Assembly: GCA_032128415.1 (NCBI GenBank)
Contig: JAQBGW010000096.1
Coordinates: forward strand, 2,592 to 66,591
DNA from: Betaproteobacteria bacterium
Lineage (GTDB): Bacteria; Pseudomonadota; Gammaproteobacteria; Burkholderiales; SG8-41
Direction of reading: 5' to 3'
DNA: 64,000 nt
Shown here: one piece after another, positions 1 through 64,000 of the stretch
Numbering within the stretch: the first letter of the stretch is position 1
Layout of the letters: each line of letters opens with the position of its first letter
The notes under the pieces: model-generated
The model's database searches: none
Told to the model about the DNA's origin: nothing
Seen by the model: only the letters and a program-made list of their open reading frames with translations
Translations under genes and position numbers: made by a program

Positions 1-2
1 AA

Positions 3-545
3 TTCACGGCACCCACGCTGGTCACGCGCAGGATTGATCTGCTCCACGCGTTTTTGCACGAACATGCGGACATCATCCTCAAACCGCTGGACGGCATGGG
101 CGGCACCTCCGTGTTTCGCGTCCGCAACGACGATCCCAATCTCAACGTCATCATCGAAACGCTGACCGGCGACGGGCAGCGCACAATCATGGCGCAGCGT
201 TATATCGCGGACATCAGCAACGGCGACAAACGCGTGCTGGTGATTGGCGGCAAGCCGGTGCCGTACTGCCTTGCGCGCATTCCCAAAGCCGGCGAAACCC
301 GCGGTAATCTGGCCGCCGGCGGCACTGGTGTTGCACGGAAACTCACAACGCGCGATCTGCTGATTGCCGAAACGCTGGGGCCGCAACTGTCGGCAGCCGG
401 CCTGTTGCTGGTCGGTCTGGACGTCATCGGCGATTTCCTGACCGAGGTTAATGTCACCAGCCCTACCTGCTTCCAGGAAATCACCGCGCAAAGCGGCTTT
501 GATGTATCTGCCATGTTTTTGAATACATTGGAAAAATCTGTATAA
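3..545 (+). CDS. gshB: glutathione synthetase, C-terminal part (5' end lies outside the window)
   Basis: The reading frame is open from the window edge (frame 3, no upstream stop). It has ATP-grasp C-terminal motifs [17 protein letters not shown] and [10 protein letters not shown], typical of prokaryotic GshB. Confidence 0.9.
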
Positions 546-638
546 CATCGGTAGCGGACCACGCCCGCTGGCATTGTTGCAGTGCAAGAACAGGCGGCGT
601 AGAGTATGGCGCTTTCGTGACAGGGATACCGCAAGTCC

Positions 639-1061
639 ATGATCGGCATACTGATTATCAGCCACGGCACACTGGGTGAAAGCCTGATCCATTGCGCCAG
701 CCACATGCTCAACAACCGGCCGTCGCGGTTGCGACAAATCGGCGTCACCGCGCAGGATGATCCGGCGCAGTTGCTGCCGCAGGCGCGCACGCTGATCAAG
801 GAACTCGACGAAGGCAACGGCGTGCTGGTACTCACCGACATGTACGGCGGCTCGCCGTCCAATATCGCCGCCAAACTGGTGATTCCAGGAAAAGTGGAAG
901 CAGTCGCCGGCGTCAATCTACCGATGCTGGTTCGTGCGCTGACTTATCGAGACAAATCATTATCGGTTATGGTGACCAAGGCCATCAGCGGCGGCTGTGA
1001 AGGCGTATTGCGCGTGCCCCCGGTGCTCACCACGGTTCACAATGCTGCAACTGGAAGCTGA
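639..1061 (+). CDS. PTS EIIA component, mannose/fructose (type 4) family, no cognate EIIB/C/D nearby
   Basis: 140 aa. The N-terminus MIGILIISHGTLGESL carries the conserved phosphorylatable His of the EIIA-Man fold. The gene sits directly upstream of HPr and EI. Confidence 0.8.
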   Translation: MIGILIISHGTLGESLIHCASHMLNNRPSRLRQIGVTAQDDPAQLLPQARTLIKELDEGNGVLVLTDMYGGSPSNIAAKLVIPGKVEAVAGVNLPMLVRALTYRDKSLSVMVTKAISGGCEGVLRVPPVLTTVHNAATGS

Positions 1062-1311
1062 GATCATCAACAAGCTCGGGCTCCACGCCCGGGCATCCGC
1101 AAAACTCACTCAGGTCGCCGGCAGCTTTTCCAGCCAGATCTGGGTCAGCCGCAACGGCCGGCGCGTCAACGCCAAGAGCATCATGGGCGTGATGATGCTG
1201 GCTGCAGGCAAAGGATCAAAGATCATCGTCGAAACCGAGGGCACGGACGAAGCACCAGCGATGCAGGCCATACAGGCGCTGATTGCCAGCTGCTTCGGCG
1301 AAGAGGAATGA
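1042..1311 (+). CDS. ptsH: phosphocarrier protein HPr
   Basis: 89 aa from the internal ATG at 1042; the track ORF starting at 997 is over-extended. It has GLHARASAKL around the active-site His15 and a KSIMGVMML motif. It overlaps the EIIA stop by 20 nt. Confidence 0.85.
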   Translation: MLQLEAEIINKLGLHARASAKLTQVAGSFSSQIWVSRNGRRVNAKSIMGVMMLAAGKGSKIIVETEGTDEAPAMQAIQALIASCFGEEE

Positions 1312-1317
1312 AAGCAA

Positions 1318-1403
1318 TGCGGAGTGCAATGTGCAAAATGCAAGATGAACTGCGCACGGCGTGTGGTTTTGATTTTGCACTTTGCACTCTGCACTCCGCA
1401 CTG
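1318..1403. repeat. palindromic heptad-array element, copy 1 of 3
   Basis: The left arm TGCGGAGTGCAATGTGCAAAATGCAAG and right arm TTTTGCACTTTGCACTCTGCACTCCGCAC are imperfect reverse complements. Each arm is a run of GTGCA(A/G)(A/T) heptads. Related copies lie at 25341-25442 and 47287-47400. Confidence 0.8.
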
Positions 1404-1408
1404 TCCTC

Positions 1409-3136
1409 ATGAGCCTTACCATCCACGGCATCGGTGTATCCGGCGGCATCGCCATCGGTCATGCGCATCTGATCTCGCACACGCAACTTGAGGTTTCGCA
1501 TTACGAAGTGCCGGCGCGGCAAGTTTCGGCAGAAATGGCGCGCTTCGATGCGGCGGTGCAAACCGTGCGCAGTGAGCTTGAACATTTGCGCACCGTGGTT
1601 CCTGCAGGTGCGCCCGCAGAACTCGGCGCCTTCATCGATCTGCACCAGATGATCCTCAACGACTCGACGTTGTCCGAAACGCCGCGGTCCATCATCGCTG
1701 CTGAAAACTGCAATGCGGAGTGGGCGCTGAAAATACAGACCGATGAACTGCTCACGCAGTTTGACGCCATTGAGGACGCCTATTTACGCGAACGCCGCAC
1801 CGATGTGATCCAGGTTGCGCAACGCGTCATGAAGGTGCTGCTGGGACAACCAGGCCATGCGCCGCCGCCCGCCGGTCCGGAGGACCAGAATCTGGTGTTG
1901 GTTGCGCATGATTTGTCACCCGCAGACGTGGTGCTGTTCAAGCAGCACCGTTTTGCCAGCTTCATCACCGATCTCGGCGGCGCGACATCGCACACCGCCA
2001 TTGTTGCGCGCAGCCTGAACATCCCCTGCATTGTGGCCCTGCATCACGCGCGGCAACTGGTGAGCGAGAATGAAATCATCATTGTCGACGGCACTCAGGG
2101 CGTAGTCATCATTGATCCCGACCCGCAGGTGCTCGCCGAGTACCAGTTGCGACAGCGCGCGTTCGGCCTTGAGCGCCAAAAACTCAAGCGACTGCGCGAC
2201 ACACAGGCGCAGACGCTGGACGGGATTGACATCGAACTCCATGCCAACATCGAATTACCGGGCGACGTTGCGCTGGCAGTGGATAGTGGCGCCACCGGCA
2301 TCGGCCTGTTCCGCACTGAGTTCCTGTTTCTCAATCGTCAGGACTTGCCGGACGAGGACGAGCAGTTTGAAGCCTACCGCAAGGTCATGGAGGAAATGGG
2401 CGGTCGGCCCGTGACTATCCGCACTTACGATCTGGGCGCTGATAAACAGACCGACGACACCGTGCGCCTCGCACCGAACCCTGCACTGGGCCTGCGTGCG
2501 ATCCGTCTGTGCCTGACGGAGCCCAAGCGTTTCGTCACGCAGTTGCGTGCCATGTTGCGTGCATCTCACTACGGCAAAATGAAAATTCTGATTCCGATGT
2601 TGATGAACGCTACAGAAATCGACCAGGCCTTGCTGTTAGTCGAGCACGCCAAACGCAGTCTCGACGACGACGGAATTCCCTATGACCGGCAGGTGCCCGT
2701 CGGCGGCATGGTCGAAATTCCCGCCGCAGCCCTGGCCCTGGGACTGCTGACCAAGCGCCTCGATTTTCTGTCGGTAGGCACCAATGACTTGATCCAGTAC
2801 CTGCTGGCGGTGGATCGCACCGACGATACCGTAGCGCATCTCTACGACCCACTTCATCCAGCAGTACTGACCTTGCTGGCGCACATATTTACTACAGCCG
2901 GCAAGGCACGTATCCCCGTCGCCGTTTGCGGCGAAATGGCGGGCGACGTTAAGCTGACCCGCCTGCTGCTGGCACTCGGGTTGCGCCAGTTTTCGATGCA
3001 TTCCACCCACCTGCTCGACGTCAAGCAGCGCGTGCTCCAGACCAGCCTCGCCGAGTCACAGCTCATCGGCAGGAAAATGTTGCGGGCGACCGACCCCGGC
3101 AAGCTCCGCACCATGCTCGATCGTCTGAATGCTTGA
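1409..3136 (+). CDS. ptsI: phosphoenolpyruvate-protein phosphotransferase (PTS enzyme I)
   Basis: 575 aa from the ATG at 1409 (MSLTIHGIGVSGGIAIG). It has the phospho-His region GGATSHTAIVARSL and the PEP-utilizer C-terminal domain (GTNDLIQY, CGEMAG). The track start at 1382 is a TTG inside the repeat element. Confidence 0.93.
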   Translation: MSLTIHGIGVSGGIAIGHAHLISHTQLEVSHYEVPARQVSAEMARFDAAVQTVRSELEHLRTVVPAGAPAELGAFIDLHQMILNDSTLSETPRSIIAAENCNAEWALKIQTDELLTQFDAIEDAYLRERRTDVIQVAQRVMKVLLGQPGHAPPPAGPEDQNLVLVAHDLSPADVVLFKQHRFASFITDLGGATSHTAIVARSLNIPCIVALHHARQLVSENEIIIVDGTQGVVIIDPDPQVLAEYQLRQRAFGLERQKLKRLRDTQAQTLDGIDIELHANIELPGDVALAVDSGATGIGLFRTEFLFLNRQDLPDEDEQFEAYRKVMEEMGGRPVTIRTYDLGADKQTDDTVRLAPNPALGLRAIRLCLTEPKRFVTQLRAMLRASHYGKMKILIPMLMNATEIDQALLLVEHAKRSLDDDGIPYDRQVPVGGMVEIPAAALALGLLTKRLDFLSVGTNDLIQYLLAVDRTDDTVAHLYDPLHPAVLTLLAHIFTTAGKARIPVAVCGEMAGDVKLTRLLLALGLRQFSMHSTHLLDVKQRVLQTSLAESQLIGRKMLRATDPGKLRTMLDRLNA

Positions 3137-3208
3137 ACGTGCCTGAATGTTTGAACGTACTTAAACGCCTGACCGCCTGTCACGTGCCTGGGGTCGTTTA
3201 CTGCACAT

Positions 3209-3237
3209 TTGACAATTCCCGGCCCGCCGGGTAACGT
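3209..3237 (+). promoter_or_regulatory. candidate sigma70 promoter for metX-metW
   Basis: It has TTGACA (3209-3214), a 17-nt spacer and TAACGT (3232-3237). It is the only good -35 hexamer in the 228-nt ptsI-metX spacer. Confidence 0.4.
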
Positions 3238-3252
3238 AAGCCACTGTTTCTT

Positions 3253-3300
3253 CGCGCCGATTTGAGATCAGCTTGCGGGCGCGTAATAAATCCGGCTAAA
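3253..3300 (+). promoter_or_regulatory. structured metX leader: hairpin plus tail able to form a pseudoknot (candidate SAM-responsive element, class unconfirmed)
   Basis: CGCGCC (3253-3258) pairs perfectly with GGCGCG (3278-3283). The loop contains GAUUU and AGCUUG. The 3' tail AAAUCCGGCU can pair with the loop GAUUU or, alternatively, with the terminator 5' arm. Confidence 0.3.
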
Positions 3301-3319
3301 GAGATGTATGAATTCTCGT

Positions 3320-3351
3320 AACCCCGGAGCGCAGGCTTTCGGGGTTTTTTT
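3320..3351 (+). terminator. intrinsic terminator/attenuator abutting the metX start
   Basis: AACCCCGGAGC-GCAG-GCUUUCGGGGUU forms about 11 bp with one bulge and a GCAG loop. A run of 7 T follows, and an ATG comes immediately after it. Confidence 0.7.
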
Positions 3352-3364
3352 ATGGCTATTACTT

Positions 3365-4522
3365 ATGGCTATTACTGATACCACACCGCAAGCGCGATCC
3401 GTCGGCGCCATTACGCCACAGACCGCGCGCTTCAACGCTCCGTTGCCGCTGCGCAGCGGTGCGGTTCTGCGCGACTACGAACTGGTGTTTGAAACCTACG
3501 GCACGCTTAACGCCGAACGCTCCAACGCTGTGCTGGTCTGCCACGCGCTCAACGCCTCGCATCATGTCGCCGGCACCCATGCCGGTGACCCCGACAACGT
3601 GGGTTGGTGGGACAACATGATAGGCCCCGGCAAACCACTGGACACGAATCGTTACTTCGTCATCGGTGTGAACAATATCGGCGGATGCCACGGCTCTACC
3701 GGGCCACTCAGCGTTAATCCTGATACCGGCAAAATCTGGGGCGGCGACTTTCCAGTGGTCACCGTCGAAGACTGGGTGGATGCGCAGGCGCGACTGGCCG
3801 ATCACCTCGGCATCACCCAGTTTGCCGCCGTCATGGGCGGCAGCCTCGGCGCCATGCAGGCCTTGTGCTGGGCCATCCGTTATCCGCAACGACTGCGCCA
3901 CAGCATCGTTATTGCCTGCGCTCCGAATTTGTCGGCGCAAAACATCGCCTTCAACGAGGTCGCGCGGCAGGCCATAGCCGCCGATCCGGACTTTCACGGC
4001 GGCAACTATCTCGAACAAGGTACTGCACCCAAGCGCGGGCTGCGGGTGGCGCGCATGATCGGCCACATTACCTATTTGTCTGACGACGAGATGGCGAGCA
4101 AATTTGGACGCCAGTTGAAAAACGGCAAACTCAATTACACCTTCGACAGCGAGTTCCAGATCGAATCGTATCTGCGCCATCAGGGCAACAAGTTTGCAGA
4201 TTACTTCGACGCCAACACTTACCTGCGTATCACCAAGGCGCTCGACTACTTCGATCCGGCATTCGAGAACGGCGGCAATTTGACGCTGGCGCTGGCGCCG
4301 GTGCGGGCCGGCGTGCTGGTCGTCTCGTTCACCACTGACTGGCGCTTCTCGTCCGAGCGTTCGCGCGAAATCGTGCATGCGCTGCTCGACAATCGGGCGC
4401 GCGTTTCCTATGCGGAAATTGATGCGCCGCACGGACATGACGCGTTCCTGCTCGAAGATGCGCGCTACCACCGATTGGTTGCCGCGTATTTCGACCGCAT
4501 TCATGCGGAGGTGGCGCCGTGA
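3365..4522 (+). CDS. metX: homoserine O-acyltransferase MetX (acetyl- or succinyl-transferase cannot be told by eye)
   Basis: 385 aa from the ATG at 3365 ([19 protein letters not shown]...). It is an alpha/beta hydrolase with the nucleophile elbow [10 protein letters not shown]. metW follows. The track start at 3308 would put the terminator inside the CDS. Confidence 0.9.
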
Positions 4523-5115
4523 CCATCCGCAATGATGCACAACGTCCTGATTTCGCCGCCATCGCGCAGTGGGTGCAACCGGGTGCACATGTGCTTGATC
4601 TGGGCTGCGGTGATGGCACGCTGCTGAAATATCTGCGGCAGGCGCGCAAAGTTACCGGCTATGGCGTTGAGATCGACGATCGTAATGTACTGGCCTGCGT
4701 AAACAACGGGATTGATGTCATCCAGAGTGACCTGGAGCGCGGTCTCTCGGAATTCGCCGACGGCTCATTCGATTATGTGATTCTGTCGCAGACCCTGCAG
4801 GCCATGCGCAACACCGAGCGCATCGTTCGCGAAATGCTCCGCGTCGGGCGCGCGGGTATCGTCACTTTCCCGAACTTCGGTTACTGGAAAAACCGCTTTC
4901 AGGTATTGCGCGGACAAATGCCGGTATCAGACTCGCTGCCCTTCGAGTGGTTCGACACGCCGAACGTACATCTGTGCACCGTCGCCGACTTTGAGCAATT
5001 CTGCGCGCAGCGCGGCATCCGCATCGTCGAGCGCACCGTCCTCACTGCCGGCCGTCCGGTGCTGGCATGGCCGAACCTGCTGGGCGAACTCGCCGTCTAT
5101 CACTTCGGCGTCTGA
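4519..5115 (+). CDS. metW: methionine biosynthesis protein MetW
   Basis: 198 aa with the SAM-MTase-like motif [12 protein letters not shown]. Its GTG start overlaps the metX stop (GTGA). metX-metW is the canonical pair. Confidence 0.9.
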
Positions 5116-6368
5116 TTCACTGCGACTGACTGCGCAGCAGGCATGTCTGCGAGTCGCGTCACCCAACGCAACACCACCAGACCAGGAATGGCGATCAGCG
5201 CGCACAGCAGGAAAAACCCCGGCCAACCAAGCCAGACCGCGAACAAACCGGTTGGTGCTGCCAGCAACACACGCGGCACACCCATCAGGCTGGACAGCAA
5301 GGCGTATTGTGTCGCGGTAAACCGGCGATCGGTGAGCGCACCCATAAAACCGACGAAGGCAGCAGTACCAAGCCCTGCGGTGAAATTTTCCACGGCAACC
5401 ACCGCCGCGAGCGCGGCGAGGTCCGGTGGATACCAGGCCAGTATGACGAAGCCCAGCGTCGAGACCATCTGGCCAAAACCGAACCACCACAGCGCGCGAT
5501 AAGTGCCGACGCGCAATATCCAGATTCCGCCGAGCGTGCCGCCGGCGATCGTCGCCCAGAATCCGAACAGCTTCACCACCGTGCCGATTTCGGTTTTGGT
5601 ATAGCCGAGGTCCAGATAAAACGGAATGCTCATCGCCGAGGCCATGGTGTCGCCCAGCTTGTAGAACAGGATGAACGCCAGCGCGAGCCAGGCACCTTCG
5701 CGAGCGAAGTAATCACGAAATGGCAGCAGCACGGCTTCTTCCAGCGTGCGTGGTCGGCCCTCCGGCAGCGGCGGCTCCGGCGCGAGCAGCGTGACTGCGA
5801 TACACAGGATCATGCACGCCGCCATGATGCGGTACATGGACTCAAACGACAGCAGGTCGGCAAGGATCAGTCCGCCGCCACCCGCGAGCAGCATGCCCAC
5901 CCGGTAGCCGTTGACGTAGAGCGCCGAGCCGAAGCCCAGTTCGGCATCGCCCAGACTCTCGCGCCGGTAGGCATCGATGATGGTGTCCTGCGAGGCCGAG
6001 AAAAACGCCACCAGCATGCCCGCCAGCATGACCAGCCACAGATGATCCGGGGACGGGTGTGCAAAGCTCAACAGAAACAACGCACCCGCCAAAGCGATCT
6101 GCACCAATGCCAGCCAGCCGCGGCGACGCCCCAGAAACGCAGGTATGTAACGATCGAACAACGGCGACCAGAGGAACTTCAGCGTATAGGGCAGGCCGAT
6201 CAATGCGAACAGACCGATGCGGGCCAGATCAATCCCGCCGTCCTTCAGCCACGCCTGCAGCACCGAGCCGGTCAGCAACAGCGGCAGGCCGGATGAAAAT
6301 CCCATCAACAACGCCACCAGCATGCGCCCGCTGAATATCGCTGCCAGCGTGTCGCGCCAATCCGTCAA
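5100..6368 (-). CDS. ampG: AmpG-family muropeptide/MFS permease
   Basis: 422 aa and multi-pass hydrophobic. The N-terminus LLMGFSSGLPLLLTGSVLQAWL...LPYTLKFLWSPLFDRY is typical of AmpG. Its TTG start overlaps the xth stop; an alternative ATG lies at 6323. Confidence 0.85.
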   Translation of the reverse strand: MTDWRDTLAAIFSGRMLVALLMGFSSGLPLLLTGSVLQAWLKDGGIDLARIGLFALIGLPYTLKFLWSPLFDRYIPAFLGRRRGWLALVQIALAGALFLLSFAHPSPDHLWLVMLAGMLVAFFSASQDTIIDAYRRESLGDAELGFGSALYVNGYRVGMLLAGGGGLILADLLSFESMYRIMAACMILCIAVTLLAPEPPLPEGRPRTLEEAVLLPFRDYFAREGAWLALAFILFYKLGDTMASAMSIPFYLDLGYTKTEIGTVVKLFGFWATIAGGTLGGIWILRVGTYRALWWFGFGQMVSTLGFVILAWYPPDLAALAAVVAVENFTAGLGTAAFVGFMGALTDRRFTATQYALLSSLMGVPRVLLAAPTGLFAVWLGWPGFFLLCALIAIPGLVVLRWVTRLADMPAAQSVAVNQTPK

Positions 6369-7141
6369 GCGGGCATCCCGGCGTAATCGATGATCAGCGG
6401 TGCATGGTCGGAAAAACGTGCGTCTTTGTAAATGGCAGCCTTCTTCGCGGTAGCCGCCACGCCTGGCGTCGCAATCTGGTAATCAATCCTCCAACCGACA
6501 TTCTTCGCCCAGGCTTGGCCCCGATTTGACCACCACGTGTACTGTTCGGGACGTGGATCAATGCTGCGGAACACATCAACCCACCCCAATTCGTCGAACA
6601 CCCGCGTCAGCCATTCCCGCTCTTCCGGCAGGAAACCGGAGTTCTTGCGGTTGCCGCGCCAGTTTTCCAGATCAATCTCCTGATGTGCAATGTTCCAGTC
6701 TCCGCACAACACCACTTCGCGGCCGCCGGCTATCAGGCGCTTCAGGTGGGGATAGAATTTTTCCATAAAATGAATCTTGGCCTGCTGGCGATGCTCACCG
6801 CTGGAACCCGAAGGCAAGTAAACCGAAATCACCGATAATTTGCCGAAATCCGCGCGCAGATAACGCCCCTCGGCGTCGATTTCTGCAACGCCCAGGCCGG
6901 CGGCGACCCGATCGGGCGCAACTTTCGAGTAAATGCCCACGCCGCTATAGCCCTTCTTTTCGGCGTAATGAAAATGGCCGCAGTATCCGCCGGGAGCCAG
7001 CAATTCGTCAGTCATGTCCGCGGCCTGCGCCTTGATTTCCTGGACGCAAATCACGTCGGCATGCTGGCGCGGCAACCAGTCCAGGAACCCCTTGCGTGCA
7101 GCAGAGCGGATGCCGTTGAGATTCAGGGTTATAATTTTCAT
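6365..7141 (-). CDS. xthA: exodeoxyribonuclease III (AP endonuclease)
   Basis: 258 aa with MKIITLNLNGIRSA, VCVQEIK, LCGDWNIAH and a C-terminal SDHAPL motif of the ExoIII/APE1 family. Confidence 0.93.
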   Translation of the reverse strand: MKIITLNLNGIRSAARKGFLDWLPRQHADVICVQEIKAQAADMTDELLAPGGYCGHFHYAEKKGYSGVGIYSKVAPDRVAAGLGVAEIDAEGRYLRADFGKLSVISVYLPSGSSGEHRQQAKIHFMEKFYPHLKRLIAGGREVVLCGDWNIAHQEIDLENWRGNRKNSGFLPEEREWLTRVFDELGWVDVFRSIDPRPEQYTWWSNRGQAWAKNVGWRIDYQIATPGVAATAKKAAIYKDARFSDHAPLIIDYAGMPA

Positions 7142-7235
7142 TGTTTTCAGTCCGGCCGCATTTTAGTCGGCGGTCTCGTGCAAACGCCTGCAGCGCCGAT
7201 TCCCCTACCGCGGGCACACCGGTTGATACTCAGAC

Positions 7236-7886
7236 ATGGCAGCCAGTTTTCGACAGGATTTCATCCGTTTCGCCATCGACACCAAGGTGTTGCTGTTCGG
7301 CGAATTTAAAACCAAAGCCGGGCGCCTGTCTCCGTATTTCTTCAATGCCGGGCTGTTCTGCGACGGTAAGTCGCTGCGACAGTTGGCGCAATTTTACGCG
7401 AAAGCGATTTCCGCGGCGGAAGTGCCGTTCGGCATGCTGTTTGGCCCCGCCTACAAGGGCATACCGCTGGTTGCTGCAGTTGCCATCGCGCTGGCCGAGG
7501 CCGGCCGCAATGTGGCGTTCAGCTACAATCGCAAGGAAGCCAAGGATCACGGCGAAGGCGGCAGCGTGGTCGGTGCACCGCTGGCGGGCCAGGTACTCAT
7601 CATCGATGATGTCATTTCAGCAGGCACCTCCGTGCGCGAATCGGTTAACCTGATCCGCGCCGCAAACGCTACACCTGCCGGGGTGTTGATTGCCCTGGAC
7701 CGCATGGAGCGCGGATCCACGGAACTGTCGGCTACCCAGGAAGTCAGACAGCTCTATAGGGTGCCGGTTGTCAGTATTGCCACACTCGACGACTTAATCG
7801 AATTTCTGGACAATGAAAAAGACATGGCGTCACAGCTGACCGCTGTCGCCGCCTATCGCAAACTATACGGGGTGACTCATGCTTGA
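7236..7886 (+). CDS. pyrE: orotate phosphoribosyltransferase
   Basis: 216 aa with [17 protein letters not shown] and the PRPP-binding loop [13 protein letters not shown]. Confidence 0.95.
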
Positions 7887-8550
7887 AAAACAACAGTGGT
7901 GTGTTCGAACCATACTTACCGGCATCGCAGCGCTGACTCTGCTGGCCATAAGCGCGACCACGGTTAATGCGAAAATCATCTGTTGGAAGGACGCAGCCGG
8001 CAAAGTCATCGGCTGTGGTGATCGCGTGCCGCCGGAATTCCGGCAAAACGAGTCCAAGACGCTCGATAATCGCGGCATAACAAGAGAAACCAGCGTATCC
8101 ACAGAGGAGGCCGCGCGGCTGAAGGAGGAAGCAGACAAGAAAGCGGCGCTCAAGGCAGACGACGATCGCAAACTTGCTATACAGAAGCGGCAGGATACCG
8201 TGCTGATTAATACCTACACGTCAGCAAAGGAAATCGATCAGCGCGGCGCACGTGAACTCCAGGTCGTCGATGCCCAGCTCATCCAGATGAAGAACTCGCT
8301 GAAAGGCGCAACTGGAGTGCATGCCGGAGTACAAAAACGCCATGACGCCGCAGCCAAGTCCGGCAAACCGGTGCCCGATGCGTTGAACGACGAGCTGCAG
8401 CGGACCGCCGCCGCCCAAAGCCGTGCTGAAGGGCGCGTCGCAGACATGGAAAAAGAAAAAGCAACGATCGTTGCGCGCTACGCCGAACAGAAGGCGCGCT
8501 TCATTGAACTGAAGGGCGGCGTACCGGCAGCAGCCTCGGCGAAGAAGTAA
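7879..8550 (+). CDS. secreted DUF4124-type protein with charged coiled-coil tail
   Basis: 223 aa. It has a signal peptide, then [22 protein letters not shown] (the DUF4124 pattern), then a Lys/Glu/Ala-rich helical region. It overlaps the pyrE stop by 8 nt. Confidence 0.6.
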
Positions 8551-8577
8551 TTATTTCAATTAAAACAAATGGTTATG

Positions 8578-10053
8578 TTATTGCGCCAGCTTGCGCCGCA
8601 GGACGTCGTTGACCTGCTGCGGATTGGCTTTGCCGCGGCTGGCTTTCATCACCTGACCCACCAGTGAGTTGAAGGCTTTTTCCTTACCGGCGCGAAAGTC
8701 GGCGATCTGCTGGGCGTTGGCGGCAAGCACCTGATCGACAATGATCTCGATTTCGCCGCCGTCGGAAAGCTGCCTGAGGCCTTTGGCGGCGATGATGGAG
8801 TCAACCGTGTCGCTCTGACTTTGCAGCGGCTCGTTCCAGAGTTCCGTAAAGACTTCCTTGGCCAGTTTTCCCGATAACGTACCATCTTGGATACGCCTGA
8901 CTAGCTGCGCGAGCGTTTGAGGCGCAATGGGGCAGTCAGTGATGGGGCTATCACTGGTGAATTCCAGGCGATTGAGCGCAGCCGACAGTTCTCCGGTCAT
9001 CCAGTTCGCGATTTGTTTTGCACTGGTCATCCCCTTAGCATTACCCAGTGCGTCGAACGCCGCCTCGAAATAATCGGCCCACTCGCGCGATTGCGTGATG
9101 AGGGCCGCATCGTAGGCTGACAATTCATAATCACGCATATATCGCTCGCGTTTAGAGACGGGTAACTCGGGCATCGCTGTGCGCACGGCCTCCTGCCATT
9201 GCGGCGTTACTTCCAGCGGCAGCAGATCTGGATCCGGAAAATAGCGGTAGTCGTGCGCATCTTCCTTGGTACGCATCACGCGGGTTTCACCGGTGTCCGG
9301 GTCGAACAGCACGGTCGCCTGCTGAATGGCGCGGCCGTCTTCGATTTCGCCGATCTGCCAGCGTGTTTCGTACTCGATCGCCTGCTGCAGAAAGCGGAAA
9401 CTGTTCAGATTCTTGATTTCGCGGCGCGTACCCAGCGTGACGGAACCCTGCATACGCACTGATACGTTGGCGTCGCAGCGAAACGAACCTTCCTGCATGT
9501 TGCCGTCGCAGATATCGATCCAGCGTACCAGCGCATGCAGCGTCCTGGCGTATTCCACGGCCTCCGCCGCCGAGCGCATATCCGGCTCGGTCACAATCTC
9601 CAGCAGCGGCGTGCCGGCGCGATTGAGGTCTATGCCGGTCTGCCCTTGGAAATCCTCATGCAGCGACTTGCCGGCGTCTTCTTCCAGATGCGCGCGAGTG
9701 AGGCGCACAGTTTTTTCGGTCTTGCCAACCTGGATCGTCACCGTACCACCCTCGACGATCGGCAATTCATACTGGCTGATTTGGTAGCCCTTGGGCAGAT
9801 CAGGATAAAAATAATTTTTGCGGGCGAATATCGAGCGCGGATTGATTTTCCCGCCGACCGCCAGGCCGAACCGGATCGCACGCTCCACCGCGCCGATGTT
9901 GAGCACCGGCAAAACACCGGGCAAGGCAATATCAACACCACAGGCCTGGGTGTTCGGCGCAGCACCAAAAGCTGTCGCCGCGCCGGAGAATATCTTCGAT
10001 ACCGTTGACAGTTGGGCATGCGTTTCCAGCCCGATGACCACTTCCCATTTCAT
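8578..10053 (-). CDS. gatB: Asp/Glu-tRNA amidotransferase subunit B
   Basis: 491 aa starting [15 protein letters not shown], with a C-terminal GatB/YqeY domain. It lies in gatC-gatA-gatB order. Confidence 0.96.
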
Positions 10054-10055
10054 GA

Positions 10056-11513
10056 TCAGGAAAATCCTTCCGGCGCACGCTGATGCCAGTCTGTTGCCAA
10101 CTGATACTGATGCGCCACATTGAGCATGCGCGCTTCGTCGAAATAATTGCCAATAATCTGCAGCCCGACCGGCAATCCACCGCCGTCGAATCCGCAGGGA
10201 ATCGACATGCCGGGCAGCCCCGCAAGGTTCACCGCAATGGTGTAGATGTCAGACAAATACATCTGCACCGGGTCATTGCTTTTCTCGCCAATGCGAAATG
10301 CCGTGGTCGGCGTGGTCGGCCCCATGATGACGTCGCATCTTTTGAAAGCTTCAGAAAAATCCTGCGCAATTAGTCGCCGTAGTTTCTGCGCGCGGATGTA
10401 ATACGCATCGTAGTAGCCGTGAGACAACACGTAGGTGCCGATCAGGATGCGACGCTTGACCTCGGCGCCGAAACCTTCAGCGCGGGTACGTTTGTACATG
10501 TCGAGCAGATCAGCATATTCCGCTGCACGATGCCCGTAGCGCACGCCATCGAAACGCGACAGGTTGCTCGAGGCTTCCGCCGGCGCCAGCACGTAGTACA
10601 CCGGCACCGACAAACCCATGTTGGGCAGGCTGACATCTACAACGGTCGCGCCCAGTTTCCTGTATTCAGTCACTGCGCCCTCGACGGCACGTTGCACGTC
10701 GGGGGCCACGCCATCGGTAAAAAACTCCTGCGGCAGACCTATACGCAGTCCCTGCAGCGGACGGGCGAGATCGCGCCGGTAGTCTTCTGCCGGACGTTCG
10801 AGGCTGGTCGAGTCGCGCGGGTCGTGCCCGGCCATCGTATTCAGCAGCAGCGCGAGGTCTTCGGCGGTGTGCGCCATCGGGCCCGCCTGATCAAGACTGG
10901 ATGCGAAGGCGATCATGCCGTAGCGCGACACCACACCGTAGGTGGGTTTCAGCCCGCAGATTCCCGTCAGCGCCGCGGGTTGGCGTATCGAACCACCGGT
11001 ATCGGTGCCGGTGGCTGCGGGCGCAATGCGTGCTGCGACTGCCGCAGCAGACCCGCCCGAACTGCCGCCGGGCACGCAGTCGCGCTGCCAGGGATTGCGC
11101 ACCGGGCCGAACCAGGAAGTCTCGTTGGACGAGCCCATCGCGAATTCGTCCATGTTGGTTTTGCCCAGCGTCACCATGCCTGCCGCGTTGCAGCGCTCGA
11201 CCACGTGCGCATCATAGGGTGCGACGAAGTTCGAAAGCATCCGTGAGCCGCAGGTGGTCAGCCAGCCGCGGGTGCAGAAAATATCCTTGTGCGCGATCGG
11301 CAACCCGGTCAGCGGCCCGCTTTGTCCGGCGGCGCGGCGCGCATCGGCCGCACGCGCCTGCGCCAGGCTGCGCTCCGGATCTACGCTGATGAAACAGCCG
11401 AGGTCTTTATTTAACTTGTTGATTTTATTGATATATTCCTGCGTCAATTCGACGCTGGAACAAGCCTTGGCGGCAAGCTGAGCAGCTAATTCGGTAAGAG
11501 TGGTATGGGCCAT
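10056..11513 (-). CDS. gatA: Asp/Glu-tRNA amidotransferase subunit A
   Basis: It carries the amidase signature [13 protein letters not shown] chose the ATG at 11513 ([13 protein letters not shown]); the track start at 11561 is a TTG that overlaps gatC. Confidence 0.93.
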
Positions 11514-11553
11514 GGCGTACCGCAACCCGCCGACGACGCGGGCCGGAATCTGT

Positions 11554-12976
<1,423 letters not shown>

Positions 12977-13062
12977 TGCGGCGACCTTTGGCCTGCGTTC
13001 GCACCCAAGCCCATCCGGGCTGCGAACACAAGCCTGCGCCGGGTGACTGGCGGTAAGGCGCA

Positions 13063-13959
13063 GTGGAACACACGCCGCCGCCGCTTTTTCGCACCGGGCC
13101 GACGCCGCTGGCGCGACTGATGATCTTCTCGATGCTGTCCGCTGTTGTGTTGATCGCAGACGCACGCTTTGATCATCTACAGACGCTGCGCCAAATTGTC
13201 GCGGTCATCGTCTATCCATTACAGAAACTGGCTGCAGCACCCGGCGCCATCGGCGGCCACATTTCCGATTTTTTTGTCACCCGCAGCGCACTGCAACGCG
13301 ACAATCAACAATTAACCGAACGCAATCTCGAATTATCGCGTTCCGCGCAATTGGCTGAAGCGCTGCATGAGGAAAACATTCATCTGCGCGGGCTGCTCGG
13401 CGCACGCACACGAGTAGCGGCCCCGACGACAACTGCGGAAATACTCTACGCCGCGCGCGATCCGTTCTCGCGCAAGATCATGATTGATCAGGGGCTGCAG
13501 GGCGGTGTTGAGGCCGGCCGCCCGGTAATCGACCATATCGGCGTGATCGGCCAGGTGACCCGCGTCTATCCGTGGCTGTCTGAAGTCACCCTGATCACCG
13601 ATAAAAACCATTTGGTTCCCGTAATCAACGTGCGTACTGGTTTGCGCGCGGTGCTGTCCGGTACCGGCGACGACGGCAAACTGGAGTTGCGTTTCATACC
13701 ATTGACAGCAGACTTCCAGAACGGTGACCAGTTGGTCACTTCGGGCATTGACGGCGTCTATCCGCCGGGGCTGCCGGTCGCAGCAGTCACCCACGTCGAG
13801 CGCAATACCGAATACCTGTTTGCCAACATCGTCTGTAAACCACTGGCCGGCGTCCATGCCTACACACAAGTGCTGGTGCTGGGTCCGCTACCCGCACTAC
13901 CTGCGCGTCCCGTGGACAAAGCCAGGGACGTATCGCCGAAAAAGCGAAAGCGCTCATGA
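13063..13959 (+). CDS. mreC: rod-shape-determining protein MreC
   Basis: 298 aa with an N-terminal TM segment, a coiled coil (LQRDNQQLTERNLEL) and a beta-barrel domain. It lies between mreB and mreD and uses a GTG start. Confidence 0.9.
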   Translation: MEHTPPPLFRTGPTPLARLMIFSMLSAVVLIADARFDHLQTLRQIVAVIVYPLQKLAAAPGAIGGHISDFFVTRSALQRDNQQLTERNLELSRSAQLAEALHEENIHLRGLLGARTRVAAPTTTAEILYAARDPFSRKIMIDQGLQGGVEAGRPVIDHIGVIGQVTRVYPWLSEVTLITDKNHLVPVINVRTGLRAVLSGTGDDGKLELRFIPLTADFQNGDQLVTSGIDGVYPPGLPVAAVTHVERNTEYLFANIVCKPLAGVHAYTQVLVLGPLPALPARPVDKARDVSPKKRKRS

Positions 13960-14480
13960 TGCCGGCCGGTTCAATCTCGCGACAGGAATTGCTGCTGCCG
14001 GTCAGACCGGGCTTCATCCTCATCACACTGATCGTTGCGCTGTTACTCAACTTCCTGCCCTGGTCAGGCTGGGCGCTGTGGCTGCGACCGGATTTCGTCG
14101 CGCTGATCATCCTGTACTGGTGCATTGAAGAGCCTCGGAAACTCGGCTTCTTTGCAGCGTGGTGTCTCGGGCTGTTGATGGATGTATCCGAGGGTAGTTT
14201 GCTCGGGCAGCATGCGCTCGCCTACAGCATCCTGGCTTATGTCGGAATTGCTCTGCATCGCCGCGTGCAGCGATTCTCGATGGCGCCGCAGGTAATGCAC
14301 GTTATTCCGCTGTTGCTGTTCACCGATCTGGTAACTCTGTTGGTGCGCATGCTGGCCGGCGCCGAGTTTCCCGGCTACGCCTATTTTCTCGGCAGCTTCG
14401 CGGGCGGCGCACTGTGGCCCATCTTCTCGCACCTGCTGAAACTGCCACAACATCCGCGCCCCGACCCCGATCGTGTCTGA
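13956..14480 (+). CDS. mreD: rod-shape-determining protein MreD
   Basis: 174 aa and polytopic hydrophobic, with an ATGA overlap onto mreC. Confidence 0.88.
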   Translation: MMPAGSISRQELLLPVRPGFILITLIVALLLNFLPWSGWALWLRPDFVALIILYWCIEEPRKLGFFAAWCLGLLMDVSEGSLLGQHALAYSILAYVGIALHRRVQRFSMAPQVMHVIPLLLFTDLVTLLVRMLAGAEFPGYAYFLGSFAGGALWPIFSHLLKLPQHPRPDPDRV

Positions 14481-16356
14481 TCTTTCGATCAACCCCGGCG
14501 TCGAGATCCGCGACTCGGAACGCGAGCTGGAAAAGTTCCGTTGGCGACTGGGGCTGCTTGGGGTATTCGTATTTTTGATGTTCTCCCTGCTATTTCTGCG
14601 CTTTTTCTATCTACAGGTCTTCCAGCACAACCATTACCGCACGCTGGCCGAAGCCAATCGCATCTCGGTGCTGCCCATCGCACCACACCGCGGCATCATT
14701 GTTGATCGCAACGGCGTCATGCTTTCTCACAACTACTCGGCATACACGCTGGAAATTACGCCGAGCGGGGTACGCAATCTTGAAGAGACGATCGACAGCC
14801 TTGCTGCCTTGGTCGATATATCACCGCGCGACCGGCGACGCTTCCGCAAGTTGCTCGATGAAAGCAAGCGCTTCGAAAGTCTGCCGATCCGCACCCGGCT
14901 TTCCGACGAGGAAATCGCACGTTTCGCGGCGCACCGCTTTCGTTTCCCCGGCGTCGAAGCCAAAGCGCGCTTGTTCCGTCAGTACCCGCAGGGCAAAATC
15001 TTTTCACATGTAGTTGGTCACATCGGCCGCATCAATCAGCGCGAAGTCGAGCAACTGGAAGACGGGGGGCAGCTTGCTAACTACCGCGGTAGCGACTACA
15101 TCGGCAAAACCGGACTCGAGCAGAGTTACGAAAAATTCCTGCACGGCACCACGGGGGTCGAAGAAGTTGAAGTTGATTCCGGCGGACGCGCAGTACGCAC
15201 CTTGTCACGCACGCCACCGGTGTCCGGCAATAACCTGGTGCTTAATCTCGACGCGGGCTTACAGGAAATTGCCTACAACGCTTTAGGCAACCACCGCGGC
15301 GCACTGGTGGCCATCGACCCCGCTACCGGCGGCATACTGGCCTTCGTCAGCAAGCCCGGTTTTGATCCCAATCTTTTCGTTGACGGCATTGACCCGCAGA
15401 GCTGGGCTGAATTAAACGGTTCGCCGGACAAACCCCTGCTCAACCGCGCTGCCGCCGGCACCTATCCGCCGGGCTCGACATTCAAACCCTTCATGGCGCT
15501 GGCTGCATTGTTCTACGGCAAACGCACGCCGCAGCAAGCCTTTCACGATCCCGGATATTTCATATTCGGCGGGCACCGCTTCCGCGACGACGAAGCCGGT
15601 GGTCACGGCATGGTGAACATGTACAAGTCCATCGTCGAGTCATGCGACACCTACTACTACATACTGGCCAACGATCTCAACATCGATCCGATCGCCAATT
15701 TCATGACGCGGTTCGGGTTCGGCAGCCACACCGGCATAGACATTGCTGGAGAATTGACAGGGGTGCTGCCATCGACGGCATGGAAAATGCGCCGCTTCAA
15801 CCAGAAATGGTATGCCGGCGAAACCATCAGCGTCGGCATCGGCCAGGGCTACAACAGCTACACGCCATTGCAGCTTGCCTCGGCCATCGCCACCATCGCC
15901 AACGACGGAGTGATGTTCCGGCCACAAATCGTAAATTACATCGAGAACATCCGCACCCGAGACCGCCAGTCGGTCGAACCCGCCGTGATACGCAATCTTG
16001 GCGTCAGGCAGGAACACCTCGACGTCATCAAGAACGCTTTGATCGGCGTCAACAAGGAAGGCACTGCAGCACGGGCTTTTACCGGCGCGCCCTACGTCAG
16101 CGCCGGAAAAACCGGCACCGCGCAGGTCATCGCCATCAAGCAGGGTGAGAAATACGTCGAGAGTCGCGTCGCGGAGCTGCACCGTGATCACGCGCTGTAC
16201 ATTGCCTATGCGCCTGCAGACAAGCCGCGCATTGCGCTTGCTGTCATCGTGGAAAATGCGGGCTTCGGCGCACAAGCCGCCGCACCCATCGCCCGGCAAG
16301 TCATCGATTACCATCTACTCGGAAAAACGCCTTTCCATCCGGCTGTAAAAAAATAA
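14473..16356 (+). CDS. mrdA: penicillin-binding protein 2 (elongasome transpeptidase)
   Basis: 627 aa with an N-terminal TM segment and the transpeptidase motifs GSTFKP and KTGTA. It precedes rodA. Confidence 0.94.
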   Translation: MSDLSINPGVEIRDSERELEKFRWRLGLLGVFVFLMFSLLFLRFFYLQVFQHNHYRTLAEANRISVLPIAPHRGIIVDRNGVMLSHNYSAYTLEITPSGVRNLEETIDSLAALVDISPRDRRRFRKLLDESKRFESLPIRTRLSDEEIARFAAHRFRFPGVEAKARLFRQYPQGKIFSHVVGHIGRINQREVEQLEDGGQLANYRGSDYIGKTGLEQSYEKFLHGTTGVEEVEVDSGGRAVRTLSRTPPVSGNNLVLNLDAGLQEIAYNALGNHRGALVAIDPATGGILAFVSKPGFDPNLFVDGIDPQSWAELNGSPDKPLLNRAAAGTYPPGSTFKPFMALAALFYGKRTPQQAFHDPGYFIFGGHRFRDDEAGGHGMVNMYKSIVESCDTYYYILANDLNIDPIANFMTRFGFGSHTGIDIAGELTGVLPSTAWKMRRFNQKWYAGETISVGIGQGYNSYTPLQLASAIATIANDGVMFRPQIVNYIENIRTRDRQSVEPAVIRNLGVRQEHLDVIKNALIGVNKEGTAARAFTGAPYVSAGKTGTAQVIAIKQGEKYVESRVAELHRDHALYIAYAPADKPRIALAVIVENAGFGAQAAAPIARQVIDYHLLGKTPFHPAVKK

Positions 16357-16360
16357 CGCC

Positions 16361-17464
16361 ATGCATCCCATCATCCTGCGCTTTTCGCGTTTTGTAAGCC
16401 ACCACGTGGATGGTGTGCTGCTGTCGGCAGTGCTGCTGTTGATGTTCACCGGCCTGATCGTCCTGCTCAGCGCGTCAAACGCCAGCTTTTCCCGGGTCTC
16501 CGCGCAAATGATGAACATGCTGGTAGCTCTGGGCGTCATGTGGATATTTGCGAATATCCCCCCGCATTATTTGATCCGCCTCGCCCTGCCGGTATTCATC
16601 GTGGGCTGCGTACTGCTCCTCGGTGTTGCGCAGTTCGGCGAAATCGTCAACGGCGCGCGGCGCTGGTTGAACCTCGGCGTCACCCGCATCCAGCCCTCGG
16701 AATTGATGAAAATTGCCGTGCCGCTGATGTTGGCCTGGTATTTCAACCGCAACGAAGCGTCACTGAAGCTGCGCAATTACATCGTCGCTGCGCTGATGTT
16801 GATCCTGCCGGTCGCCTTGATCGCGCGTCAACCCGATCTCGGCACTGCCATACTGATCATGGCAAGCGGCTGCTACGTGATCTTCCTCGCCGGCCTGTCC
16901 TGGCGCGTCATCCTATCCCTAGTGGTCGCGAGCTGCGCCAGCCTGCCTTTTGTCTGGTCAGCGCTGCACGACTACCAGCGCCAGCGTGTCCTCACTCTGA
17001 TTGATCCAACCGCAGATCCGCTCGGAACGGGCTACCACACCATTCAGTCCACCATTGCCGTAGGCTCCGGTGGTGCGTTCGGCAAGGGTTGGATGAGCGG
17101 CACACAAACTCATCTTGACTTCATTCCAGAACGCACTACGGATTTCATATTTGCCGTCTATGCTGAAGAGTTCGGCCTGCTGGGCAGCGCAGTACTGCTC
17201 GGTCTGTTCCTGTTCGTCATCGCCCGGGCGATGGTTATCACCGCCCAGGCGCCATCACTGTTTACGCGACTGCTCGGCGGCGCCATCACGCTGACTTTCT
17301 TCACCTATGCCTTCGTCAACATGGGCATGGTCTCCGGCATACTGCCGGTAGTGGGCGTACCGCTGCCACTGATCAGTTACGGTGGTACCTCGCTGGTATC
17401 AATCTGTGTAGGTTTCGGCATCCTGATGAGCATCCATACCCACAAGAAATTGGTGCCGACATGA
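16361..17464 (+). CDS. rodA: SEDS peptidoglycan glycosyltransferase RodA
   Basis: 367 aa, about 10 TM segments, with the FtsW/RodA family C-terminus GVPLPLISYGGTS. Confidence 0.94.
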   Translation: MHPIILRFSRFVSHHVDGVLLSAVLLLMFTGLIVLLSASNASFSRVSAQMMNMLVALGVMWIFANIPPHYLIRLALPVFIVGCVLLLGVAQFGEIVNGARRWLNLGVTRIQPSELMKIAVPLMLAWYFNRNEASLKLRNYIVAALMLILPVALIARQPDLGTAILIMASGCYVIFLAGLSWRVILSLVVASCASLPFVWSALHDYQRQRVLTLIDPTADPLGTGYHTIQSTIAVGSGGAFGKGWMSGTQTHLDFIPERTTDFIFAVYAEEFGLLGSAVLLGLFLFVIARAMVITAQAPSLFTRLLGGAITLTFFTYAFVNMGMVSGILPVVGVPLPLISYGGTSLVSICVGFGILMSIHTHKKLVPT

Positions 17465-18534
17465 CCACCAGTGCCAACGTAATCTATGCGGGAGGCAGAA
17501 CAGAAAGCCTCCGCGGGAAGCACCTGCGCGGTCCCGCCGTGGCCGTCGTGCTGGCAATCATGCTTGCCGCCTGCGGCGGTTTGCCCAAACGCAGCGGCAC
17601 CATTGACCGGTTGCCGGAGTCGTCCGACACATCATCCACCCGCGGCGGCGGTTACTACCTCGACGACGGCCCCGGCCCCGGCGCGCCGGCAGACATCGGC
17701 GCCATACCCGACGCAGTGCCGCGTATCGAGCCTTTGCATCGCGGCACCATGCGTCCCTATGTGGTCATGGGCCGCAGCTATACGCCCATGACGGAACTCA
17801 CGTCCTACAAGGCGCGCGGTATCGCCTCCTGGTACGGGCGCCGTTATCACGGCAAGAAAACGTCATCCGGCGAAACGTACGATATGTACGCCATGAGTGC
17901 GGCGCATACCGTGCTGCCGATCCCGAGTTATGTGCGCGTCACCAACGTGACCAGCGGCAAATCAATCGTCGTTCGCGTCAATGATCGCGGACCATTCATC
18001 GATAGCCGGTTGATCGACTTGTCCTATACCGCAGCCTACAAACTGGGATTGATCAGCGCCGGTAGCGGCACCGTTGAAGTCGAAAGTATCATTCCCGGAA
18101 GCCAGCCACCGACCGCTGTCGCGGCGCCTGCGCCGATACCGCCTCCGCCAACACCGGCCGCACCAGTCGCCATACCCGTGACGCCCGATCCAACGCCGGT
18201 CACCGCCACTCCGTTACCTGCGCCATCATCACCCACGATGGCATCGGCACCAGTGCCTGCACCTGCAGTAACTCCCTCATCGACGGCAGTCACAGGCGCA
18301 ATGGTCGGCAGTTACGTGCAGTTCGGGGCATTCGGTGTCAGGGAAAATGCCGAAAACTATCTGGCACGGCTGCAGACGCAGGCGACCTGGCTTGCCGGAT
18401 CACTGCATGTCCACCACAGCGACGGCATTTATCGCGTACAGGCAGGGCCATATGCGAGTGATGCCGCGGCGCGCGAAACTGCAGAGCGCGCCAGTCAGAC
18501 GCTGGGCACAAAACCGGTGATCATTACGCGCTGA
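17461..18534 (+). CDS. rlpA: septal ring lytic transglycosylase RlpA (lipoprotein with SPOR domain)
   Basis: It has the lipobox LAACGG and a DPBB domain (GIASWYG..HGKKTSSGE). A roughly 60-aa Pro/Ala/Thr linker follows, then a C-terminal SPOR domain (YVQFGAF...YRVQAGPY). Confidence 0.9.
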   Translation: MTTSANVIYAGGRTESLRGKHLRGPAVAVVLAIMLAACGGLPKRSGTIDRLPESSDTSSTRGGGYYLDDGPGPGAPADIGAIPDAVPRIEPLHRGTMRPYVVMGRSYTPMTELTSYKARGIASWYGRRYHGKKTSSGETYDMYAMSAAHTVLPIPSYVRVTNVTSGKSIVVRVNDRGPFIDSRLIDLSYTAAYKLGLISAGSGTVEVESIIPGSQPPTAVAAPAPIPPPPTPAAPVAIPVTPDPTPVTATPLPAPSSPTMASAPVPAPAVTPSSTAVTGAMVGSYVQFGAFGVRENAENYLARLQTQATWLAGSLHVHHSDGIYRVQAGPYASDAAARETAERASQTLGTKPVIITR

Positions 18535-18562
18535 TCACGCAGCTTTCCTGCTGCACTGCCGG

Positions 18563-19039
18563 TCAATGTTTGTGCTGCGGTGCGGGTTGCCCTTTGAGAT
18601 CACGCACGTCGACTGACAACTTCATCGTCTCGCGTTTTTTGTCGGCCGATTCAAAAATCAGTTGCAGCGGCACTTTGTCGCCGGCACTCAGCGGTTGTTG
18701 CAGATTCATCAACATCATGTGATAACTGCCGGGTCCCAGTTTGATCGTTTTTCCTGCCGGAACATCAACACCATCGACAGGAAACATTTTCATCACGCCG
18801 TTGGTCATGGTCATCTGATGCACTTCGACGATTTTCGCGACGGGACTGCTTGCCCCCACCAGCCGCACGGCGGATTTCGCTGTGATTTCCATGAACGCAC
18901 CGGTTGCGCTTTGTCCCTGCACCGTACCGCGTATCCATGCGTCCTTGACGGTGACTTGCTGTGCCTGCGCCGGCGCAGCGCACAACAGCATCAATAACAA
19001 CATTCCGCATATGTTTTTCCCGCAGACCGCACGATGCAT
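18563..19039 (-). CDS. periplasmic copper chaperone PCu(A)C (DUF461)
   Basis: 158 aa with a signal peptide and an H/M-rich Cu(I) site pattern (VHQMTMTNGVMKM ... SYHMMLM). Confidence 0.8.
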   Translation of the reverse strand: MHRAVCGKNICGMLLLMLLCAAPAQAQQVTVKDAWIRGTVQGQSATGAFMEITAKSAVRLVGASSPVAKIVEVHQMTMTNGVMKMFPVDGVDVPAGKTIKLGPGSYHMMLMNLQQPLSAGDKVPLQLIFESADKKRETMKLSVDVRDLKGQPAPQHKH

Positions 19040-19101
19040 TAATTATCCTTTAAAAACAAATAGTTATATAATTTTTCCGGGCGGATCTGGCGCAAGTTTG
19101 C

Positions 19102-19824
19102 TCACGAAAGTCCCTCCAACCTGAACACAATGGGCACGCGCACCCAGCCTTCGACATGCTGCAAGCCGCGGCGTGCAGGTACGAAACGCCAGTTGCGCAC
19201 GGCATCGACGGCGGCATTGTCGAGTGGTGATGAGCCGCTTGATCGATCCAACTCCACCTGAACCGGCGCGCCTTCTGCATTGACCAGCACCCGCAGCATA
19301 ACCGTACCTTCATCACCAATACGACGTGCGGCCTGCGGATATCGCGGCGGCGGATTGCGCAAATAGGCCGCATTAAAGGCCGGGGGCGTCACCGCTTCTG
19401 CGCGTGCGACGGGCGCAGGCTTGGTCTCGACTGCGGATCGCGGCGGCTCCACGGGCATGGTAAACGCCGGCGGCGCCGGGCTTGGTTGCGTTACTACAAT
19501 CGAAGTTTCGGTCGGCAGGCGTTCCGGCTGACTGGCCACGTCCTGCGCCATGGATTGCGGATCAGTTTTTACTCGCTGCGGAACTGCCGGTTGCAGGCGT
19601 GGGGGCAACGCGGTTATCGGCCCGGGTTCGGCGGACACAATGACGACATCCAGTACCGGCACTGGTGACGCCACTGGCGTACGCAGCCAATCAGTGAAAA
19701 ACGTGAACACCAGCGCATGGAGCACAAGACTCGCTGCCAGACACAGGATCAGCACCCGCAACGATGCAGACCACGTGCCGGGCCGGATGTTGCGCATAGG
19801 GTCTGTGTGAAATTCTCTGCTCAT
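19102..19824 (-). CDS. TonB-family energy transducer-like protein
   Basis: It has an N-terminal TM segment, a Pro-rich spacer and a C-terminal TonB_C motif (YPQAARRIGDEGTVMLRVLVNAEGAPVQVEL). I prefer the ATG at 19824 over the TTG at 19830. Confidence 0.8.
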   Translation of the reverse strand: MSREFHTDPMRNIRPGTWSASLRVLILCLAASLVLHALVFTFFTDWLRTPVASPVPVLDVVIVSAEPGPITALPPRLQPAVPQRVKTDPQSMAQDVASQPERLPTETSIVVTQPSPAPPAFTMPVEPPRSAVETKPAPVARAEAVTPPAFNAAYLRNPPPRYPQAARRIGDEGTVMLRVLVNAEGAPVQVELDRSSGSSPLDNAAVDAVRNWRFVPARRGLQHVEGWVRVPIVFRLEGLS

Positions 19825-19956
19825 ATCCAACCGCGCTGACGTCGGACTGTCCGGTCAGCGCACTCAACAGGGATGGGCATTATCAGCGTATCGAAGCCAC
19901 ACGACAATCAGCCGCACAAACTGTGCCGCCGGCGGCCACGATATACTTAACGCACA

Positions 19957-20193
19957 ATGAAAACCGTGCTGATCATGTTGATTGACGCCTACCGGCTACT
20001 GCTGTCACCATTTTTCGGCACACAGTGCCGGTTTTACCCGACGTGCTCGGCCTACGCGCGTGTAGCCATCGAACTGCACGGCGCGCTCAGAGGGACCTGG
20101 TTGACCTTCCGGCGCATCGGCAAGTGCCATCCCTGGCATGAGGGCGGCGTCGATAACGTGCCAGAGAAGACAGCGCGGAGTGATGGGCGATGA
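19957..20193 (+). CDS. yidD: membrane protein insertion efficiency factor YidD
   Basis: 78 aa with YRLLLSPFFGTQCRFYPTCSAYA...GKCHPWHEGG, the YidD signature. Confidence 0.88.
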   Translation: MKTVLIMLIDAYRLLLSPFFGTQCRFYPTCSAYARVAIELHGALRGTWLTFRRIGKCHPWHEGGVDNVPEKTARSDGR

Positions 20194-20244
20194 GTGCGGA
20201 GCGGACAGCAAGAAGCGCCTATCCGTCGCTTTCGTTCGGCACGA

Positions 20245-21426
20245 CTAGTTCGCTGTTCTGCAGATCAATCCCTTTAGATACTCACCTTCGGGGAAATTGA
20301 GTGCCACCGGGTGGTCAGGCGCGGCGTGCAGCCACGCGGTGATCCGCGCATCAACTCCGGCGTCGAGCGCTGCGCCGGCAATTATTTTCTGGAAAAGATC
20401 CGGGTTGACGCCCCCTGAACAGGAATACGTCATCAGCGTGCCACCGGGATTGAGCAGCTTGAAGCCGAGCAGGTTGATGTCCTTGTAGGCACGCGCAGCT
20501 TTTTCTGCGTGTGCTGCTGTCGGTGCCAACTTCGGCGGATCGAGCACAATAATGTCGTAACGCTGCCCACTGTCGCGCATGGCGCGCAGCGTTTTGAACA
20601 CATCACCTTCCAGCCATTCAACCTCACCTGAATGATTCAACGCGGCATTGGCCCGCGCCGCCGCCAGTGCCGGGCCCGAGCTGTCGATGGCGGTGACTGC
20701 AGTCGCACCACCGGCCAGCGCGCCGATCGCGAACCCGCCTGTGTAACAAAAACAATCGAGCACCGTCTTGCCGGTGGACAGCGCCCGCAGACGCTGCCGG
20801 TTATCGCGCTGATCGAGATAAAACCCTGTTTTGTGACCGCCTTCGACATCGACGGCGAACTGCAGGCCATGCTCGATGATGATGATCGGACTCGACGCTG
20901 CCGTGCCGCGCAATAAGCCTGTGCGCGGCGGCAACCCTTCCAGTTGCCGCACATCGGCATCCGAGCGCTCAACCACACGTGCAATGCCGGGCAGTGCCGC
21001 AAGCGCATCGGCAATCGCATCGCGCCAGCGATCTGCACCGGCAGACAGCAGTTGCACGACGACGGTGTCGCCGTAGCGATCGGCAATCATGCCGGGCAGC
21101 CCATCGGTTTCACCATGCACCAGGCGCGCAGCGTTGGTAACGCCCTCCGCCAGCAGGGCGTTGCGCAAACCCGCCGCCCGGTTCACGCGTTGCGCAAAAA
21201 ATTCGGCATTAATGTCACGCGGCGACCAACTCCACACCCGCGCGCGGATCTGCGATTGCGGACTGCAGGCGGCAATCGCCAGAAAATCACCGTCGGCAGA
21301 GCGCACCTCTACTGTGTCACCCGCCAGCGGATTGCCCTCGATGCGCGCCACGCCGCCGGAGAATATCCACGGATGTCGGCGCTTCAGCGATTTCTCGCGG
21401 CCGGGTTTGAGTATCAATTTGTGCAT
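20245..21426 (-). CDS. class I SAM-dependent rRNA methyltransferase, RlmI-like (PUA + MTase)
   Basis: 393 aa with a PUA-like N-terminus (LKRRHPWIFSGGV), the SAM-binding motif VLDCFCYTGGFA and the catalytic DPPK. Confidence 0.82.
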   Translation of the reverse strand: MHKLILKPGREKSLKRRHPWIFSGGVARIEGNPLAGDTVEVRSADGDFLAIAACSPQSQIRARVWSWSPRDINAEFFAQRVNRAAGLRNALLAEGVTNAARLVHGETDGLPGMIADRYGDTVVVQLLSAGADRWRDAIADALAALPGIARVVERSDADVRQLEGLPPRTGLLRGTAASSPIIIIEHGLQFAVDVEGGHKTGFYLDQRDNRQRLRALSTGKTVLDCFCYTGGFAIGALAGGATAVTAIDSSGPALAAARANAALNHSGEVEWLEGDVFKTLRAMRDSGQRYDIIVLDPPKLAPTAAHAEKAARAYKDINLLGFKLLNPGGTLMTYSCSGGVNPDLFQKIIAGAALDAGVDARITAWLHAAPDHPVALNFPEGEYLKGLICRTAN

Positions 21427-21471
21427 TACAGGATGTATTTACGGCCCCGGGCACTGTGGCCCGAATACAGG

Positions 21472-22467
21472 TTATTTGTCTTTGCGCCGGGCGCGCGGGT
21501 GCGCCGCATCGTAAATCTTCGACAGATGCTGAAAGTCCAGTTGCGTATAAACCTGCGTTGTTGAAATGCTGGCGTGACCCAGCATTTCCTGCACTGCGCG
21601 CAAATCGCTGCTCGATTGCAGCACATGCGATGCGAACGAATGGCGCAGCATGTGTGGATGCACGCGCGAGGCAATACCCTGCTGCAACGCGCGCTGCCGC
21701 ACCCGGGACTGGATAGCGCGAGGGCCCAGCCGCCGTCCCTGCGGGCCGACGAACAGCGCATCCGTCTCGACCTTCGGCAAGGCGTTGCGCACGGCAAGCC
21801 ATGCCTGCAGTGCCGTGGCTGCGTGGCTGCCGACCGGCACTATTCGCGTCTTGCTGCCCTTGCCGGTCACCCGCACCGTGGCATCAGCAAAATTGACGTC
21901 CCCCGGCGCGAGCCCTACCAGTTCCGCCAGCCGCAGTCCCGACGAATAAAACAATTCGAGTATGGCCCGATCACGCGCCGCCAGCGGATCGGTCGCGTCA
22001 ATTTCGACCAGTTGCCGCGCCTCATCCGGCGACAACGATTGCGGCAGGCGCTTGGCGCTTTTCGGTGCGCGGATGCCGACACAGGGATTCTGTTTGCAAC
22101 CGTGGTCGCGCGCGAGATATTGGTAGAACCCGCGCCACGCCGAGAGCATGCGCGCCAGGCTGCGTCCGTCGAGTCCCCGGCCGTGCAACTGCGCGACAAA
22201 ACGGCGAATGTCATGGACGCGCAGTTCCGCCACCGGTGTTGCGCCCGCCAATGCAGCCAGCGCCTCAATATCACGCCGGTAATTATTCGCGGTGTGCGCA
22301 GCCAGCCGGCGCTCGTGGGTCAGGTGCTCGATGTAACGTTCGATGAGTTGCAGCGCTGCACCGGATTTTGGTGCTGCAGTGGTTGCCACAGCAGGCGCCG
22401 CTGCGGATGCCGGAGAACGAGCGCGGCCGCGTGAACTCACGCCGGGTCGAGATGGCGCAGCAGGCAC
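21472..22467 (-). CDS. xerC: tyrosine recombinase XerC
   Basis: It has the C-terminal catalytic region HMLRHSFASH...LGHASISTTQVYT and lies in dapF-DUF484-xerC synteny. The GTG start at 22467 is uncertain because the N-terminal 35 aa are low-complexity. Confidence 0.88.
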   Translation of the reverse strand: MPAAPSRPGVSSRGRARSPASAAAPAVATTAAPKSGAALQLIERYIEHLTHERRLAAHTANNYRRDIEALAALAGATPVAELRVHDIRRFVAQLHGRGLDGRSLARMLSAWRGFYQYLARDHGCKQNPCVGIRAPKSAKRLPQSLSPDEARQLVEIDATDPLAARDRAILELFYSSGLRLAELVGLAPGDVNFADATVRVTGKGSKTRIVPVGSHAATALQAWLAVRNALPKVETDALFVGPQGRRLGPRAIQSRVRQRALQQGIASRVHPHMLRHSFASHVLQSSSDLRAVQEMLGHASISTTQVYTQLDFQHLSKIYDAAHPRARRKDK

Positions 22468-23093
22468 CCGGCGACCACTTCACCAATACGCGTCAGGTAA
22501 AGAGTGCCCATTTCCGGATAAAACCGCTGTGCATCCTCACTCGCCAAAGCAAGCAAACCGAAGGTGTCGCGACCGCGCAATGGCACATAGGCATACGACT
22601 TGAGCAATGGTGCTGCCTCGCCGAAAAATTCTGCGGTATCAGCCATCGCCAACGGGCCGCAGTGCGGATGCAACATGCCTGCGGCGAATGCGCGCGTGGC
22701 TTCTGACGCCGTAAATTCCGGGGCAGCGCCCGTCGCTCCGCTGTGCCAGATACGCAGCGCCACGTGTGGAACCGCAAAATCTTCGCGCAAATTGAACCCT
22801 GCCGTCCGCAGCAGCCCCTGTACGTCGTGCGCACCGATCAGCGTCAACGTCAAACGATGCACTTTCTCGCCGATGACGTCATTCTCCTCGCCAAACTGGA
22901 TCAGTTCGCCGAGCTTGTTTTCGAGTTGCTTGCCGCGCTCGCGCAGCGTCAGGATCTGTCGTTCGCCGATGGAAATTGCCCGTCCGCCATGGGGATGCGG
23001 AATAAACACGTCGGCGACAACTTCCGCGTGGTTTTCAAAAAATTCCGGGTGTTCTTTCAGATACGCGGCGACGTCATCGGGTTTCATCAGCAA
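22437..23093 (-). CDS. DUF484 (YigA-like) protein
   Basis: 218 aa with AAYLKEHPEFFENH, a coiled coil and a GAF-like C-terminus. It occupies the conserved position between dapF and xerC. Confidence 0.8.
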   Translation of the reverse strand: MLMKPDDVAAYLKEHPEFFENHAEVVADVFIPHPHGGRAISIGERQILTLRERGKQLENKLGELIQFGEENDVIGEKVHRLTLTLIGAHDVQGLLRTAGFNLREDFAVPHVALRIWHSGATGAAPEFTASEATRAFAAGMLHPHCGPLAMADTAEFFGEAAPLLKSYAYVPLRGRDTFGLLALASEDAQRFYPEMGTLYLTRIGEVVAGCLLRHLDPA

Positions 23094-23121
23094 TTCTTCC
23101 TTGATGGCCTGTTATTACCTG

Positions 23122-23958
23122 TCATTGGGGCAGCGTCACAACGCCCTCGTACACGGTGACCGCAGGCCCGGTCATCAGCACCGGCTGCCCTGCGCCCGAC
23201 CATACTATAACGAGGTCGCCGCCGCGCGTCGAAACAGTAACGCGCTGATCAAGCAGCCCGCGGCTGATACCGGCAACAACCGCCGCGCAGGCGCCGGTGC
23301 CGCAGGCCAGCGTTTCGCCCGTGCCACGCTCATAAACGCGGAGCCGGATATGTGCGCGATCCATCACCTGCATATAGCCGGCGTTGACGCGTTGTGGAAA
23401 CCGGGGATGCGCTTCGAGCAATGGCCCTTGCGCCGCCACCGGGGCCGCATCGACATCGCCGACAACTTGCACCGCATGCGGATTTCCAATAGATAACACA
23501 TTGATTTTAAAAGTATTTTTTTCGATCTGTAGATCGTACAGCAGTGCCTGTGCCGGCGCCACAAACGGGATGCGCGACGGCTCGAATTCCGGCACACCCA
23601 TATTCACCGTGACCTGGCCATCGGCTTCAAGGCGCGGTTCGATCACGCCGCCCGGCGTGCCGACACGAATGATCGTTTTTGCCGTCAGCCCGCGCTCATG
23701 CGCATAACGCACAAAACAGCGCGCGCCATTGCCGCATTGCTCGACCTCACCGCCGTCAGCGTTGAAGATCCGGTAAAAGAAATCGGTGTCGACAGAGCGT
23801 GCCGGCTCCACCATCAGGATCTGGTCGCAGCCGACACCGTAATGGCGATCGGCGAGAAGGCGCAACTGCGCCGGGGTCAGCGCTATGGGACCAGCGGTCG
23901 CGTCGAGCACCACAAAGTCATTGCCCAGCCCATGCATTTTGGTGAATTTCAGCTGCAT
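23122..23958 (-). CDS. dapF: diaminopimelate epimerase
   Basis: 278 aa with MHGLGNDF and the two catalytic Cys contexts CGNGARC and ACGTGACA. Confidence 0.95.
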
Positions 23959-23982
23959 TTCAGGCGCATTTCATTCACACCT

Positions 23983-24408
23983 TCAGACGCGGGTATCGCT
24001 GCATTGATCACGATAGTCGCGATAAATGCAGCGATCCATGATCACCGTCATGCCGCCGGCACGCGCGCGTTCAGCTGCAGGTTCGTTGACGATGCCTTCC
24101 TGGATCCAGATGGCTTGCACACCGATCTCCAGACACTCGTCAACCACACCGTCAATGTGCTCGGCGCTGCGAAACACATCGACCAGATCGACTGGCTGCG
24201 GAATATCGACGAGGCGCGCATACACTTTTTCCCCGAGAATTTCCTGTGCGGCCGGATGCACCGGGATCACCCTAAAACCATAATCCTGCATCGCGCGCGA
24301 AACGCCATAACTCGGCCGCGCAGCATTGGGCGACAAACCGACCACGGCAATGGTCTTGATCTTTTTCAGCAATGCGCAGCGCGCCTGGGCGTCGGGATTT
24401 TTAAACAT
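23983..24408 (-). CDS. CoA-binding domain protein (YccU-like)
   Basis: 141 aa with IAVVGLSPNAARPSY and VDVFR..E motifs of the CoA_binding_2 family. Confidence 0.75.
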   Translation of the reverse strand: MFKNPDAQARCALLKKIKTIAVVGLSPNAARPSYGVSRAMQDYGFRVIPVHPAAQEILGEKVYARLVDIPQPVDLVDVFRSAEHIDGVVDECLEIGVQAIWIQEGIVNEPAAERARAGGMTVIMDRCIYRDYRDQCSDTRV

Positions 24409-24464
24409 ATCGGTTGCGCGGAATTATATCGGCGTTCCGCACAACGCTGCAGCCAATATCTGCA

Positions 24465-25331
24465 TCAATAGAAGCGCTCTTCACCCGGCGGTCGTGTTTT
24501 GAAGCGTTTGTGCAGCCAGTAATACTGCTCGGGCATCGCGCGCACCTGCTCTTCAATAAAGGCATTCATGCGCCGCGTGTCGGCGGCGACATCATCGCTG
24601 GGAAAATCTGTCCACGCCGGATGAAACCGCAGGCGATAGCCACTGCCGTCCGCCAACTGCTCGGTGACAGCGGGCACTACCACAGCACCGGTCAGCGCGG
24701 CGATGCGCGCAAGCCCGGTGATGGTCGCTGCAGGAATACCGAAAAACGGTACAAATATCGAGTCGCGTTCGCCGAAATCCATATCAGGCAGATAGTAGAA
24801 CGGCAAACCGGACTTGATCGCCTTGGCCACCGGGCGGACACCCTCTTGACGCGAATACAGCGTGGTCGGTCCGAACCGGGTGCGCCCGTGCAGTAGCACG
24901 GCTTCAAACGCCGTATTTTTCTGTTTGCTATAGATGGATACCAGCGGGTATTCGGCGGTCAGGCGGATGCCGCCCATGTCGAGCCCAACGAAATGCGGCA
25001 CCAGCCAGATTACCGGCCGGTCGCCGACGCCACGCCAGTGTTCCACGCCCTCAATCGACACCAGCTGCAAAACCCGCTCCCTGCTCCCCCACCACAGAAT
25101 GCCGTGCTCCAGCAGACTGCGGCCAAAAGCAGCGAAGTGCCGCTGTGCCAACTGCGCGCGTTGCGTATCGTCGAGATCAGGAAAACACAAACGCAAGTTA
25201 GTCAACACCACCTGCCGTCGCTCACGCGCCAGCGCATACAGCAACGCCCCTAGTCCGCGCCCCAGCGGCGCCAGCCAGCGCAACGGCAAGCCATGCAGCA
25301 ACCAGACGATGGCGAGACCAAATTTTGTCAT
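24465..25331 (-). CDS. lipid A late (lauroyl/myristoyl) acyltransferase, LpxL/HtrB family
   Basis: 288 aa from the ATG at 25331 (MTKFGLAIVWLL). It has the HFVGLD H-box region and a C-terminal YYWLHKRFK. The track start at 25388 translates the repeat element. Confidence 0.85.
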   Translation of the reverse strand: MTKFGLAIVWLLHGLPLRWLAPLGRGLGALLYALARERRQVVLTNLRLCFPDLDDTQRAQLAQRHFAAFGRSLLEHGILWWGSRERVLQLVSIEGVEHWRGVGDRPVIWLVPHFVGLDMGGIRLTAEYPLVSIYSKQKNTAFEAVLLHGRTRFGPTTLYSRQEGVRPVAKAIKSGLPFYYLPDMDFGERDSIFVPFFGIPAATITGLARIAALTGAVVVPAVTEQLADGSGYRLRFHPAWTDFPSDDVAADTRRMNAFIEEQVRAMPEQYYWLHKRFKTRPPGEERFY

Positions 25332-25340
25332 GACAACAAA

Positions 25341-25442
25341 CAGTGCAAAGTGCAATGTGCAAAGTGCAGAATGAACGGCCCCTTGCAATCACCAGTGCTG
25401 TTGGGTTTCAATCTTGCACTCATCATTTTGCACTCTGCACTG
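25341..25442. repeat. palindromic heptad-array element, copy 2 of 3
   Basis: The left arm is CAGTGCAAAGTGCAATGTGCAAAGTGCAGAATGAAC. The right arm TTGCACTCATCATTTTGCACTCTGCACTG is its imperfect reverse complement. The right arm encodes the last codons and the stop of the upstream acyltransferase. Confidence 0.85.
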
Positions 25443-26283
25443 ATCGCCCCGCCCCTGCCGGCACCTTGTAGCGGTTGTAACCCCACAGATACTGTCCGGG
25501 GCAGCGGCGAACAACCTGCTCGACCACGCCATTCAACGCCGTCGGACTCAGCGGATCGCGCTGGATGACTTCAAAGCGCAATTGATAGCCGCGGCCCGAA
25601 GGCAATCGTTCAGAAACAGCCATGATCACCGTTGCGTCCGCGACAGCCTGCAGGCGCGTGATCAGGGTCATGGTGTACGCGGGACGCCCGAAGAAATCCG
25701 CCCACTCGCCCTCTCCCACACCCGGCGCTTGATCGGGCAGCACTCCGATCGCCTCACCGCGGCGCAACGCCTTGTAGAGCAGGCGTACGCCGGAAACATT
25801 GGCCGGCGCCAGGCGTAACTGGCCGCGTGAGCGCCCGGCACGCATGATGGGTTCCAGCGTGGCGCGCTTCGGTGGCCGGTAAAGTACAGTCAGCGGTATG
25901 CGCTGCGCGATATAAAACGCGGAGATTTCGAAACACCCCAAATGCGGGGTCAGGAACAATATTCCCTTGCCGGCGCGTCGTGCATTTTCGACAACATTCC
26001 AGTCGTTGCATGAAACCAGCTCAGCAATTTCCTCATCGCGCCCGAACCACACTTTGCACAATTCGGTGACGCTCTTGCCAGTTTCTGCGATCGCCGCACG
26101 CAAGGTCAACCGGTATGCATGCTCTTCCGCGCAGACCCCGCTGGCGCGAAGGTTGTCGCGGCACCTGCGGGCATACGTCGGCGACAGCCCATACACCAGC
26201 CAGCCGAGGCCGGCGCCGAAAAAATGCAGGGCCGCCAAAGGCATACGCGCGCATAACCGCATCACTGCAGACAACAGGGGCAT
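25423..26283 (-). CDS. lipid A late acyltransferase paralogue, LpxL/LpxM family
   Basis: 286 aa with an HLGCFE H-box and a C-terminal [10 protein letters not shown]. It is in tandem with the gene at 24465-25331. Confidence 0.82.
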
Positions 26284-26391
26284 CAGTCGAGAAATCCGTT
26301 AAAACCCATTAAAAAATCGAGGCTTATATGCTATTCTAGCGGCCTTTTTGCTGCTGCCCCCAACTCCTTTAACCTCACTCGAACATCGCTT

Positions 26392-27558
26392 ATGAGTAAT
26401 TACCTCTTCACCTCGGAATCCGTTTCCGAAGGGCATCCCGACAAAATCGCCGACCAGATTTCGGACGCCGTACTCGATGCCATTCTCACCGAAGACAAAA
26501 ATGGCCGCGTCGCTGCTGAAACGCTGACCCACACCGGCCTGGTCGTACTTGCCGGTCAGGTCACCACCAGTGCGCGCGTGGATTACGCACAGGTCGCGCG
26601 CAGGATCATCAAACAGATCGGCTACGTCGACTCCGACATCGGTTTCGATTACAAAAGCTGCGGCGTACTGGTGTGTTACGACCAGCAATCACCTGACATC
26701 GCGCAGGGTGTGGACGAAGGCAAGGGGCTCGATCTCGATCAGGGCGCCGGCGACCAGGGCCTGATGTTCGGATTTGCCTGCGATGAAACGCCGCAACTGA
26801 TGCCGATGCCGATCTACTACGCGCATCGCCTGATGGAACGCCATGCCGAGCTGCGCCGCGACGGCCGTCTGCCGTGGGCGCGCCCCGACGCCAAATCGCA
26901 GGTTTCCGTGCGTTATGTTGACGGCAAGCCGCATCACATCGACACCGTGGTGATCTCGACCCAGCATCGCGAAGAAGTTACCCACAAGCAAATCGAAGAA
27001 GCCATCATTGAGCAGGTAGTGAAGCCGGTGCTGCCGAAAAACCTGATTACCAAGGACACCAAATACCTGATCAACCCGACCGGCCGTTTCGTCATCGGCG
27101 GCCCGCAGGGCGACACCGGACTCACCGGCCGCAAGATCATTGTCGATACCTATGGCGGCTATTCGCGTCACGGCGGCGGCGCATTCTCCGGCAAGGATCC
27201 GTCAAAAGTCGATCGTTCGGCTGCTTACGCCGCACGCCATGTGGCGAAGAATATCGTCGCCGCTGGCCTCGCCACCAAATGCGAAATCCAGGTTGCCTAC
27301 GCCATCGGCGTAGCGCGCCCGGTCAGCGTACTGGTCGACACCTTCGGCACCGGAAAAATTTCGGACGAAAAAATTGCCGCGCTGGTTGATAAACATTTTG
27401 ATCTGCGGCCAAAAGGCATCATCCTGGCGCTTGATCTGCTGCGGCCGATCTACACTAAAACCGCCGCGCATGGCCACTTCGGTCGCGACGAGCCGGAGTT
27501 CACCTGGGAAAATACTGACAAGGCCGCTGCACTCAAAGCGGATGCGGGCATAAAATAA
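26392..27558 (+). CDS. metK: S-adenosylmethionine synthetase
   Basis: 388 aa with [24 protein letters not shown] and GGGAFSGKD. Confidence 0.97.
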
Positions 27559-27574
27559 CGGTATAATCCGCCCC

Positions 27575-27652
27575 GCTGAGGAGCGTTGCGACCGGTGGGG
27601 TTTTGAGTAGTTACCCATCACCGGCCAGGCTCAGCAAGATTCAACGGCGCTC
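27575..27652 (+). promoter_or_regulatory. SAH riboswitch aptamer, copy 1
   Basis: CUGAGGAGCGUUGCGACC...CCGGCCAGGCUCAGCAAGAUUCAACGGCGCUC matches the conserved core of the ahcY-leader (SAH) riboswitch as I remember it. A TATAAT hexamer sits at 27562-27567, just upstream. Confidence 0.8.
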
Positions 27653-27683
27653 GCATCGGCAACGGTGCGGGCGCTTTTCTTTT
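27647..27683 (+). terminator. intrinsic terminator forming the expression platform of SAH aptamer 1
   Basis: GCGCUCGCA (27647-27655) pairs with UGCGGGCGC (27666-27674) with one G-U pair, followed by UUUUCUUUU. The 5' arm overlaps the aptamer 3' strand. Confidence 0.7.
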
Positions 27684-27716
27684 GTAATTGCGGTTTGTAA
27701 TTTTGATATGCGTGCT

Positions 27717-27798
27717 CCCGAGAGGCGCTGCGACCGGGCGGGGTTTTACCACCCCTTTCACCGGCCAGGCTCGGACAGCATTGCTGATAACGGCGCCC
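27717..27798 (+). promoter_or_regulatory. SAH riboswitch aptamer, copy 2
   Basis: CCGAGAGGCGCUGCGACC...CCGGCCAGGCUCGGACAGCAUUGCUGAUAACGGCGCCC has the same core as copy 1, with compensatory changes in two helices. It ends 10 nt before the ahcY SD AGGAG (27808-27812). Confidence 0.8.
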
Positions 27799-27820
27799 CA
27801 ATTTTTCAGGAGTAGCAGAT

Positions 27821-29224
27821 ATGAACGCAAAAGCCGCCGACTACAAAGTCGCCGATATCAAGCTGGCCGATTTCGGCCGCAAGGAAATTGCCATTGCCGA
27901 GACCGAAATGCCCGGCCTGATCGCATTGCGCGAGGAATTCAAAGGCAAAAAACCGCTGAAGGGCGCGCGCATTGCCGGCTCGCTGCACATGACCATCCAG
28001 ACCGCCGTGCTGATTGAGACACTGGCTGAACTCGGCGCCGACATCCGCTGGGCGTCGTGCAACATTTTCTCGACGCAGGATCACGCTGCGGCGGCCATTG
28101 CCGCGCGCGGCATTCCCGTGTTTGCCTACAAGGGCGAAACGCTGGAGGACTACTGGGACTACACCCACCGCATTTTCGAGTGGAATGACGGCGGCACGCC
28201 AAACATGATTCTCGACGACGGCGGCGACGCCACGCTGCTGATCACGCTGGGGGCACAGCACGAGCGCAACAAGACGCAGCCGCCTCAAGGCACCAACGAG
28301 GAAGAAGTGGTGTTGTTCGCCGCGATGCGCAAGACGCTGAAGGAGAGGCCCGGCTTCTACTCGAAAATCGAGGCGAACATCAAAGGCGTCACCGAAGAGA
28401 CCACCACTGGCGTACACCGCCTGTACCAGATGGAAAAAGAAGGGCGCCTGCCGTTCCCCGCGATCAACGTCAACGATTCGGTTACCAAGTCCAAGTTCGA
28501 CAATCTCTACGGTTGCCGCGAGTCACTGGTCGACGCCATCAAGCGTGCCACCGACGTGATGATTGCCGGCAAGGTTGCGTTGGTATGTGGCTACGGCGAC
28601 GTCGGCAAAGGCAGCGCGGAGGCGTTGCGCGCATTGTCGGCGCAAGTGTGGGTTACCGAGATCGACCCGATCTGCGCGCTACAAGCGGCGATGGAAGGCT
28701 TCCGCGTGGTAACCATGGATTACGCTGCCGACAAAGCCGACATCTTCGTGACCTGCACCGGCAACCTCGGCGTGATCACGCACGAGCACATGAAGCGCAT
28801 GAAGCACAACGCCATTGTCTGCAACATCGGGCACTTTGATTCAGAGATTGAAATCGCTGCGCTCAAGCAATACAAGTGGGACAACATCAAGCCACAAGTT
28901 GACCACGTGATTTTCCCCGACGGCAAGCGCCTGATCATCCTCGCCGAAGGCCGTCTGGTGAACCTCGGTTGCGGCACCGGTCATCCGTCGTTCGTGATGT
29001 CAAATTCCTTCACCAACCAGACGCTGGCGCAACTCGAGCTCTACACGCAGGGCGAAAAATACAAAAACAAGGTCTATGTGCTACCCAAACATCTCGATGA
29101 AAAAGTCGCGCGCCTGCACCTGAAAAAACTCGGCGTTGAACTGACGACGCTCAACGAGAAACAGTGCGACTATCTACAATTGAATGTCGACGGCCCGTTC
29201 AAGCCGGAGCATTATCGCTACTGA
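27821..29224 (+). CDS. ahcY: adenosylhomocysteinase
   Basis: 467 aa with [16 protein letters not shown], an NAD-binding GYGDVGKG motif and a C-terminal HYRY. Confidence 0.97.
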
Positions 29225-29249
29225 GCCACCGCATACGGAGGGCAACTCC

Positions 29250-30095
29250 ATGCAATCACAGAAAAAATTTGCCAGAACATTCAGCTTCGAGTACTTCCCG
29301 CCGAACACGCCGGAAGGGGTGGAGAGGCTGCGTGCCACCACGCAGCAACTGGCGCAGCTTAAACCGAAGTTCTTCTCGGTGACCTTTGGCGCCGGCGGCT
29401 CGACGCGTGAACGCACGCTGGACACCGTGCTCGACATCCGTGCGCAAGGCCATGCCGCCGCGCCGCACATTTCGTGCGTCGCCTCCACCCGCGACAACAT
29501 CCGTGTGATGCTGCAGCGCTACAAGGACAATGGCATTACCCATCTGGTAGCGTTGCGCGGCGACCTGCCTTCCGGTCTCGCCGCTGCCGGCGAATTTCGC
29601 TACGCCAACGAGTTGGTGACATTCATCCGCGAGGAATTCGGCGATCAGTTTCAGATCGAGGTGGCGGGATATCCGGAGTACCACCCGCAGGCGCGCAGCG
29701 CTCAGGACGATCTGCTCAACTTCAAACGCAAGGTGCAGGCCGGCGCCAGCTCGGCGATCACCCAGTATTTCTATAACGCTGACTGCTACTTTCATTTTAT
29801 CGATGAATGCGAAGCCATGGGACTCAACCTGCCCATCGTGCCCGGCATCATGCCCATCGGCCGTTTTTCGCAACTGGCGCGATTTTCCGATGCCTGCGGC
29901 GCAGAAATTCCGCGCTGGATACGCCGCAAGCTGGAGGGCTATGGTGACGATACGGCTTCAATCCGCGCCTTCGGTCTCGATGTGGTGACCCGGCTCTGCG
30001 ACGATCTGCTGTCAGCCGGCGCGCCCGGCCTGCATTTTTACACCATGAATCAGGCGGGACTGACCAGCACCATCTGGCAAAGGCTCGACCTGTAA
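29250..30095 (+). CDS. metF: 5,10-methylenetetrahydrofolate reductase
   Basis: 281 aa from the ATG at 29250, with a GGAG SD 9 nt upstream. It has FSFEYFPP and HFYTMN motifs. The track ORF is over-extended into ahcY. Confidence 0.93.
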   Translation: MQSQKKFARTFSFEYFPPNTPEGVERLRATTQQLAQLKPKFFSVTFGAGGSTRERTLDTVLDIRAQGHAAAPHISCVASTRDNIRVMLQRYKDNGITHLVALRGDLPSGLAAAGEFRYANELVTFIREEFGDQFQIEVAGYPEYHPQARSAQDDLLNFKRKVQAGASSAITQYFYNADCYFHFIDECEAMGLNLPIVPGIMPIGRFSQLARFSDACGAEIPRWIRRKLEGYGDDTASIRAFGLDVVTRLCDDLLSAGAPGLHFYTMNQAGLTSTIWQRLDL

Positions 30096-30181
30096 TACGG
30101 AGGGTACTGCCACGCAGCGGCTTCCGTCGCTATACTCCTCCGCTGGCGCGCCTGCGCCGAGCGCCCATAAGGGGAAAAAAC

Positions 30182-31414
30182 GTGCAGACCAATGCGAACG
30201 AAGATCCGTCGACAGCTGCTGTCGACCGGCAAAAGCTCACGCTAGATGCCAAGGCACGCTCCCCGGGTGAAGCCGCCAATCTGCTCGCCGAGTACCCGGC
30301 ATCGCTGATTGCCGAGGTGTTGCAGAGTCTCAACCCGGCGTTCGCCTCCGACGTGCTGGCCGAACTCCCCGGCGGCCTGGTGGACGGCATCGAGCATGCC
30401 GCGCCGCCACAACTGGCGGCGCAGTGGCGTACCAACCAGCAATTCGGCGAAGGCACCATCGGCCGGATGATGGAGCCCGCGCGTGCCGTGTTTCAACCGG
30501 ACGTGACGGTGCGCGACACCATCGAACAATTGCGGCCGCTGGTACGTAACGCCTTTATTACTTACGGCTACGTCACGGATAGCGTCGGCAATCTGCTCGG
30601 CATTATCACCATGCGCGACCTGCTGTTCGCCGATGAAAACGCGTCGCTCGATTCGATCATGCTGCGCAACCCCTTTGCGCTGACGCCCGGCCTGCTGCTG
30701 AACGATGCCATGAAAAAAGTGCTCGACAGGCACTATCCGATATATCCCGTGTGCGACAGCACCGGTAAGCTGCTCGGTCTGGTGCGCGGACAGGCGATGT
30801 TCGAGGAGCAGGCCTTTGAAATCACCGCCCAAGTCGGTAGCATGGTCGGTGTTGATAAGGAAGAAAGACTGGCGACTCCGCTGCGGGCCAGCTTCAAGTT
30901 TCGCCACCCGTGGCTGCAGATCAATCTCGCGACCGCGTTTGTCGCCGGCGCGGTGGTGGCAGTATTTCAGGGCACCGTGGACCGGCTGGTGATTCTTGCA
31001 CTGTTCCTGCCGGTACTGGCGGGGCAATCCGGCAACACCGGCTGCCAGGCGCTGGCCGTCACGTTGCGCGGCATGACGCTGGGCGAACTGAAAGCCGGTG
31101 CGGAGCGTGCGCTGGTCATAAAGGAAGCCTCACTTGGCGCGCTCAACGGCGCCTTCACCGGAATTGTCGCCGCACTCGGCATGTACACCGTGGCCACCCT
31201 CCAGCACAACCCCAATGCAATTTTGCTCAGTATCGTGGTGTGGTTTGCACTGGTCGGCAGCTGCGTCGCCAGCGGTGTCTGCGGGGCGATGGTGCCGCTG
31301 ACGCTGAAACGTTTCGGCTTTGACCCTGCCACGGCATCCAGCATATTTCTGACCACGGCCACTGACGTTGTCAGCATGGGGCTGTTGCTGGGATTGGCCA
31401 CCCTGCTGATCTGA
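30182..31414 (+). CDS. mgtE: magnesium transporter MgtE
   Basis: 410 aa with an MgtE_N region, a CBS pair (GIITMRDLL, GLVRGQAMF) and a C-terminal 5-TM MgtE domain (AGQSGNTGCQA, TTATDVVS). It uses a GTG start with a GGGGA SD. Confidence 0.9.
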   Translation: MQTNANEDPSTAAVDRQKLTLDAKARSPGEAANLLAEYPASLIAEVLQSLNPAFASDVLAELPGGLVDGIEHAAPPQLAAQWRTNQQFGEGTIGRMMEPARAVFQPDVTVRDTIEQLRPLVRNAFITYGYVTDSVGNLLGIITMRDLLFADENASLDSIMLRNPFALTPGLLLNDAMKKVLDRHYPIYPVCDSTGKLLGLVRGQAMFEEQAFEITAQVGSMVGVDKEERLATPLRASFKFRHPWLQINLATAFVAGAVVAVFQGTVDRLVILALFLPVLAGQSGNTGCQALAVTLRGMTLGELKAGAERALVIKEASLGALNGAFTGIVAALGMYTVATLQHNPNAILLSIVVWFALVGSCVASGVCGAMVPLTLKRFGFDPATASSIFLTTATDVVSMGLLLGLATLLI

Positions 31415-31419
31415 GCGAC

Positions 31420-31808
31420 GTGCATGCCGCAGCCAACAGTTTTGTCACTCACGTCACTGAGTTGCTGGGAGGGCCGGCGCAATCACCACCCGGCGCATGT
31501 TTGGCGGCCACGGTATTTACCTTGACGGTTTGTTCATCGGCATCATTGCCGACGACGTGCTCTACCTGAAGACGGATCCGCGGTCGGAAAGCGAATTCCG
31601 CACTACAGGCAGCACGCCTTTCCGCTACACCCGGCAGGGACGCGTCATGACGTTAAAGTTTTGGGGTGCGCCTGAAGACGCCATGGAATCGCCGCACCAG
31701 ATGCGGCAATGGGCGCGCAAGGCCTACGCTGCGGCGCTGCGTGCCAACGCTACCGGCTATCGCACAAAAAGCCGTACAAAAAAACCGGCCGCACTCGGCG
31801 GCCGGTAA
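31420..31808 (+). pseudogene. TfoX_N-domain protein with an apparent frameshift near 31461-31480 (or an N-terminally truncated CDS from ATG 31497)
   Basis: The frame from GTG 31420 gives VHAAANSFVTHVTELLGG. The next frame gives AGAITTRRMFGGHGIYLDGLFIGIIADDVLYLKTD. Together they match the TfoX N-terminal pattern (..ELL..LG....RRMFGG.G.Y.DG). A stop at 31458-31460 blocks the downstream frame further upstream. Confidence 0.5.
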
Positions 31809-31829
31809 ATTAATGCAAATCCCGTTGTA

Positions 31830-33083
31830 TCAGGCGGCCTTGGCCGGCGCCTTGCGTTTTTTTGCCTGCGCCGCGCTGGCGTGCATGGCAGCGTAAGCCG
31901 CATGTGCCGCCGCTTCGGCATCACCCACATGTACCGCATGGCCCATGTCTTCCAGCACCGAGCCTAACGCTGAGAGGCACAGCATGACGTTGTCCGGACG
32001 GCAGGAATAGCCCATCAGGCCAAATCGCCAGATCTTGCCGGCTAGCGGGCCCAGGCCAGCGCCGATTTCGAGGCCGAACTCGCTTAATAGCGTTTTGCGC
32101 ACTTCGGCCTCGTTGACGCCTTCGGGGCAATACACTGCGTTCATTTGTGGAATCTGATATTGCTCCTTGACCAGGAACTTGAGTCCCATGCCTTCGAGCC
32201 CGGCTTTCAGCGCCGTGTGGTGACGATGTACGCGCGCCCAGCAGTTTTCCAGACTTTCTTCGCGGATCAGCAGCAGCGCTTCATGAAGTGCAAACAGTGA
32301 GTTGGTCGGTGCAGTGTGGTGGTAAGTGCGCGTGGTATCACCCCAGTAACCAAGCAACAGATTCATGTCCATGAACCACGAATGAATCTTGTCCTTGCGT
32401 GCCTTGACGTAATCGACCACTTGTTCCGAAAACGTCACCGGCGACAGACCCGGCGTGCATGACAGACATTTCTGGCTGGCGGAGTACGCCGCGTCAATTT
32501 TCCATTCGTCAACCAGCACCGGTGATCCGCCCAGCGAAGTCACCACATCGACGATGGTCAATGCGCCATACTTGTGCGCAATTTCGACCAGTGTTTTGGC
32601 ATCGGACAACACGCCGGTAGAAGTCTCGGCGTGGACAAAAGCAACCAGTCGCGCGTCAGGATTTTTCTTCAGCGCGTCCTCGAGTTTCTGCGGGTCAACC
32701 GGTTCGCCCCAGTTATCCTCGACAACTATCGGCTTCCCCCCGCAGCGCTCAACGTTCTCGATCATGCGGCCGCCGAACACGCCGTTGCGGCAGACAACGA
32801 CCTTGTCACCAGGTCTTACCAGGTTGACGAAACAGTATTCCATGCCCACGGATCCGGGTCCCGAGATCGGGAAAGTCAGCGGGTTTTTCGTCTGATAGGC
32901 ATAACGCAGCAACGATTTCAGCTCTTCCATCATTTCGACGAACACCGGATCGAGGTAGCCAATCGCGGGCTGGCTCATTGTAGTCAGCACGCGCGGATGG
33001 ATTTCCGTGGGGCCAGGCCCCATCAACGTGCGTTGCGGCGGGTGGAACGAACTGATGCGTTTGGCTGGCGCGTACTTGTTCAT
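31830..33083 (-). CDS. class V aminotransferase (serine/alanine-glyoxylate aminotransferase type)
   Basis: 417 aa from the ATG at 33083, with a GGGAG SD 10 nt upstream. It has LMGPGPTEIHPRV, a PLP-Lys context (AAYSASQKCLS) and an unusual Lys/Ala-rich C-terminal tail (AQAKKRKAPAKAA). Confidence 0.85.
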   Translation of the reverse strand: MNKYAPAKRISSFHPPQRTLMGPGPTEIHPRVLTTMSQPAIGYLDPVFVEMMEELKSLLRYAYQTKNPLTFPISGPGSVGMEYCFVNLVRPGDKVVVCRNGVFGGRMIENVERCGGKPIVVEDNWGEPVDPQKLEDALKKNPDARLVAFVHAETSTGVLSDAKTLVEIAHKYGALTIVDVVTSLGGSPVLVDEWKIDAAYSASQKCLSCTPGLSPVTFSEQVVDYVKARKDKIHSWFMDMNLLLGYWGDTTRTYHHTAPTNSLFALHEALLLIREESLENCWARVHRHHTALKAGLEGMGLKFLVKEQYQIPQMNAVYCPEGVNEAEVRKTLLSEFGLEIGAGLGPLAGKIWRFGLMGYSCRPDNVMLCLSALGSVLEDMGHAVHVGDAEAAAHAAYAAMHASAAQAKKRKAPAKAA

Positions 33084-33368
33084 GGTGAAATCACTCCCTG
33101 CTGAGGCGTTAGTAAAAAAATTTTCTCCGTCGGGCCGCGATTTCAGGCGCAGCGGCTTGCGGGAGGTGGCTTCGTTGAGCACGTCGACTGCGGCGATCTC
33201 CCCGCTGGTGACCTGCTCGACCTCCATCGCCCAGCGCGCCGGAACGTAACCCAACTTGACCCAGTGATTAACGACCGCTCGATCCAGGCAGAAGCGGCGC
33301 GCCACTTCGGCCTGGCTGCCGAATATTTCAACGAGGCGCTCGGCGCAATTCATGTGGGCAATCTGCAT
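33084..33368 (-). CDS. YdaS/Cro-like HTH module, in frame with and not separated by a stop from the aminotransferase
   Basis: FGSQAEVARRFCLDRAVVNHWVKLGYVPARWAMEVEQVTSGEI follows the YdaS/Cro HTH pattern. No stop codon lies between it and ATG 33083. Neither candidate ATG (33368, 33353) has a visible SD. Confidence 0.45.
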
Positions 33369-33395
33369 TTGAAATCGGGATTTGGAAAGGACAGC

Positions 33396-33436
33396 AATTT
33401 ACCACGACCAAATAACTTTGACAAGTTGATCTTGTC
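33396..33436 (-). promoter_or_regulatory. candidate sigma70 promoter with overlapping palindromic operator
   Basis: On the minus strand it reads TTGTCA (33424-33419), a 17-nt spacer and TAAATT (33401-33396). The palindrome GACAAG-TTGAT-CTTGTC (33420-33436) overlaps the -35. Confidence 0.4.
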
Positions 33437-33653
33437 GCTACAAATATTTATAACCCATTGTTTTAATTCATATTATTATGGTGATCTCGATGTTTTCTGA
33501 TCATTCCAGCATACCCAACTCGCAATAATTGCCATGCTGCATCGACAGAACTTACGGGGAGAAAAGCCAGCATCGCTATGCGGATTTGCCGGTCGCCAGT
33601 CTCAAGAAAATATCACCCCCCTCGCGCGACCACCTGTCCGGCGCCGGCGCCTA

Positions 33654-36527
33654 TTACGCCGAGTAAAACCTGTATGCATTCCGCCCCTGGTCTTTGGCGC
33701 GGTACATCGCAAGGTCGGCGTGCTTGAGCAGTGTTGGGGCATCTTCACCATTGCCGGGAAAGATGCTGATGCCGATGCTGGCGGTCACGTTGCATTCACT
33801 GCCCGATAACGTGAAGCTGCCCATTAACGTATTAATCAGCTTTTGAGCCACGCTGCCGATCAACGCCGTATCAGAGACATTCTCGATCAACACGACAAAT
33901 TCATCGCCGCCGAGCCGTGCCACGGTGTCACTGGTGCGCAACTGCCCTGTCAGCCGCCGCGCAACTTCACACAACAACACATCGCCAGCTTCATGACCCA
34001 GCTTATCGTTGATTGGCTTGAAGTGGTCGAGGTCGATAAACATAACTGCCAAACCCTGACTGCCGCGCCGCGCCTGTGTCAGCACATGCTCCAGCCGTTG
34101 GTTGAACATCATACGATTCGGCAGTTTGGTCAACGCGTCGTGAGCAGCCACGAATTGAAGTTTCTCCTCCGCCTCCCGGCGACCCATGTACTGCCCGATT
34201 TGCCGGCCGATCGACTCTGCCGTCCCGATCAACGATTTCTCGGATTCATGCGCACTGCGCTGATAAAACTCCATGACTCCAACCACTTCGCCACCGCGTA
34301 ATAGCGGAAATGCAAATGCGCCTTGCAACCCCACCTCCGCAATCAAAATTGCGCGATTGGATCCCGGTGCTTGAGAAACGTTGGAAATCCATACCGCGGC
34401 GCCGGAAGCATAGGTGCGACGGACCAAGCCCTCATGCTCTACGGGCTTCGGTTTAAACACCCGCTGCTTGCTGTCCTCAACGAAGGCCTGTAACTCGGGC
34501 ATGTCTGCACCCCAAGTGGCGGCGCACTTCAAACCCTGGGCATCGCGATCCCATATCCAGGCGAGCCCGAACTCCCAACTCATGTTGTGACAAATGATCT
34601 CAATGATTTTCGGAAACAGCTCGACCAGGTTTTTTTCTTCGGCCAGCACACGAGTCACCGCGTATTCCATGGTACGCCGCAATTCCTCCTGTTTGCGATC
34701 GGTGATGTCTTCGACGACGTTGACAAAATAGTCCGTGCTGCCGTCCTTGCCACAGACTGCAGAGACGGTGCGCCGCACCCATAACACCCTGCCGTCCTTG
34801 CGCACCAGACGGCTATCGATGAACGAGGCAGCGTCGCGTACCGGCTCACCAGGTCGCGTATCAGTCCGCCCATCTTCTGCTGAGATAACGCGGCGACCAA
34901 CCAGTTTCGCCTTGGCATACCCGAGCATGTCCAGGAATTTCTGGTTGGCGTCGATCATGACACCATCCAGATCTACCGTAACAATGCCTACGGCAGCATT
35001 GTCGAACAATGCGCGAAAGCGCTGCTCTGTCGCCTTGCGCTCGGTAACATCAACAATGGTGCCGATCAATCCCGCGACACTGCCGTCCCCATCCTTGTAA
35101 ATCGCCTTGTAGTAGACGGCATCCAGCGACTGGCCTTGCGGGGTTGTGATGATGGTCTCATATTGCTGACTGCCCCCGCTGCGCCACAATGCTTGATCCA
35201 TAGCATGCAGGCGGTCGGCAATTTCCGGTTGATGCGGATATAGATCGTGCACGGTCTTGCCGATAAAGGATTGGCGCGGCAACCCGAACAACGTCTCCCA
35301 CGCTTTATTGACGCCGATGTAACGACCATCCGTGCCTTTGAAGAAAATTGGATTGGGAATAACTTCGATCAGCTCACGCGTCCGGCGCTGCTCCTCGATC
35401 AATCGCGCTTCGCTTGCACGAAAATCAGCCGTCGCGCGATTTGCCCACTCGATCGCATGCGCGCGCGCGGACAGCAATGCCCGCGCCAAGCCTGCCAGCA
35501 GCAGACTGACTGTCATTCCAATCAACATGACGGCCCATGGCAACCAGCGCTGAGTAGCCGTGCCGAAAAACCCCGGGTGCGCAGTGAAATATATATCCCA
35601 ACGGCGCCCCCCCACCTCCAGGCTGGACTCGTGCCGCAGCTTGTCCGCCGCCCCGCTGGTCGCAGCAGTCGGCACGGGCTCCGCGATCAACCGGTTGCTG
35701 TCGAACAGCAGATTCTTTGCTGACGGCGTTTCGCGAACTGGTGTGCCCCTGGCCGGGCCGGCGTCGTGAATGCGGATGTGCAACTGGTTCAGATCCGTCT
35801 CCCTGAATAACCTGCGCATGACATCTATGACAAGAAAAGACGCGCTAATCACGCCCGAGAACGCAGCGCGACGTTCCTCGGTGGTCGCGATGGGTGCGCC
35901 TTTCGCGTATATCGGCAGGCGCATGACAATTCCCGGGTACCGGTCCGGGTCCAGCGCCAGTGCAATCGGCCCCGATGCCGCCAGCTGACCGGAGTCACGG
36001 ACGCGGTTCAGCGCATCCAGACGGATCTGGTCTCCTGCCAGATCCAGGCCCAGTACGGCCTCATTTCCGGCCCGTGGGGCGAAATAACGGACCACTACAT
36101 ATTCGTCGCGCTCCCCGAGCGGCTTGATCTTGAAGTTGCTCTCACCGGCCCGGCGCGCCGCCGCTTCAAATGCCGTTCGTTGATCGGCGGTGAAGTACTG
36201 CGCGTAATGTATGACCCGGATCCCAGGATAACGGCGTTCCAACTCAAGCCCCGTGACATACCCCGTGAACGTTTTTCCGGAGAAGCCATCACCGGTGGCA
36301 TGATGCAGCGCGCGCGCGCCGGCCAGCACATCCGCATAACTGTTAATACGGAATTCGATTGAGGCGTGGGCATCCGTCGCGACAACCATGAACCGCTCCG
36401 CAACCTCCCGATCCATTTGTATGCGCGTCACGTTCCAGGCCAGCGCGGACAACAACAGGCTGACGCCAAGAACGATCCATGCGATCGATCTGCGTTGCTG
36501 CTCCAGAATTGCGCTCCAAAAATTCAA
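33654..36527 (-). CDS. membrane sensor diguanylate cyclase: CHASE - TM - PAS x2 - GAF - GGDEF
   Basis: 957 aa. An N-terminal TM segment precedes a periplasmic CHASE-like domain, followed by a second TM segment. Two PAS-like blocks (IFFKGTDGRYIGVNKAWE; VTVDLDGVMIDANQKF) and a GAF domain come next. The C-terminus carries RLGGDEFVVL. Confidence 0.88.
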   Translation of the reverse strand: MNFWSAILEQQRRSIAWIVLGVSLLLSALAWNVTRIQMDREVAERFMVVATDAHASIEFRINSYADVLAGARALHHATGDGFSGKTFTGYVTGLELERRYPGIRVIHYAQYFTADQRTAFEAAARRAGESNFKIKPLGERDEYVVVRYFAPRAGNEAVLGLDLAGDQIRLDALNRVRDSGQLAASGPIALALDPDRYPGIVMRLPIYAKGAPIATTEERRAAFSGVISASFLVIDVMRRLFRETDLNQLHIRIHDAGPARGTPVRETPSAKNLLFDSNRLIAEPVPTAATSGAADKLRHESSLEVGGRRWDIYFTAHPGFFGTATQRWLPWAVMLIGMTVSLLLAGLARALLSARAHAIEWANRATADFRASEARLIEEQRRTRELIEVIPNPIFFKGTDGRYIGVNKAWETLFGLPRQSFIGKTVHDLYPHQPEIADRLHAMDQALWRSGGSQQYETIITTPQGQSLDAVYYKAIYKDGDGSVAGLIGTIVDVTERKATEQRFRALFDNAAVGIVTVDLDGVMIDANQKFLDMLGYAKAKLVGRRVISAEDGRTDTRPGEPVRDAASFIDSRLVRKDGRVLWVRRTVSAVCGKDGSTDYFVNVVEDITDRKQEELRRTMEYAVTRVLAEEKNLVELFPKIIEIICHNMSWEFGLAWIWDRDAQGLKCAATWGADMPELQAFVEDSKQRVFKPKPVEHEGLVRRTYASGAAVWISNVSQAPGSNRAILIAEVGLQGAFAFPLLRGGEVVGVMEFYQRSAHESEKSLIGTAESIGRQIGQYMGRREAEEKLQFVAAHDALTKLPNRMMFNQRLEHVLTQARRGSQGLAVMFIDLDHFKPINDKLGHEAGDVLLCEVARRLTGQLRTSDTVARLGGDEFVVLIENVSDTALIGSVAQKLINTLMGSFTLSGSECNVTASIGISIFPGNGEDAPTLLKHADLAMYRAKDQGRNAYRFYSA

Positions 36528-36581
36528 ATACCCCTCCCGCTTTAGGATTTGAATGATAAGCCAGCTTCTATCGATACAGGT

Positions 36582-37454
36582 TCAGCGCTCCACGTCGAAA
36601 GCCGTGTCGCCATCAACGACCGGCGCGCCAGTCGCGCGCACCGCGCCAAAATCGAAAAGTTCACGATCCAGCAGATGTGAAGGGCGGATATTTTGAATGC
36701 TGGTGAGCAGCGTCTCGACACGCCCGGGATACTTTTTCTCCCACTCCTGCAACAACGCCTTCACTTCCTTGCGCTTAAGAGTTTCCTGCGATCCGCACAA
36801 TGTGCAGGGAATGATCGGAAATTGTCGCAGCTCCGCATAGGCTTGAAGGTCTTTCTCTTCACAGTATGCCAGCGGCCGGATCACCACATTGCGTCCGTCG
36901 TCCGATACCAGCTTTGGCGGCATCGTTTTCAACTTGCCACCATAGAACATGTTCAGAAAAAATGTTTCCAGAATGTCGTCACGGTGGTGTCCCAGCGCAA
37001 TCTTGGTCGCACCCAGCTCCTGCGCGACGCGATAAAGCACGCCGCGGCGCAGCCGTGAACACAGTGAACACATGGTCTTGCCTTCGGGAATTACCCGTTT
37101 GACGATGCTGTAGGTGTCCTGCTCCTCAATGCGGAACGGCACGCCGAGTTTCGTCAGGTAATCCGGCAGCACATGTTCGGGAAACCCCGGCTGTTTTTGA
37201 TCCAGATTGACCGCGACGATATCGAATGAGATCGGCGCACGACTGCGCAGATGCAACAGAATGTCGAGCAGCGCATAGCTGTCCTTGCCGCCAGACAGAC
37301 ACGCCATGACCTTGTCGCCGTCGCGAATCATGTCGAAGTCGGCGATAGCCTGCCCCGTCAGTCGGCGCAGACGCTTGGCAAGTTTGTTCGACTCGAAGGC
37401 CGCCTTGCGCTCCCGATTGCTGTGCGGGGTAATGTGTATGACTTGAGTATCCAT
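36582..37454 (-). CDS. ttcA: tRNA 2-thiocytidine(32) synthetase
   Basis: 290 aa with the PP-loop SGGKDS and the [10 protein letters not shown] and CTLCGSQ cysteine motifs. Confidence 0.93.
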
Positions 37455-37530
37455 AATCTACTTTGCCTGAAAATCGGAGCTGCCACCCGAAAAGTTAACG
37501 GGTGTCCCCGCTCATTCGTTTACCGCTATA

Positions 37531-38295
37531 TCACAACGCGATGCTGCGCCCACCATCGACAACCAGGATCTGCCCCGTTACGTACGGCGCCGTCATCAAA
37601 TATTCAACAGCCGTGGCGATGTCGTCAGGCTCACCGGTGCGCTTGAGCAGGGTCTGGTTGACGATGCGTTGACGCTCGATATCGTTCTGCCACGCCGCAT
37701 CTTCAGGCCACAGCACGGTACCGGGCGACACGCCGTTCACTCGCACTTGCGGGCCAAGTTCACGCGCGAGTGACCGGGTCAACGCCAGCAGGCCGCCCTT
37801 GGCAACGTTATAGACCACATGGTTCTTCATCGGCAGTTCGGCGTGAATGTCGATGATGTTGATAATAACGCCCTGTGACTTGCGCAGCTCTGGCGCTGCT
37901 GCCTGAGACAGGAACAGCGGCGCTTTCAGGTTGGCGCCGATCAATTCGTCCCAGGCACGTTCATCGATCGCGCCGACCGGCGTGGCGTAAAAGCTCGATG
38001 CGTTGTTGACCAGCCCATCGATCTTGCCGAACGCCGACACTGCATCCTTGACCAGTTGCGGCAGCGCACCCGGCGCCAGCAGATCTGCACGCGTCAACGC
38101 CACCGACCCCGCGCGCAAACCGTTCAATTCCTGCTGTAACGCATGGGCCTCTTCCGAGGCATTGCGGTAATGCACCAGCACGCTCGCGCCTGCCGCATGC
38201 AGTCGTCGGCAAATGGCCGCGCCGACGCGTCGCGCGCCCCCGGTCACCAGTACCGCTTTGCCGCTCAGTGCGGTGCTCATCGCCGGGCGATCCAC
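37531..38295 (-). CDS. short-chain dehydrogenase, pteridine reductase-like
   Basis: 254 aa with VLVTGGARRVGAAI, NNAS and the catalytic YNVAK. The alternative start is the ATG at 38280. Confidence 0.75.
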   Translation of the reverse strand: MDRPAMSTALSGKAVLVTGGARRVGAAICRRLHAAGASVLVHYRNASEEAHALQQELNGLRAGSVALTRADLLAPGALPQLVKDAVSAFGKIDGLVNNASSFYATPVGAIDERAWDELIGANLKAPLFLSQAAAPELRKSQGVIINIIDIHAELPMKNHVVYNVAKGGLLALTRSLARELGPQVRVNGVSPGTVLWPEDAAWQNDIERQRIVNQTLLKRTGEPDDIATAVEYLMTAPYVTGQILVVDGGRSIAL

Positions 38296-38368
38296 CGCGA
38301 CCGGGGTTCGCGATTTAATTCAGGTGGTATCACGTAATCCATTGTTTATTTTATCGTATTATTCCCCG

Positions 38369-39529
38369 ATGACCCTTGCGCAGCAGAATCCCGGACTGCC
38401 CATACCATCCGCTGCCGCGCTGGAATTAAGTGCGCGGCTGCATGCCCTGATCTGCAAAGACATCGCTGCGGCCGGCGGCTGGATCAGTTTTGCGCGTTAC
38501 ATGGATCTCGCACTCTATGCGCCGGGGTTCGGCTATTACAGCGCGGGCAGCCGCAAACTCGGGCCCGCTGGCGATTTCGTCACCGCGCCGGAACTCTCGG
38601 CGCTGTTCGGCCGCACACTCGCGCGGCAACTGTCAGAGCTGTTGCGGCAGGGCTTGCCTGACATTCTTGAGCTCGGCGCGGGCAGCGGCGCGTTGGCCGC
38701 GGTGTTACTCACTGAACTGGCAGCGCTCGATCGTCTGCCGGAAAGATATGCCATTCTCGAATTGAGCGCGGATTTGCGTGAACGCCAGCGCCAGCATCTG
38801 CTGCAGGTTGTGCCGCATCTTGCAGACCGCTTGCAATGGCTGGATGCACTGCCGGAACAATTCTCCGGCGTGATTCTGGGTAACGAAGTCTTGGACGCCG
38901 TGCCTGCGCAGCGCATCCGTGTCGACGACGGCGCCATTGACGAACTCGGCGTGAGCGTAATCGAGCATGAACTGGTGTGGGCACAACAGCCGGCCTCAGA
39001 CACGCTGGCCGCCGCCGTGAGCGCGCTGGCTCTGCCCGATGATTACGAAACGGAATTAAATCCAGCAGCCGCCGCACTGGTGGGTGATCTCGCGCAGCGG
39101 CTGACGCGCGGCGCATTGCTGTTCATCGACTACGGTTTTCCGGCGCACGAGTTCTACCACCCACAGCGCAATCGCGGCACGCTGATGTGCCACTACCGCC
39201 ATCACGCCCATGCCGATCCCTTCCTGTGGGTGGGATTGCAGGACATCACTACGCACGTCGATTTCAGCGCAATCGCGCGCGCCGATACCGGGCTTGATCT
39301 GCTCGGCTACACCGGCCAGGCGCAGTTTCTGATCAACTGCGGCATCACCGAACTGCTGGCCGAGGTGCCGGCAGACGATGCCGCGCGTTACGCGCCGCTC
39401 GCAGCGCAGGTGCAGAAGCTGCTGTCGCCGGCTGAAATGGGGGAACTGTTCAAAGTCATCGTACTCGGCCGCGGTGTCACTGTTCCGCTGCTGGGATTCC
39501 GCCACGGCGATCGTTCACACACGCTGTAA
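38369..39529 (+). CDS. SAM-dependent methyltransferase, MidA/NDUFAF7 (DUF185) family
   Basis: 386 aa from the ATG at 38369, with YMDLALYAPGFGYYS, FVTAPELS and ILELGAGSG. The track ORF is over-extended by 52 codons. Confidence 0.8.
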   Translation: MTLAQQNPGLPIPSAAALELSARLHALICKDIAAAGGWISFARYMDLALYAPGFGYYSAGSRKLGPAGDFVTAPELSALFGRTLARQLSELLRQGLPDILELGAGSGALAAVLLTELAALDRLPERYAILELSADLRERQRQHLLQVVPHLADRLQWLDALPEQFSGVILGNEVLDAVPAQRIRVDDGAIDELGVSVIEHELVWAQQPASDTLAAAVSALALPDDYETELNPAAAALVGDLAQRLTRGALLFIDYGFPAHEFYHPQRNRGTLMCHYRHHAHADPFLWVGLQDITTHVDFSAIARADTGLDLLGYTGQAQFLINCGITELLAEVPADDAARYAPLAAQVQKLLSPAEMGELFKVIVLGRGVTVPLLGFRHGDRSHTL

Positions 39530-39657
39530 CCCACCCGCCGGTTTCCGTTATTATCTATCGATCCCTACAAGACACATGACGCCGTTCGGGCTGGATTTAT
39601 CAAAGCCTCATCATCTTTCGACAGGATCAAGGCAAGCAAAACGGTTTATCGCTAATT

Positions 39658-40320
39658 GTGAATAGCTCCATAATCAAGTCGATACTGACTGCCGCTGTAC
39701 TGGTGACTACCCAAGCCTGCGCGGCGGATGCACCTACCGTGGCACAAGTGCAATATCAGTGGTCACAGAGCCCGCATGGCCGCATGCTTGAGCGCATCCT
39801 GCCGCCGTCGCTAGCACCTGCGCAATTGCCCGAGCCACAATCGCCGGGCGCGAACTTGGCCGCGCGCTACTGCGTGCAATGCCACTATCTGCCCAATCCG
39901 CATATGCACACGGCCGCGCGCTGGCAACCCATCATTGAACGCATGGTGTGGCGCATGCAGGGCAGGGGCAACATGGGCGCGCTGATGAAGGACATGATGG
40001 CCGACGTTCAAGCGCCGACTGACAGTGAAGCTGCAACGCTGGCCGCCTATCTCGGAAAACACGCGCAAAAGGAAATCGACCCGCAGCATCCGGCCTTGAG
40101 CACCACCGCCGGACAGATGTACAGCATCGCCTGTTCGCAATGTCATGCACTGCCGGATCCGCAACGTCACACGGCGCGCGAGTGGCCGGATGTCGTCAAG
40201 CGCATGCAGAGCCACATGGCCTGGGCCAACACGGTCGTCGGCATCAGCGCGCTGCGCACCAACCCGGTACTGGAAACAGCGGAGATCGTGCGCCTGCTGC
40301 AGCGCTATGCGCGGAAATAA
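39658..40320 (+). CDS. secreted dihaem c-type cytochrome-like protein (internal duplication)
   Basis: It has a signal peptide and two CxxCH motifs: CVQCH at nt 39871-39885 and CSQCH at nt 40132-40146. Each is followed by LP(N/D)P..HTA.(R/E)W....(E/K)RM. Confidence 0.7.
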   Translation: MNSSIIKSILTAAVLVTTQACAADAPTVAQVQYQWSQSPHGRMLERILPPSLAPAQLPEPQSPGANLAARYCVQCHYLPNPHMHTAARWQPIIERMVWRMQGRGNMGALMKDMMADVQAPTDSEAATLAAYLGKHAQKEIDPQHPALSTTAGQMYSIACSQCHALPDPQRHTAREWPDVVKRMQSHMAWANTVVGISALRTNPVLETAEIVRLLQRYARK

Positions 40321-40332
40321 TCAGGGCGCGCA

Positions 40333-40896
40333 CTAAGCCTGCACCAACGTCAGATCAAACCTCGCCTGCCAAACGCCCAGCGCATCACGGCGCAGCGTTG
40401 CCTGCAATGCTTCAGGAATGTCGCGTTCAGATCCAAAATAGAGTTGGGTGACCAGCGCCGCATGGCCAGGGTGGCTGACGCGGTAATGAATATGGCGCGG
40501 GCGGCCCGGATATTCGCCGGGCAGAATAGTCGAATAGCGGTACTGCCCCGCGCCATCCGCCGTCAGGCGGGCGCGCAGCAAGCAGCGTTGATCATCTCGC
40601 GCACCGCCGACCTGCGTGTATTCGCCACGCGCATCCGCTTGCCAGACTTCCACGCGCGCGCCGGCCAGCGGCGCGCAGCTTGGTAAACCGGTGACGCGAC
40701 CGGTGACTATCAATTTTTCTGCGCCACCGCTACCACTCGCGCACAATTCACCGCTTGCCGGCGCGCCGCTTTTGTAATACGGCCCTAGCGTATCGCGCGG
40801 TGTCACCCTGCATTGTTGCGCCAGCGCAGTCCACGGCGCCGCGCACAGGCCCAGACCGGCCAATATCAACCGCCGCTTCTGCGCTGACAGCCTCAT
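40333..40896 (-). CDS. Tat-signal intradiol-dioxygenase-like protein
   Basis: 187 aa from the ATG at 40896 (MRLSAQKRRLILAGLGLCA, a twin-arginine-type signal). It has the core EVWQADARGEY...PGRPRHIHYRV of the dioxygenase_C fold. The track start at 40974 translates the 52-bp repeat. Confidence 0.75.
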   Translation of the reverse strand: MRLSAQKRRLILAGLGLCAAPWTALAQQCRVTPRDTLGPYYKSGAPASGELCASGSGGAEKLIVTGRVTGLPSCAPLAGARVEVWQADARGEYTQVGGARDDQRCLLRARLTADGAGQYRYSTILPGEYPGRPRHIHYRVSHPGHAALVTQLYFGSERDIPEALQATLRRDALGVWQARFDLTLVQA

Positions 40897-40945
40897 GTTC
40901 AAACTTTCGGTACCGCCATGCCGCGCTGCACTGCGGGGCGAGCCG
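40894..40945. repeat. 52-bp direct repeat, copy A (displaced GST 3' end)
   Basis: It matches 44525-44576 at 49 of 52 positions in the same orientation. It ends, on the minus strand, in the dioxygenase ATG. Confidence 0.95.
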
Positions 40946-41445
40946 GGTAGCACGACAATACGAGTTCCCTTCATTTTTCTCTCCCTGGACAGACGTCCGG
41001 TACCGGCGCAAACCGGTTGCCGCTACGCAATGTTTTTGTTCAGCGTCTCAGACTAACGGAAAATCCGGATGGGGTCAGCACTACGTTGACGCCGAGCGGG
41101 ATCCGTTACGGTGAAATTGTCCGACGGCAGGCGCTTCGACAGGCGCGTTTAAGAGTCAATCTGTTGCTTGGCTCAGATTTGACTGGCACTACGAAGTTGC
41201 CGAATGGCCTGTAGCGCAAGAACGTTGCGAATGCGGTGGCGATGTCTGGCGACTGTCCGGTGCCCGGCGGGCTACTTTGCAAGTGCCGCTTGCTAGCCCT
41301 TTCTGCTATCGTTGCCGTCTTTGTTCCGGGGCCAACGACCCGGACAGCAACTTGGCAGAGGCGCGATGCGGCAAGCGGTGAATCCGATAAGAGTGCGTCT
41401 TGATACGATGGCGTTGCCCGCTCGTTCGAGAAAAGCGTTGCGCCA

Positions 41446-42246
41446 GTGAATGGCTTGACCGACTGGCTGGCCATGCAAGGTCGCGGATTCTCCGATCGGC
41501 TCGATGCTTGGGTGCGCGTATTCCGATTCGCCTACATCGCCATCGTCGGCGTATTCTCGCCGTCCACCTACAACAAGGCAACTCGGCTGGTGGTGGAAAA
41601 GCAAATCTACTTCAGTGCCTGGCAGATTCTGTCCGGATTCACTGCGTTCGCGGCGCTATTCAGTTTGCTGATCATTCAGATCATTGCCGCGACCGGGCGC
41701 ACATACGGGTTGAACGAGTATGCACTCGAACTGATCGTACGCGTTCTTGTTCTCGAAATTCTGCCACTGATGACCGCGCTGTTCCTCGCCCTGCGCACAG
41801 GCGCGGCGATCAACACCGAGGTGGCACTGATGAAAATCCAGAATGAGCTTGACGCACTGCAACGCGTCGGCGTCGATCCGCTGCGCCTTGAATTGCTGCC
41901 GCGCGTGATCGGTGGCACAGTATCGGCACTGGCTCTGACCGCGGTCAATGTCGTTGTTGCGCTCTTGCTCACATATCTGCTGGTCATTGAATTTAATCCC
42001 TGGACTTTGACCAGTGGCGATTTCACTCGCATGATCGGAAAGGTGTTCGATATGCCGGCGCTGATGGTGTTGTGGGCGAAGACGCTGGCATTTGGGTTCG
42101 CGGTGACGGTGATTCCGATTTCGGAGGGGTTGAGCATTCCGCAAAAAATGTTCTATGCGCCCATCTCCGTCTTGCGTGGCATGGTCCGGCTGTTTTTCGC
42201 GCTGATGCTGATCGAAGCGTTAGCGCTCGCTGTCCTTTACGTGTAA
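41446..42246 (+). CDS. MlaE-family ABC permease
   Basis: 266 aa, using a GTG start. LRTGAAINTEVALMKIQNELDALQRVGVDPLRLELLPRVIG matches the conserved MlaE/Ttg2B core. Confidence 0.8.
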   Translation: MNGLTDWLAMQGRGFSDRLDAWVRVFRFAYIAIVGVFSPSTYNKATRLVVEKQIYFSAWQILSGFTAFAALFSLLIIQIIAATGRTYGLNEYALELIVRVLVLEILPLMTALFLALRTGAAINTEVALMKIQNELDALQRVGVDPLRLELLPRVIGGTVSALALTAVNVVVALLLTYLLVIEFNPWTLTSGDFTRMIGKVFDMPALMVLWAKTLAFGFAVTVIPISEGLSIPQKMFYAPISVLRGMVRLFFALMLIEALALAVLYV

Positions 42247-42250
42247 TTGC

Positions 42251-42733
42251 ATGAATACGTCAAACGAAAAATCCACAGCGATTGAGCGTGTTGTCCTGGT
42301 CTCAAATGATGCCGAGCGCCGCCAATTTATTGAAGCGCATCCACACGCCGTTTTGGTGTCGGATAGCCTGCCGTTACGTGCAAATCTTTCCGTGATTGAA
42401 AACATCACAGTTGCGCTGCAATTTAGTACCGACAGGTATATCGGCGAGGACAGTGACGCGGCCTGGGAACTGCTGAATCTGGTCAGTTTTTCCGGGTGCG
42501 CAGAGCGGCGCGACCCCGATTTGACCTACGAGGAACGCTTCGTTGCCAAGCTGCTGCGGGTCATCGTGCTTGCGCCGTCTATAATCCTGATCGACCGTCC
42601 TGCGCAACTCTTGCCGGACAGCAACTATCCTTTTTTCCTTAACAAGCTGTTACTCGCGCTCGACGGGCGATTCGAGCAGTGCTTGATCCTGGACTACACA
42701 TGGAACGCCCCTCTGTACAACAGCCCCGCGTAA
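42251..42733 (+). CDS. degenerate half ABC ATPase domain (no Walker A; Q-loop, signature, Walker B Glu and switch His all replaced)
   Basis: 160 aa that aligns by eye to MlaF from the Q-loop onward. The pairs are LVSDSLPLRANLSVIENITVAL ~ LFQSGALFTDMNVFDNVAYPL; LTYEERFVAKLLRVIVLAPSIILIDRP ~ LSGGMARRAALARAIALEPDLIMFDEP; and ILDYT ~ VSHDV. Confidence 0.6.
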   Translation: MNTSNEKSTAIERVVLVSNDAERRQFIEAHPHAVLVSDSLPLRANLSVIENITVALQFSTDRYIGEDSDAAWELLNLVSFSGCAERRDPDLTYEERFVAKLLRVIVLAPSIILIDRPAQLLPDSNYPFFLNKLLLALDGRFEQCLILDYTWNAPLYNSPA

Positions 42734-43698
42734 ACCACCTTGGCGTCAAGGTCGGGGTAGTGCTAACAATGATTCCTGTCATTGCGATCGGACTGTTGCT
42801 CTACGCGCTCTACGCACGCGGCGTATTCGAACGCACCCAGGCTCTTACATTGATCGCGCCGGACGCGGAAGAGGTGGTGGTAGGCATGCCAATCATGTTC
42901 TCCGGGTTTCCTATTGGCCAGGTGTCGGGCATTGCACTGGATGTGCACGGCAGCGTACGCATTGATGTTCGTATCCGGCAGAAGGACGCGCGCTGGCTGC
43001 GCGTTAGCAGCGAGTTCTCGCTGGAAAAGAAAATTCTGGGCGGAGCGAAAATCCGGGCGCTGTCAACCCGGATGCAGGATCCAGAACTTCCGGCAGGATC
43101 GGAGCGCCCTCTTTCCAGCAATGACGCGGCACAGGGTATTCCGCAAGTGATTGCCCGCGCCAACATTATCCTGAATAACATTGACGCGATTATTCAGCCT
43201 GATTCCAGTTTCAATCGGACGTTCGCAAATCTGAAATTAATTACCGAACGCATGAGCGGCGAGTATGGCGTGCTGGGCGGAATAGCGGGCAGTCCTGAGG
43301 AAGCCAGGAAAATGCTCGACACCGTGAACGGTGTGAACGCGTTGCTTTCATCGCTGAGAAGCGTAAGCACGCGTGCCGAGCGCTTGCTTGCAAAAACCGA
43401 CGACAAATTTCTAAGTGAGGGCGGCGTGCTGGATTCAGCCAATGAAACCCTGCTTCGCTTGAACGCAATATTATCCGAGGCCAGCCAGAGCCTGAAAAAA
43501 GTCGATACTGTGCTGGCAACAGCGCAGACTAGTGCCTCGGAAATTAAAAGCGCTGCCACCAATGTCAAAGACGCGACCACCGATCTTGGTGAGTTGCGGG
43601 CGGAGGTTAATATCAGCATACGCAAGGTCACTGGCTTAATCGACGAAATTAACCGCAAATGGCCATTCGCGCGCAAGTCAGGAATCGAGCTCCCGTGA
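42700..43698 (+). CDS. MCE/MlaD-family protein with long helical C-terminal extension
   Basis: It has an N-terminal TM segment (VVLTMIPVIAIGLLLYAL) and an MCE domain (VVGMPIMFSGFPIGQVSGI...VRIDVRI). About 200 aa of helical tail follow. I used the ATG at 42700; an alternative GTG lies at 42679. Confidence 0.78.
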   Translation: MERPSVQQPRVNHLGVKVGVVLTMIPVIAIGLLLYALYARGVFERTQALTLIAPDAEEVVVGMPIMFSGFPIGQVSGIALDVHGSVRIDVRIRQKDARWLRVSSEFSLEKKILGGAKIRALSTRMQDPELPAGSERPLSSNDAAQGIPQVIARANIILNNIDAIIQPDSSFNRTFANLKLITERMSGEYGVLGGIAGSPEEARKMLDTVNGVNALLSSLRSVSTRAERLLAKTDDKFLSEGGVLDSANETLLRLNAILSEASQSLKKVDTVLATAQTSASEIKSAATNVKDATTDLGELRAEVNISIRKVTGLIDEINRKWPFARKSGIELP

Positions 43699-44360
43699 AG
43701 GCTGTATTTTTTTCCGCTGTGCTGCTGCTGGCTGCTTGCGCCGCCGGGCCGATACCGCCTGAATGGCAATCGCAATCTCACGCGGCAATGGAAAGATTCA
43801 GGCAGCAGTATCTTGATGGCAGTTCCAGGCTTGCGGAACGCAGTTTTGCGGAAGCGAAAGCGGCGGTCGCGTCAACTGGCAGGCCCGCGCTTTTGGCGCG
43901 AGTGCAGCTGGTGCGCTGCGCGCTTGCGACAGCGGCACTGGACTTCGATACGTGCGCAGACTTCGACACCTTGCGTGACGATGCGACGGAGGACGATCGG
44001 GTTTTTCGATCGTTTCTGAATGGTCAGTGGCAGAGCCGGGACTTGAACAGACTGCCGACGCAGTATCGAAATGTTGTGTCTGCGCGCGACGAAGCCGCGC
44101 GCAACAAGTCCATGCAACAGATAGAAGATCCTGTTTCACGTCTGGTTGCGGCCGGAGTCTTGTTCCGCCTTGCGCAGTTATCCCCGGACGGGCTTGCGGC
44201 TGCTATTGAATCGGCTTCAGCGCAAGGCTATCGCCGACCACTTCTGGCCTATCTAAACGTTCAGGCTACCCGTGCGGAAGCGGCTGGTGATACCGAAGCC
44301 CTGAAATCGATTCAAAAACGCATCAATCTGGTTTATCAATCGCTGCCAAAAACTAACTAG
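43695..44360 (+). CDS. lipoprotein of unknown family, translationally coupled to the MCE gene
   Basis: The GTG start overlaps the MCE stop (GTGA). It has the lipobox VLLLAAC and a mostly helical Ala/Leu/Arg-rich body. I recognise no family. Confidence 0.55.
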   Translation: MKAVFFSAVLLLAACAAGPIPPEWQSQSHAAMERFRQQYLDGSSRLAERSFAEAKAAVASTGRPALLARVQLVRCALATAALDFDTCADFDTLRDDATEDDRVFRSFLNGQWQSRDLNRLPTQYRNVVSARDEAARNKSMQQIEDPVSRLVAAGVLFRLAQLSPDGLAAAIESASAQGYRRPLLAYLNVQATRAEAAGDTEALKSIQKRINLVYQSLPKTN

Positions 44361-44524
44361 CTGAATATTACGAATGGGTTGGGCGGCGCATGCCAGCTTG
44401 ATCGTCGTCAAACTTGCTTCCGTCCGTAGTTCAACAACCCTTGCATACCTTTGGTCGGATGCGCCAGAATCGCTTCCTCCGACAGGACGTTGAAGAACAG
44501 ATGCGTTGTGGCAGCGTGGCACGC

Positions 44525-44576
44525 CATGTTCAAACTTTTGGCACTGCCATGCCGCGCTGCACTGCGGGGCGAGCCG
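44525..44576. repeat. 52-bp direct repeat, copy B (functional 3' end of the GST gene)
   Basis: It encodes the last 15 codons (SARPAVQRGMAVPKV), the stop and AACATG of the GST gene. It matches 40894-40945 at 49 of 52 positions. Confidence 0.95.
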
Positions 44577-45153
44577 AAATTTTATCGAACCAGTGTTTAA
44601 CACTGGGGAAGTCATTCAGATCGGTCTTGTGCCACTCATAGCGCGCCACCCACGGATAAGTTGCCATGTCAGCTATGGTGTATTCGCCGGCAGCGAGCCA
44701 CTCGTGACCGGCCAGATGTTTGTCGAGCACGGCGTAGAGTCGCCGCGTTTCACTAACATAGCGCTCGATGGCGTAGGGCACCGGTTCTTTCGCAGCGCGC
44801 AGGAAGTGATGCACCTGACCGAACATCGGGCCCACGCCGCCCATCTGGAACATCAACCACTGTAGCGCATCATATCGTTCGCGCACGGCCTGCGGCAGAA
44901 ACTTTCCGGTCTTTTCAGCGAGATAAATCAGGATCGCACCGGATTCCATGAGCGCGATGGATTTATCGTCTGGCCCTTCGGGATCGACGATGGCCGGGAT
45001 CTTGCCGTTGGGATTGATGGCAAGGAAATCGGGCTTGAACTGGTCGCCCTGGCCGATGTGGATGGCATGCGTTTTGTACGGCAGGCCGCACTCTTCCAGC
45101 ATGATGGAAACCTTGCGACCGTTGGGTGTGGTCCAAGTGTATAAGTCGATCAT
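44530..45153 (-). CDS. glutathione S-transferase, YfcG/Nu-class-like
   Basis: 207 aa with MIDLYTWTTPNGRKVSIMLEE, NPNGKIPAIVD and ESGAILIYLAEK. Confidence 0.88.
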   Translation of the reverse strand: MIDLYTWTTPNGRKVSIMLEECGLPYKTHAIHIGQGDQFKPDFLAINPNGKIPAIVDPEGPDDKSIALMESGAILIYLAEKTGKFLPQAVRERYDALQWLMFQMGGVGPMFGQVHHFLRAAKEPVPYAIERYVSETRRLYAVLDKHLAGHEWLAAGEYTIADMATYPWVARYEWHKTDLNDFPSVKHWFDKISARPAVQRGMAVPKV

Positions 45154-45187
45154 TGCAAACCTTTCGTAACTTGTGATTGAAATAAAA

Positions 45188-46285
45188 TTATTTTAATGCG
45201 GCGCGCAATGCGTCCAGCCGTGCCTGTGCCACGGCCGCCTTGATATCCCCCGCCGCCTGCTGGCCCGCGATCGCGCCGGCATCCACTGCCCGCGTTGCGT
45301 CATGCGCGCGCTGCAGGCGCAAGCGTGCGCGATCCCTGTCAGCTTCTCCGGCCAGCGCCGCCTGAGTCAACGCGGTGAAACGCTCGGGGCGGCGCCAGGC
45401 GTCGCCCGCTTCAAGCAGCACCATGATCTCTTCAGCATCCAGTTCAACAGCGTCAGCCAGCGCATGGGCATGGCGCGCCGCCAGTACCGCCAGTTCGCGG
45501 CAGGCCGCGGGCGCCCTCATGCGCGCGCACAGCACCTCGACCGCTTCAGGTTCCAGCGCGCGCAGCAGCGCAGCGAAACGCACTTCCAGCGTGGCTTGGC
45601 TGTGCGCGGCAGCATCCAGCGCCGCCAACGCTTCATCGGCACGCCCGTCGTCATACAGCGCATTGATCTGCGGGAACACTCTCGCCAGCGCGCCGCAATC
45701 GCGCAACACCGCAAACATCGCTGATGGCGCAGACTCCATCAAACCCTTAGCCAATTCCTGCCACACCCGTTCGGCCACCAGGGCATCAGCCTCGCCGGCC
45801 TGCACCATCTGCATCATCAGCGCCTGAGTTTCTGGTGCAATCGCAAAGCCAAAGCGCGCTGCAAAGCGTGCGGCCCGCAGGATGCGCACCGGATCTTCTG
45901 CAAAAGCCGGGCTGACATGGCGCAACAAGCCGCGGCCCAGATCTTCAGCACCGTGGTGTGGATCAATCAGCCGACCGGATTCGTCGCGCGCCATCGCATT
46001 GATTGTCAGATCGCGGCGCTGCAAGTCCTGTTCCAGCGTCACGTCTGGCGCAGCGTGAAAGGTAAAGCCGTGATAACCGGGGGCGGTCTTGCGCTCGGTG
46101 CGCGCCAGCGCATATTCCTCATGGGTCTGCGGATGCAGGAACACCGGAAAGTCACGGCCAACCGGCCGGTAGCCGAGCTTGACCATTGCCTCCGGTGTCG
46201 CGCCGACCACTACATAATCGTGATCCTGCACCGGGAGGCCGAGCATTTCATCACGCACCGCACCACCGACTACGTAAGTCTTCAT
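45188..46285 (-). CDS. cca: tRNA nucleotidyltransferase (CCA-adding enzyme), short form without HD motif
   Basis: 365 aa with MKTYVVGGAVRDEMLG, DHDYVV, RRDLTINAM and the ERTERK-like motif. The C-terminal half lacks the His/Asp residues of the E. coli HD domain. Confidence 0.88.
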   Translation of the reverse strand: MKTYVVGGAVRDEMLGLPVQDHDYVVVGATPEAMVKLGYRPVGRDFPVFLHPQTHEEYALARTERKTAPGYHGFTFHAAPDVTLEQDLQRRDLTINAMARDESGRLIDPHHGAEDLGRGLLRHVSPAFAEDPVRILRAARFAARFGFAIAPETQALMMQMVQAGEADALVAERVWQELAKGLMESAPSAMFAVLRDCGALARVFPQINALYDDGRADEALAALDAAAHSQATLEVRFAALLRALEPEAVEVLCARMRAPAACRELAVLAARHAHALADAVELDAEEIMVLLEAGDAWRRPERFTALTQAALAGEADRDRARLRLQRAHDATRAVDAGAIAGQQAAGDIKAAVAQARLDALRAALK

Positions 46286-46323
46286 GATATTTCAGGTGCG
46301 TAGCGGATTAATGATCTGGTAGC

Positions 46324-47262
46324 TCATCGTCCCGCAACATCGCGCAACCGCTGATACCGTGCCCGCGGCGTGCGCGCCGCCAGCCATGACGGCGCAACAG
46401 CCTCCAGTGCCTGCGGCTTGATGCCGAACGGAAATGGGCAGTCGCAGACGCTGTCGATCTGCATGGAGCGCACGTTGTCGCGAGTGATCAGCTTGACCGG
46501 AAGCAATTCCATGGCGGCCGCCTGCAGGAAGGACAGCGCACGGTTCAGCCCGAGGATCGGCCGCGGATGGCCAGTCACCGCGCCGACATAGGCCACCAGT
46601 TCCCGCAGCGTATATCGTTTCGGTCCGCATAATTCGTAACGGCAGCCGAAGGTCTCACAATCGGCGAGCGCGCGCACGAACGCGGCGGCAACATCAGCGA
46701 CATACACCGGCTGGAAACGGGCATTCGGACTTCCCAGCGGCATCACCGGAAACAGGCATAACAGGCGCGCAAACAGATTCAGAAAACTATCGTCCGTCCC
46801 GAAAATCACCGATGGCCTGAACACCGTTACGTCCAGTCCGGATTCCAGCACGATCCGCTCGGCCTCGCCTTTGCTGCGCAAATAGTCGCTGGGCGCGTCC
46901 GGCGCAGCAGCCAGTGCGCTCATGTGCAACAAACGCCGCACGTTGTGGGAGCTGCAGGCTGCAACCACTTTGTGGGCCAGGAGTACATGTGCGCCGGCGA
47001 AACTGCGTGGCCCGCTGGCATCGTGCAGCACACCAACCAGATTAATAACGGCGTCGCAACCCTGCACCACCGCCGCCAGTGCCGCGGGGTTGTGAACATC
47101 GGCGACCACCAGCTCAACCGTGGGCAGCAGAGACAGCGCTTTCGCGCGCTCGCGATCACGGGTGGGCACCCGCACCCGGTAGCCGCGCGCTGCCAACTGC
47201 TGGCACAGGTGACGACCGATGAACCCTGAACCGCCGATGACGCAGACCGTAGTGATTTGCAT
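46324..47262 (-). CDS. NAD(P)-binding NDUFA9-like/NmrA-like epimerase-dehydratase family protein
   Basis: 312 aa with the Rossmann motif VIGGSGFIGRHL and general similarity to the complex I NDUFA9 family. Confidence 0.75.
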   Translation of the reverse strand: MQITTVCVIGGSGFIGRHLCQQLAARGYRVRVPTRDRERAKALSLLPTVELVVADVHNPAALAAVVQGCDAVINLVGVLHDASGPRSFAGAHVLLAHKVVAACSSHNVRRLLHMSALAAAPDAPSDYLRSKGEAERIVLESGLDVTVFRPSVIFGTDDSFLNLFARLLCLFPVMPLGSPNARFQPVYVADVAAAFVRALADCETFGCRYELCGPKRYTLRELVAYVGAVTGHPRPILGLNRALSFLQAAAMELLPVKLITRDNVRSMQIDSVCDCPFPFGIKPQALEAVAPSWLAARTPRARYQRLRDVAGR

Positions 47263-47286
47263 CAGCCTATTCTACCCCTGGCTATC

Positions 47287-47400
47287 CAGTGCAGAGTGCA
47301 AAGTGCAGGGTGCGAAATTTAAAAGCGGGCTAGTAACAAATATTGGCGGACATTGGCCTGCCGCTCCGCACTTATCATGTTGCACTTTGCGCGGGCACTA
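47287..47400. repeat. palindromic heptad-array element, copy 3 of 3 (most degenerate)
   Basis: The left arm is CAGTGCAGAGTGCAAAGTGCAGGGTGCG and the right arm is CGCACTTATCATGTTGCACTTTGCGCGGGCACTA. It fills the whole slt to NDUFA9-like spacer. Confidence 0.75.
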
Positions 47401-47401
47401 A

Positions 47402-49366
47402 CTACGGCGTGTCGCCCAACGGCTGTTCATCGTCGCGCACCCTCGGCTCGACGACGCCGATGCGCGCTTTCAGCGACTGGGCCTGTTGGCCAAAGTTATG
47501 CGCGTAGTAACTGGAGTTGGACATCACGTTCTTGACGTAGCCCCGCGTCTCTCTGAACGGAATGCTCTCGGCATAAATCGCCGCCTCCATCGGCTGGTCA
47601 GCACGCCACAGGCGCGCCCTGCTGGGACCAGCGTTGTAGGCGGCAGAGGCCAGCACCGGACTGCCATCCAGCTTATCGAGCACGTGCCGCAGGTAATAGG
47701 TGCCAAGACTTAGATTGGTCTCGACCTCGGTCACTTTCGACCAGTGCCAGTTCTTCAATCCGATTTTTCGCGCTACCCAGCGCGCCGTCGCCGGCATCAG
47801 TTGCATCAAACCGCCGGCCCCGGCGCTGGACCTGGCCTGGACGATGAAACGGCTCTCCTGGCGTATCAATCCATTGACCCAGGCCTCGTCAAGGTCGAGC
47901 TTGCGCGCCGCTGCCTGCAGCTGTTCGCGAAAGGGCGCGAGATAACGCAGTCCGAAATCATGTTCGACCAAGGTACGCTCGGCGGTGTTGATCGCACGAT
48001 CGTACACCGCGTTACGACGTGCGAGTTCCGCGGCAACCAGTAGCGACCGGTCGTCGAAGCCGCGAATCGCCCACAGCCATTCACGCACGGCTTCCAGCCG
48101 AACATCGAGCCGGAACAATGCCAGCGCGCGCTGGATGCCCGGCTTTTCAGCCAGCGCCTGAATCTCGGTATCGGTCGGCTTGTAGCCCGGCGCAGGGACC
48201 TGCACTGTTCCGCCCAGATCTTCCAGCGCAAGTTGTCCATAAAAATTAAATTCCGCCGCCAGCGGCTTGAGCAGCGCCGTCACCTCGGCCTCGCGTCCAG
48301 TCACATTCAGTGCGCGGGCCTTCCAGTAGCGCCATGCCGGATCTTCGGCTTCCTTCGGCGTCATCGCCGCAATGGCTGCCAGCACTTCCGGCCAATTCCC
48401 CTCGCGCAACGCGGCGCGTGTTTTCCAGGCAAGCTGCAAATCGCTCATGTCCGCGGCCTGCGCAAACCAGTCGAGCGCCGCCGGATCGTGCTTCAATGCA
48501 CCGAAGTAGGCGATCATCCCCCAAACGTAGGCACGTTCGTCTTCGCCAAAACGCGGGGCAAGTTTCACCCAGTGCGCCGCCGCCTGCGGCGGCGACGATC
48601 GCGCAAGGCGATAAACCGCAAACATCGCTGCTTCACGCGCAGCGCGGCTTTTGACATTCAGACTGCGTTTTCTCAGATGGCCTGCGGGATTGCCGGAAAT
48701 AGCTGACAATAAACGAGGGTCGGGCGCCTCCCCTTTGGGCAGATAAGCCGCAACCCCATTGGCCAGCCTGACCTGTCCCACTTCGAGCGCCAGCCGCACC
48801 CGCGTCCAGATATCTTCAACTGACAATTGCCGCGAACTGATCAGTGCCTCGAACAGCGGATCACAACTGTCAGGCATATCGCGCGCCACGAACCATAACG
48901 GACGCGCTTCCCGCAGCGCCAGCGTGTCGATACGAATGCGTGCCTGTAAGGCATAACAGGTCAATTCCAGATCATCGTTGACTAATGCCGGCAGTTCGGC
49001 GTCGAACAAATCCCACTGCCCGTTCTCGCCCAGCAGCTTCAACCAGTCGCGCCGCAGGATGTCGGACAGCGGGATATCGCGATGCTGCGCCAGATACGCA
49101 CGAATCTCTGCAGGCTCGCGCGCTTCCAGGTTTTGCTGGAGATGCCAGTAGCGCACATAGGGCTCCAGCAGATGGCCCTTGAATCGAGGCAGCAATTGCT
49201 CCAGCCGCTTGCCATCGTTGGTGCGCGCCGCATCGCGCGCCACCAGAAAATCATTATCGAGACCGGCGGCACCGGTGGCAAACGCGCAGCACAACGCGGC
49301 GCTTGCGCATGCCGATCGCAGCCAGTGCCCAGCGCGCCCTGCCACTACCACCCCTGAATAGAACAT
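47402..49366 (-). CDS. slt: soluble lytic murein transglycosylase (Slt70-like)
   Basis: 654 aa with a signal peptide, a superhelical U-domain and a C-terminal SLT catalytic domain (ESRF..., GLMQLMPATA, AYNAGP). Confidence 0.9.
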   Translation of the reverse strand: MFYSGVVVAGRAGHWLRSACASAALCCAFATGAAGLDNDFLVARDAARTNDGKRLEQLLPRFKGHLLEPYVRYWHLQQNLEAREPAEIRAYLAQHRDIPLSDILRRDWLKLLGENGQWDLFDAELPALVNDDLELTCYALQARIRIDTLALREARPLWFVARDMPDSCDPLFEALISSRQLSVEDIWTRVRLALEVGQVRLANGVAAYLPKGEAPDPRLLSAISGNPAGHLRKRSLNVKSRAAREAAMFAVYRLARSSPPQAAAHWVKLAPRFGEDERAYVWGMIAYFGALKHDPAALDWFAQAADMSDLQLAWKTRAALREGNWPEVLAAIAAMTPKEAEDPAWRYWKARALNVTGREAEVTALLKPLAAEFNFYGQLALEDLGGTVQVPAPGYKPTDTEIQALAEKPGIQRALALFRLDVRLEAVREWLWAIRGFDDRSLLVAAELARRNAVYDRAINTAERTLVEHDFGLRYLAPFREQLQAAARKLDLDEAWVNGLIRQESRFIVQARSSAGAGGLMQLMPATARWVARKIGLKNWHWSKVTEVETNLSLGTYYLRHVLDKLDGSPVLASAAYNAGPSRARLWRADQPMEAAIYAESIPFRETRGYVKNVMSNSSYYAHNFGQQAQSLKARIGVVEPRVRDDEQPLGDTP

Positions 49367-49388
49367 AACCTATTGATTATAATGTGTT

Positions 49389-50915
49389 TTATGATAAAAA
49401 TAAGCGGTAGGCCGGATTCCTAGTTTCGTCTTGCCAAGGATAACCGACCTGGGCCAGAAACTTCGCAAATCGCGTCTTGTCCGCCGGCGGCACTTCCATT
49501 CCCACCAGTACGCGTCCGTAATCCGCGCCGTGATTCCGATAATGAAACAGACTGATGTTCCAGTCGCGGCTCATGCTGTTGAGAAAACGCATCAGCGCAC
49601 CAGGGCGTTCGGGAAACTCGAAGCGGTAGAGAATCTCATTTTTTGCGCCCGGCGCGTGACCACCAACCATATGACGCACATGCAGCTTGGCAAGTTCATT
49701 TCCACTCAAATCCAGTGTTTGCAGCCCGCGCCGCCGCAGCGCCCGCACCAGTTGCACTGTTTCCTTGCGATTACGCACCTGCACGCCGACGAATACGTGC
49801 GCCCGCCGTGCATCGTCGTAACGATAATTGAATTCGGTGACGTTGCGCTGGCCGAGCATCGCGCAAAACGCCTTGAAACTGCCGGGCGTTTCCGGAATGG
49901 TCACGGCGAGGACTGCCTCGCGGTTTTCGCCGAGTTCGGCTTCCTCCGCGACAAACCGCAGCCGGTCAAAGTTCATGTTGGCGCCGCAGGCCACCGCCAC
50001 GCAGGTCGCATTTCGGCTGCGTTTGCGCTCGGCCCAGACCTTGGCACCGGCAATCGCCAGCGCGCCTGCCGGCTCGAGTATGGCGCGGGTATCTTCGAAA
50101 ACGTCCTTGATCGCCGCGCACATGGCGTCGGTATCCACCCTGATCACTTCGTCCACCAGTTCCCGGCACAACCGGAAGGTTTCCTTGCCGACCTGTTTGA
50201 CCGCGACACCGTCGGCAAACAGTCCGACCTGCTTCAGCTTCACCCGGCGCCCGGCCTTCAGCGACTGGTACATCGCATCGGCATCGGTAGGCTCGACGCC
50301 AATCACCTTGATTTCAGGTCGCAGGCGCTTCACGTAAGCCGCAATGCCGGCTATCAGCCCACCACCGCCGATGGCAACGAAAATCGCAGCGATGGGTTCC
50401 GGATGCTGGCGCAGGATTTCCATGGCGATCGTGCCCTGCCCGGCAATCACGTCGGGATCGTCGTACGGGTGCACGTAGGTCAGTTTGCCGCGCCGCTGGA
50501 GCATGGCCGCGTGTGCCGCCGCTTCATCGTAGGAATCGCCATGCAGCACCACTTTGGCACCGCGGGCGCGCACCGCATCGACCTTGATGTCCGGGGTAGT
50601 CACCGGCATGACAATGGTGGCCGCGCAGCCCAGGCGCTGTGCTGCCAGGGCCACGCCCTGCGCATGATTGCCGGCTGAGGCTGCGATCACACCGCGACGC
50701 AGGGCCTCCGACGGCAGATGCACCATCTTGTTGTAGGCACCGCGCAGCTTGAATGAAAACACCGACTGCATGTCTTCGCGCTTGAGCAGAATGCGGTTGT
50801 GCATGCGCCGTGACAGATTCGGCGCCAGTTCCAGCGGGGTTTCGACGGCGACGTCATAAACCCGTGCGTTGAGGATGCGCTCCAGATAATCTGTTTTTTT
50901 GATCGTTTTTTTCAC
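49389..50915 (-). CDS. ilvA: threonine ammonia-lyase, biosynthetic
   Basis: 508 aa from the GTG at 50915 (VKKTIKKTDYLERILNARVYD, preceded by GAGAG). It has the PLP-Lys motif FSFKLRGA and a tandem C-terminal regulatory domain. The track ORF is over-extended by 49 codons. Confidence 0.92.
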   Translation of the reverse strand: MKKTIKKTDYLERILNARVYDVAVETPLELAPNLSRRMHNRILLKREDMQSVFSFKLRGAYNKMVHLPSEALRRGVIAASAGNHAQGVALAAQRLGCAATIVMPVTTPDIKVDAVRARGAKVVLHGDSYDEAAAHAAMLQRRGKLTYVHPYDDPDVIAGQGTIAMEILRQHPEPIAAIFVAIGGGGLIAGIAAYVKRLRPEIKVIGVEPTDADAMYQSLKAGRRVKLKQVGLFADGVAVKQVGKETFRLCRELVDEVIRVDTDAMCAAIKDVFEDTRAILEPAGALAIAGAKVWAERKRSRNATCVAVACGANMNFDRLRFVAEEAELGENREAVLAVTIPETPGSFKAFCAMLGQRNVTEFNYRYDDARRAHVFVGVQVRNRKETVQLVRALRRRGLQTLDLSGNELAKLHVRHMVGGHAPGAKNEILYRFEFPERPGALMRFLNSMSRDWNISLFHYRNHGADYGRVLVGMEVPPADKTRFAKFLAQVGYPWQDETRNPAYRLFLS

Positions 50916-51046
50916 GTTTCTCTCAAATGCATTTCCGGTAAATTCCTGATATCCAAAGGTTATCAGGAATGACGCCCTCAGGCGATGCATGCCGGCCGCT
51001 GAACGATTCGTGTATATTGAATTGCTGGTGCAACATGGAGCGAAAG

Positions 51047-51727
51047 ATGAGTCAAGACGCACTCAAACAGGCGGCAGCAAAGGCAGCAGTGGCCCTGGTG
51101 CCGGCGGGCAGCATCGTCGGCGTCGGCACCGGCTCGACGGTCAATTTTTTCATTGACGAACTGGCGCTCATCAAGAACCGCATCGACGGCGCCGTATCCA
51201 GTTCGGAGGCCAGCGCCAAACGCCTCAGGGCCGCCGGCATCGAAGTGCTGGAACTGAACAACGCGCGCGATCTCCCGGTGTATGTTGATGGCGCCGATGA
51301 GATAACGCGGCACCTGATGATGATCAAGGGCGGCGGTGGTGCGCTGACCCGCGAGAAAATCGTTGCCGCAGTGGCGCAGAAATTCATCTGCATCGCCGAC
51401 ACCTCGAAGCTGGTCGATGTGCTGGGGCGTTTCCCGCTGCCGGTGGAAGTCATTCCGATGGCACGCTCTTACGTAGCGCGCGAGATCGTCAAACTGGGCG
51501 GCCAACCGGAATGGCGGGCCAATTTCGTCACCGACAACGGCAATTTGATTCTTGATGTGCATAACCTGACCATCCTTGATCCAACGGCACTGGAAACGCG
51601 GCTGAACCAGATTACGGGGGTGGTCACCAATGGTCTGTTCGCGCGTCGCGGCGCAGATGTGCTGTTGCTTGCCGGGAAGTCCGGCGTAGAAACGCTGCAT
51701 CGGTCTTCCGCCACAAACCCGTCATAA
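51047..51727 (+). CDS. rpiA: ribose-5-phosphate isomerase A
   Basis: 226 aa from the ATG at 51047, with a GGAG SD 7 nt upstream. It has GVGTGST, DGADE and [11 protein letters not shown] motifs. Confidence 0.94.
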
Positions 51728-51857
51728 AGCGGCGCCGCACAAATACCCCTTGCGCACCATGGCAGTTCGTACGTGCGTGGTACACTGGCCCGCACATATG
51801 GGAGCCAATGTGCGATGAAACATTGCCTGACGGTAATGACCGCTGGAGTCTGCTGAG

Positions 51858-53375
51858 GTGGCCGACCAGTCCACCATTGCCGCCGTTGACCTCGGCTCCA
51901 ACTCGTTTCATTGCCAGATCGCCCGCGTTGCCGATGATCATTTTATTCCCCTAGATTCTTTGCGCGAACCGGTGCGCCTCGGCGCCGGCCTGGGCAAAGA
52001 CAAGAAACTCGACGAGGAATCGCAGGATCGCGCATTGGCCTGCCTGGCGCGCTTCGGCGAACGATTGCGCGGCCTCGATCACCGCACGGTGCGCGCAGTA
52101 GGCACCAATACACTGCGCGTCGCCAAGAACGCCAAGCCATTCCTGAGAAAAGCACGCGCCGCGCTGGGCTTCCCGATCGAAGTCGTGGCCGGGCGCGAGG
52201 AAGCGCGCCTGATCTATCTGGGCGTATCCCACAGCCTGCCGGCTTCGCGCGAAAAACGGCTGGTGGTCGACATCGGCGGCGGCTCCACCGAATGCATCAT
52301 CGGCACCGGCTACAAGCCGCTCAAACTGGAAAGCCTGTTCATGGGCTGCGTGTCCTACAGCCTGCGTTTTTTCCGCGACGGCCGCATCACCAAGTCGGCG
52401 CTGAAGGAAGCCGAGCTCGCAGCACGCACAGAACTTGAACCCATGGTCGGCAGCTATACCCGGGGCAACTGGCAACAGGCCGTCGGCTCGTCAGGCACCA
52501 TACGCGCGATTGCCGAAATTCTGCAACTGTCCGGCTATACCGACGGTCCGATCACACTGGCCGGACTCGACCGTCTGCGCAGCCAGTTGATCAAGGCCGG
52601 TGACATCGCAACCGCAGATCTGCCAGGATTGCGTCCGGACCGGCTGCCGGTACTGATTGGCGGCATCGCCATTTTGTACGCGGTACTCGATGAACTGAAC
52701 ATCGACGCCATGACCCCCGCCACCGGCGCGATGCGCCAGGGCATTCTCTACGACATGCTGGGCCGTTTTCATAATCAGGACATGCGCGATGTCACCGTTG
52801 CCCAGTTCATGCAGCGCTACCACGTCGATGAGCAGCAGGCCCGGCGTGTCGGCACCTGTGCTGCAGCACTTTATGAAAAACTGGCTGGTGACGCCGCCGA
52901 TGAAGATGCGCCGCGACTGCTGGCATGGGCAGCCAAACTGCATGAAATCGGTATTCCGGTCGCCTACAGCGGCTATCACAAGCATTCGGCGTACATCATC
53001 AGCAACGCCGACATGCCCGGATTCTCGCGGGGGGAACAAGTGCGCCTCGCAGCGCTGGTGCTAAGCCACCGCCGCTCACTCAAGAAATCCCAGGAATCAC
53101 TGCCTGACGAGGATGATCAGCCGATGATTCTCGCCCTGCGTCTGGCCGTATTGTTGTGTCGTGCCCGGCGCGAAGCGCGGTTTCCTTCACTGGAGGTCAA
53201 GCTGCAGGAGAATCGCGTGCGGCTGGCCTTCGACGCAACGTGGCTTGAAGCCAACCCGCTGACCGCCACGGCGCTGCGCGAAGAAGTTGCCGAATGGGCA
53301 CGCATCGGACAGGAATTGAAAATTCCCGGTCTCGACAGTATTGTGCTCGCACAGGAACCCGTACTGGCAGATTGA
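51858..53375 (+). CDS. ppx: exopolyphosphatase (Ppx/GppA family)
   Basis: 505 aa, using a GTG start, with AAVDLGSNSFH and DIGGGSTE actin-like ATPase motifs and a C-terminal HD-like domain. Confidence 0.92.
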   Translation: MADQSTIAAVDLGSNSFHCQIARVADDHFIPLDSLREPVRLGAGLGKDKKLDEESQDRALACLARFGERLRGLDHRTVRAVGTNTLRVAKNAKPFLRKARAALGFPIEVVAGREEARLIYLGVSHSLPASREKRLVVDIGGGSTECIIGTGYKPLKLESLFMGCVSYSLRFFRDGRITKSALKEAELAARTELEPMVGSYTRGNWQQAVGSSGTIRAIAEILQLSGYTDGPITLAGLDRLRSQLIKAGDIATADLPGLRPDRLPVLIGGIAILYAVLDELNIDAMTPATGAMRQGILYDMLGRFHNQDMRDVTVAQFMQRYHVDEQQARRVGTCAAALYEKLAGDAADEDAPRLLAWAAKLHEIGIPVAYSGYHKHSAYIISNADMPGFSRGEQVRLAALVLSHRRSLKKSQESLPDEDDQPMILALRLAVLLCRARREARFPSLEVKLQENRVRLAFDATWLEANPLTATALREEVAEWARIGQELKIPGLDSIVLAQEPVLAD

Positions 53376-53404
53376 ACTGCTGCAACCGCAGCAGTTATTT
53401 TTTC
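53376..53404 (+). terminator. intrinsic terminator after ppx, overlapping the ppk2 stop
   Basis: ACTGCTGC-AACC-GCAGCAGT forms a perfect 8-bp stem (53376-53395), followed by TATTTTTTT. The T-run doubles as the KKK* codons of the convergent ppk2. Confidence 0.6.
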
Positions 53405-54915
53405 TTGCGTCTGTTCTTCCCGGGCTTTTCGATGCGTGCCAGCGCGCCTTCGACTGCTTCGGTCAGCGTGCGCAGCACCTTCACCCGTGCAAAATACTTG
53501 TTGTCGGCCTCGACCAGTGTCCACGGTGCAAGACCGGTCGAAGTGCGGTCAACCATGTCACAAACAGCCAATTCATAGGCGTCCCATTTTTTCCGGTTAC
53601 GCCAGTCCTCATCAGTAATCTTGAAGCGCTTGAACGAAACCTTCTCGCGCTCCTTGAAGCGCCGGTACTGTTCTTCCTTGCTGGTAGTAAGCCAGAACTT
53701 CACTACCAACACATTGTGCTGCGTCAATTGCTGCTCGAAATCGTTGATTTCCGAGTAAGCGCGCATCCAGTCGGGTTCCTTGCAGAACCCCTCAACACGC
53801 TCGACCAGCACGCGCCCGTACCAGGAACGGTCGAAAATCACCAGCCTGCCGCGCCGCGGAATATGCCGCCAGAAACGCCACAGGTAGGGTTGTGCGCGCT
53901 CCTCCTCGGTCGGCGCCGCAACGGAAATCGACTGATAACTCCGCGCGTCGAGCGCCCGGGTGACGCGGCGGATCGCGCCGCCCTTGCCGGCGGCGTCATT
54001 GCCTTCGAATACCGCAACTACCGACATTTGCTTCAGACGCGGATCGCGAAACAGCACATTGATCCGTCCCTGCCAGTGTTCGAGTTGCTTCTCGTATGCC
54101 TTCTTCGACAGCGTCTGGTCGAGCCGCAGCGCGCGGATTACATTGAGTTTGTCGGCCGGCGGTAGCAGCGGCGGATTGCGATCAGGCAGACGCTCCACGG
54201 GTTTCTCGTCGAGCCGCTCGCGCTGCGCCGCGAGCAGTGTACGTCCCACCGTCAGGCTGCGATAGCGCGGGTCGGCGCCGGCCACCACCAGCCAAGGCGC
54301 CTCGCCGGTGCTGGTCTTGCGCACAAAAGGTTCGCACACCGCTTTGAAATCGTCATAGTGCTTGTACAGTTCCCAGTCTTTTTTGGTGACGCGCCAACTG
54401 GTTTCCGGATCCTTCTCGAGTTCGCGCAACCGTTTTTTCTGCTGCGGCTTGGACAGGTGAAACCAGAATTTCAGCAGCAGCACGCCTTCGTCCACGAGCA
54501 TGCGCTCGAGCCGGAGAATCTCGCTGATATGCTGGTCGAACTGCCCGGCGCTGATGCGTCCGCTGACCCGATCAACGATGGGCTGGGTATGCCAGGCGCC
54601 GAAGAAAACGCCGATCTTGCCCTTGGGCGGCAATGCCCGCCAGTAGCGCCAGGCACGCGGACGCTCGTTCTCTTCATCGGAAGGTTCGGCGAATCCGCAT
54701 ACCTCAATATGACGTGGATCCATCCATTCATTGAGCAAATTGACTGTTTCGCCTTTGCCCGCACCCTCGACGCCCGCAATCAGGATCAATGTAGCAAATT
54801 TTCCATTCTGCTTCAGGTCGTATTGCGCGTTGAGCAGGGCATCGCGCAGCTTCGGCTCTTCGCGCCGGTACGCGGCCTTCTCGATGCGGTGGGAAAGGCT
54901 GGCTGATTCAAACAT
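53395..54915 (-). CDS. ppk2: two-domain polyphosphate kinase 2 (polyphosphate:AMP phosphotransferase type)
   Basis: 506 aa from the ATG at 54915, with an AGGAGG SD. It has two PPK2 repeats, each with a Walker A-like loop (GVEGAGKGE; GNDAAGKGG). The track ORF is over-extended by 65 Arg/Cys-rich codons. Confidence 0.9.
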   Translation of the reverse strand: MFESASLSHRIEKAAYRREEPKLRDALLNAQYDLKQNGKFATLILIAGVEGAGKGETVNLLNEWMDPRHIEVCGFAEPSDEENERPRAWRYWRALPPKGKIGVFFGAWHTQPIVDRVSGRISAGQFDQHISEILRLERMLVDEGVLLLKFWFHLSKPQQKKRLRELEKDPETSWRVTKKDWELYKHYDDFKAVCEPFVRKTSTGEAPWLVVAGADPRYRSLTVGRTLLAAQRERLDEKPVERLPDRNPPLLPPADKLNVIRALRLDQTLSKKAYEKQLEHWQGRINVLFRDPRLKQMSVVAVFEGNDAAGKGGAIRRVTRALDARSYQSISVAAPTEEERAQPYLWRFWRHIPRRGRLVIFDRSWYGRVLVERVEGFCKEPDWMRAYSEINDFEQQLTQHNVLVVKFWLTTSKEEQYRRFKEREKVSFKRFKITDEDWRNRKKWDAYELAVCDMVDRTSTGLAPWTLVEADNKYFARVKVLRTLTEAVEGALARIEKPGKNRRKKK

Positions 54916-54923
54916 GGGGCCTC

Positions 54924-55367
54924 CTACAAAATTGCCGGTGTCAGCACGGCGCGCACTTGCACGCCGCCATCCGCATCGCGTGCAATCCACCAGATTGCGC
55001 CTTTCTTGACACTCCAAGGCGCGGCCTCGCCGGTCAGCGCCAGCGCCACAACGGCACCCAGCGTCGGCTGATGGCCGACGACGACAAGGGTGCCGACACC
55101 ATCGGGCCAACCCGCCGCCTTGAGCACCTCGCCCGGCGTCGCGGCAGTCGATGCGGCTTTATCGATATGGACACTCCCGGTCAATGCCGCCGCGGTTTCG
55201 CGGGCGCGCAGCGCGGGGCTGACGATCACCCGGTAGTCCGCGGGTAGGCGCGCAGTGAGCCAAGCCGCCATTTTTTTTGCCTGTTTGCGGCCCTTGGCGG
55301 TTAGTTGCCGTGCATCATCCGGCACCCCATCCTCCGCATCCGCATGCCGCCACAGAATCAGGTTCAT
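54924..55367 (-). CDS. sixA: phosphohistidine phosphatase SixA
   Basis: 147 aa from the ATG at 55367 (MNLILWRHADAE, the RH catalytic motif). It also has SPALRARET and VGHQP. Confidence 0.85.
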   Translation of the reverse strand: MNLILWRHADAEDGVPDDARQLTAKGRKQAKKMAAWLTARLPADYRVIVSPALRARETAAALTGSVHIDKAASTAATPGEVLKAAGWPDGVGTLVVVGHQPTLGAVVALALTGEAAPWSVKKGAIWWIARDADGGVQVRAVLTPAIL

Positions 55368-55369
55368 GT

Positions 55370-56893
55370 TCACCTTCCCCAGGGTTGGCGCGCCGCACAA
55401 AACCCACGCCATACCCGTTGCAGTTTCATGCGCCGGGCTGCAGCTCGCGCCTGATGCCAGCCGCGCACGCTACGAACCGCAGCGCCGACATCCTGATCGG
55501 ACATCGCGACCATCGTCGCTGCAAGCAACGGCTCTACCGCGGCTGCGTCATTGATGACACCCAGTATATCTTGCAGCTTTGCCAGCCACGTACGCTGTAC
55601 AGTCATCTTATTGATCTGGAACAAACCGGCAAAGAATTCAACCGCGTATCTGAGTTTTTTCACTGCAATACGCAACTGATGCAATTCAGCATCGGTGCAT
55701 TGCTCAAGACGGCGGCCGCGCTTGATGACGCGGGCATGAGCTGCAGCCAGCGTGCGCGCGGCATGAATCCGTGCCGGTTCATACCAGCCCGCGGAAGTGG
55801 CCGGCGGCAAGCCCGCCAACCAGCCCCCAAGCTGCAACAAGCAAGAATTATAACTATTTGTTTTTATTGATAATTTAGCGCTGCGCCGGGCTGTGGCACG
55901 ACGTTGGTCACACACTTTCAAAAAGGCCGGCGCCAAAGAGGGCCTGGTTGAGACCGCCGCCATCGCCGGCAACGTTTCGCTCACCAGCATGTCCCAATTG
56001 CGCGCCGCCGCCAGGTCAGCCGAGATCGCGCGCAAGGTCGCCGCATGCCGCATGGCCGACTCCCCCAACGGTTCTCGAAACAGGCTTAACGCCGAACGCA
56101 GGCGGCGGATGCCGACGCGCATTTGGTGCAAATACTCCGGATTATCGGATTCGATCACGCCGCGCTCGTTGGCATGGATTTGCGCCAGCCCCGCTGCGGC
56201 AATCGCGTGGAATGCATCTCCCGTATTCATCTTTCGCGTCAACCTCACCAGCGATGCCTTTGCCGGGATCGCGATCTGCGGATTGAACAGGGCGTAACCG
56301 CGTTCCGCCTTGGAGCGGTGCTCCAGCGCCAGCGGTACCTGCTCCGCCAGCCTGTGCGCCAGATCGAACAACGCACTGACCGGACCGCCCTTCAACTCGA
56401 GCTCCAGTTCGCAGATCCGTTCACGGCGCCGCCCACTGCGGATCACGCCACGGTCAATGGCTGCTTCGATCAGCACACCGGGAACGGGTTCAAGCAGGCG
56501 CAATGTACGGGTAATCTCGGTATGCAACACGGGCACCAGTGCCGCCGCAATTTTGCGCGACCGCAGGATTTTCGTGAGCGGATGCAACGGCAGCACCGAA
56601 ACATCGGGGCGATCACTGCCTATCACAGTTTCTATTTCCAGCCGTGCATGCACGCCGGACTCGACCGTGCCGCCGCCTTTCACCGCCTGCAACCAGCGCC
56701 CACCTTCGCGGCGCACGCGCAGAGCAAGGCGATTTCGCCACAGGTGCAACGCCGGCGTATCAAAATAGGCGGCGACGAGTTGCTGTGTGCGCGTGCCTCG
56801 CGGCGAAGTCAGCACCGGGGAAGACAGTACTTCATGCAAACAGGACGGCGAAAAACGCAGCTTGAGTTCGGTTTCAGTCGCAACAGCGGTCAT
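55370..56893 (-). CDS. CYTH (triphosphate tunnel) - CHAD domain protein
   Basis: 507 aa. The N-terminal ETELKL (ExExK) motif with the beta-barrel region identifies CYTH. The C-terminal half is helical with HQMRVGIRRLR and HQLRIAVKKLRY repeats typical of CHAD. Its start overlaps the ppk1 stop in an ATGA overlap. Confidence 0.85.
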   Translation of the reverse strand: MTAVATETELKLRFSPSCLHEVLSSPVLTSPRGTRTQQLVAAYFDTPALHLWRNRLALRVRREGGRWLQAVKGGGTVESGVHARLEIETVIGSDRPDVSVLPLHPLTKILRSRKIAAALVPVLHTEITRTLRLLEPVPGVLIEAAIDRGVIRSGRRRERICELELELKGGPVSALFDLAHRLAEQVPLALEHRSKAERGYALFNPQIAIPAKASLVRLTRKMNTGDAFHAIAAAGLAQIHANERGVIESDNPEYLHQMRVGIRRLRSALSLFREPLGESAMRHAATLRAISADLAAARNWDMLVSETLPAMAAVSTRPSLAPAFLKVCDQRRATARRSAKLSIKTNSYNSCLLQLGGWLAGLPPATSAGWYEPARIHAARTLAAAHARVIKRGRRLEQCTDAELHQLRIAVKKLRYAVEFFAGLFQINKMTVQRTWLAKLQDILGVINDAAAVEPLLAATMVAMSDQDVGAAVRSVRGWHQARAAARRMKLQRVWRGFCAARQPWGR

Positions 56894-59001
56894 ATGCCGG
56901 TTTTTTGCGAGAGCAAATCCAGCAGATGCTCCTGCGCACCAATAGGCTTGGCGCGACCGGGAGCCCGGCAGGCATAGTGGCCGTCTTCACCCATGATCCA
57001 GGCTCGTGTGTTGTCATCCAGATACGGATGCAGTCCTTCGGCAATCACCCGGCGCTTGAGCGCGGCATCAAGTATTGGAAAGCAGACTTCCACACGACCG
57101 AAAAAATTGCGCCCCATCCAATCCGCACTGGACAAATAAACACTCTCTGCACTGTCGTTATAAAAATAAAAAATGCGGGTATGTTCGAGAAAACGCCCGA
57201 TGACCGAGCGCACCTGGATATTTTCTGACATACCGGGCACGCCCGGACGCAGCGCGCACACGCCGCGCACAATCAAATCGATCTGCACCCCGGCCTGCGA
57301 CGCCCGATACAGCGCGCCGATGACTTCTGGTTCGAGCAAAGCGTTCATCTTGGCGATGATCTGCCCTTTGCGTCCGGCGCGGGCATGTGTTGTCTCCTGC
57401 TCGATCGCCCGCAGCATTTCCTTGTGCAACGAGAACGGCGATTGCAGCAGGTGGCGCAGCCGTGTTGCGCGACCGAGTCCGGTCAACTGCATGAACACCT
57501 CGGACACGTCGTTGCCGATTTCCTCGTTGCAGGTAAACAAGCCGAAATCCGTGTAGAGGCGTGCCGTACGCGGATGATAGTTACCGGTAGACAGATGCAC
57601 GTAGCGCCGCAGACCCTCGCCCTCGCGCCGCACCACCAGCAGCATCTTGGCATGGGTCTTGTGGCCGACCACGCCGTACACCACATGCGCGCCGATATCT
57701 TCCAGCCGCTGCGCCCAGTTAATATTGGCTTCCTCATCAAAACGCGCCATCAGTTCGAGCACTACGGTCACTTCCTTGCCGCTGCGCGCGGCACTGATCA
57801 GCACTTCCATCAATTCGGATTCAGCTCCGGTGCGGTATACCGTCATCTTGATTGCCGCCACCGCCGGATCGCGCGCCGCCTGCTGCAGAAACGCGATTAC
57901 GGGCTGGAACGACTGATAGGGGTGATGCAGCAAAACGTCGCCGGTGCGCACCACGCCGAACAAGTCATCGAGCGACTGCATTCCGGGCAGCAGGCCCGGT
58001 CTGAATTGTGGAAACTTCAAATCCGGCCGGTCCACCCAGTCCGGAACGCTGATCACGCGCGCGAAGTTCACCTGGCCATCGACACGATACAGATCCGTCT
58101 CGTCGAGCTTGAATTGCATCAGCAGGAAGCTTGAAATATGCTGCGTACAACTATTGTCCAATTCCAGACGCACCTCATCGCCGAAATGGCGGTGCGGCAG
58201 CTCACCGCGCAGCGCGGTGCGCAGATCCTTGACTTCTTCCTCGTCCACGAACAGGTCGCTGTTGCGGGTCAGGCGAAACTGGTAGCAGCCCAGCACTTTC
58301 ATGCCGCTGAACAACTCACCGACGTGCTCGTGCAGGATGGAGGACAAAAACACGAAGTCATACTCAACGCCCGCCACATCCTGCGGCAGACGAACCACCC
58401 GCGGCAGCACCCGCGGTGCCTGAACGATGGCGATGCCCGAATTGCGACCGAAGGCGTCCTTGCCCTCCAGTTCAACGGCAAAATTCAGACTTTTGTTGAG
58501 AACCCGCGGAAACGGGTGTACCGGATCAAGCCCGATGGGCGTCAACACCGGCATCACTTCCCGCATGAAATAGCTCTTGACCCAATCGGCTTGCAGCGGA
58601 GTGAATTCACTGCGCCGCAGAAAGCGGATGCCCTCCTGCTTCAGTCCGGGCAGAATTTCCTCATTCAGCAACTGGTACTGGCGGGCGACTAGTTCGCGGG
58701 CTTCCTGAGCCACCTGCCCGTAAACCTGATCGGGGCGCAACTGATCGGGATTGATCGACGAGGATCCGGCTTCAATCTCGGCATGAAGAGCGGCAACGCG
58801 AATCTCAAAAAATTCGTCCAGGTTGCTGCTGACGATGCACAGGAAGCGCAAGCGCTCCAGCAACGGATGGGTGCGATTCTCGGCCTGCGCCAGCACGCGG
58901 CGGTTGAACGACAGCAGACCGAGCTCGCGGTTGAGATAGAACTCCGGCGTAAAACCCGTCTTGCCGGGCTTGCGCCGGGGTTTGCGGGCGACTGCGTTCA
59001 T
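56890..59001 (-). CDS. ppk: polyphosphate kinase 1
   Basis: 703 aa with FYLNRELGLLSFNRRVL, the autophosphorylated His context HKTHAKMLLV and tandem PLD-like C-domains. Confidence 0.96.
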   Translation of the reverse strand: MNAVARKPRRKPGKTGFTPEFYLNRELGLLSFNRRVLAQAENRTHPLLERLRFLCIVSSNLDEFFEIRVAALHAEIEAGSSSINPDQLRPDQVYGQVAQEARELVARQYQLLNEEILPGLKQEGIRFLRRSEFTPLQADWVKSYFMREVMPVLTPIGLDPVHPFPRVLNKSLNFAVELEGKDAFGRNSGIAIVQAPRVLPRVVRLPQDVAGVEYDFVFLSSILHEHVGELFSGMKVLGCYQFRLTRNSDLFVDEEEVKDLRTALRGELPHRHFGDEVRLELDNSCTQHISSFLLMQFKLDETDLYRVDGQVNFARVISVPDWVDRPDLKFPQFRPGLLPGMQSLDDLFGVVRTGDVLLHHPYQSFQPVIAFLQQAARDPAVAAIKMTVYRTGAESELMEVLISAARSGKEVTVVLELMARFDEEANINWAQRLEDIGAHVVYGVVGHKTHAKMLLVVRREGEGLRRYVHLSTGNYHPRTARLYTDFGLFTCNEEIGNDVSEVFMQLTGLGRATRLRHLLQSPFSLHKEMLRAIEQETTHARAGRKGQIIAKMNALLEPEVIGALYRASQAGVQIDLIVRGVCALRPGVPGMSENIQVRSVIGRFLEHTRIFYFYNDSAESVYLSSADWMGRNFFGRVEVCFPILDAALKRRVIAEGLHPYLDDNTRAWIMGEDGHYACRAPGRAKPIGAQEHLLDLLSQKTGI

Positions 59002-59037
59002 TGTGCAGAGGGCAGGACTGCGCCCCGCTCCTTGAAA

Positions 59038-59313
59038 TCAGGTTTTTGAAGGGGGCACGTAACCGGCTGCGGCATCGGCGCCACTGCCGAAAAAATGCTT
59101 TTCCATCTGTTGTGAGAGGTAGTCACGGGCTTTCTTGTCCGCCAGATTGAGCCGGTTTTCGTTGACCAGCATTTTTTGCTGTTCCAGCCATTGTTTCCAG
59201 GCCTCTTTCGACACACTCTCGAACACCCGCTTGCCCAGTTCCCCGGGATACGGAGGAAAATCGAGCCCCTCGGCTTCGCGCTTCAGTTTTACACACAAGA
59301 CCTGTCGCGCCAT
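59038..59313 (-). CDS. yggX: Fe(2+)-trafficking protein YggX
   Basis: 91 aa from the ATG at 59313, with a GGAGA SD. It has [31 protein letters not shown] and [11 protein letters not shown]. Confidence 0.9.
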
Positions 59314-59379
59314 GTTGATTCTCCACAATAAAACATCAGATTAAGGAATTGTTACAGCCGGCGGGTTACGAACGCCACT

Positions 59380-60735
59380 TCATAACTTCTTGATCAGCAC
59401 TACAGAGCGTCGCTGGTAGTTGTACAGCTGCTTCTTTTTCTGCGGCAGCGCCGTCACATCGGTCTCGACAAAACCCCGCTCGACAAACCAGTGTTCGGCG
59501 CGCGTGGTCAGCACAAACAAGTTCTTCAACCGCAGACCGCGCGCGCGTTTCTCGATCGCCGCCAGCAGCCTCTCACCGGCGCCACGTCCACGAAAATCGG
59601 GATGAACGGCAAGGCCGGCGAGTTCACCGGATCGCTCATCCGAAAACGGATACAACGCCGCGCAGCCGATGATCATCCGGTCGTGCTCAAGTATCCAGAA
59701 ACGGTCAATTTCCATTTCCAGCAAATCGCGGTTACGCTTGACGAGTATGCCTTCCGCCTCCAGCGGTTCGAGCAACCGCAGCACGCCGCCGATATCTTCG
59801 ATCTTCGCATGGCGCAGCGTTTCCAGGGGATCAGGCGTCACCAGCGTGCCCACACCCTTGTGGGTAAACAGTTCCAGCAGCAGGCTGTCGTCGAGGTGGC
59901 CCGAAATCAGATGCGCGCGTCCGACACCCTGCTCACAGGCGCGCACCGCTGCAGGTAAGTAGTTTTGCATCTCCTCGGACCCGACGCGGCCACGCGTCAA
60001 CAGATTGCGGGCCTCACGCACAGTAAGCTCGCGCATCAGCTCCCCGCGCCGTCCGGTGACACCCACCGACTCCGCAAGGAAAATCAGCTTGTCTGCCTTC
60101 AGCGCAACAGCCGTCGCCGCAGCGACATCGCCCAGCGCCAGGTTGAATACCTCGCCAGTCGGCGAATAACCCAGCGGCGACAGCACCACCAGTTCATCAT
60201 CTTTCAGTCGTCGCTCGATCGCGACCGCGTCGATCTTGCGCACTTCACCGGTATGCATCAGATCAACGCCATCAACCACCCCGATCGGTCGTGCGGTTAC
60301 GAAGTTGCCGCTAGAGACACGAATATGGGAACCGGCCATCGGCGAATTGGGCAGTCCCATCGACAGCAGCGCCTCGATCTGTACCCGTAGTTTGCCGGCC
60401 ACTTCCATCGCCGCCTCCAGTGCGGCGCCGTCGGTGATGCGCAAGTGCCCGGCGAACCGGCCGCGAACCTTCTGCCCCTTCAGCTTCAACTCGATCTGCG
60501 GGCGCGAGCCATGCACCAGCACGAGCTTTACGCCCAGCGCTGCCAGCAAATTCAAGTCATGGGTCAGGTAAAAAAACCGCCCGTCGGCAACCACCTCGCC
60601 GCCGAATGCGATGACAAACACCTTGCCGCGAAACGCGTGGATGTACGGCGCGACCGACTGAAACCAGTCGATAAACCGATCCTGTGCCGACAACCGATGG
60701 CGCGCTGCAGCGCGCGTCTTGGGCGCATCCTGCAC
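59380..60735 (-). CDS. argA: amino-acid N-acetyltransferase (N-acetylglutamate synthase)
   Basis: 451 aa with an N-terminal amino-acid-kinase fold (FVIAFGGEVV) and a C-terminal GNAT domain (HPDFRGRGAGERLL). Confidence 0.92.
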   Translation of the reverse strand: MQDAPKTRAAARHRLSAQDRFIDWFQSVAPYIHAFRGKVFVIAFGGEVVADGRFFYLTHDLNLLAALGVKLVLVHGSRPQIELKLKGQKVRGRFAGHLRITDGAALEAAMEVAGKLRVQIEALLSMGLPNSPMAGSHIRVSSGNFVTARPIGVVDGVDLMHTGEVRKIDAVAIERRLKDDELVVLSPLGYSPTGEVFNLALGDVAAATAVALKADKLIFLAESVGVTGRRGELMRELTVREARNLLTRGRVGSEEMQNYLPAAVRACEQGVGRAHLISGHLDDSLLLELFTHKGVGTLVTPDPLETLRHAKIEDIGGVLRLLEPLEAEGILVKRNRDLLEMEIDRFWILEHDRMIIGCAALYPFSDERSGELAGLAVHPDFRGRGAGERLLAAIEKRARGLRLKNLFVLTTRAEHWFVERGFVETDVTALPQKKKQLYNYQRRSVVLIKKL

Positions 60736-60852
60736 AGCAACAGACTTGTCATTTTCGGTAGAAATGGCGAACCCCTAGGTCAATATTGTGCATTCGATGG
60801 TATGCGAGAACTCGGGGCAGGAAAAGCCGCCCGCCAGAGCCTGTTAAAAATT

Positions 60853-61581
60853 CTAGAAATCGCCCCACAAAGTCTGCATCGCGGCGAGCGCGGCCAGTGC
60901 CGCAGTTTCGGTGCGCAGCACGCGCGGCCCCAGTCGCAATGACGCGAATCCGGCACGCCCGGCATCCCCCGCTTCCGCTGCGGTCAATCCGCCTTCCGGG
61001 CCAGCAAGCAGGGTGACCTTCCCCAATGGCGGCCCGATCTCCTGCAACCGGGCAGCACCTCCCGGTGCGAGCAGGATGCGCAGGCTCGGCTCGGCAGCGG
61101 TCTGCTCCAGCCACGCTGCGAAAGGCAGCAGGGGAGACACCGGCGGCAGGAAATTGCGCCCGCACTGTTCGCAGGCCGCCGCTACTACCGCCTGCCAGTG
61201 TGTCACCCGTTTCATGGCACGTTCACCCGACAGACGCACGACGCAGCGTTCAGACAGTACCGGCTGCACTGCGGCAACACCCAGCTCCACGGCTTTTTGA
61301 ATCGTATAGTCCATGCGTTCTCCGCTGGAGACTGCCTGCACCAGCGTAACCTGCAGCGGCGATTCGCGATCCTCGCTGCGCGATGCGCTGATACGCACAC
61401 GAACCGTGCCCCGCGCGCACTGCGCGATCACCGCGTCGTAGATCACGCCCCCACCGTCAAACAGGGTGATGGCATCACCTTCGACCATCCTCAGCACATG
61501 CGCCACATGGTGCGCTTGGGCAGGGGTCAGATCGCAGTCGCCGTGATCCGGGACAATCCCTGAAAAGTATATTCTAGTCAA
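60853..61581 (-). CDS. rsmE: 16S rRNA (uracil1498-N3)-methyltransferase
   Basis: 242 aa with HHVAHVLRM, the C-terminal SPOUT knot LAGPEGGLTAAE and LGPRVLRTETAA. Confidence 0.9.
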   Translation of the reverse strand: MTRIYFSGIVPDHGDCDLTPAQAHHVAHVLRMVEGDAITLFDGGGVIYDAVIAQCARGTVRVRISASRSEDRESPLQVTLVQAVSSGERMDYTIQKAVELGVAAVQPVLSERCVVRLSGERAMKRVTHWQAVVAAACEQCGRNFLPPVSPLLPFAAWLEQTAAEPSLRILLAPGGAARLQEIGPPLGKVTLLAGPEGGLTAAEAGDAGRAGFASLRLGPRVLRTETAALAALAAMQTLWGDF

Positions 61582-61746
61582 TGAGTTAGCTCACTTTAAC
61601 CGAGCATGAATTATGCCACAGGACTGTCTCTGCCGCAGGGCGCTGGACAACCACCACTGGCTGAATGCGGTGCAGCATCGTTGTACAATTACGCCTTTTC
61701 GGGCATGGTCGGCGTCATTGCGGTCGCCTCGAAATGGAGAATCCGT

Positions 61747-63159
61747 TTGCGTATTGTCATCCTCGGTGCTGGTCAGGTCGGCAGTTCCGTAGCCGAAAAC
61801 CTGGTTTCTGAAGCTAACGATATCACCGTGGTCGATCTTGATGCCGGCCGGCTGCGCAAGCTGCAGGATCGGCTGGATTTGCGCACCGTCACCGGCAATG
61901 CCGGGCATCCTGAGGTATTGGAGCGCGCCGGCGCCCACGATGCCGACATGATCATCGCGGTCACCCAGAGCGATGAAACCAATCTCGTCGCCTGCAAACT
62001 GGCCGCGACCATGTTCAACATCCCGACCAAAATCGCACGCATCCGCGCCGCGGATTACCTGTCGCATCCGGAAATGTTTTCAACGGAATATTTTTCGGTG
62101 GACAAGGTGATCTGTCCCGAACAGGTACTCACCGACTACATTGCCAAGCTGATCGAATTCCCGGAATCGCTGCAGGTGCTGGAATTCGCCGATGGACGCG
62201 TCAGCCTGGTCGCCGTGCGTGCCTTTCACGGCGGGCCACTGGTGGGCAAGGAACTGCAGACCATACGCAAGCACATTCCCAACGTCGATACGCGGGTGGC
62301 GGCGATATTCCGGCAGGACAGCCCGATTATTCCAATGGGGGATACTGTGATTCAGGCGGGCGATGAAGTGTTCTTCATTGCCGCCAAGGAAAATATCCGC
62401 GGTGTCATGCGTGAATTGCGCCGGCTCGACAAGCCGGTCAAGAGGGTCATGATCGGGGGCGGCGGCAATATCGGCCGGCGACTCGCCAAGGCCATTGAAG
62501 ATCAATACGACGTCAAAATCATCGAATACACCAAGCTCGGCGCGGAAAAACTTGCGGCAGAACTGCGAACAACACTGGTGCTGGTGGGCGACGTCACCGA
62601 TGAGGAATTGTTGAAATCCGAGAACATCAGTGACATGGACGTCTATTGCGCGCTGACCAACGACGACGAAAACAACATCATGTCATCGTTGCTCGCCAAG
62701 AGCATGGGTGTGCGACGGGTGGTGGCGCTGATTAACCGTGGCTCATATGTCAATCTGGTGCAGGCGGGTCAGATCGATATCGCCATTTCCCCGGCGCAGG
62801 CCACGATCGGCACACTGCTCGCTCACGTGCGGCATGGTGACTGTGTCGCCGTACACAGCCTGCGGCGCGGCGCGGCGGAAGCGCTGGAACTGGTCGCCCA
62901 TGGCGACGCAAAATCATCAAAAGTCGTCGGGCGGCGTATTGAAGAGATCGACCTGCCCAAAGGCGTGACCATAGGCGCCATCGTACGTGCCCGCAAAACC
63001 GCCTCTGCCGGTGACAAGACAGCGGTCGAGCAGCAGGTACTGATCGCACATCATGACACCCTGGTCGAGACTGACGATCATGTGATCGTATTCGCCATCA
63101 ACAAAAGCCTCGTGCCGAAGATCGAGAAGCTGTTCCAGGTCAGTGTCGGCTTCCTGTGA
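61747..63159 (+). CDS. trkA: Trk potassium uptake system NAD-binding protein TrkA
   Basis: 470 aa from the TTG at 61747, with a GGAG SD 7 nt upstream. (M)RIVILGAGQVGSSVAENL parallels E. coli MKIIILGAGQVGGTLAENL. It has two RCK/NAD domains. Confidence 0.9.
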   Translation: MRIVILGAGQVGSSVAENLVSEANDITVVDLDAGRLRKLQDRLDLRTVTGNAGHPEVLERAGAHDADMIIAVTQSDETNLVACKLAATMFNIPTKIARIRAADYLSHPEMFSTEYFSVDKVICPEQVLTDYIAKLIEFPESLQVLEFADGRVSLVAVRAFHGGPLVGKELQTIRKHIPNVDTRVAAIFRQDSPIIPMGDTVIQAGDEVFFIAAKENIRGVMRELRRLDKPVKRVMIGGGGNIGRRLAKAIEDQYDVKIIEYTKLGAEKLAAELRTTLVLVGDVTDEELLKSENISDMDVYCALTNDDENNIMSSLLAKSMGVRRVVALINRGSYVNLVQAGQIDIAISPAQATIGTLLAHVRHGDCVAVHSLRRGAAEALELVAHGDAKSSKVVGRRIEEIDLPKGVTIGAIVRARKTASAGDKTAVEQQVLIAHHDTLVETDDHVIVFAINKSLVPKIEKLFQVSVGFL

Positions 63160-63241
63160 ATACACATCACTCCGGCACCGAACCGGCGCTAGCGGTGTCA
63201 TCATGGATCGTCGCTCGACTGCCCGTCGCGCCCGATAGCGT

Positions 63242-64000
63242 ATGGCCTGGCTGCTGACCATCGCGCCGGTGGCTGCGCTCATCGCCATGGCGATGAGCCT
63301 GACACATCTGCTACCCATCAGCGTTTCGCTGGCGCTGAACGACGGCACGACTCCGGCATGGCTGCTGTCGATGGCGATCAACTTTGCCGCAGGCGCCATC
63401 ATCTGGCTGGCGACCCACCGCTACAAACGCGAACTGTGCATGCGCGAAGGCATATTGCTGGTAGTCGCAGTATGGGCAGGCGGCGCGCTGTTCGCGGCAT
63501 TGCCGCTGCTGCTGACGATCCCGCAGATTTCCTTCACTGATGCCTACTTCGAGGCCGTGTCCGGACTGACGGCGACCGGCGCAACCGTGTTGTCAGGACT
63601 CGACCACTTGCCGCCGTCAATCAACGTCTGGCGCGCTCTGCTGCAATGGCTGGGGGGTATGGGCGTGATCGTGCTGGTCGTGGCAATCCTGCCGGTGCTG
63701 GGCGTTGGTGGACGGCAGATGTCGAAGTCTGAAATTCCCGGCCCGATGAAAGATGAGCAACTGACCCCGCGCGTCACGCAGACCGCCAAAGGCCTGTGGC
63801 TGATATACGCATTGCTGACTCTGGCCTGTGGCTTCGCTTATCACGCAGCCGGCATGTCGGCGTTGGATGCCATGATCCACAGTTTCACGACCCTGTCACT
63901 GGGCGGATTTTCCTCGCACGACGCCAGCATCGGATTTTTCGACTCGGCTGCAGTTGATTTCGTCGCCATCGGCTTCATGAGCATTGCCGGCATTAATTTT
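63242..64000 (+). CDS. trkH: Trk potassium uptake permease TrkH (3' end outside the window)
   Basis: It is not in the ORF track because it runs off the window. The frame from ATG 63242 gives ...REGILLVVAVWAGGALF...FEAVSGLTATGATVL...LLQWLGGMGVIVLVVAILP...IPGPMKDEQLTPRVTQTAK, closely parallel to E. coli TrkH. Confidence 0.9.
   Translation, partial: MAWLLTIAPVAALIAMAMSLTHLLPISVSLALNDGTTPAWLLSMAINFAAGAIIWLATHRYKRELCMREGILLVVAVWAGGALFAALPLLLTIPQISFTDAYFEAVSGLTATGATVLSGLDHLPPSINVWRALLQWLGGMGVIVLVVAILPVLGVGGRQMSKSEIPGPMKDEQLTPRVTQTAKGLWLIYALLTLACGFAYHAAGMSALDAMIHSFTTLSLGGFSSHDASIGFFDSAAVDFVAIGFMSIAGINF

Follow-up and report, generated by a model that had tools for sequence, protein, structure and literature searches.

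SAM-II riboswitches were first described as the metA motif, in an arrangement that places a promoter a few nucleotides 5' of helix P1 and terminators 3' of the pseudoknot helix P2 and that includes an example from Bordetella bronchiseptica (Corbino 2005). According to Huang and Lilley, most SAM-II riboswitches are transcriptional; two GC pairs adjoin P1 in SAM-II and SAM-V, P2 pairs the 3' half of the P1 loop with a tail carrying GCUAAAG, uridines of the loop form U:A.U triples, and the U of GCUAAAG holds the adenine of SAM. Barrick and Breaker (2007) covered elements of this kind and called the SAM-II termination mechanisms 'not yet experimentally established', and in vivo the class has been studied in S. 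meliloti only (Scheuer et al. 2022). Leyn et al. (2014, PLoS One) reported SAM_alpha in only two alpha-proteobacterial orders, Rhizobiales and Rhodobacterales, together with a 'novel metXZ element' in beta-proteobacteria.

Here we analyze the leader of metX in a 64,000-nt stretch of DNA from a Betaproteobacteria bacterium (GCA_032128415.1; the window). A SAM-II (RF00521) riboswitch very probably controls the metXW operon of this genome through premature transcription termination. All of the elements listed in an initial annotation made from the sequence alone (promoter, hairpin, tail and terminator; Table 1) lie in the 228 nt that separate ptsI from metX. Since metW overlaps metX by 4 nt, it is expected to be co-transcribed and co-regulated with metX.

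Table 1. Features of the metX leader and its flanking genes in the window.
Feature	Position	Strand	Basis
PTS EIIA gene, HPr gene and ptsI (PTS cluster 5' of the methionine genes)	ptsI 1382-3136 (stop 3136)		
Promoter: -35 TTGACA (3209-3214), 17-nt spacer, -10 TAACGT (3232-3237)	3209-3237	+	Sequence, conservation
P1, 5' strand CGCGCC	3253-3258	+	Rfam alignment, covariation
L1, GAUUUGAG	3259-3266	+	Invariant GAUUUG, as in the RF00521 consensus
P2 (pseudoknot), 5' strand AUCAGCUUGCG, 3' half of the P1 loop	3267-3277	+	Invariant core, covarying outer pairs
P1, 3' strand GGCGCG	3278-3283	+	Rfam alignment, covariation
L3, UAAUAAAUCCG, A-rich linker; 3' end UCCG within the antiterminator strand	3284-3294	+	
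P2, 3' strand GCUAAAGAGAU, with the SAM-II signature GCUAAAG	3295-3305	+	Rfam alignment, covariation
Antiterminator of the ligand-free fold: UCCGG 3291-3295/CCGGA 3324-3328 and GAGA 3301-3304/UCUC 3314-3317	3291-3328	+	Predicted fold
Intrinsic terminator, stem 3320-3346 (AACCCCGGAGC / GCAG / GCUUUCGGGGUU), 10 pairs	3320-3351	+	Sequence, RNAfold
Apex box CGCAGGCU, complement of AGCUUGCG (3270-3277); candidate alternative pseudoknot P2'	3330-3337	+	
13-nt tandem duplication, ATGGCTATTACTT / ATGGCTATTACTG; first ATG 3352, second ATG 3365	3352-3377	+	Sequence
metX, homoserine O-succinyltransferase type, the regulated gene	3365-4522	+	NF047916, 656 bits (cut-off 560)
metW	4519-5115	+	TIGR02081, 273 bits; 4-nt overlap with metX

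An Rfam 15 scan of the whole window on both strands assigns positions 3244-3320 (+) to RF00521, SAM-II (E = 3.5e-5). The match spans model positions 1-79 of 79 and is borderline, its 38.7 bits lying 2.7 bits above the gathering threshold of 36; the consensus is matched at GAUUUGA, at GCUUGC and, letter for letter, at GCUAAAGAG (3295-3303). SAM-V (RF01826) and SAM/SAH (RF01727) give no match at E <= 10 in 3100-3450. The initial annotation had noticed a resemblance to SAM-II and called for comparison with Rfam, and that comparison, now run, places the element above gathering. Its reservation that the 3' motif, given as AAAGCU, is absent was mistaken, as the SAM-II 3' motif GCUAAAG sits at 3295-3301; a variant or a different class need not be invoked, given the agreement of GCUAAAGAG with the Rfam consensus. 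The perfect 6-bp hairpin CGCGCC/GGCGCG that it described (3253-3283) is present, with GAUUUG and AGCUUGCG in the loop, and its 3' tail reads UAAUAAAUCCGGCUAAAG at 3284-3301. By analogy with the known structures, U3261-3263 would be expected to supply the third (Hoogsteen) strand of the SAM-binding triplex, and U3297, after U47 of SAM-V, would be the expected partner of the SAM adenine. P1 has an energy of -10.1 kcal/mol, and the minimum free energy of the leader is not unusual against shuffles (z = -0.32), so the signal in the leader is comparative and not thermodynamic. A second candidate copy of SAM-II at 44079-44127 (12.3 bits, E = 0.3) lies inside an ORF, lacks the motifs and was dismissed as noise.

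Conservation was assessed by a protein-guided scan with one genome per species, which yielded 80 beta-proteobacterial metX loci, mostly from uncultured Burkholderiales, the best metX relative having 84% identity. A regular expression for the aptamer core finds it in 49/80 loci, and in 70/80 with a looser pattern. A covariance model built from 46 aligned leaders without insertions (alignment A1) places the element 5' of metX in 70 of the 80 loci, with a partial match in one more, and gives one strong match in the window (81 bits). The pocket nucleotides GAUUU, CUUGC and GCUAAAG are invariant or nearly so among the 46 relatives. Across 44 distinct sequences P1 shows 98% pairing, and its end pairs covary (CG 23, AU 14 and UG 2 at one end; CG 38, UA 4 and UG 2 at the other). 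The core of P2 (C3276-G3295, G3275-C3296, U3274-A3298 and U3273-A3299) is fully pairable and invariant, and therefore gives no covariation evidence of its own; the outer pairs C3269-G3303, U3268-A3304 and A3267-U3305 are 82% paired and do covary (UA 28/CG 9; UA 9/AU 8/UG 8/GU 4/CG 2). Overall, 89% of the cells in A1 are paired, vs 41-60% with the partners slid, and the covariation score is reached by 0/500 shuffles. The check on relatives for which the initial annotation had asked thus comes out in favor of the leader, as the element is conserved at 70/80 loci and both P1 and outer P2 covary.

The register of the pseudoknot differs from the one first proposed. The initial annotation paired AAAUC of the tail with GAUUU of the loop, whereas the true P2 joins loop positions 3267-3276 to 3295-3305. 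In 94% of cells AAAUC and GAUUU can pair, but the columns concerned are invariant and no pair changes on both sides; an extended helix, CCGAUUU/AAAU-CGG, is 96% pairable with one weakly covarying pair (CG 28/UA 4). At best, AAAUC/GAUUU may serve as an alternative pairing in the ligand-free RNA, and the extended helix may do so too, as in the drawing of Leyn et al. (2014); neither is the pseudoknot that binds the ligand.

Just 3/20 diverse relatives reach the RF00521 gathering threshold (L001, L020 and L028, in addition to the window), and an Rfam search with two Paraburkholderia leaders that carry an inserted hairpin gives no match at all. The beta-proteobacterial metX leaders thus form a clade on the margin of the curated Rfam model of SAM-II, and with most relatives below gathering, routine annotation misses most beta-proteobacterial metX leaders.

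Transcription of the leader would begin near position 3244, about 9 nt 5' of P1. The candidate promoter TTGACA-17-TAACGT, pointed out by the initial annotation, is present, and its position is kept in relatives. A consensus promoter scan does not call it because the -10 hexamer is weak (3/6 matches to TATAAT); we therefore judged it by its conservation in relatives and by a window-wide count of the pattern. TTGACA-N17-TAnnnT occurs once in the 64-kb window, vs 0.17 expected. The closest relatives have TTGACA-N17-TAACGT or TAAGGT at the same distance from P1 as in the window, and TTGAC lies within 62 nt of P1 in 43/71 leaders; the -10 variants TAACGT, TAAGGT and TATTCT keep a fixed distance from P1, and other clades have GCTATACT instead. 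This layout matches that of SAM-II as described by Corbino (2005).

Downstream of the aptamer, the GC-rich stem of the terminator is followed by seven T's that run to 3351 and end at the ATG of 3352, and RNAfold gives the hairpin -16.2 kcal/mol. The strong terminator of the initial annotation is therefore found as it was described, and it belongs, as had been argued, to the metX leader and not to ptsI, lying 3' of the conserved promoter and aptamer. Of 71 leaders, at least 55 have, under strict criteria, a hairpin with T-run separating the aptamer from metX; in several others the U-run is weaker. In predicted folds, the antiterminator takes up the 3' strand of P2 together with half of the terminator 5' arm. 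When the transcript is cut 5' of the terminator 3' arm, the minimum-energy fold consists of P1 and the antiterminator; when the full leader is folded with the pseudoknot residues blocked, P1 and the terminator form. The UCCGG/CCGGA antiterminator foreseen by the initial annotation thus appears in the minimum-energy fold of the nascent transcript, extended by an inner GAGA/UCUC helix, and the logic of a ligand-OFF switch acting by termination is upheld, the response to SAM being deduced from predicted folds.

The energies of the tail-to-5'-arm duplex are consistent with this alternation. In the window the duplex has -12.6 kcal/mol vs -7.1 kcal/mol for shuffles (z = -2.5); z is below 0 in 42/55 relatives, with a mean of -0.73, a modest excess over shuffles, and ranges from -1.3 to -2.5 in the closest clade, in which the UCUC box and its extensions are kept. 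Across the relatives, the terminator 5' arm pairs chiefly with tail positions -3 to 0 and +6 to +13, counted from the G of GCUAAAG. The inner helix varies with the spacer (GAGA/UCUC; GAGAAAAC/GUUUUUUC in L010-L012; AGAGA/UCUCU in L020), and other clades have a UUUAGC box, complementary to GCUAAA, in or beside the terminator 5' arm. By itself, the antiterminator (-10.4 kcal/mol) is weaker than the terminator.

As a plausible mechanism, the RNA initiated at the TTGACA-17-TAACGT promoter would first present the aptamer (about 3253-3305), in which loop 3267-3276 and tail 3295-3305 would close onto each other as an H-type pseudoknot beside the 6-bp P1, with loop uridines 3261-3263 lying in the groove of P2 and forming the triplex around SAM. 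Binding of SAM would lock the tail in P2, the terminator stem 3320-3346 with its U-run would fold, and polymerase would stop just short of the start codon. In the ligand-free RNA, the UCUC box and, in the terminator 5' arm, CCGGA would capture the tail, forming the antiterminator and allowing read-through into metXW; the freed loop strand AGCUUGCG would probably also pair with the terminator apex CGCAGGCU. The computed basis of this model comprises the class assignment with a covariance model, the conservation of the element, covarying pairs in P1 and outer P2, the terminators and the complementarities; SAM binding, the start site and action through these particular alternative pairings are what we infer. 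For the genome, such a riboswitch explains how metXW is shut off at high SAM.

The apex complementarity far exceeds what other terminators of these genomes display. The apex box and the P2 5' strand can form 8 bp at -13.5 kcal/mol, vs -6.2 for shuffles (z = -3.4), and among relatives the mean z is -1.94, with 28/55 loci below -2. The same sequences supplied a background of 83 further terminator-like hairpins; in this comparison, the median apex duplex energy is -10.8 kcal/mol for leader terminators and -6.3 for the others, and the share at or below -12 kcal/mol is 45% vs 2.4% (Mann-Whitney p = 2.5e-8 for leader vs other terminators). After clustering of the terminators at 70% identity, 12/28 clusters stand at or below -10 kcal/mol, vs 6% of the background. 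The box is not accounted for as a mere GNRA tetraloop, occurring in 4/83 other terminators vs 20/55 and having, in the window, a GCAG loop that is not GNRA. At the variable C/A position of the P2 5' strand no compensatory change is seen and the apex box stays unchanged; the C probe binds better in 10 of the 14 loci in which the P2 5' strand has A and not C. Together, antiterminator (-10.4 kcal/mol) and P2' (-13.5) outweigh the terminator. The complementarity of the terminator apex thus suggests a strand-swap antiterminator. A two-armed and so far undescribed form of this swap, in which both strands of P2 change partners without SAM, the loop strand forming a fully Watson-Crick pseudoknot with the apex box, and SAM blocks both exchanges by locking P2, is a tentative proposal that we consider less probable than not.

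The 3' end of the leader also settles the start of metX. Translation of metX starts at ATG 3365; the initial annotation had allowed for a start at 3352, which is excluded because ATG 3352, the first after the U-run, is out of frame with metX and opens an 8-codon ORF ending at 3378. Public gene calls instead place the start at ATG 3308, inside the leader, yielding a protein that reads through the riboswitch terminator (a 404-aa ORF vs 385 aa from ATG 3365), and the start at 3365 corrects them. The two ATGs at 3352 and 3365 are copies within the 13-nt tandem duplication, which is real, as it occurs in four near-identical independent assemblies, and is missing from the nearest species (L001-L004). 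The duplication shifts the metX ATG to 18 nt from the sole Shine-Dalgarno-like run, and therefore an extra layer in metX expression may exist in the window strain. A leader peptide or alternative start 3' of the aptamer was rejected as a general feature of these RNAs, with candidates in 19/71 leaders only and unrelated peptides.

An alternative is that translation is the main or an additional target of the element. The best-studied SAM-II riboswitch, from Sargasso Sea metX, is translational, with its ribosome-binding site inside P2. In the window, such control could follow either of two routes: in the read-through mRNA, the terminator hairpin could hide the sole SD-like run, GGGGU at 3342-3346, 5 nt 5' of ATG 3352; or AAAGAG at the 3' end of the aptamer could load ribosomes for AUG 3304 or AUG 3308, with SAM hiding AAAGAG in P2. 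The latter recalls S. meliloti metA, in which the aptamer is followed by an SD and AUG1, the terminator, and an in-frame AUG2 that is used, and in the window AUG 3304 and AUG 3308 do follow AAAGAG, the second of them in a reading frame that continues across the terminator into metX. Among the closest relatives, metX begins with an ATG that directly follows the U-run, which leaves only the terminator 3' arm as room for a ribosome-binding site. However, an ATG within 14 nt after GCUAAA is found in just 19/71 leaders, where frames, lengths and peptides vary, and the strong terminator with its U-run is conserved, which speaks for control primarily at the level of transcription; we regard a mainly or additionally translational action as unlikely. 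Considerably less probable still is a distinct beta-proteobacterial class corresponding to the 'metXZ element', with a fold of its own that pairs GAUUUG with a tail region and possibly with another ligand. It would fit the restriction of SAM_alpha to Rhizobiales and Rhodobacterales in Leyn et al. (2014), who called metXZ new, the relatives that fall below Rfam gathering and the two Paraburkholderia leaders without a match, and the pairability of CCGAUUU/AAAU-CGG with its one covarying pair. However, this helix lies almost wholly on invariant columns, all conserved SAM-II pocket nucleotides are present, it is the SAM-II pseudoknot register that covaries, and the window and L001, L020 and L028 exceed gathering; moreover, BB4554 in the alignment of Leyn et al. 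is from B. bronchiseptica, a species already in the original SAM-II alignment.

Two further readings dispense with a metX riboswitch, and we give each of them hardly any weight. If the hairpin and U-run at 3320-3351 were the terminator of the ptsI operon and the remainder a chance resemblance, this would agree with the lack of any further terminator-like site between the ptsI stop (3136) and 3351, and ptsI transcripts probably do end at 3320-3351 or run into the leader. The hairpin, however, stands 184 nt beyond the ptsI stop and 3' of the conserved promoter and aptamer, the Rfam E-value is 3.5e-5, and aptamer and terminator stay with metX where the upstream sequence differs, as they do in the 34 leaders of Leyn et al. 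Alternatively, the functional RNA could lie on the minus strand, as an sRNA like RF02424 (Bp2_287, a predicted Burkholderia sRNA), which in a local search matches 3222-3349 weakly (27.6 bits, E = 1.8e-4). This score is far under the RF02424 gathering threshold of 70, no T-run follows the hairpin on the minus strand, and the two Paraburkholderia leaders give no RF02424 match. Moreover, the reverse complement of the RF02424 consensus reads as a SAM-II-like motif plus terminator, so RF02424 is more likely an antisense reading of the metX leader.

As a separate observation on riboswitches of methionine metabolism, the interval between metK and ahcY holds a tandem pair of SAH riboswitch aptamers, of which the first overlaps a terminator and the second is followed by AGGAG and the ATG. 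SAH is one of the classes that a 2022 survey lists as never occurring in tandem. Two SAH aptamers above gathering are found in 3/80 metagenomic ahcY loci, and the closest relatives have one.

The metX leader of the window is an ordinary representative of a class of riboswitches first described in 2005. Like SAM-II (RF00521, 'SAM_alpha'), it has P1, an H-type pseudoknot and the motifs GAUUU, GCUUGC and GCUAAAG, with a promoter near P1 and a terminator between P2 and the ORF, 5' of methionine genes. It differs in its outer P2, which has 3 bp (AUC/GAU) where the alpha-proteobacterial SAM-II consensus has a GC-rich helix of 4-5 bp, and in its relatives L3 or the loop is often enlarged by additional hairpins. 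The metXZ element of Leyn et al. (Fig. S2), covering Burkholderia, Ralstonia, Bordetella and Comamonadaceae, is the same RNA: it reads GCGCCGAUUUG ... GCUUGCGGGCGC ... AAAUNCGGCUAAAG, followed by a terminator, 5' of metXW, and the window carries all six metXZ regions in order (GCGCC, GAUUUG, GCUUGC, GGGCGC, AAAU, GCUAAAG). Leyn et al. pair region 2 with region 6 and region 5 with regions 1-2, whereas the evidence in the window favors the SAM-II pseudoknot; the discrepancy with SAM-II arises because so few relatives (3/20) reach Rfam gathering. What appeared in 2014 as a new 'metXZ element' is thus SAM-II RNA.

Compared with S. meliloti metA, the window shares the order of an SD-like run and AUG after the aptamer, a terminator and the real, in-frame start, but the post-aptamer AUG is not conserved among the window's relatives, and an antiterminator, which could not be predicted for S. 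meliloti metA, is evident here in the predicted fold. The Sargasso Sea metX SAM-II (crystal structure 2QWY) and SAM-V have the same pocket nucleotides and triplex architecture and likewise regulate metX, but they act on translation with the ribosome-binding site in P2, whereas in the window the expression platform is a separate terminator. The complementarity between loop and terminator apex may be the sole element here that is undescribed. Communication between aptamer and terminator has hardly been studied in SAM-II, and this complementarity supplies a specific hypothesis amenable to mutational analysis. Its nearest parallel is guanidine-IV (mepA), in which, according to a 2024 review, a pseudoknot with the terminal loop of the terminator destabilizes the terminator, and which the proposed P2' pairing would resemble. 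In guanidine-IV the ligand promotes the loop-loop pairing (ON), whereas in the window it would compete with that pairing (OFF); if true, the strand swap would mirror, as an OFF switch, the guanidine-IV mechanism, in which the terminator loop is likewise used.

The start codon of metX in the window falls in a 13-nt tandem duplication, ATGGCTATTACTT / ATGGCTATTACTG (3352-3377). The first ATG of this duplication keeps a good spacing from the GGGGU run in the 3' arm of the terminator, the only Shine-Dalgarno-like stretch, but is out of frame and opens an ORF of only 8 codons (MAITYGYY*), which ends at 3378, while the true metX ATG (3365) lies within this short ORF, 18 nt from any Shine-Dalgarno-like sequence. 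The duplication is shared by four independent assemblies, 99.9% identical to the window (L081-L084), and is absent from the nearest species (L001-L004), where the U-run directly adjoins the ATG. Three of four near-identical assemblies differ from the window at a single site in the leader (3140-3400), A3243G, which lies right at the inferred transcription start of the metX leader.

Public gene calls for the organism (L081-L086) place the metX start at a different codon, ATG 3308, giving a protein of 404 aa (window 3308-4522). The predicted protein therefore starts in the leader, just 3' of the aptamer, and reads through the terminator. No public record was found of the 385-aa MetX that starts at 3365. 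The public start at 3308 is probably a mis-annotation.

The curated SAM-II model (RF00521) barely covers the metX leaders of beta-proteobacteria (L001-L080), and its gathering score is passed by 3 of 20 diverse leaders. Two Paraburkholderia leaders (L051 and L055) gave no Rfam match at E <= 0.01; both retain all core nucleotides, with a hairpin inserted between P1 and the tail. About a third of the leaders among L001-L080 contain an insertion of this kind, a hairpin within L3 or the P1 loop. At a Ramlibacter metX locus (L064), two further RNAs lie nearby (697-840 and 4335-4391), unrelated to the SAM-II finding.

On the minus strand, window 3222-3349 matches RF02424 weakly (27.6 bits vs a gathering score of 70), a family that represents Bp2_287, a computationally predicted Burkholderia sRNA. 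Because the reverse complement of its consensus holds GAUUUGAU..GCuUGCGGACGC...GCUAAA together with a terminator, the family may be a Burkholderia SAM-II leader read antisense. In the two Paraburkholderia leaders searched, no RF02424 match was found, and the antisense idea was not borne out there.

Riboswitch features and flanking genes
Feature	Position	Strand	Family and score
metK, upstream flank of SAH aptamer pair	window 26392-27558		
SAH aptamer 1	window 27572-27659	+	RF01057, 59 bits (gathering 37)
SAH aptamer 2	window 27714-27805	+	RF01057, 40.3 bits (gathering 37)
ahcY, downstream flank of SAH aptamer pair	window 27821-29224		
Paired SAH aptamers, locus L099	490-559 and 592-671		
Paired SAH aptamers, locus L160	451-536 and 566-652		
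Paired SAH aptamers, locus L161	450-532 and 562-655		
Manganese riboswitch near L064 metX			RF00080, 67 bits
chrB-b RNA near L064 metX			RF03086, 53 bits

Elsewhere in the window, ahcY-metF is preceded by two SAH riboswitch aptamers in tandem. The 3' strand of the first overlaps the hairpin of a terminator (27646-27675, with a T-run after it), and downstream of the second come AGGAG and then the ahcY ATG; because of this arrangement, the pair looks like a device in which transcription is controlled first and translation second. The closest relatives carry a single SAH aptamer before ahcY. In its Table 3, a tandem-riboswitch survey from 2022 (PMC9481103) puts SAH with the classes for which no tandem arrangement was ever found; two RF01057 matches above gathering occur in 3 of 80 metagenomic ahcY loci.

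Follow-up and report, generated by a model that had tools for sequence, protein, structure and literature searches.

The stretch of DNA that was analysed as a whole (64,000 nt from an uncultured Burkholderiales bacterium, referred to below as the window) carries on its forward strand the genes metK (methionine adenosyltransferase), ahcY, and metF, which were identified with NCBIfam profiles. The spacer between the metK stop codon (27556-27558, as read from the sequence) and ahcY is 262 nt long (27559-27820). It holds two aptamers of the SAH riboswitch class in the same orientation, the first adjoined by an intrinsic terminator and the second by the ahcY ribosome-binding site (Table 1). Both ahcY and metF lie directly 3' of the two aptamers, which is the SAH-recycling gene context expected of this class. 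The by-product SAH is toxic and inhibits methyltransferases that depend on SAM; the riboswitch class that senses it is among the few ON switches that occur naturally. The SAH motif (RF01057) was described by Weinberg et al. 2007 (PMC1950547), and single SAH riboswitches sit 5' of ahcY, metF, or metH in beta- and gammaproteobacteria. An earlier reading of the DNA made from its letters alone (the sequence-only reading) had located the spacer, a TATAAT box, both aptamer cores, the Shine-Dalgarno (SD) sequence, and a direct repeat, and all of these positions were borne out when the sequence was read again.

Table 1. Positions of genes and leader elements in the window
Feature	Position	Strand	Details
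metK (methionine adenosyltransferase)	26392-27558	+	TIGR01034, 594.9 bits
TATAAT, perfect -10 box	27562-27567	+	From sequence; 7 nt 5' of G27575 (P1, aptamer 1)
SAH riboswitch aptamer 1	27572-27659	+	RF01057; core 27575-27652
Aptamer 1 P1	27575-27579 with 27631-27635	+	GCUGA/UCAGC
Aptamer 1 P4	27592-27597 with 27619-27624	+	CCGGUG/CACCGG
Aptamer 1 pseudoknot P2	27581-27586 with 27647-27652	+	GAGCGU/GCGCUC, 6 pairs
Intrinsic terminator of riboswitch 1	27646-27684	+	Stem 27646-27675, GCAA loop, T tract UUUUCUUUU
Variable spacer	27685-27709	+	0.29 identity across leaders
SAH riboswitch aptamer 2	27710-27805	+	RF01057; core 27717-27798
Aptamer 2 extended P1	27710-27716 with 27777-27784	+	GCGUGCU/AGCAuUGC
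Aptamer 2 core P1	27718-27721 with 27771-27774	+	CCGA/UCGG, only 4 bp
Aptamer 2 P4	27734-27737 with 27761-27764	+	Plus GGGG/CCCC; internal loop
Aptamer 2 P2	27723-27728 with 27793-27798	+	AGGCGC/GCGCCC, 5 pairs and an A·C mismatch
ahcY ribosome-binding site	27808-27823	+	SD AGGAG 27808-27812; ATG 27821-27823
ahcY	27821-29224	+	TIGR00936, 608.8 bits
metF	29250-30095	+	TIGR00676, 332.9 bits; start from gene calls on the identical contig L201
Regulated operon ahcY-metF	27821-30095	+	

The whole window was scanned with cmscan against all 4227 Rfam families at their gathering thresholds. Exactly two SAH (RF01057) matches were obtained, both on the forward strand and both covering model positions 1-78. 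The match to copy 1 (27572-27659) scored 59.0 bits with an E value of 2.6e-8, and that to copy 2 (27714-27805) scored 40.3 bits with an E value of 5.4e-4, the gathering score being 37; the gap between the two is 54 nt. Two independent significant matches were what the sequence-only reading had predicted, and the tandem SAH pair is real, far beyond chance. By all the sequence and structure criteria applied, each element is a predicted member of the SAH riboswitch family. Among the forward-strand open reading frames (ORFs) called in the window, none lies between the two aptamers. One call with a TTG start (27688-28017) crosses the gap and was discounted, since it runs through aptamer 2 and enters ahcY out of frame.

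The terminator scan returned a single forward-strand site in the metK-ahcY spacer. Its stem (27646-27675) has 13 pairs, nine being G-C, and leads into TTTCTTTTGT; the hairpin energy is -22.9 kcal/mol. The hexamer GCGCUC (27647-27652) is at once the 3' strand of the pseudoknot P2 of aptamer 1 and the start of the 5' arm of this terminator; as the two share that strand, P2 and the terminator are mutually exclusive. Such a layout is the arrangement expected of a classic SAH-ON transcriptional switch, as which copy 1 would accordingly be classed from its sequence. In every one of the 15 distinct tandem leaders described below, a terminator of 11 to 13 bp (-20 to -26 kcal/mol) with a T run directly follows copy 1 and re-uses the 3' pseudoknot strand of the aptamer, which extends to the whole set what had been proposed for the window.

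A survey of ahcY leaders for tandem copies, which the sequence-only reading had called for, was carried out with AhcY as the query, and 80 species-representative loci were fetched from the genome collection. The closest of them (90-94% amino-acid identity) all belong to metagenome-assembled Burkholderiales or 'Betaproteobacteria'. When the 20 nearest loci were scanned against Rfam, eight of them (L001, L002, L003, L004, L007, L014, L015, and L018) had two SAH matches 5' of ahcY and the other 12 had one, while a motif scan of all 80 AhcY loci gave no doublets beyond these eight (8/80). Metagenome contigs were scanned with the loose pattern CCAGGCTC-N65-95-GCGYTGC-N12-42-CCAGGCTC. At least 120 stretches matched, a number that is no measure of the abundance of tandems: among the matches listed only eight were real tandems, the remaining ones being chance matches plus L140, which has a single SAH riboswitch. 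The eight metagenome contigs with a doublet (L089, L101, L109, L132, L137, L172, L185, and L190) each gave two Rfam matches; L158 is a duplicate of L137. After removal of duplicates, 15 distinct tandem leaders were available, the window included, with L089 as an additional atypical case. Every genome-derived carrier of the tandem that was found is a metagenome-assembled genome (MAG).

The 15 leaders were aligned and their identity was scored against the base present in the window. The core segments of aptamer 1 showed an identity of 0.95-1.0 and those of aptamer 2 of 0.85-0.99, while the values were 0.29 for the spacer between the riboswitches, 0.34 for the distal parts of P4, and 0.41 for the segment from the aptamer 2 tail to the SD sequence; overall, the spacer, the P4 loops, and the linkers ranged between 0.29 and 0.5. 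This pattern reads as a signature of purifying selection on two aptamers within freely drifting sequence. The view that both copies are foldable, rather than one being a decaying duplicate, thus finds support in cores kept in 15 distinct leaders and in helices that carry compensatory changes.

The differences between the two copies are indeed compensatory, with both P1 and P2 changing on both strands. P1 reads CUGA/UCAG in copy 1 and CCGA/UCGG in copy 2. The helix previously called distal is the pseudoknot P2, which in the window is GAGCGU/GCGCUC in copy 1 and GGCGC/GCGCC in copy 2. The covariation was then determined on 73 distinct SAH aptamers, comprising both tandem copies and single riboswitches. 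The structure including the pseudoknot had 87.4% paired cells compared with 32-43% when the partners were slid, and 248 cells were doubly changed compared with 107 in shuffles. Pairs changed on both sides amounted to five of seven in P1 and all six in P4; in P2, 99.5% of cells pair, and its covarying position is A-U in 50 aptamers, G-C in 22, and unpaired in one. Even among the 15 copy 2 elements taken alone, three P1 and three P4 pairs were changed on both sides. The two copies differ in P2 in the same way throughout: in 15/15 leaders copy 1 is of the A-U type (GAGCGU/GCGCUC) and copy 2 of the G-C type (GGGCGC/GCGCCC). Copy 2 also bears an extra linker hairpin. The G-C variant occurs as the only riboswitch before ahcY as well (L012, L016, L055, L063, L069, L072, and L076, among others), and the unpaired conserved core (UGCRAC, CCAGGCUC, and AACGG) is common to both copies. 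Of the leaders with one riboswitch, L013 and L017 resemble copy 1 on its own, and L012 and L016 resemble copy 2 on its own.

On the upstream side, TATAAT showed a mean identity of 0.94 across the 15 tandem leaders, and its spacing to copy 1 is constant at 7 to 8 nt, even where the upstream DNA is unrelated. A sigma-70 scan called no full promoter at this box, the -35 region being weak and no -35 element being found. We regard TATAAT as probably marking the promoter from which the leader is transcribed. In L004 an ORF on the reverse strand lies between metK and the leader, which must therefore have a promoter of its own there. The position directly after metK, to which the sequence-only reading had drawn attention, holds for the window and is shared by L002, L101, L137, and L172; it is incidental to the tandem, as most tandem leaders have another upstream neighbour. 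The terminator scan found no forward-strand site between the metK stop codon and 27646. Since metK thus has no terminator of its own in this genome, the terminator of riboswitch 1 must also end the metK transcripts, and SAH would permit metK read-through into ahcY.

Between the two riboswitches, the T run is separated from copy 2 by 31 nt in the window and by 5 to 44 nt in its relatives, with only 5 to 10 nt left in L015, L109, L014, L018, and L101. Spacers of 5 to 10 nt leave no room for a promoter, and both copies are thus on one transcript. A second promoter in the spacer was considered and rejected: a promoter scan of the window's spacer called no promoter-like site, the spacer is unconserved, and in the five leaders just named it is too short. 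The 9-bp direct repeat TTTGTAATT reported between the copies is present twice, as had been stated (27681-27689 and 27694-27702), its first copy overlapping the T tract; it falls, however, in this same unconserved stretch.

We then examined how copy 2 may act. The terminator scan detected no site 3' of copy 2 in the window, and the end of copy 2 is separated by 9 nt from the ahcY SD sequence and by 22 nt from the ATG; in 13 of the 15 leaders the distance from the end of aptamer 2 to the ATG is 19 to 24 nt. The scan and the spacing agree with the earlier description of copy 2 as an element that has no terminator and adjoins the ribosome-binding site, and, since the distance to the start codon is nearly constant, they point to control of translation. 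The minimum-energy fold of the window pairs AUAUGC-G-UGCUCC (made up of the 5' flank plus the P1 5' strand) with GGAGUA-GCAGAU (the SD sequence and the spacer following it), and the energy needed to open the ribosome-binding site fell from 8.2 to 2.2 kcal/mol when the nucleotides of aptamer 2 were withheld. This effect was small or nil in the deeper-branching leaders. The measure also failed to separate the translational single SAH riboswitches used as positive controls, and for that reason we treat the opening energies as weak evidence.

No conserved anti-SD sequence was found in the leaders; the RNAalifold consensus of the nine closest leaves the ribosome-binding site unpaired and retains no helices other than P1 plus its extension and a small hairpin of linker and tail. 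Duplexes between the 5' flank of copy 2 and the ribosome-binding site were no better in energy than 500 shuffles (p about 0.1 for the window; mean z -0.46), and those between the flank and the linker were likewise not significant against 500 shuffles. Several complementarities noticed by eye (e.g., CAUGUG/CACAUG in L004 and CAUGCA/UGCAUG in L007) were dropped, the duplex energies not being significant against shuffles. The proposal that copy 2 is a translational checkpoint is therefore plausible from its position, but the leaders show no conserved anti-SD sequence and no duplexes above the shuffled level. Gating of ahcY translation is the most likely role of copy 2.

We consider it probable that the leader, with its two aptamers, the strand shared by the first of them and its terminator, the conserved architecture, and the single transcript, all of which are directly supported, comprises two complete SAH-activated riboswitches in series, the first transcriptional and the second probably translational. 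We infer that each copy binds SAH, that copy 2 acts on translation, and that the response has the shape outlined here. Transcription would probably start some 7 nt downstream of the conserved TATAAT, and transcripts reading through from metK could enter the leader as well. Without SAH, GCGCUC (27647-27652) would be taken into the 5' arm of the 13-bp terminator; with SAH, it would be held in P2 by GAGCGU (27581-27586), and RNA polymerase would continue. In the unliganded riboswitch 2 of the window, the 5' strand of P1 (GUGCUCC) would pair with the SD region GGAGUAGC, and stabilisation of P1, P2, and P4 by SAH would free the ribosome-binding site. With the same ligand opening both gates, the output would be the product of two occupancies, and lower basal expression and a steeper response would therefore be expected. 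By our own arithmetic, for equal affinities, a change of output from 10 to 90% would take about a 40-fold change in ligand, compared with 81-fold for one switch.

Each copy resembles a single SAH riboswitch in being a full-length match to the model, with P1, P4, the pseudoknot, and the conserved core, and in lying before ahcY-metF; copy 1 also shares with single SAH riboswitches the ON logic and a pseudoknot strand common to the terminator. The difference is that two copies, probably with differing expression platforms, occupy one leader. Published SAH regulon reconstructions and comparative studies report one element per operon, and Table 3 of Sherlock et al. 2022 (PMC9481103), the fullest survey of tandem riboswitches, which covered RefSeq 80 plus environmental sequence, counts SAH as a class for which no tandem was ever found. 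To qualify there as a tandem, aptamers had to share a 5' UTR, with no ORF between them and <300 nt separating them, a definition that includes the window leader with its 54-nt gap and no ORF between the aptamers. The omission of SAH tandems from that survey is plausibly due to the fact that all the genome-derived carriers are MAGs. The text of a 2025 survey of contiguous riboswitches makes no mention of SAH doublets, and phrase searches of the literature found no paper describing tandem SAH riboswitches. The searchable literature thus agrees with the suspicion, voiced in the sequence-only reading, that the tandem pair had not been described.

The closest known counterparts are the 'bi-mechanism' tandems described by Sherlock et al. 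2022 (PMC9481103), namely, SAM-II/SAM-V and the SAM-II doublets. In these, as here, the first riboswitch has a terminator, the second is located at the ribosome-binding site, and no ORF intervenes; the two also respond to one ligand, as is predicted for the SAH pair. Those are OFF switches for SAM, whereas here both elements are predicted to be ON switches for SAH; in addition, the two SAH aptamers are of one structural class, and the anti-SD sequence of the second is not evident. With the pseudo-cooperative tandems (TPP, SAM-I, FMN, c-di-GMP-II, and others; Sherlock et al. 2022), the SAH pair has in common two complete serial riboswitches for one ligand, for which independent action and a sharper dose-response are expected in both cases. 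Classic pseudo-cooperative examples have a terminator after each aptamer, while the SAH pair has one after the first only. The SAH doublet is thus a well-known riboswitch class in a new architecture, which most likely fits the 'bi-mechanism' category with two ON gates; it extends established principles and is not mechanistically unprecedented. As a conserved arrangement it would fill a gap in the tandem-riboswitch survey, give the 'bi-mechanism' category an ON/ON pair from a single class, and provide a small, naturally occurring part that leaks little and responds more sharply. The doublet further illustrates that isolate-genome catalogues under-sample regulatory architectures.

Several other explanations of the two elements were weighed. 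They could belong to separate units, copy 1 and its terminator forming a regulated 3' end of metK and copy 2 being the sole ahcY riboswitch, transcribed from its own promoter in the spacer. The lack of a metK terminator before the leader would suit this arrangement, and so would the AT-rich 31-nt spacer of the window, which contains TTGTAA-N16-TGATAT. We nevertheless find it very improbable: no promoter-like site was called in that spacer, the spacer is barely conserved (0.29 identity) and in L015, L109, L014, L018, and L101 is down to 5-10 nt, most tandem leaders are not preceded by metK, and TATAAT is conserved 5' of copy 1 irrespective of which gene lies upstream. Equally slim are the chances of a two-input logic gate in which the aptamers sense different ligands (e.g., SAH and SAM or another adenosyl compound). 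The systematic P2 difference between the copies in 15/15 leaders and the extra linker hairpin of copy 2 could be taken as signs of it, but the G-C variant is also the sole riboswitch before ahcY in several species and constitutes an ordinary compensated pair, and the unpaired core is the same in both copies. Glycine aptamers, which lie side by side, dock with one another, and have a common expression platform, also bring two homologous aptamers for one ligand into one 5' UTR. A cooperative SAH pair of this type, in mutual contact and with a single shared platform, is the least probable of all the explanations; the presence of two homologous aptamers within one leader fits it, whereas the complete terminator and T tract found between the aptamers in every leader, the varying distance between them, and the unconserved intervening sequence do not. 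Split in this way by a terminator and a drifting spacer, the SAH pair, unlike the glycine aptamers, does not have one platform in common.

An alternative to which we give somewhat more weight, though it too is unlikely, is that the window's copy 2 is a duplicate that has weakened or is being lost, with riboswitch 1 alone regulating in this genome. Its score of 40.3 bits, close to the threshold of 37, is the lowest of all copy 2 elements (49-56 bits in the relatives) and makes it the weakest SAH match seen, the mismatch at A27723 costing about 10 to 15 bits relative to the copy 2 of the relatives. At the site of A27723 a G is paired to C in 72 of the 73 distinct SAH aptamers, the A27723·C27798 mismatch of the window being unique. 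A comparison with the close relative L172 (copy 2 score of 55.8 bits) also revealed two uncompensated G-to-A changes, A27723 itself and A27775, which breaks the fifth P1 pair of copy 2. The other differences from L172 are, however, compensated: in the P1 extension the window has U-A in place of C-G (RNAalifold), and in the linker hairpin CGGC/GCCG is replaced by CAGC/GCUG. Moreover, the mismatch adjoins an extra pair, G27722-C27799, found in only 4 of the 73 aptamers, and thus has G-C pairs on both sides; the remaining core nucleotides of copy 2 are all intact. The leader, including A27723, recurs in GCA_032127935.1 and GCA_032128055.1, one spacer single-nucleotide polymorphism apart, with copy 2 identical in the three assemblies, so A27723 is not a sequencing artefact. 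Judged from its sequence, copy 2 of the window may be a weaker SAH binder, yet we do not think that it is dead.

Returning to two SAH-activated riboswitches in series, we put forward only tentatively, and with more doubt than confidence, the joint reading that the aptamers are deliberately differentiated partners, with P2 serving as 'address codes', with two SAH thresholds, and with a coupling to metK. The A-U/U·G pairs of copy 1 and the G-C/C-G pairs of copy 2 in P2 could limit mispairing of strands during co-transcriptional folding, and the differing stabilities (the long interrupted P1 of copy 2 and, in the window, the A·C mismatch) may set two SAH thresholds. The operon would then pass a transcriptional and, later, a translational gate at distinct SAH levels, and the first gate would here double as an SAH-dependent metK terminator, coupling SAM synthesis to SAH removal.

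A minor structural observation concerns the linker of copy 2. The linker hairpin (a possible P3, CAGC-AUU-GCUG, 27776-27786) and the P1 extension are mutually exclusive, and both look maintained. Of the P1 extension, RNAalifold backs the four inner pairs alone, and it also predicts an alternative small hairpin, in which the linker pairs with the tail CGGCG.

Closely related AhcY proteins turned out to be preceded by three types of leader: a single riboswitch of the translational type, a single riboswitch with a terminator (loci L013 and L017), and the tandem arrangement. In seven of the AhcY-relative loci (L005, L006, L008-L011, and L023; AhcY identity, 87-92%) the leader just upstream of ahcY holds only one SAH riboswitch, which follows a different design. 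The SD region of these loci, GGAGCGCGUG, resembles the aptamer strand GGAGCGC of the pseudoknot and is able to pair with the tail, GCGCUCACG; the platform is thus clearly translational. The atypical metagenome leader L089 contains a second SAH hit (43 bits, 113 nt) that lacks the canonical AACGGCGCCC tail ahead of the start codon, the aptamer continuing directly into GGAGGCAACATG. This hit could represent a copy 2 that has degenerated, or one with its pseudoknot strand placed differently.

The spacer between the riboswitch 1 terminator and aptamer 2 carries in the window a direct repeat of approximately 13 nt (TTTGTAATTGCGG / TTTGTAATTTTGA), while the corresponding spacer of the relative L002 has three related repeat units, and none were found in the other relatives. 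The repeat is variable and unconserved, and is probably a product of replication slippage and not a functional site. A T/C polymorphism between the window and GCA_032127935.1, at window position 27704 in the same spacer, was the sole difference over the 291 nt compared. The L202 contig (GCA_032128055.1, JAQBHD010000031.1) starts partway through the leader: its position 1 is at the terminator 3' arm of riboswitch 1. This edge may be an assembly break due to the repeated aptamer sequences, and breaks of this kind could leave tandem riboswitches underrepresented in MAG-based surveys.

A SAM-II hit with an adjoining terminator was also found upstream of metX and metW, and therefore methionine synthesis appears to be under a SAM-OFF transcriptional switch, alongside the SAH-ON tandem in the same genome. 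The aptamer is overlapped by the start of the listed metX open reading frame, and the true metX start probably lies farther downstream.

Coordinates and scores of the leader and SAM-II features
Feature	Position	Strand	Details
Direct repeat, window spacer	27681-27706
Repeat units, L002 spacer	2842-2885
Second SAH hit, L089	6493-6605	-	43 bits
SAM_alpha (SAM-II, RF00521)	3244-3320	+	Rfam, 38.7 bits (threshold, 36)
Intrinsic terminator directly after SAM_alpha	stem 3320-3346 plus T run; SAM_alpha and terminator region together 3244-3351	+
metX, downstream of SAM-II and terminator	3308-5115 (listed ORF)		NF047916, 656 bits
metW, downstream of SAM-II and terminator			TIGR02081, 273 bits

Follow-up and report, generated by a model that had tools for sequence, protein, structure and literature searches.

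CIMEs are documented to have lost their integration genes while retaining attL and attR; they and other decayed integrative elements are flanked by attL and attR within a gene's 3′ end (PMC5704250). Accounts of homology-facilitated illegitimate recombination exist for Acinetobacter, Streptococcus, Pseudomonas stutzeri, and E. coli conjugation, and the same process has been put forward to explain displaced or "orphaned" genes and 3′ regions in T6SS and Rhs loci (PMC3240628, PMC5361080). The locus described here, which lies in a 64-kb window (the whole stretch of 64,000 nucleotides that was analyzed), shares features with both. It consists of a segment between two direct repeats, one of which (copy B) belongs to the gene of a YfcG-like glutathione-dependent oxidoreductase (GST) and the other (copy A) adjoins an intradiol-dioxygenase-like gene (Table 1). 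We consider it reasonably probable that a fragment of an ordinary chromosomal operon was inserted between these two genes without a dedicated site-specific recombinase, the 52-bp repeat being the overlap of the two joints.

Table 1. Features of the GST-dioxygenase locus and its insert (window coordinates)
Feature	Coordinates	Strand	Description
Intradiol-dioxygenase-like gene	40333..40896	-	Pfam PF00775; twin-arginine-type signal
Repeat copy A	40894..40945	-	Vestigial last 44 nt of GST, TGA, AC, and dioxygenase-like start ATG
Inserted segment	40946..44524	+	3,579 bp; missing from this site in 80/80 relatives
Putative truncated GFO/IDH/MocA-like gene start	40946..40985	-	RBS, ATG, and first ~10 codons (MKGTRIVVL)
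Operon leader/promoter region	41284..41365	+	Conserved; hairpin ~41326-41343
HpcH/HpaI-like remnant	41366..41449	+	27 codons; first ~14 and last few retained, interior deleted
MlaE-family permease	41446..42246	+	266 aa; Pfam PF02405, E=3.9e-36
orf160, ABC ATPase relic	42251..42733	+	Spans Q-loop to Walker B only, without Walker A
MlaD/MCE-domain protein	42700..43698	+	332 aa; Pfam PF02470, E=2.4e-08
Lipoprotein	43695..44360	+	221 aa, LLAAC lipobox; fourth gene of the operon
Right-end segment	44361..44524		164 nt past the lipoprotein gene
Repeat copy B	44525..44576	-	Functional GST 3′ end (...ARPAVQRGMAVPKV*), AC, ATG
GST, YfcG-like glutathione-dependent oxidoreductase (target gene)	44530..45153	-	Pfam GST_N/GST_C; NCBIfam PRK13972, 235 bits

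The two copies are 52-nt direct repeats that agree at 49 of 52 positions, with an exact core of 31 nt. At up to three mismatches, the 52-mer has only these two matches in the window (none expected; 100 shuffles), and homology breaks off abruptly at each outer border. The minus-strand GST ORF has its true 3′ end in copy B, which runs ...SARPAVQRGMAVPKV, TGA, AC, and ATG, and this ATG today opens a 39-codon ORF only. The dioxygenase-like gene, which reads MRLSAQKRRLIL... with a Tat-like signal, has its ortholog-consistent start at the ATG that ends copy A (40896-40894); an exact-sequence look-up of its 187-aa product returned no record. The three differences between the copies (GCG/GCA, GTA/GTG, and CCG/CCA) are all synonymous and occupy the third codon position of the GST frame. 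An earlier note on this DNA had reported the repeats with the same coordinates and match count, the identity of both copies, the abrupt outer limits, and the synonymous nature of all three mismatches, and each of these observations was reproduced. It had also put the chance of three third-position hits at about 1/27. That figure presupposes three independent hits; the differences fall in three consecutive codons (clustering p ~0.03), so they may represent a single event. Across strains, all five variable positions of the two copies are GST third positions (copy A is identical among L001, L002, and L177 and carries one extra third-position change, GCT>GCG, in L172), a pattern that purely neutral decay of copy A fits poorly (p ~0.007-0.013). 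That both copies evolved as coding sequence, as the note had concluded, is plausible, but recombination with another GST allele accounts for it just as well and needs no attP; the all-third-position pattern is equally expected if an element carried its own GST-like end. No secondary structure was found in the repeat.

Comparison with relatives places the insertion in a single lineage. All 80 species-representative relatives retain the synteny epimerase-CCA-GST-[variable]-cytochrome c-methyltransferase, and none of them carries the mla cassette at the GST site. In two of the closest, L004 and L007 (GST 88% and 86% identical, respectively), the dioxygenase gene starts 4 and 7 nt past the GST stop, and this junction is the empty site; in further members of the GST cluster, the cytochrome c gene follows directly after GST. 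The occupants of the variable slot that were tested in relatives are ordinary metabolic and transport genes as well as two ORFs without a Pfam match, and no mobility-gene families were found among them. What lies between the repeats is thus an insertion specific to the lineage; in the collections searched, the cassette was found in one species-level lineage only. The proposal that an insertion had split a tightly linked GST-dioxygenase pair is thereby borne out, and the flank comparison suggested alongside it does reveal relatives with an empty site.

The insert has a G+C content of 55.7%, compared with 59.4% for the window and ~61% for the flanks. Of all 3.6-kb stretches in the window it has the lowest G+C and deviates most in tetranucleotide composition, and the G+C3 of its genes ranges from 0.57 to 0.71, versus 0.67 to 0.73 outside. 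This shift is real but modest. The cassette had been called AT-rich from five 60-nt counts that are correct (45, 42, 45, 65, and 73%) but unrepresentative; the windowed G+C and tetranucleotide comparison upholds the direction of the deviation from the flanks, whereas "AT-rich" overstates its size.

All cassette homologs at 64-81% protein identity whose flanks are covered share one conserved home locus, with the gene order HpcH-mlaE-orf160-mlaD-lipoprotein-p174. There, the operon leader lies directly upstream of the HpcH/HpaI-like first gene, a GFO/IDH/MocA-like gene diverges from the mla operon, and, in home loci with enough flank, GFO/cupin/TctC/CoA-transferase genes adjoin the operon. The earlier note had suggested looking for the cassette next to a recombinase, and neither a recombinase nor mobility genes were found beside the operon in the home loci inspected. 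In one genome (JANXPQ01), a home locus (L170) coexists with a GST locus that lacks the cassette (L040). Because the insert is collinear with the home operon and has retained the native leader and the initial ~14 codons of HpcH, its sequence identifies it as a trimmed derivative of a chromosomal operon belonging to the same Burkholderiales clade. A donor closer than 76% MlaD identity was not found in the collections searched.

The leader is 75-82% identical (BLASTN) to seven home-locus records (L083-L085, which share one sequence in this region, L087, L090, L093, and L094) and has no match in Rfam. The TGA of the HpcH remnant overlaps the GTG start of mlaE; a search for HpcH-like coding sequence in or beside the insert found none, the sole weak match lying at 57104-57208. 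MlaE shares 75-81% identity with most of its orthologs at home loci (68% in L100), orf160 is 64-77% conserved in the home loci, and the lipoprotein, for which neither Pfam nor NCBIfam gave a family, is 48-73% identical to its orthologs there. MlaD has 6,262 homologs, the nearest outside the species being 74-76% identical. The orf160 product has no Pfam match and matches LolD/LptB in NCBIfam weakly, at profile positions ~90-190 only; read by eye, it has IILIDRP where the Walker B Asp-Glu is expected. Between the window and strain L172, mlaE shows no non-synonymous changes and most coding changes in the cassette are synonymous (rough dN/dS ~0.2, dS ~0.02). Judged by these substitutions, the cassette operon is functional and under purifying selection.

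At the left end of the insert, a probable RBS (GGGAGAG, 40979-40985) precedes an ATG (40974-40972), and this start is fused in frame via copy A to the dioxygenase gene, giving the annotated 213-aa ORF 40333-40974. In an alignment with the home loci, the SD and ATGAA are common and GTGCT aligns in L083, L086, and L171, while 18 of the 29 nt after the ATG are identical to L083. This is suggestive, though not proof, of the cut 5′ part of the divergent GFO/IDH/MocA-like neighbor; the GFO-like homology comprises these 18/29 nt and the RBS only. At the right end, homology of the last 164 nt to the p174 gene of the home loci was not detectable. The insert has no terminal inverted repeats (its two ends reach a score of 7 in local alignment, compared with 6.9 on average for shuffles). 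Possible joint microhomologies are CGGC on the left and CATG/TGGCAC on the right.

The most likely joining mechanism is illegitimate or homology-facilitated illegitimate recombination. The source fragment was probably cut within the divergent neighbor gene on the left and, on the right, 164 nt beyond the lipoprotein gene. In the ancestor of the species-level lineage it was inserted between a YfcG-type GST gene and a secreted dioxygenase-like gene that then lay 2 nt downstream. The joints may have arisen by illegitimate recombination, by homology-facilitated illegitimate recombination with incoming DNA, or by a replication template switch, and their overlap would have left the last 44 nt of GST, TGA, AC, and ATG on both sides. 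Mobility genes and terminal repeats are absent from the insert and its ends are arbitrary relative to gene borders, as in illegitimate recombination. For illegitimate joints, an overlap of 52 bp is long. The homology-facilitated version implies a two-step history, with a donor in which the cassette already lay beside GST-TGAACATG, and a source within the same genome leaves unexplained why G+C3 is lower in mlaD and in the lipoprotein gene (0.57-0.62). The three repeat differences occupy consecutive codons and so probably represent a single patch derived from another GST allele, most simply a short one from a functional allele, which could have arrived with the incoming DNA or been acquired by later recombination with a cassette-free allele.

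Other histories have to be weighed against this one. Since the source is a metagenome-assembled genome and repeats can mislead assemblers, the structure could be an artefact or a chimera; it recurs, however, in five assemblies made independently, with different assemblers and from different samples (L001, L002, L172, L177, and L178; 99.1-100% identical, one strain being 0.9% diverged), with identical junctions and the same three repeat differences in all assemblies covering both copies, and repeat collapse cannot create a joint of non-GST sequence with a 44-nt GST fragment, which makes such an error extremely improbable. The earlier note had instead invoked "classic attL/attR logic", by which a foreign element entered the GST 3′ end with a replacement 3′ end of its own; such an element would be site-specific and that end an attP mimic, the integrase having been lost later, as in CIMEs, or acting in trans. 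Direct repeats that include the target 3′ end and leave GST intact would fit this history, as would differences that are synonymous only (expected if both copies evolved as coding sequence), the mild composition deviation of the cassette, and the precedent of CIMEs. As that note had itself observed, no recombinase gene is left, and none was found within 10 kb on either side. Moreover, the insert keeps the native leader of the chromosomal operon with which it is collinear, the apparent truncated 5′ end of a neighbor abuts the repeat, and decay would require two internal deletions whose ends coincided precisely with the att borders. Wherever the flanks of a cassette homolog are covered, the context is not element-like, a second GST 3′ end within 10 kb occurs in 0 of 79 other genomes, and a search for a plasmid or phage counterpart of the insert gave no match. 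With a chromosomal operon as cargo, no mobility features, and no reuse of the site, a decayed or trans-mobilized island is unsupported and must be considered unlikely.

A cassette without a recombinase might also travel by homology, if a circle of the insert and one 52-mer, made by RecA recombination of one repeat with the other, re-integrated by a single Campbell-type crossover at the GST-TGAACATG-dioxygenase junction of any relative possessing it, so that the two repeats would stem from two genomes. Non-identical repeats differing at synonymous sites only, the missing recombinase, a repeat that spans both the GST stop and the dioxygenase ATG, and its 31-nt exact core would all be accounted for. 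Such a scheme nevertheless covers spread and not origin, and the cassette was found in one species-level lineage only; a repeat of 52 bp, perfect over no more than 31 nt in a row, is close to the lower limit for RecA-dependent recombination. The Logan contig L177 starts and ends in the repeat, but any repeat gives such a contig in a k=31 assembly graph and this is no evidence of a circle. This route seems improbable. The polarity could finally be reversed, the cassette being resident beside GST and the dioxygenase gene having come in from a GST-dioxygenase relative together with 44 nt of foreign GST 3′ end. The dioxygenase gene is indeed patchy among relatives (missing in L003, L005, L008, L179, and L183), and copy A has the same xTA at the Val codon as the dioxygenase-bearing L004 and L007. 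Yet copy B too has AC-ATG after its stop, which would be a chance event of ~1/1000 (less telling if CATG is junction microhomology), no relative carries the cassette beside GST without the dioxygenase gene, and the dioxygenase, cytochrome c, and methyltransferase show similar identities to L004/L007 (63-68%), as in vertical descent. This reversal is therefore distinctly improbable.

After the insertion, the GST gene retained an intact 3′ end. The dioxygenase gene was parted from its upstream partner and now stands behind what look to be the truncated neighbor's RBS and start codon, and presumably its promoter. The lineage has gained an MCE/Mla-type transporter operon under purifying selection. 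The rearrangement is real but fairly ordinary, and not a decayed mobile island.

Like Mla/MCE (MlaFEDB-type) lipid-transport ABC systems, the cargo comprises an MlaE permease, an MlaD/MCE-domain protein, and a lipoprotein, but it has a 160-aa relic without Walker A in place of the canonical MlaF ATPase, and its home-locus operon starts with an HpcH/HpaI aldolase-like gene; no ABC_tran gene was found in the home loci. With transposon or IS insertions it shares the position between direct duplications of target sequence, whereas these duplications measure 52 bp rather than 2-14 bp and are non-identical; terminal inverted repeats are missing, and no transposase was found in or near the insert. 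With CIMEs (PMC5704250) it has in common the target 3′ end in direct repeats, the intact target gene, and the absence of an integrase inside. In contrast to CIMEs, the insert is a chromosomal operon fragment with truncated neighbors, the sampled genomes include no integrase-bearing relative, other genomes do not reuse the site, and the repeat is without recognizable core/arm organization; as a site-specific element, the locus has the repeats with the target 3′ end and lacks a recombinase and discrete constant ends. From the products of homology-facilitated illegitimate recombination it differs in that just 44 coding nt and the start of the next gene were displaced, and in that a 52-bp duplication rather than a deletion is seen. 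As in those products, non-mobile DNA with arbitrary ends, without a recombinase or inverted repeats, lies beside a conserved gene, and the old downstream gene has been displaced, here together with a 3′ piece of the upstream gene.

The two 52-nt direct repeats that bracket the 3,579-bp insert are real, agreeing at 49 of 52 positions, and a search of the 64-kb window for the 52-mer at up to 3 mismatches gives exactly two matches, with none expected by chance. In agreement with the earlier note, copy B is the end of the 207-aa ORF of the YfcG-like glutathione-transferase (GST) gene (...SARPAVQRGMAVPKV, TGA, AC, ATG), the terminal ATG of copy A (40896-40894) opens an intradiol-dioxygenase-like ORF with a twin-arginine-type signal (MRLSAQKRRLIL...), and homology ends abruptly at both outer repeat borders. 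The DNA is from an uncultured lineage of Burkholderiales, and an assembly artefact was rejected because the same junctions recur in two NCBI MAG contigs, 99.89% (L001) and 99.69% (L002) identical to the window, and in three Logan contigs from other samples. The three differences between the copies are likewise found in other assemblies wherever both copies are covered. One of the Logan contigs, L172, represents a strain 0.87% diverged from the window and carries one extra difference per copy, both at GST third positions: copy A has GCT>GCG, and copy B has GCA>GCG. In L002, the CCA-adding enzyme gene (8015-9110, equivalent to 45188-46285 of the window) appears as two ORFs, of 245 and 110 aa, probably because of a frameshift in the assembly or the strain; the aligned region holds two indels relative to the window.

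Features of the insert and its borders (positions in the window)
Feature	Position	Strand	Remark
Fused dioxygenase ORF	40333-40974	-	213 aa, as joined by gene callers
Copy A	40894-40945		52-nt repeat
Candidate oxidoreductase-gene stump	40946-40985	-	putative RBS, ATG and first ~10 codons
Leader	41284-41365	+	candidate regulatory element
Leader hairpin	41326-41343		
HpcH remnant	41366-41449		27 codons, first ~14 recognisable
mlaE	41446-42246	+	MlaE permease
orf160	42251-42733	+	ABC-ATPase profile match only from Q-loop to Walker B; without Walker A
mlaD	42700-43698	+	MlaD/MCE protein
Lipoprotein gene	43695-44360	+	no family match
Copy B	44525-44576		52-nt repeat
GST ORF	44530-45153	-	207 aa

That the GST and dioxygenase genes were once adjacent and that 3.6 kb later came between them, as the earlier note had proposed, is supported by the empty sites of relatives; the observation is real and the conclusion of an insertion is correct. 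A species-level scan with one genome per species yielded 80 loci with a GST 66-88% identical, most of which keep the order epimerase, CCA enzyme, GST, variable slot, cytochrome c, methyltransferase, and at the GST site all 80 lack each of the four genes of the cassette. The inferred dioxygenase start is a GTG 4 nt past the GST stop in L004 (GST 88%) and an ATG 7 nt past it in L007 (GST 86%), the dioxygenase gene lies 70-230 nt downstream of GST in more distant relatives, and in other relatives the slot is empty or filled by unrelated metabolic or transport genes. The GST 90% cluster contained no relatives but ones resembling the species representatives, and these added further cassette-free sites; no near-identical empty-site allele was present in this cluster, and an exact look-up of the 187-aa dioxygenase product expected from such an allele returned no record. 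An empty-site junction would read GST...TGAACATG-AGGCTGTC....

The slot between the GST and cytochrome c genes varies across the clade (L003-L082 and L179-L186), being empty or holding a dioxygenase gene, a zinc alcohol dehydrogenase, a MacB/HlyD exporter, TctC, a hydrolase, or TauE. None of the slot ORFs tested is a recombinase, so genes turn over at this hot spot without one.

Among thousands of MlaD homologs, the nearest outside the species are 74-76% identical. In every close homolog with readable flanks, drawn from NCBI, JGI, ENA, and Logan records, the four insert genes form the middle of a six-gene chromosomal operon (the home locus), in the order HpcH/HpaI-like, mlaE, orf160, mlaD, lipoprotein gene, p174. 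At these loci (L083 7953-12244, L086, L087, L171, and others), a gene resembling HpcH/HpaI aldolases comes first and a 174-aa membrane protein last. Where the flanks suffice, the neighbourhood is conserved and includes RraA, an acyl-CoA dehydrogenase, a CoA-transferase, TctC, and a divergent cupin or GFO/IDH/MocA oxidoreductase gene, with Peripla_BP_6 and TauD beyond p174. None of these or other home-locus neighbours was found in the 64-kb window, a result compatible with relocation as well as with acquisition of the fragment. In the genome JANXPQ01, a home locus (L170) exists alongside a GST locus free of the cassette (L040). The insert represents a trimmed version of the home-locus operon.

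The trimming can be followed at the left end, where DNA alignment alone revealed the leader and the HpcH remnant; tblastn for HpcH and p174 remnants at the insert ends gave none at E<=10. The leader aligns, hairpin included, with the sequence directly upstream of HpcH in home loci, and the stop of the remnant overlaps the mlaE start, as the stop of the full HpcH gene does there, which suggests that translational coupling has been kept. The sequence next to copy A is suggestive of the start of the divergent oxidoreductase gene. For the right-end 164 nt, an origin was sought and no assignment was found. The leader of about 80 nt is 75-82% conserved where the proteins are only about 75% identical, its hairpin shows apparent compensatory stem changes with no Rfam match, and it could be a regulatory element. 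With a threshold of E<=1, Rfam gave no match between 40800 and 44700 and thus no known RNA element at the insert ends, and a promoter and terminator scan counted no more sites than in shuffled sequences.

The genes of the insert are maintained, as coding differences between the window and L172 are mostly synonymous (none non-synonymous in mlaE), with a roughly estimated dN/dS of about 0.2 at a dS of about 0.02. In orf160, 160 aa of what was once an ABC ATPase are preserved as a conserved relic, with homologs such as L083 9552-10034; its partial profile match is to LolD/LptB, and IILIDRP replaces the Walker B Asp-Glu. No home locus seen encodes a canonical MlaF-type ATPase, and this MlaE/MlaD family may work without an ATPase of its own or borrow one.

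In base composition, the five 60-nt G+C counts from which an AT-rich cassette had been deduced are correct but unrepresentative of the insert, which has 55.7% G+C, where the window averages 59.4% and the flanks about 61%. Even so, no other 3.6-kb stretch of the window has a lower G+C or deviates more in tetranucleotide composition. A low G+C intrinsic to the operon was rejected, as the home-locus operon has the G+C3 of its neighbours; here, the G+C3 of mlaD and the lipoprotein gene is lower, which is a mild sign, and no proof, of an origin of the fragment in a relative with somewhat lower G+C.

The three differences between the copies (GCG/GCA, GTA/GTG, and CCG/CCA) are all third-position and all synonymous. 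The 1/27 probability attached to this pattern had treated them as independent hits. The sites lie in three consecutive codons, with the other 45 nt identical (clustering p about 0.03). This clustering points to one event, e.g., a short recombination tract. With strain polymorphisms added, five of five variable repeat sites are third positions, and neutral decay of copy A fits poorly (p about 0.007-0.013). The variation thus looks coding-derived, as had been claimed, although an attP is not required for it. Such variation would be expected if the incoming DNA had brought its own GST end, or if either copy had later recombined with cassette-free GST-dioxygenase alleles, where the 52-mer would be under coding constraint. 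Outgroups suggest the ancestral codons GCG GTG CCG, from which copy B would have two derived changes and copy A one, a count that does not discriminate between these two routes. What remains unusual is that the variation in a 44-nt GST fragment presumed to be dead is strictly synonymous.

The earlier note had cast the repeats as the attL and attR of an integrative island. Its remark that a recombinase gene is absent is accurate (none within 10 kb on either side), and the mobile reading itself is not supported: the insert has no terminal inverted repeats, plasmid and phage DNA searches gave no homolog of it, and there is no site reuse, as a second GST 3' end downstream of GST occurs in none of 79 other genomes, so this gene end is not a recurrent att site. 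An attC-like structure was ruled out; both strands of both copies folded as DNA gave z-scores of -0.6 to +0.6, nothing beyond shuffles. A decayed element (a CIME as defined in PMC5704250) is an unlikely source, since everything up to the att borders would have to be lost, so that a chromosomal operon still bearing its leader, and a neighbour-gene stump, came to abut the repeats directly. We give even less credence to a recombinase-less or trans-mobilised unit whose 52-mer, a coding-sequence mimic of the junction of GST stop and dioxygenase start, would serve as an address label for moves between related genomes; an unlinked recombinase would treat the 52-mer as an att site, or RecA would use it as a homology handle. 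This reading does speak to the synonymous-only variation in both copies and across strains, the one feature that is poorly explained by a one-off illegitimate insertion followed by neutral decay. If true, it would be an unusual targeting of a specific gene junction by non-autonomous DNA, and the excised circle would read ...GTGCTACC-52-mer-GCGTGCC....

The insertion left the GST gene intact, and the ATG of copy B now opens a 39-codon ORF only. Upstream of the dioxygenase gene there now lie copy A and the candidate stump, and gene callers fuse the stump ATG (40974), copy A in the +2 frame, and the dioxygenase. The resulting ORF, as annotated in public MAGs, seems to be chimeric, with three sources: an oxidoreductase-like RBS, ATG, and 9 codons; an out-of-frame vestigial GST end; and the dioxygenase proper, which includes the Tat-like signal. 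Either 40974 or 40896 is a candidate dioxygenase start. For annotation, this means an apparently chimeric dioxygenase call and an operon whose first gene is reduced to a short remnant.

The event is a lineage-specific insertion of non-mobile DNA in which the target sequence overlaps by 52 bp at the two joints. Illegitimate recombination, alone or anchored by homology in GST, would be the route, and it fits because arbitrary insert ends are its product. Candidate microhomologies are CGGC at the left joint and CATG plus a TGGCAC...GCCATG quasi-repeat at the right. At 44517-44550 (+), the insert right end together with the start of copy B (TGGCACGC|CATG) resembles the motif TGGCACTGCCATG inside copy B. 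Of the three bases at which the copies differ, two in copy B create the resemblance, which could reflect microhomology at the junction, a templated patch, or coincidence.

An empty site, a scar in the form of a duplicated gene end, and the home locus from which the inserted DNA derives are all visible, which makes this a clear natural case of a chromosome acquiring an operon without mobile-element machinery, and it cautions that direct repeats holding a gene 3' end are insufficient for calling an integrative element. Events in which recombination adds genes without the machinery of an element and leaves a duplicated gene end are known, and this is a well-documented example. The anchored form is known as homology-facilitated illegitimate recombination, and for T6SS/Rhs loci it is a proposed cause of the displacement of the former downstream gene and of 'orphaned' 3' regions (PMC3240628, PMC5361080).
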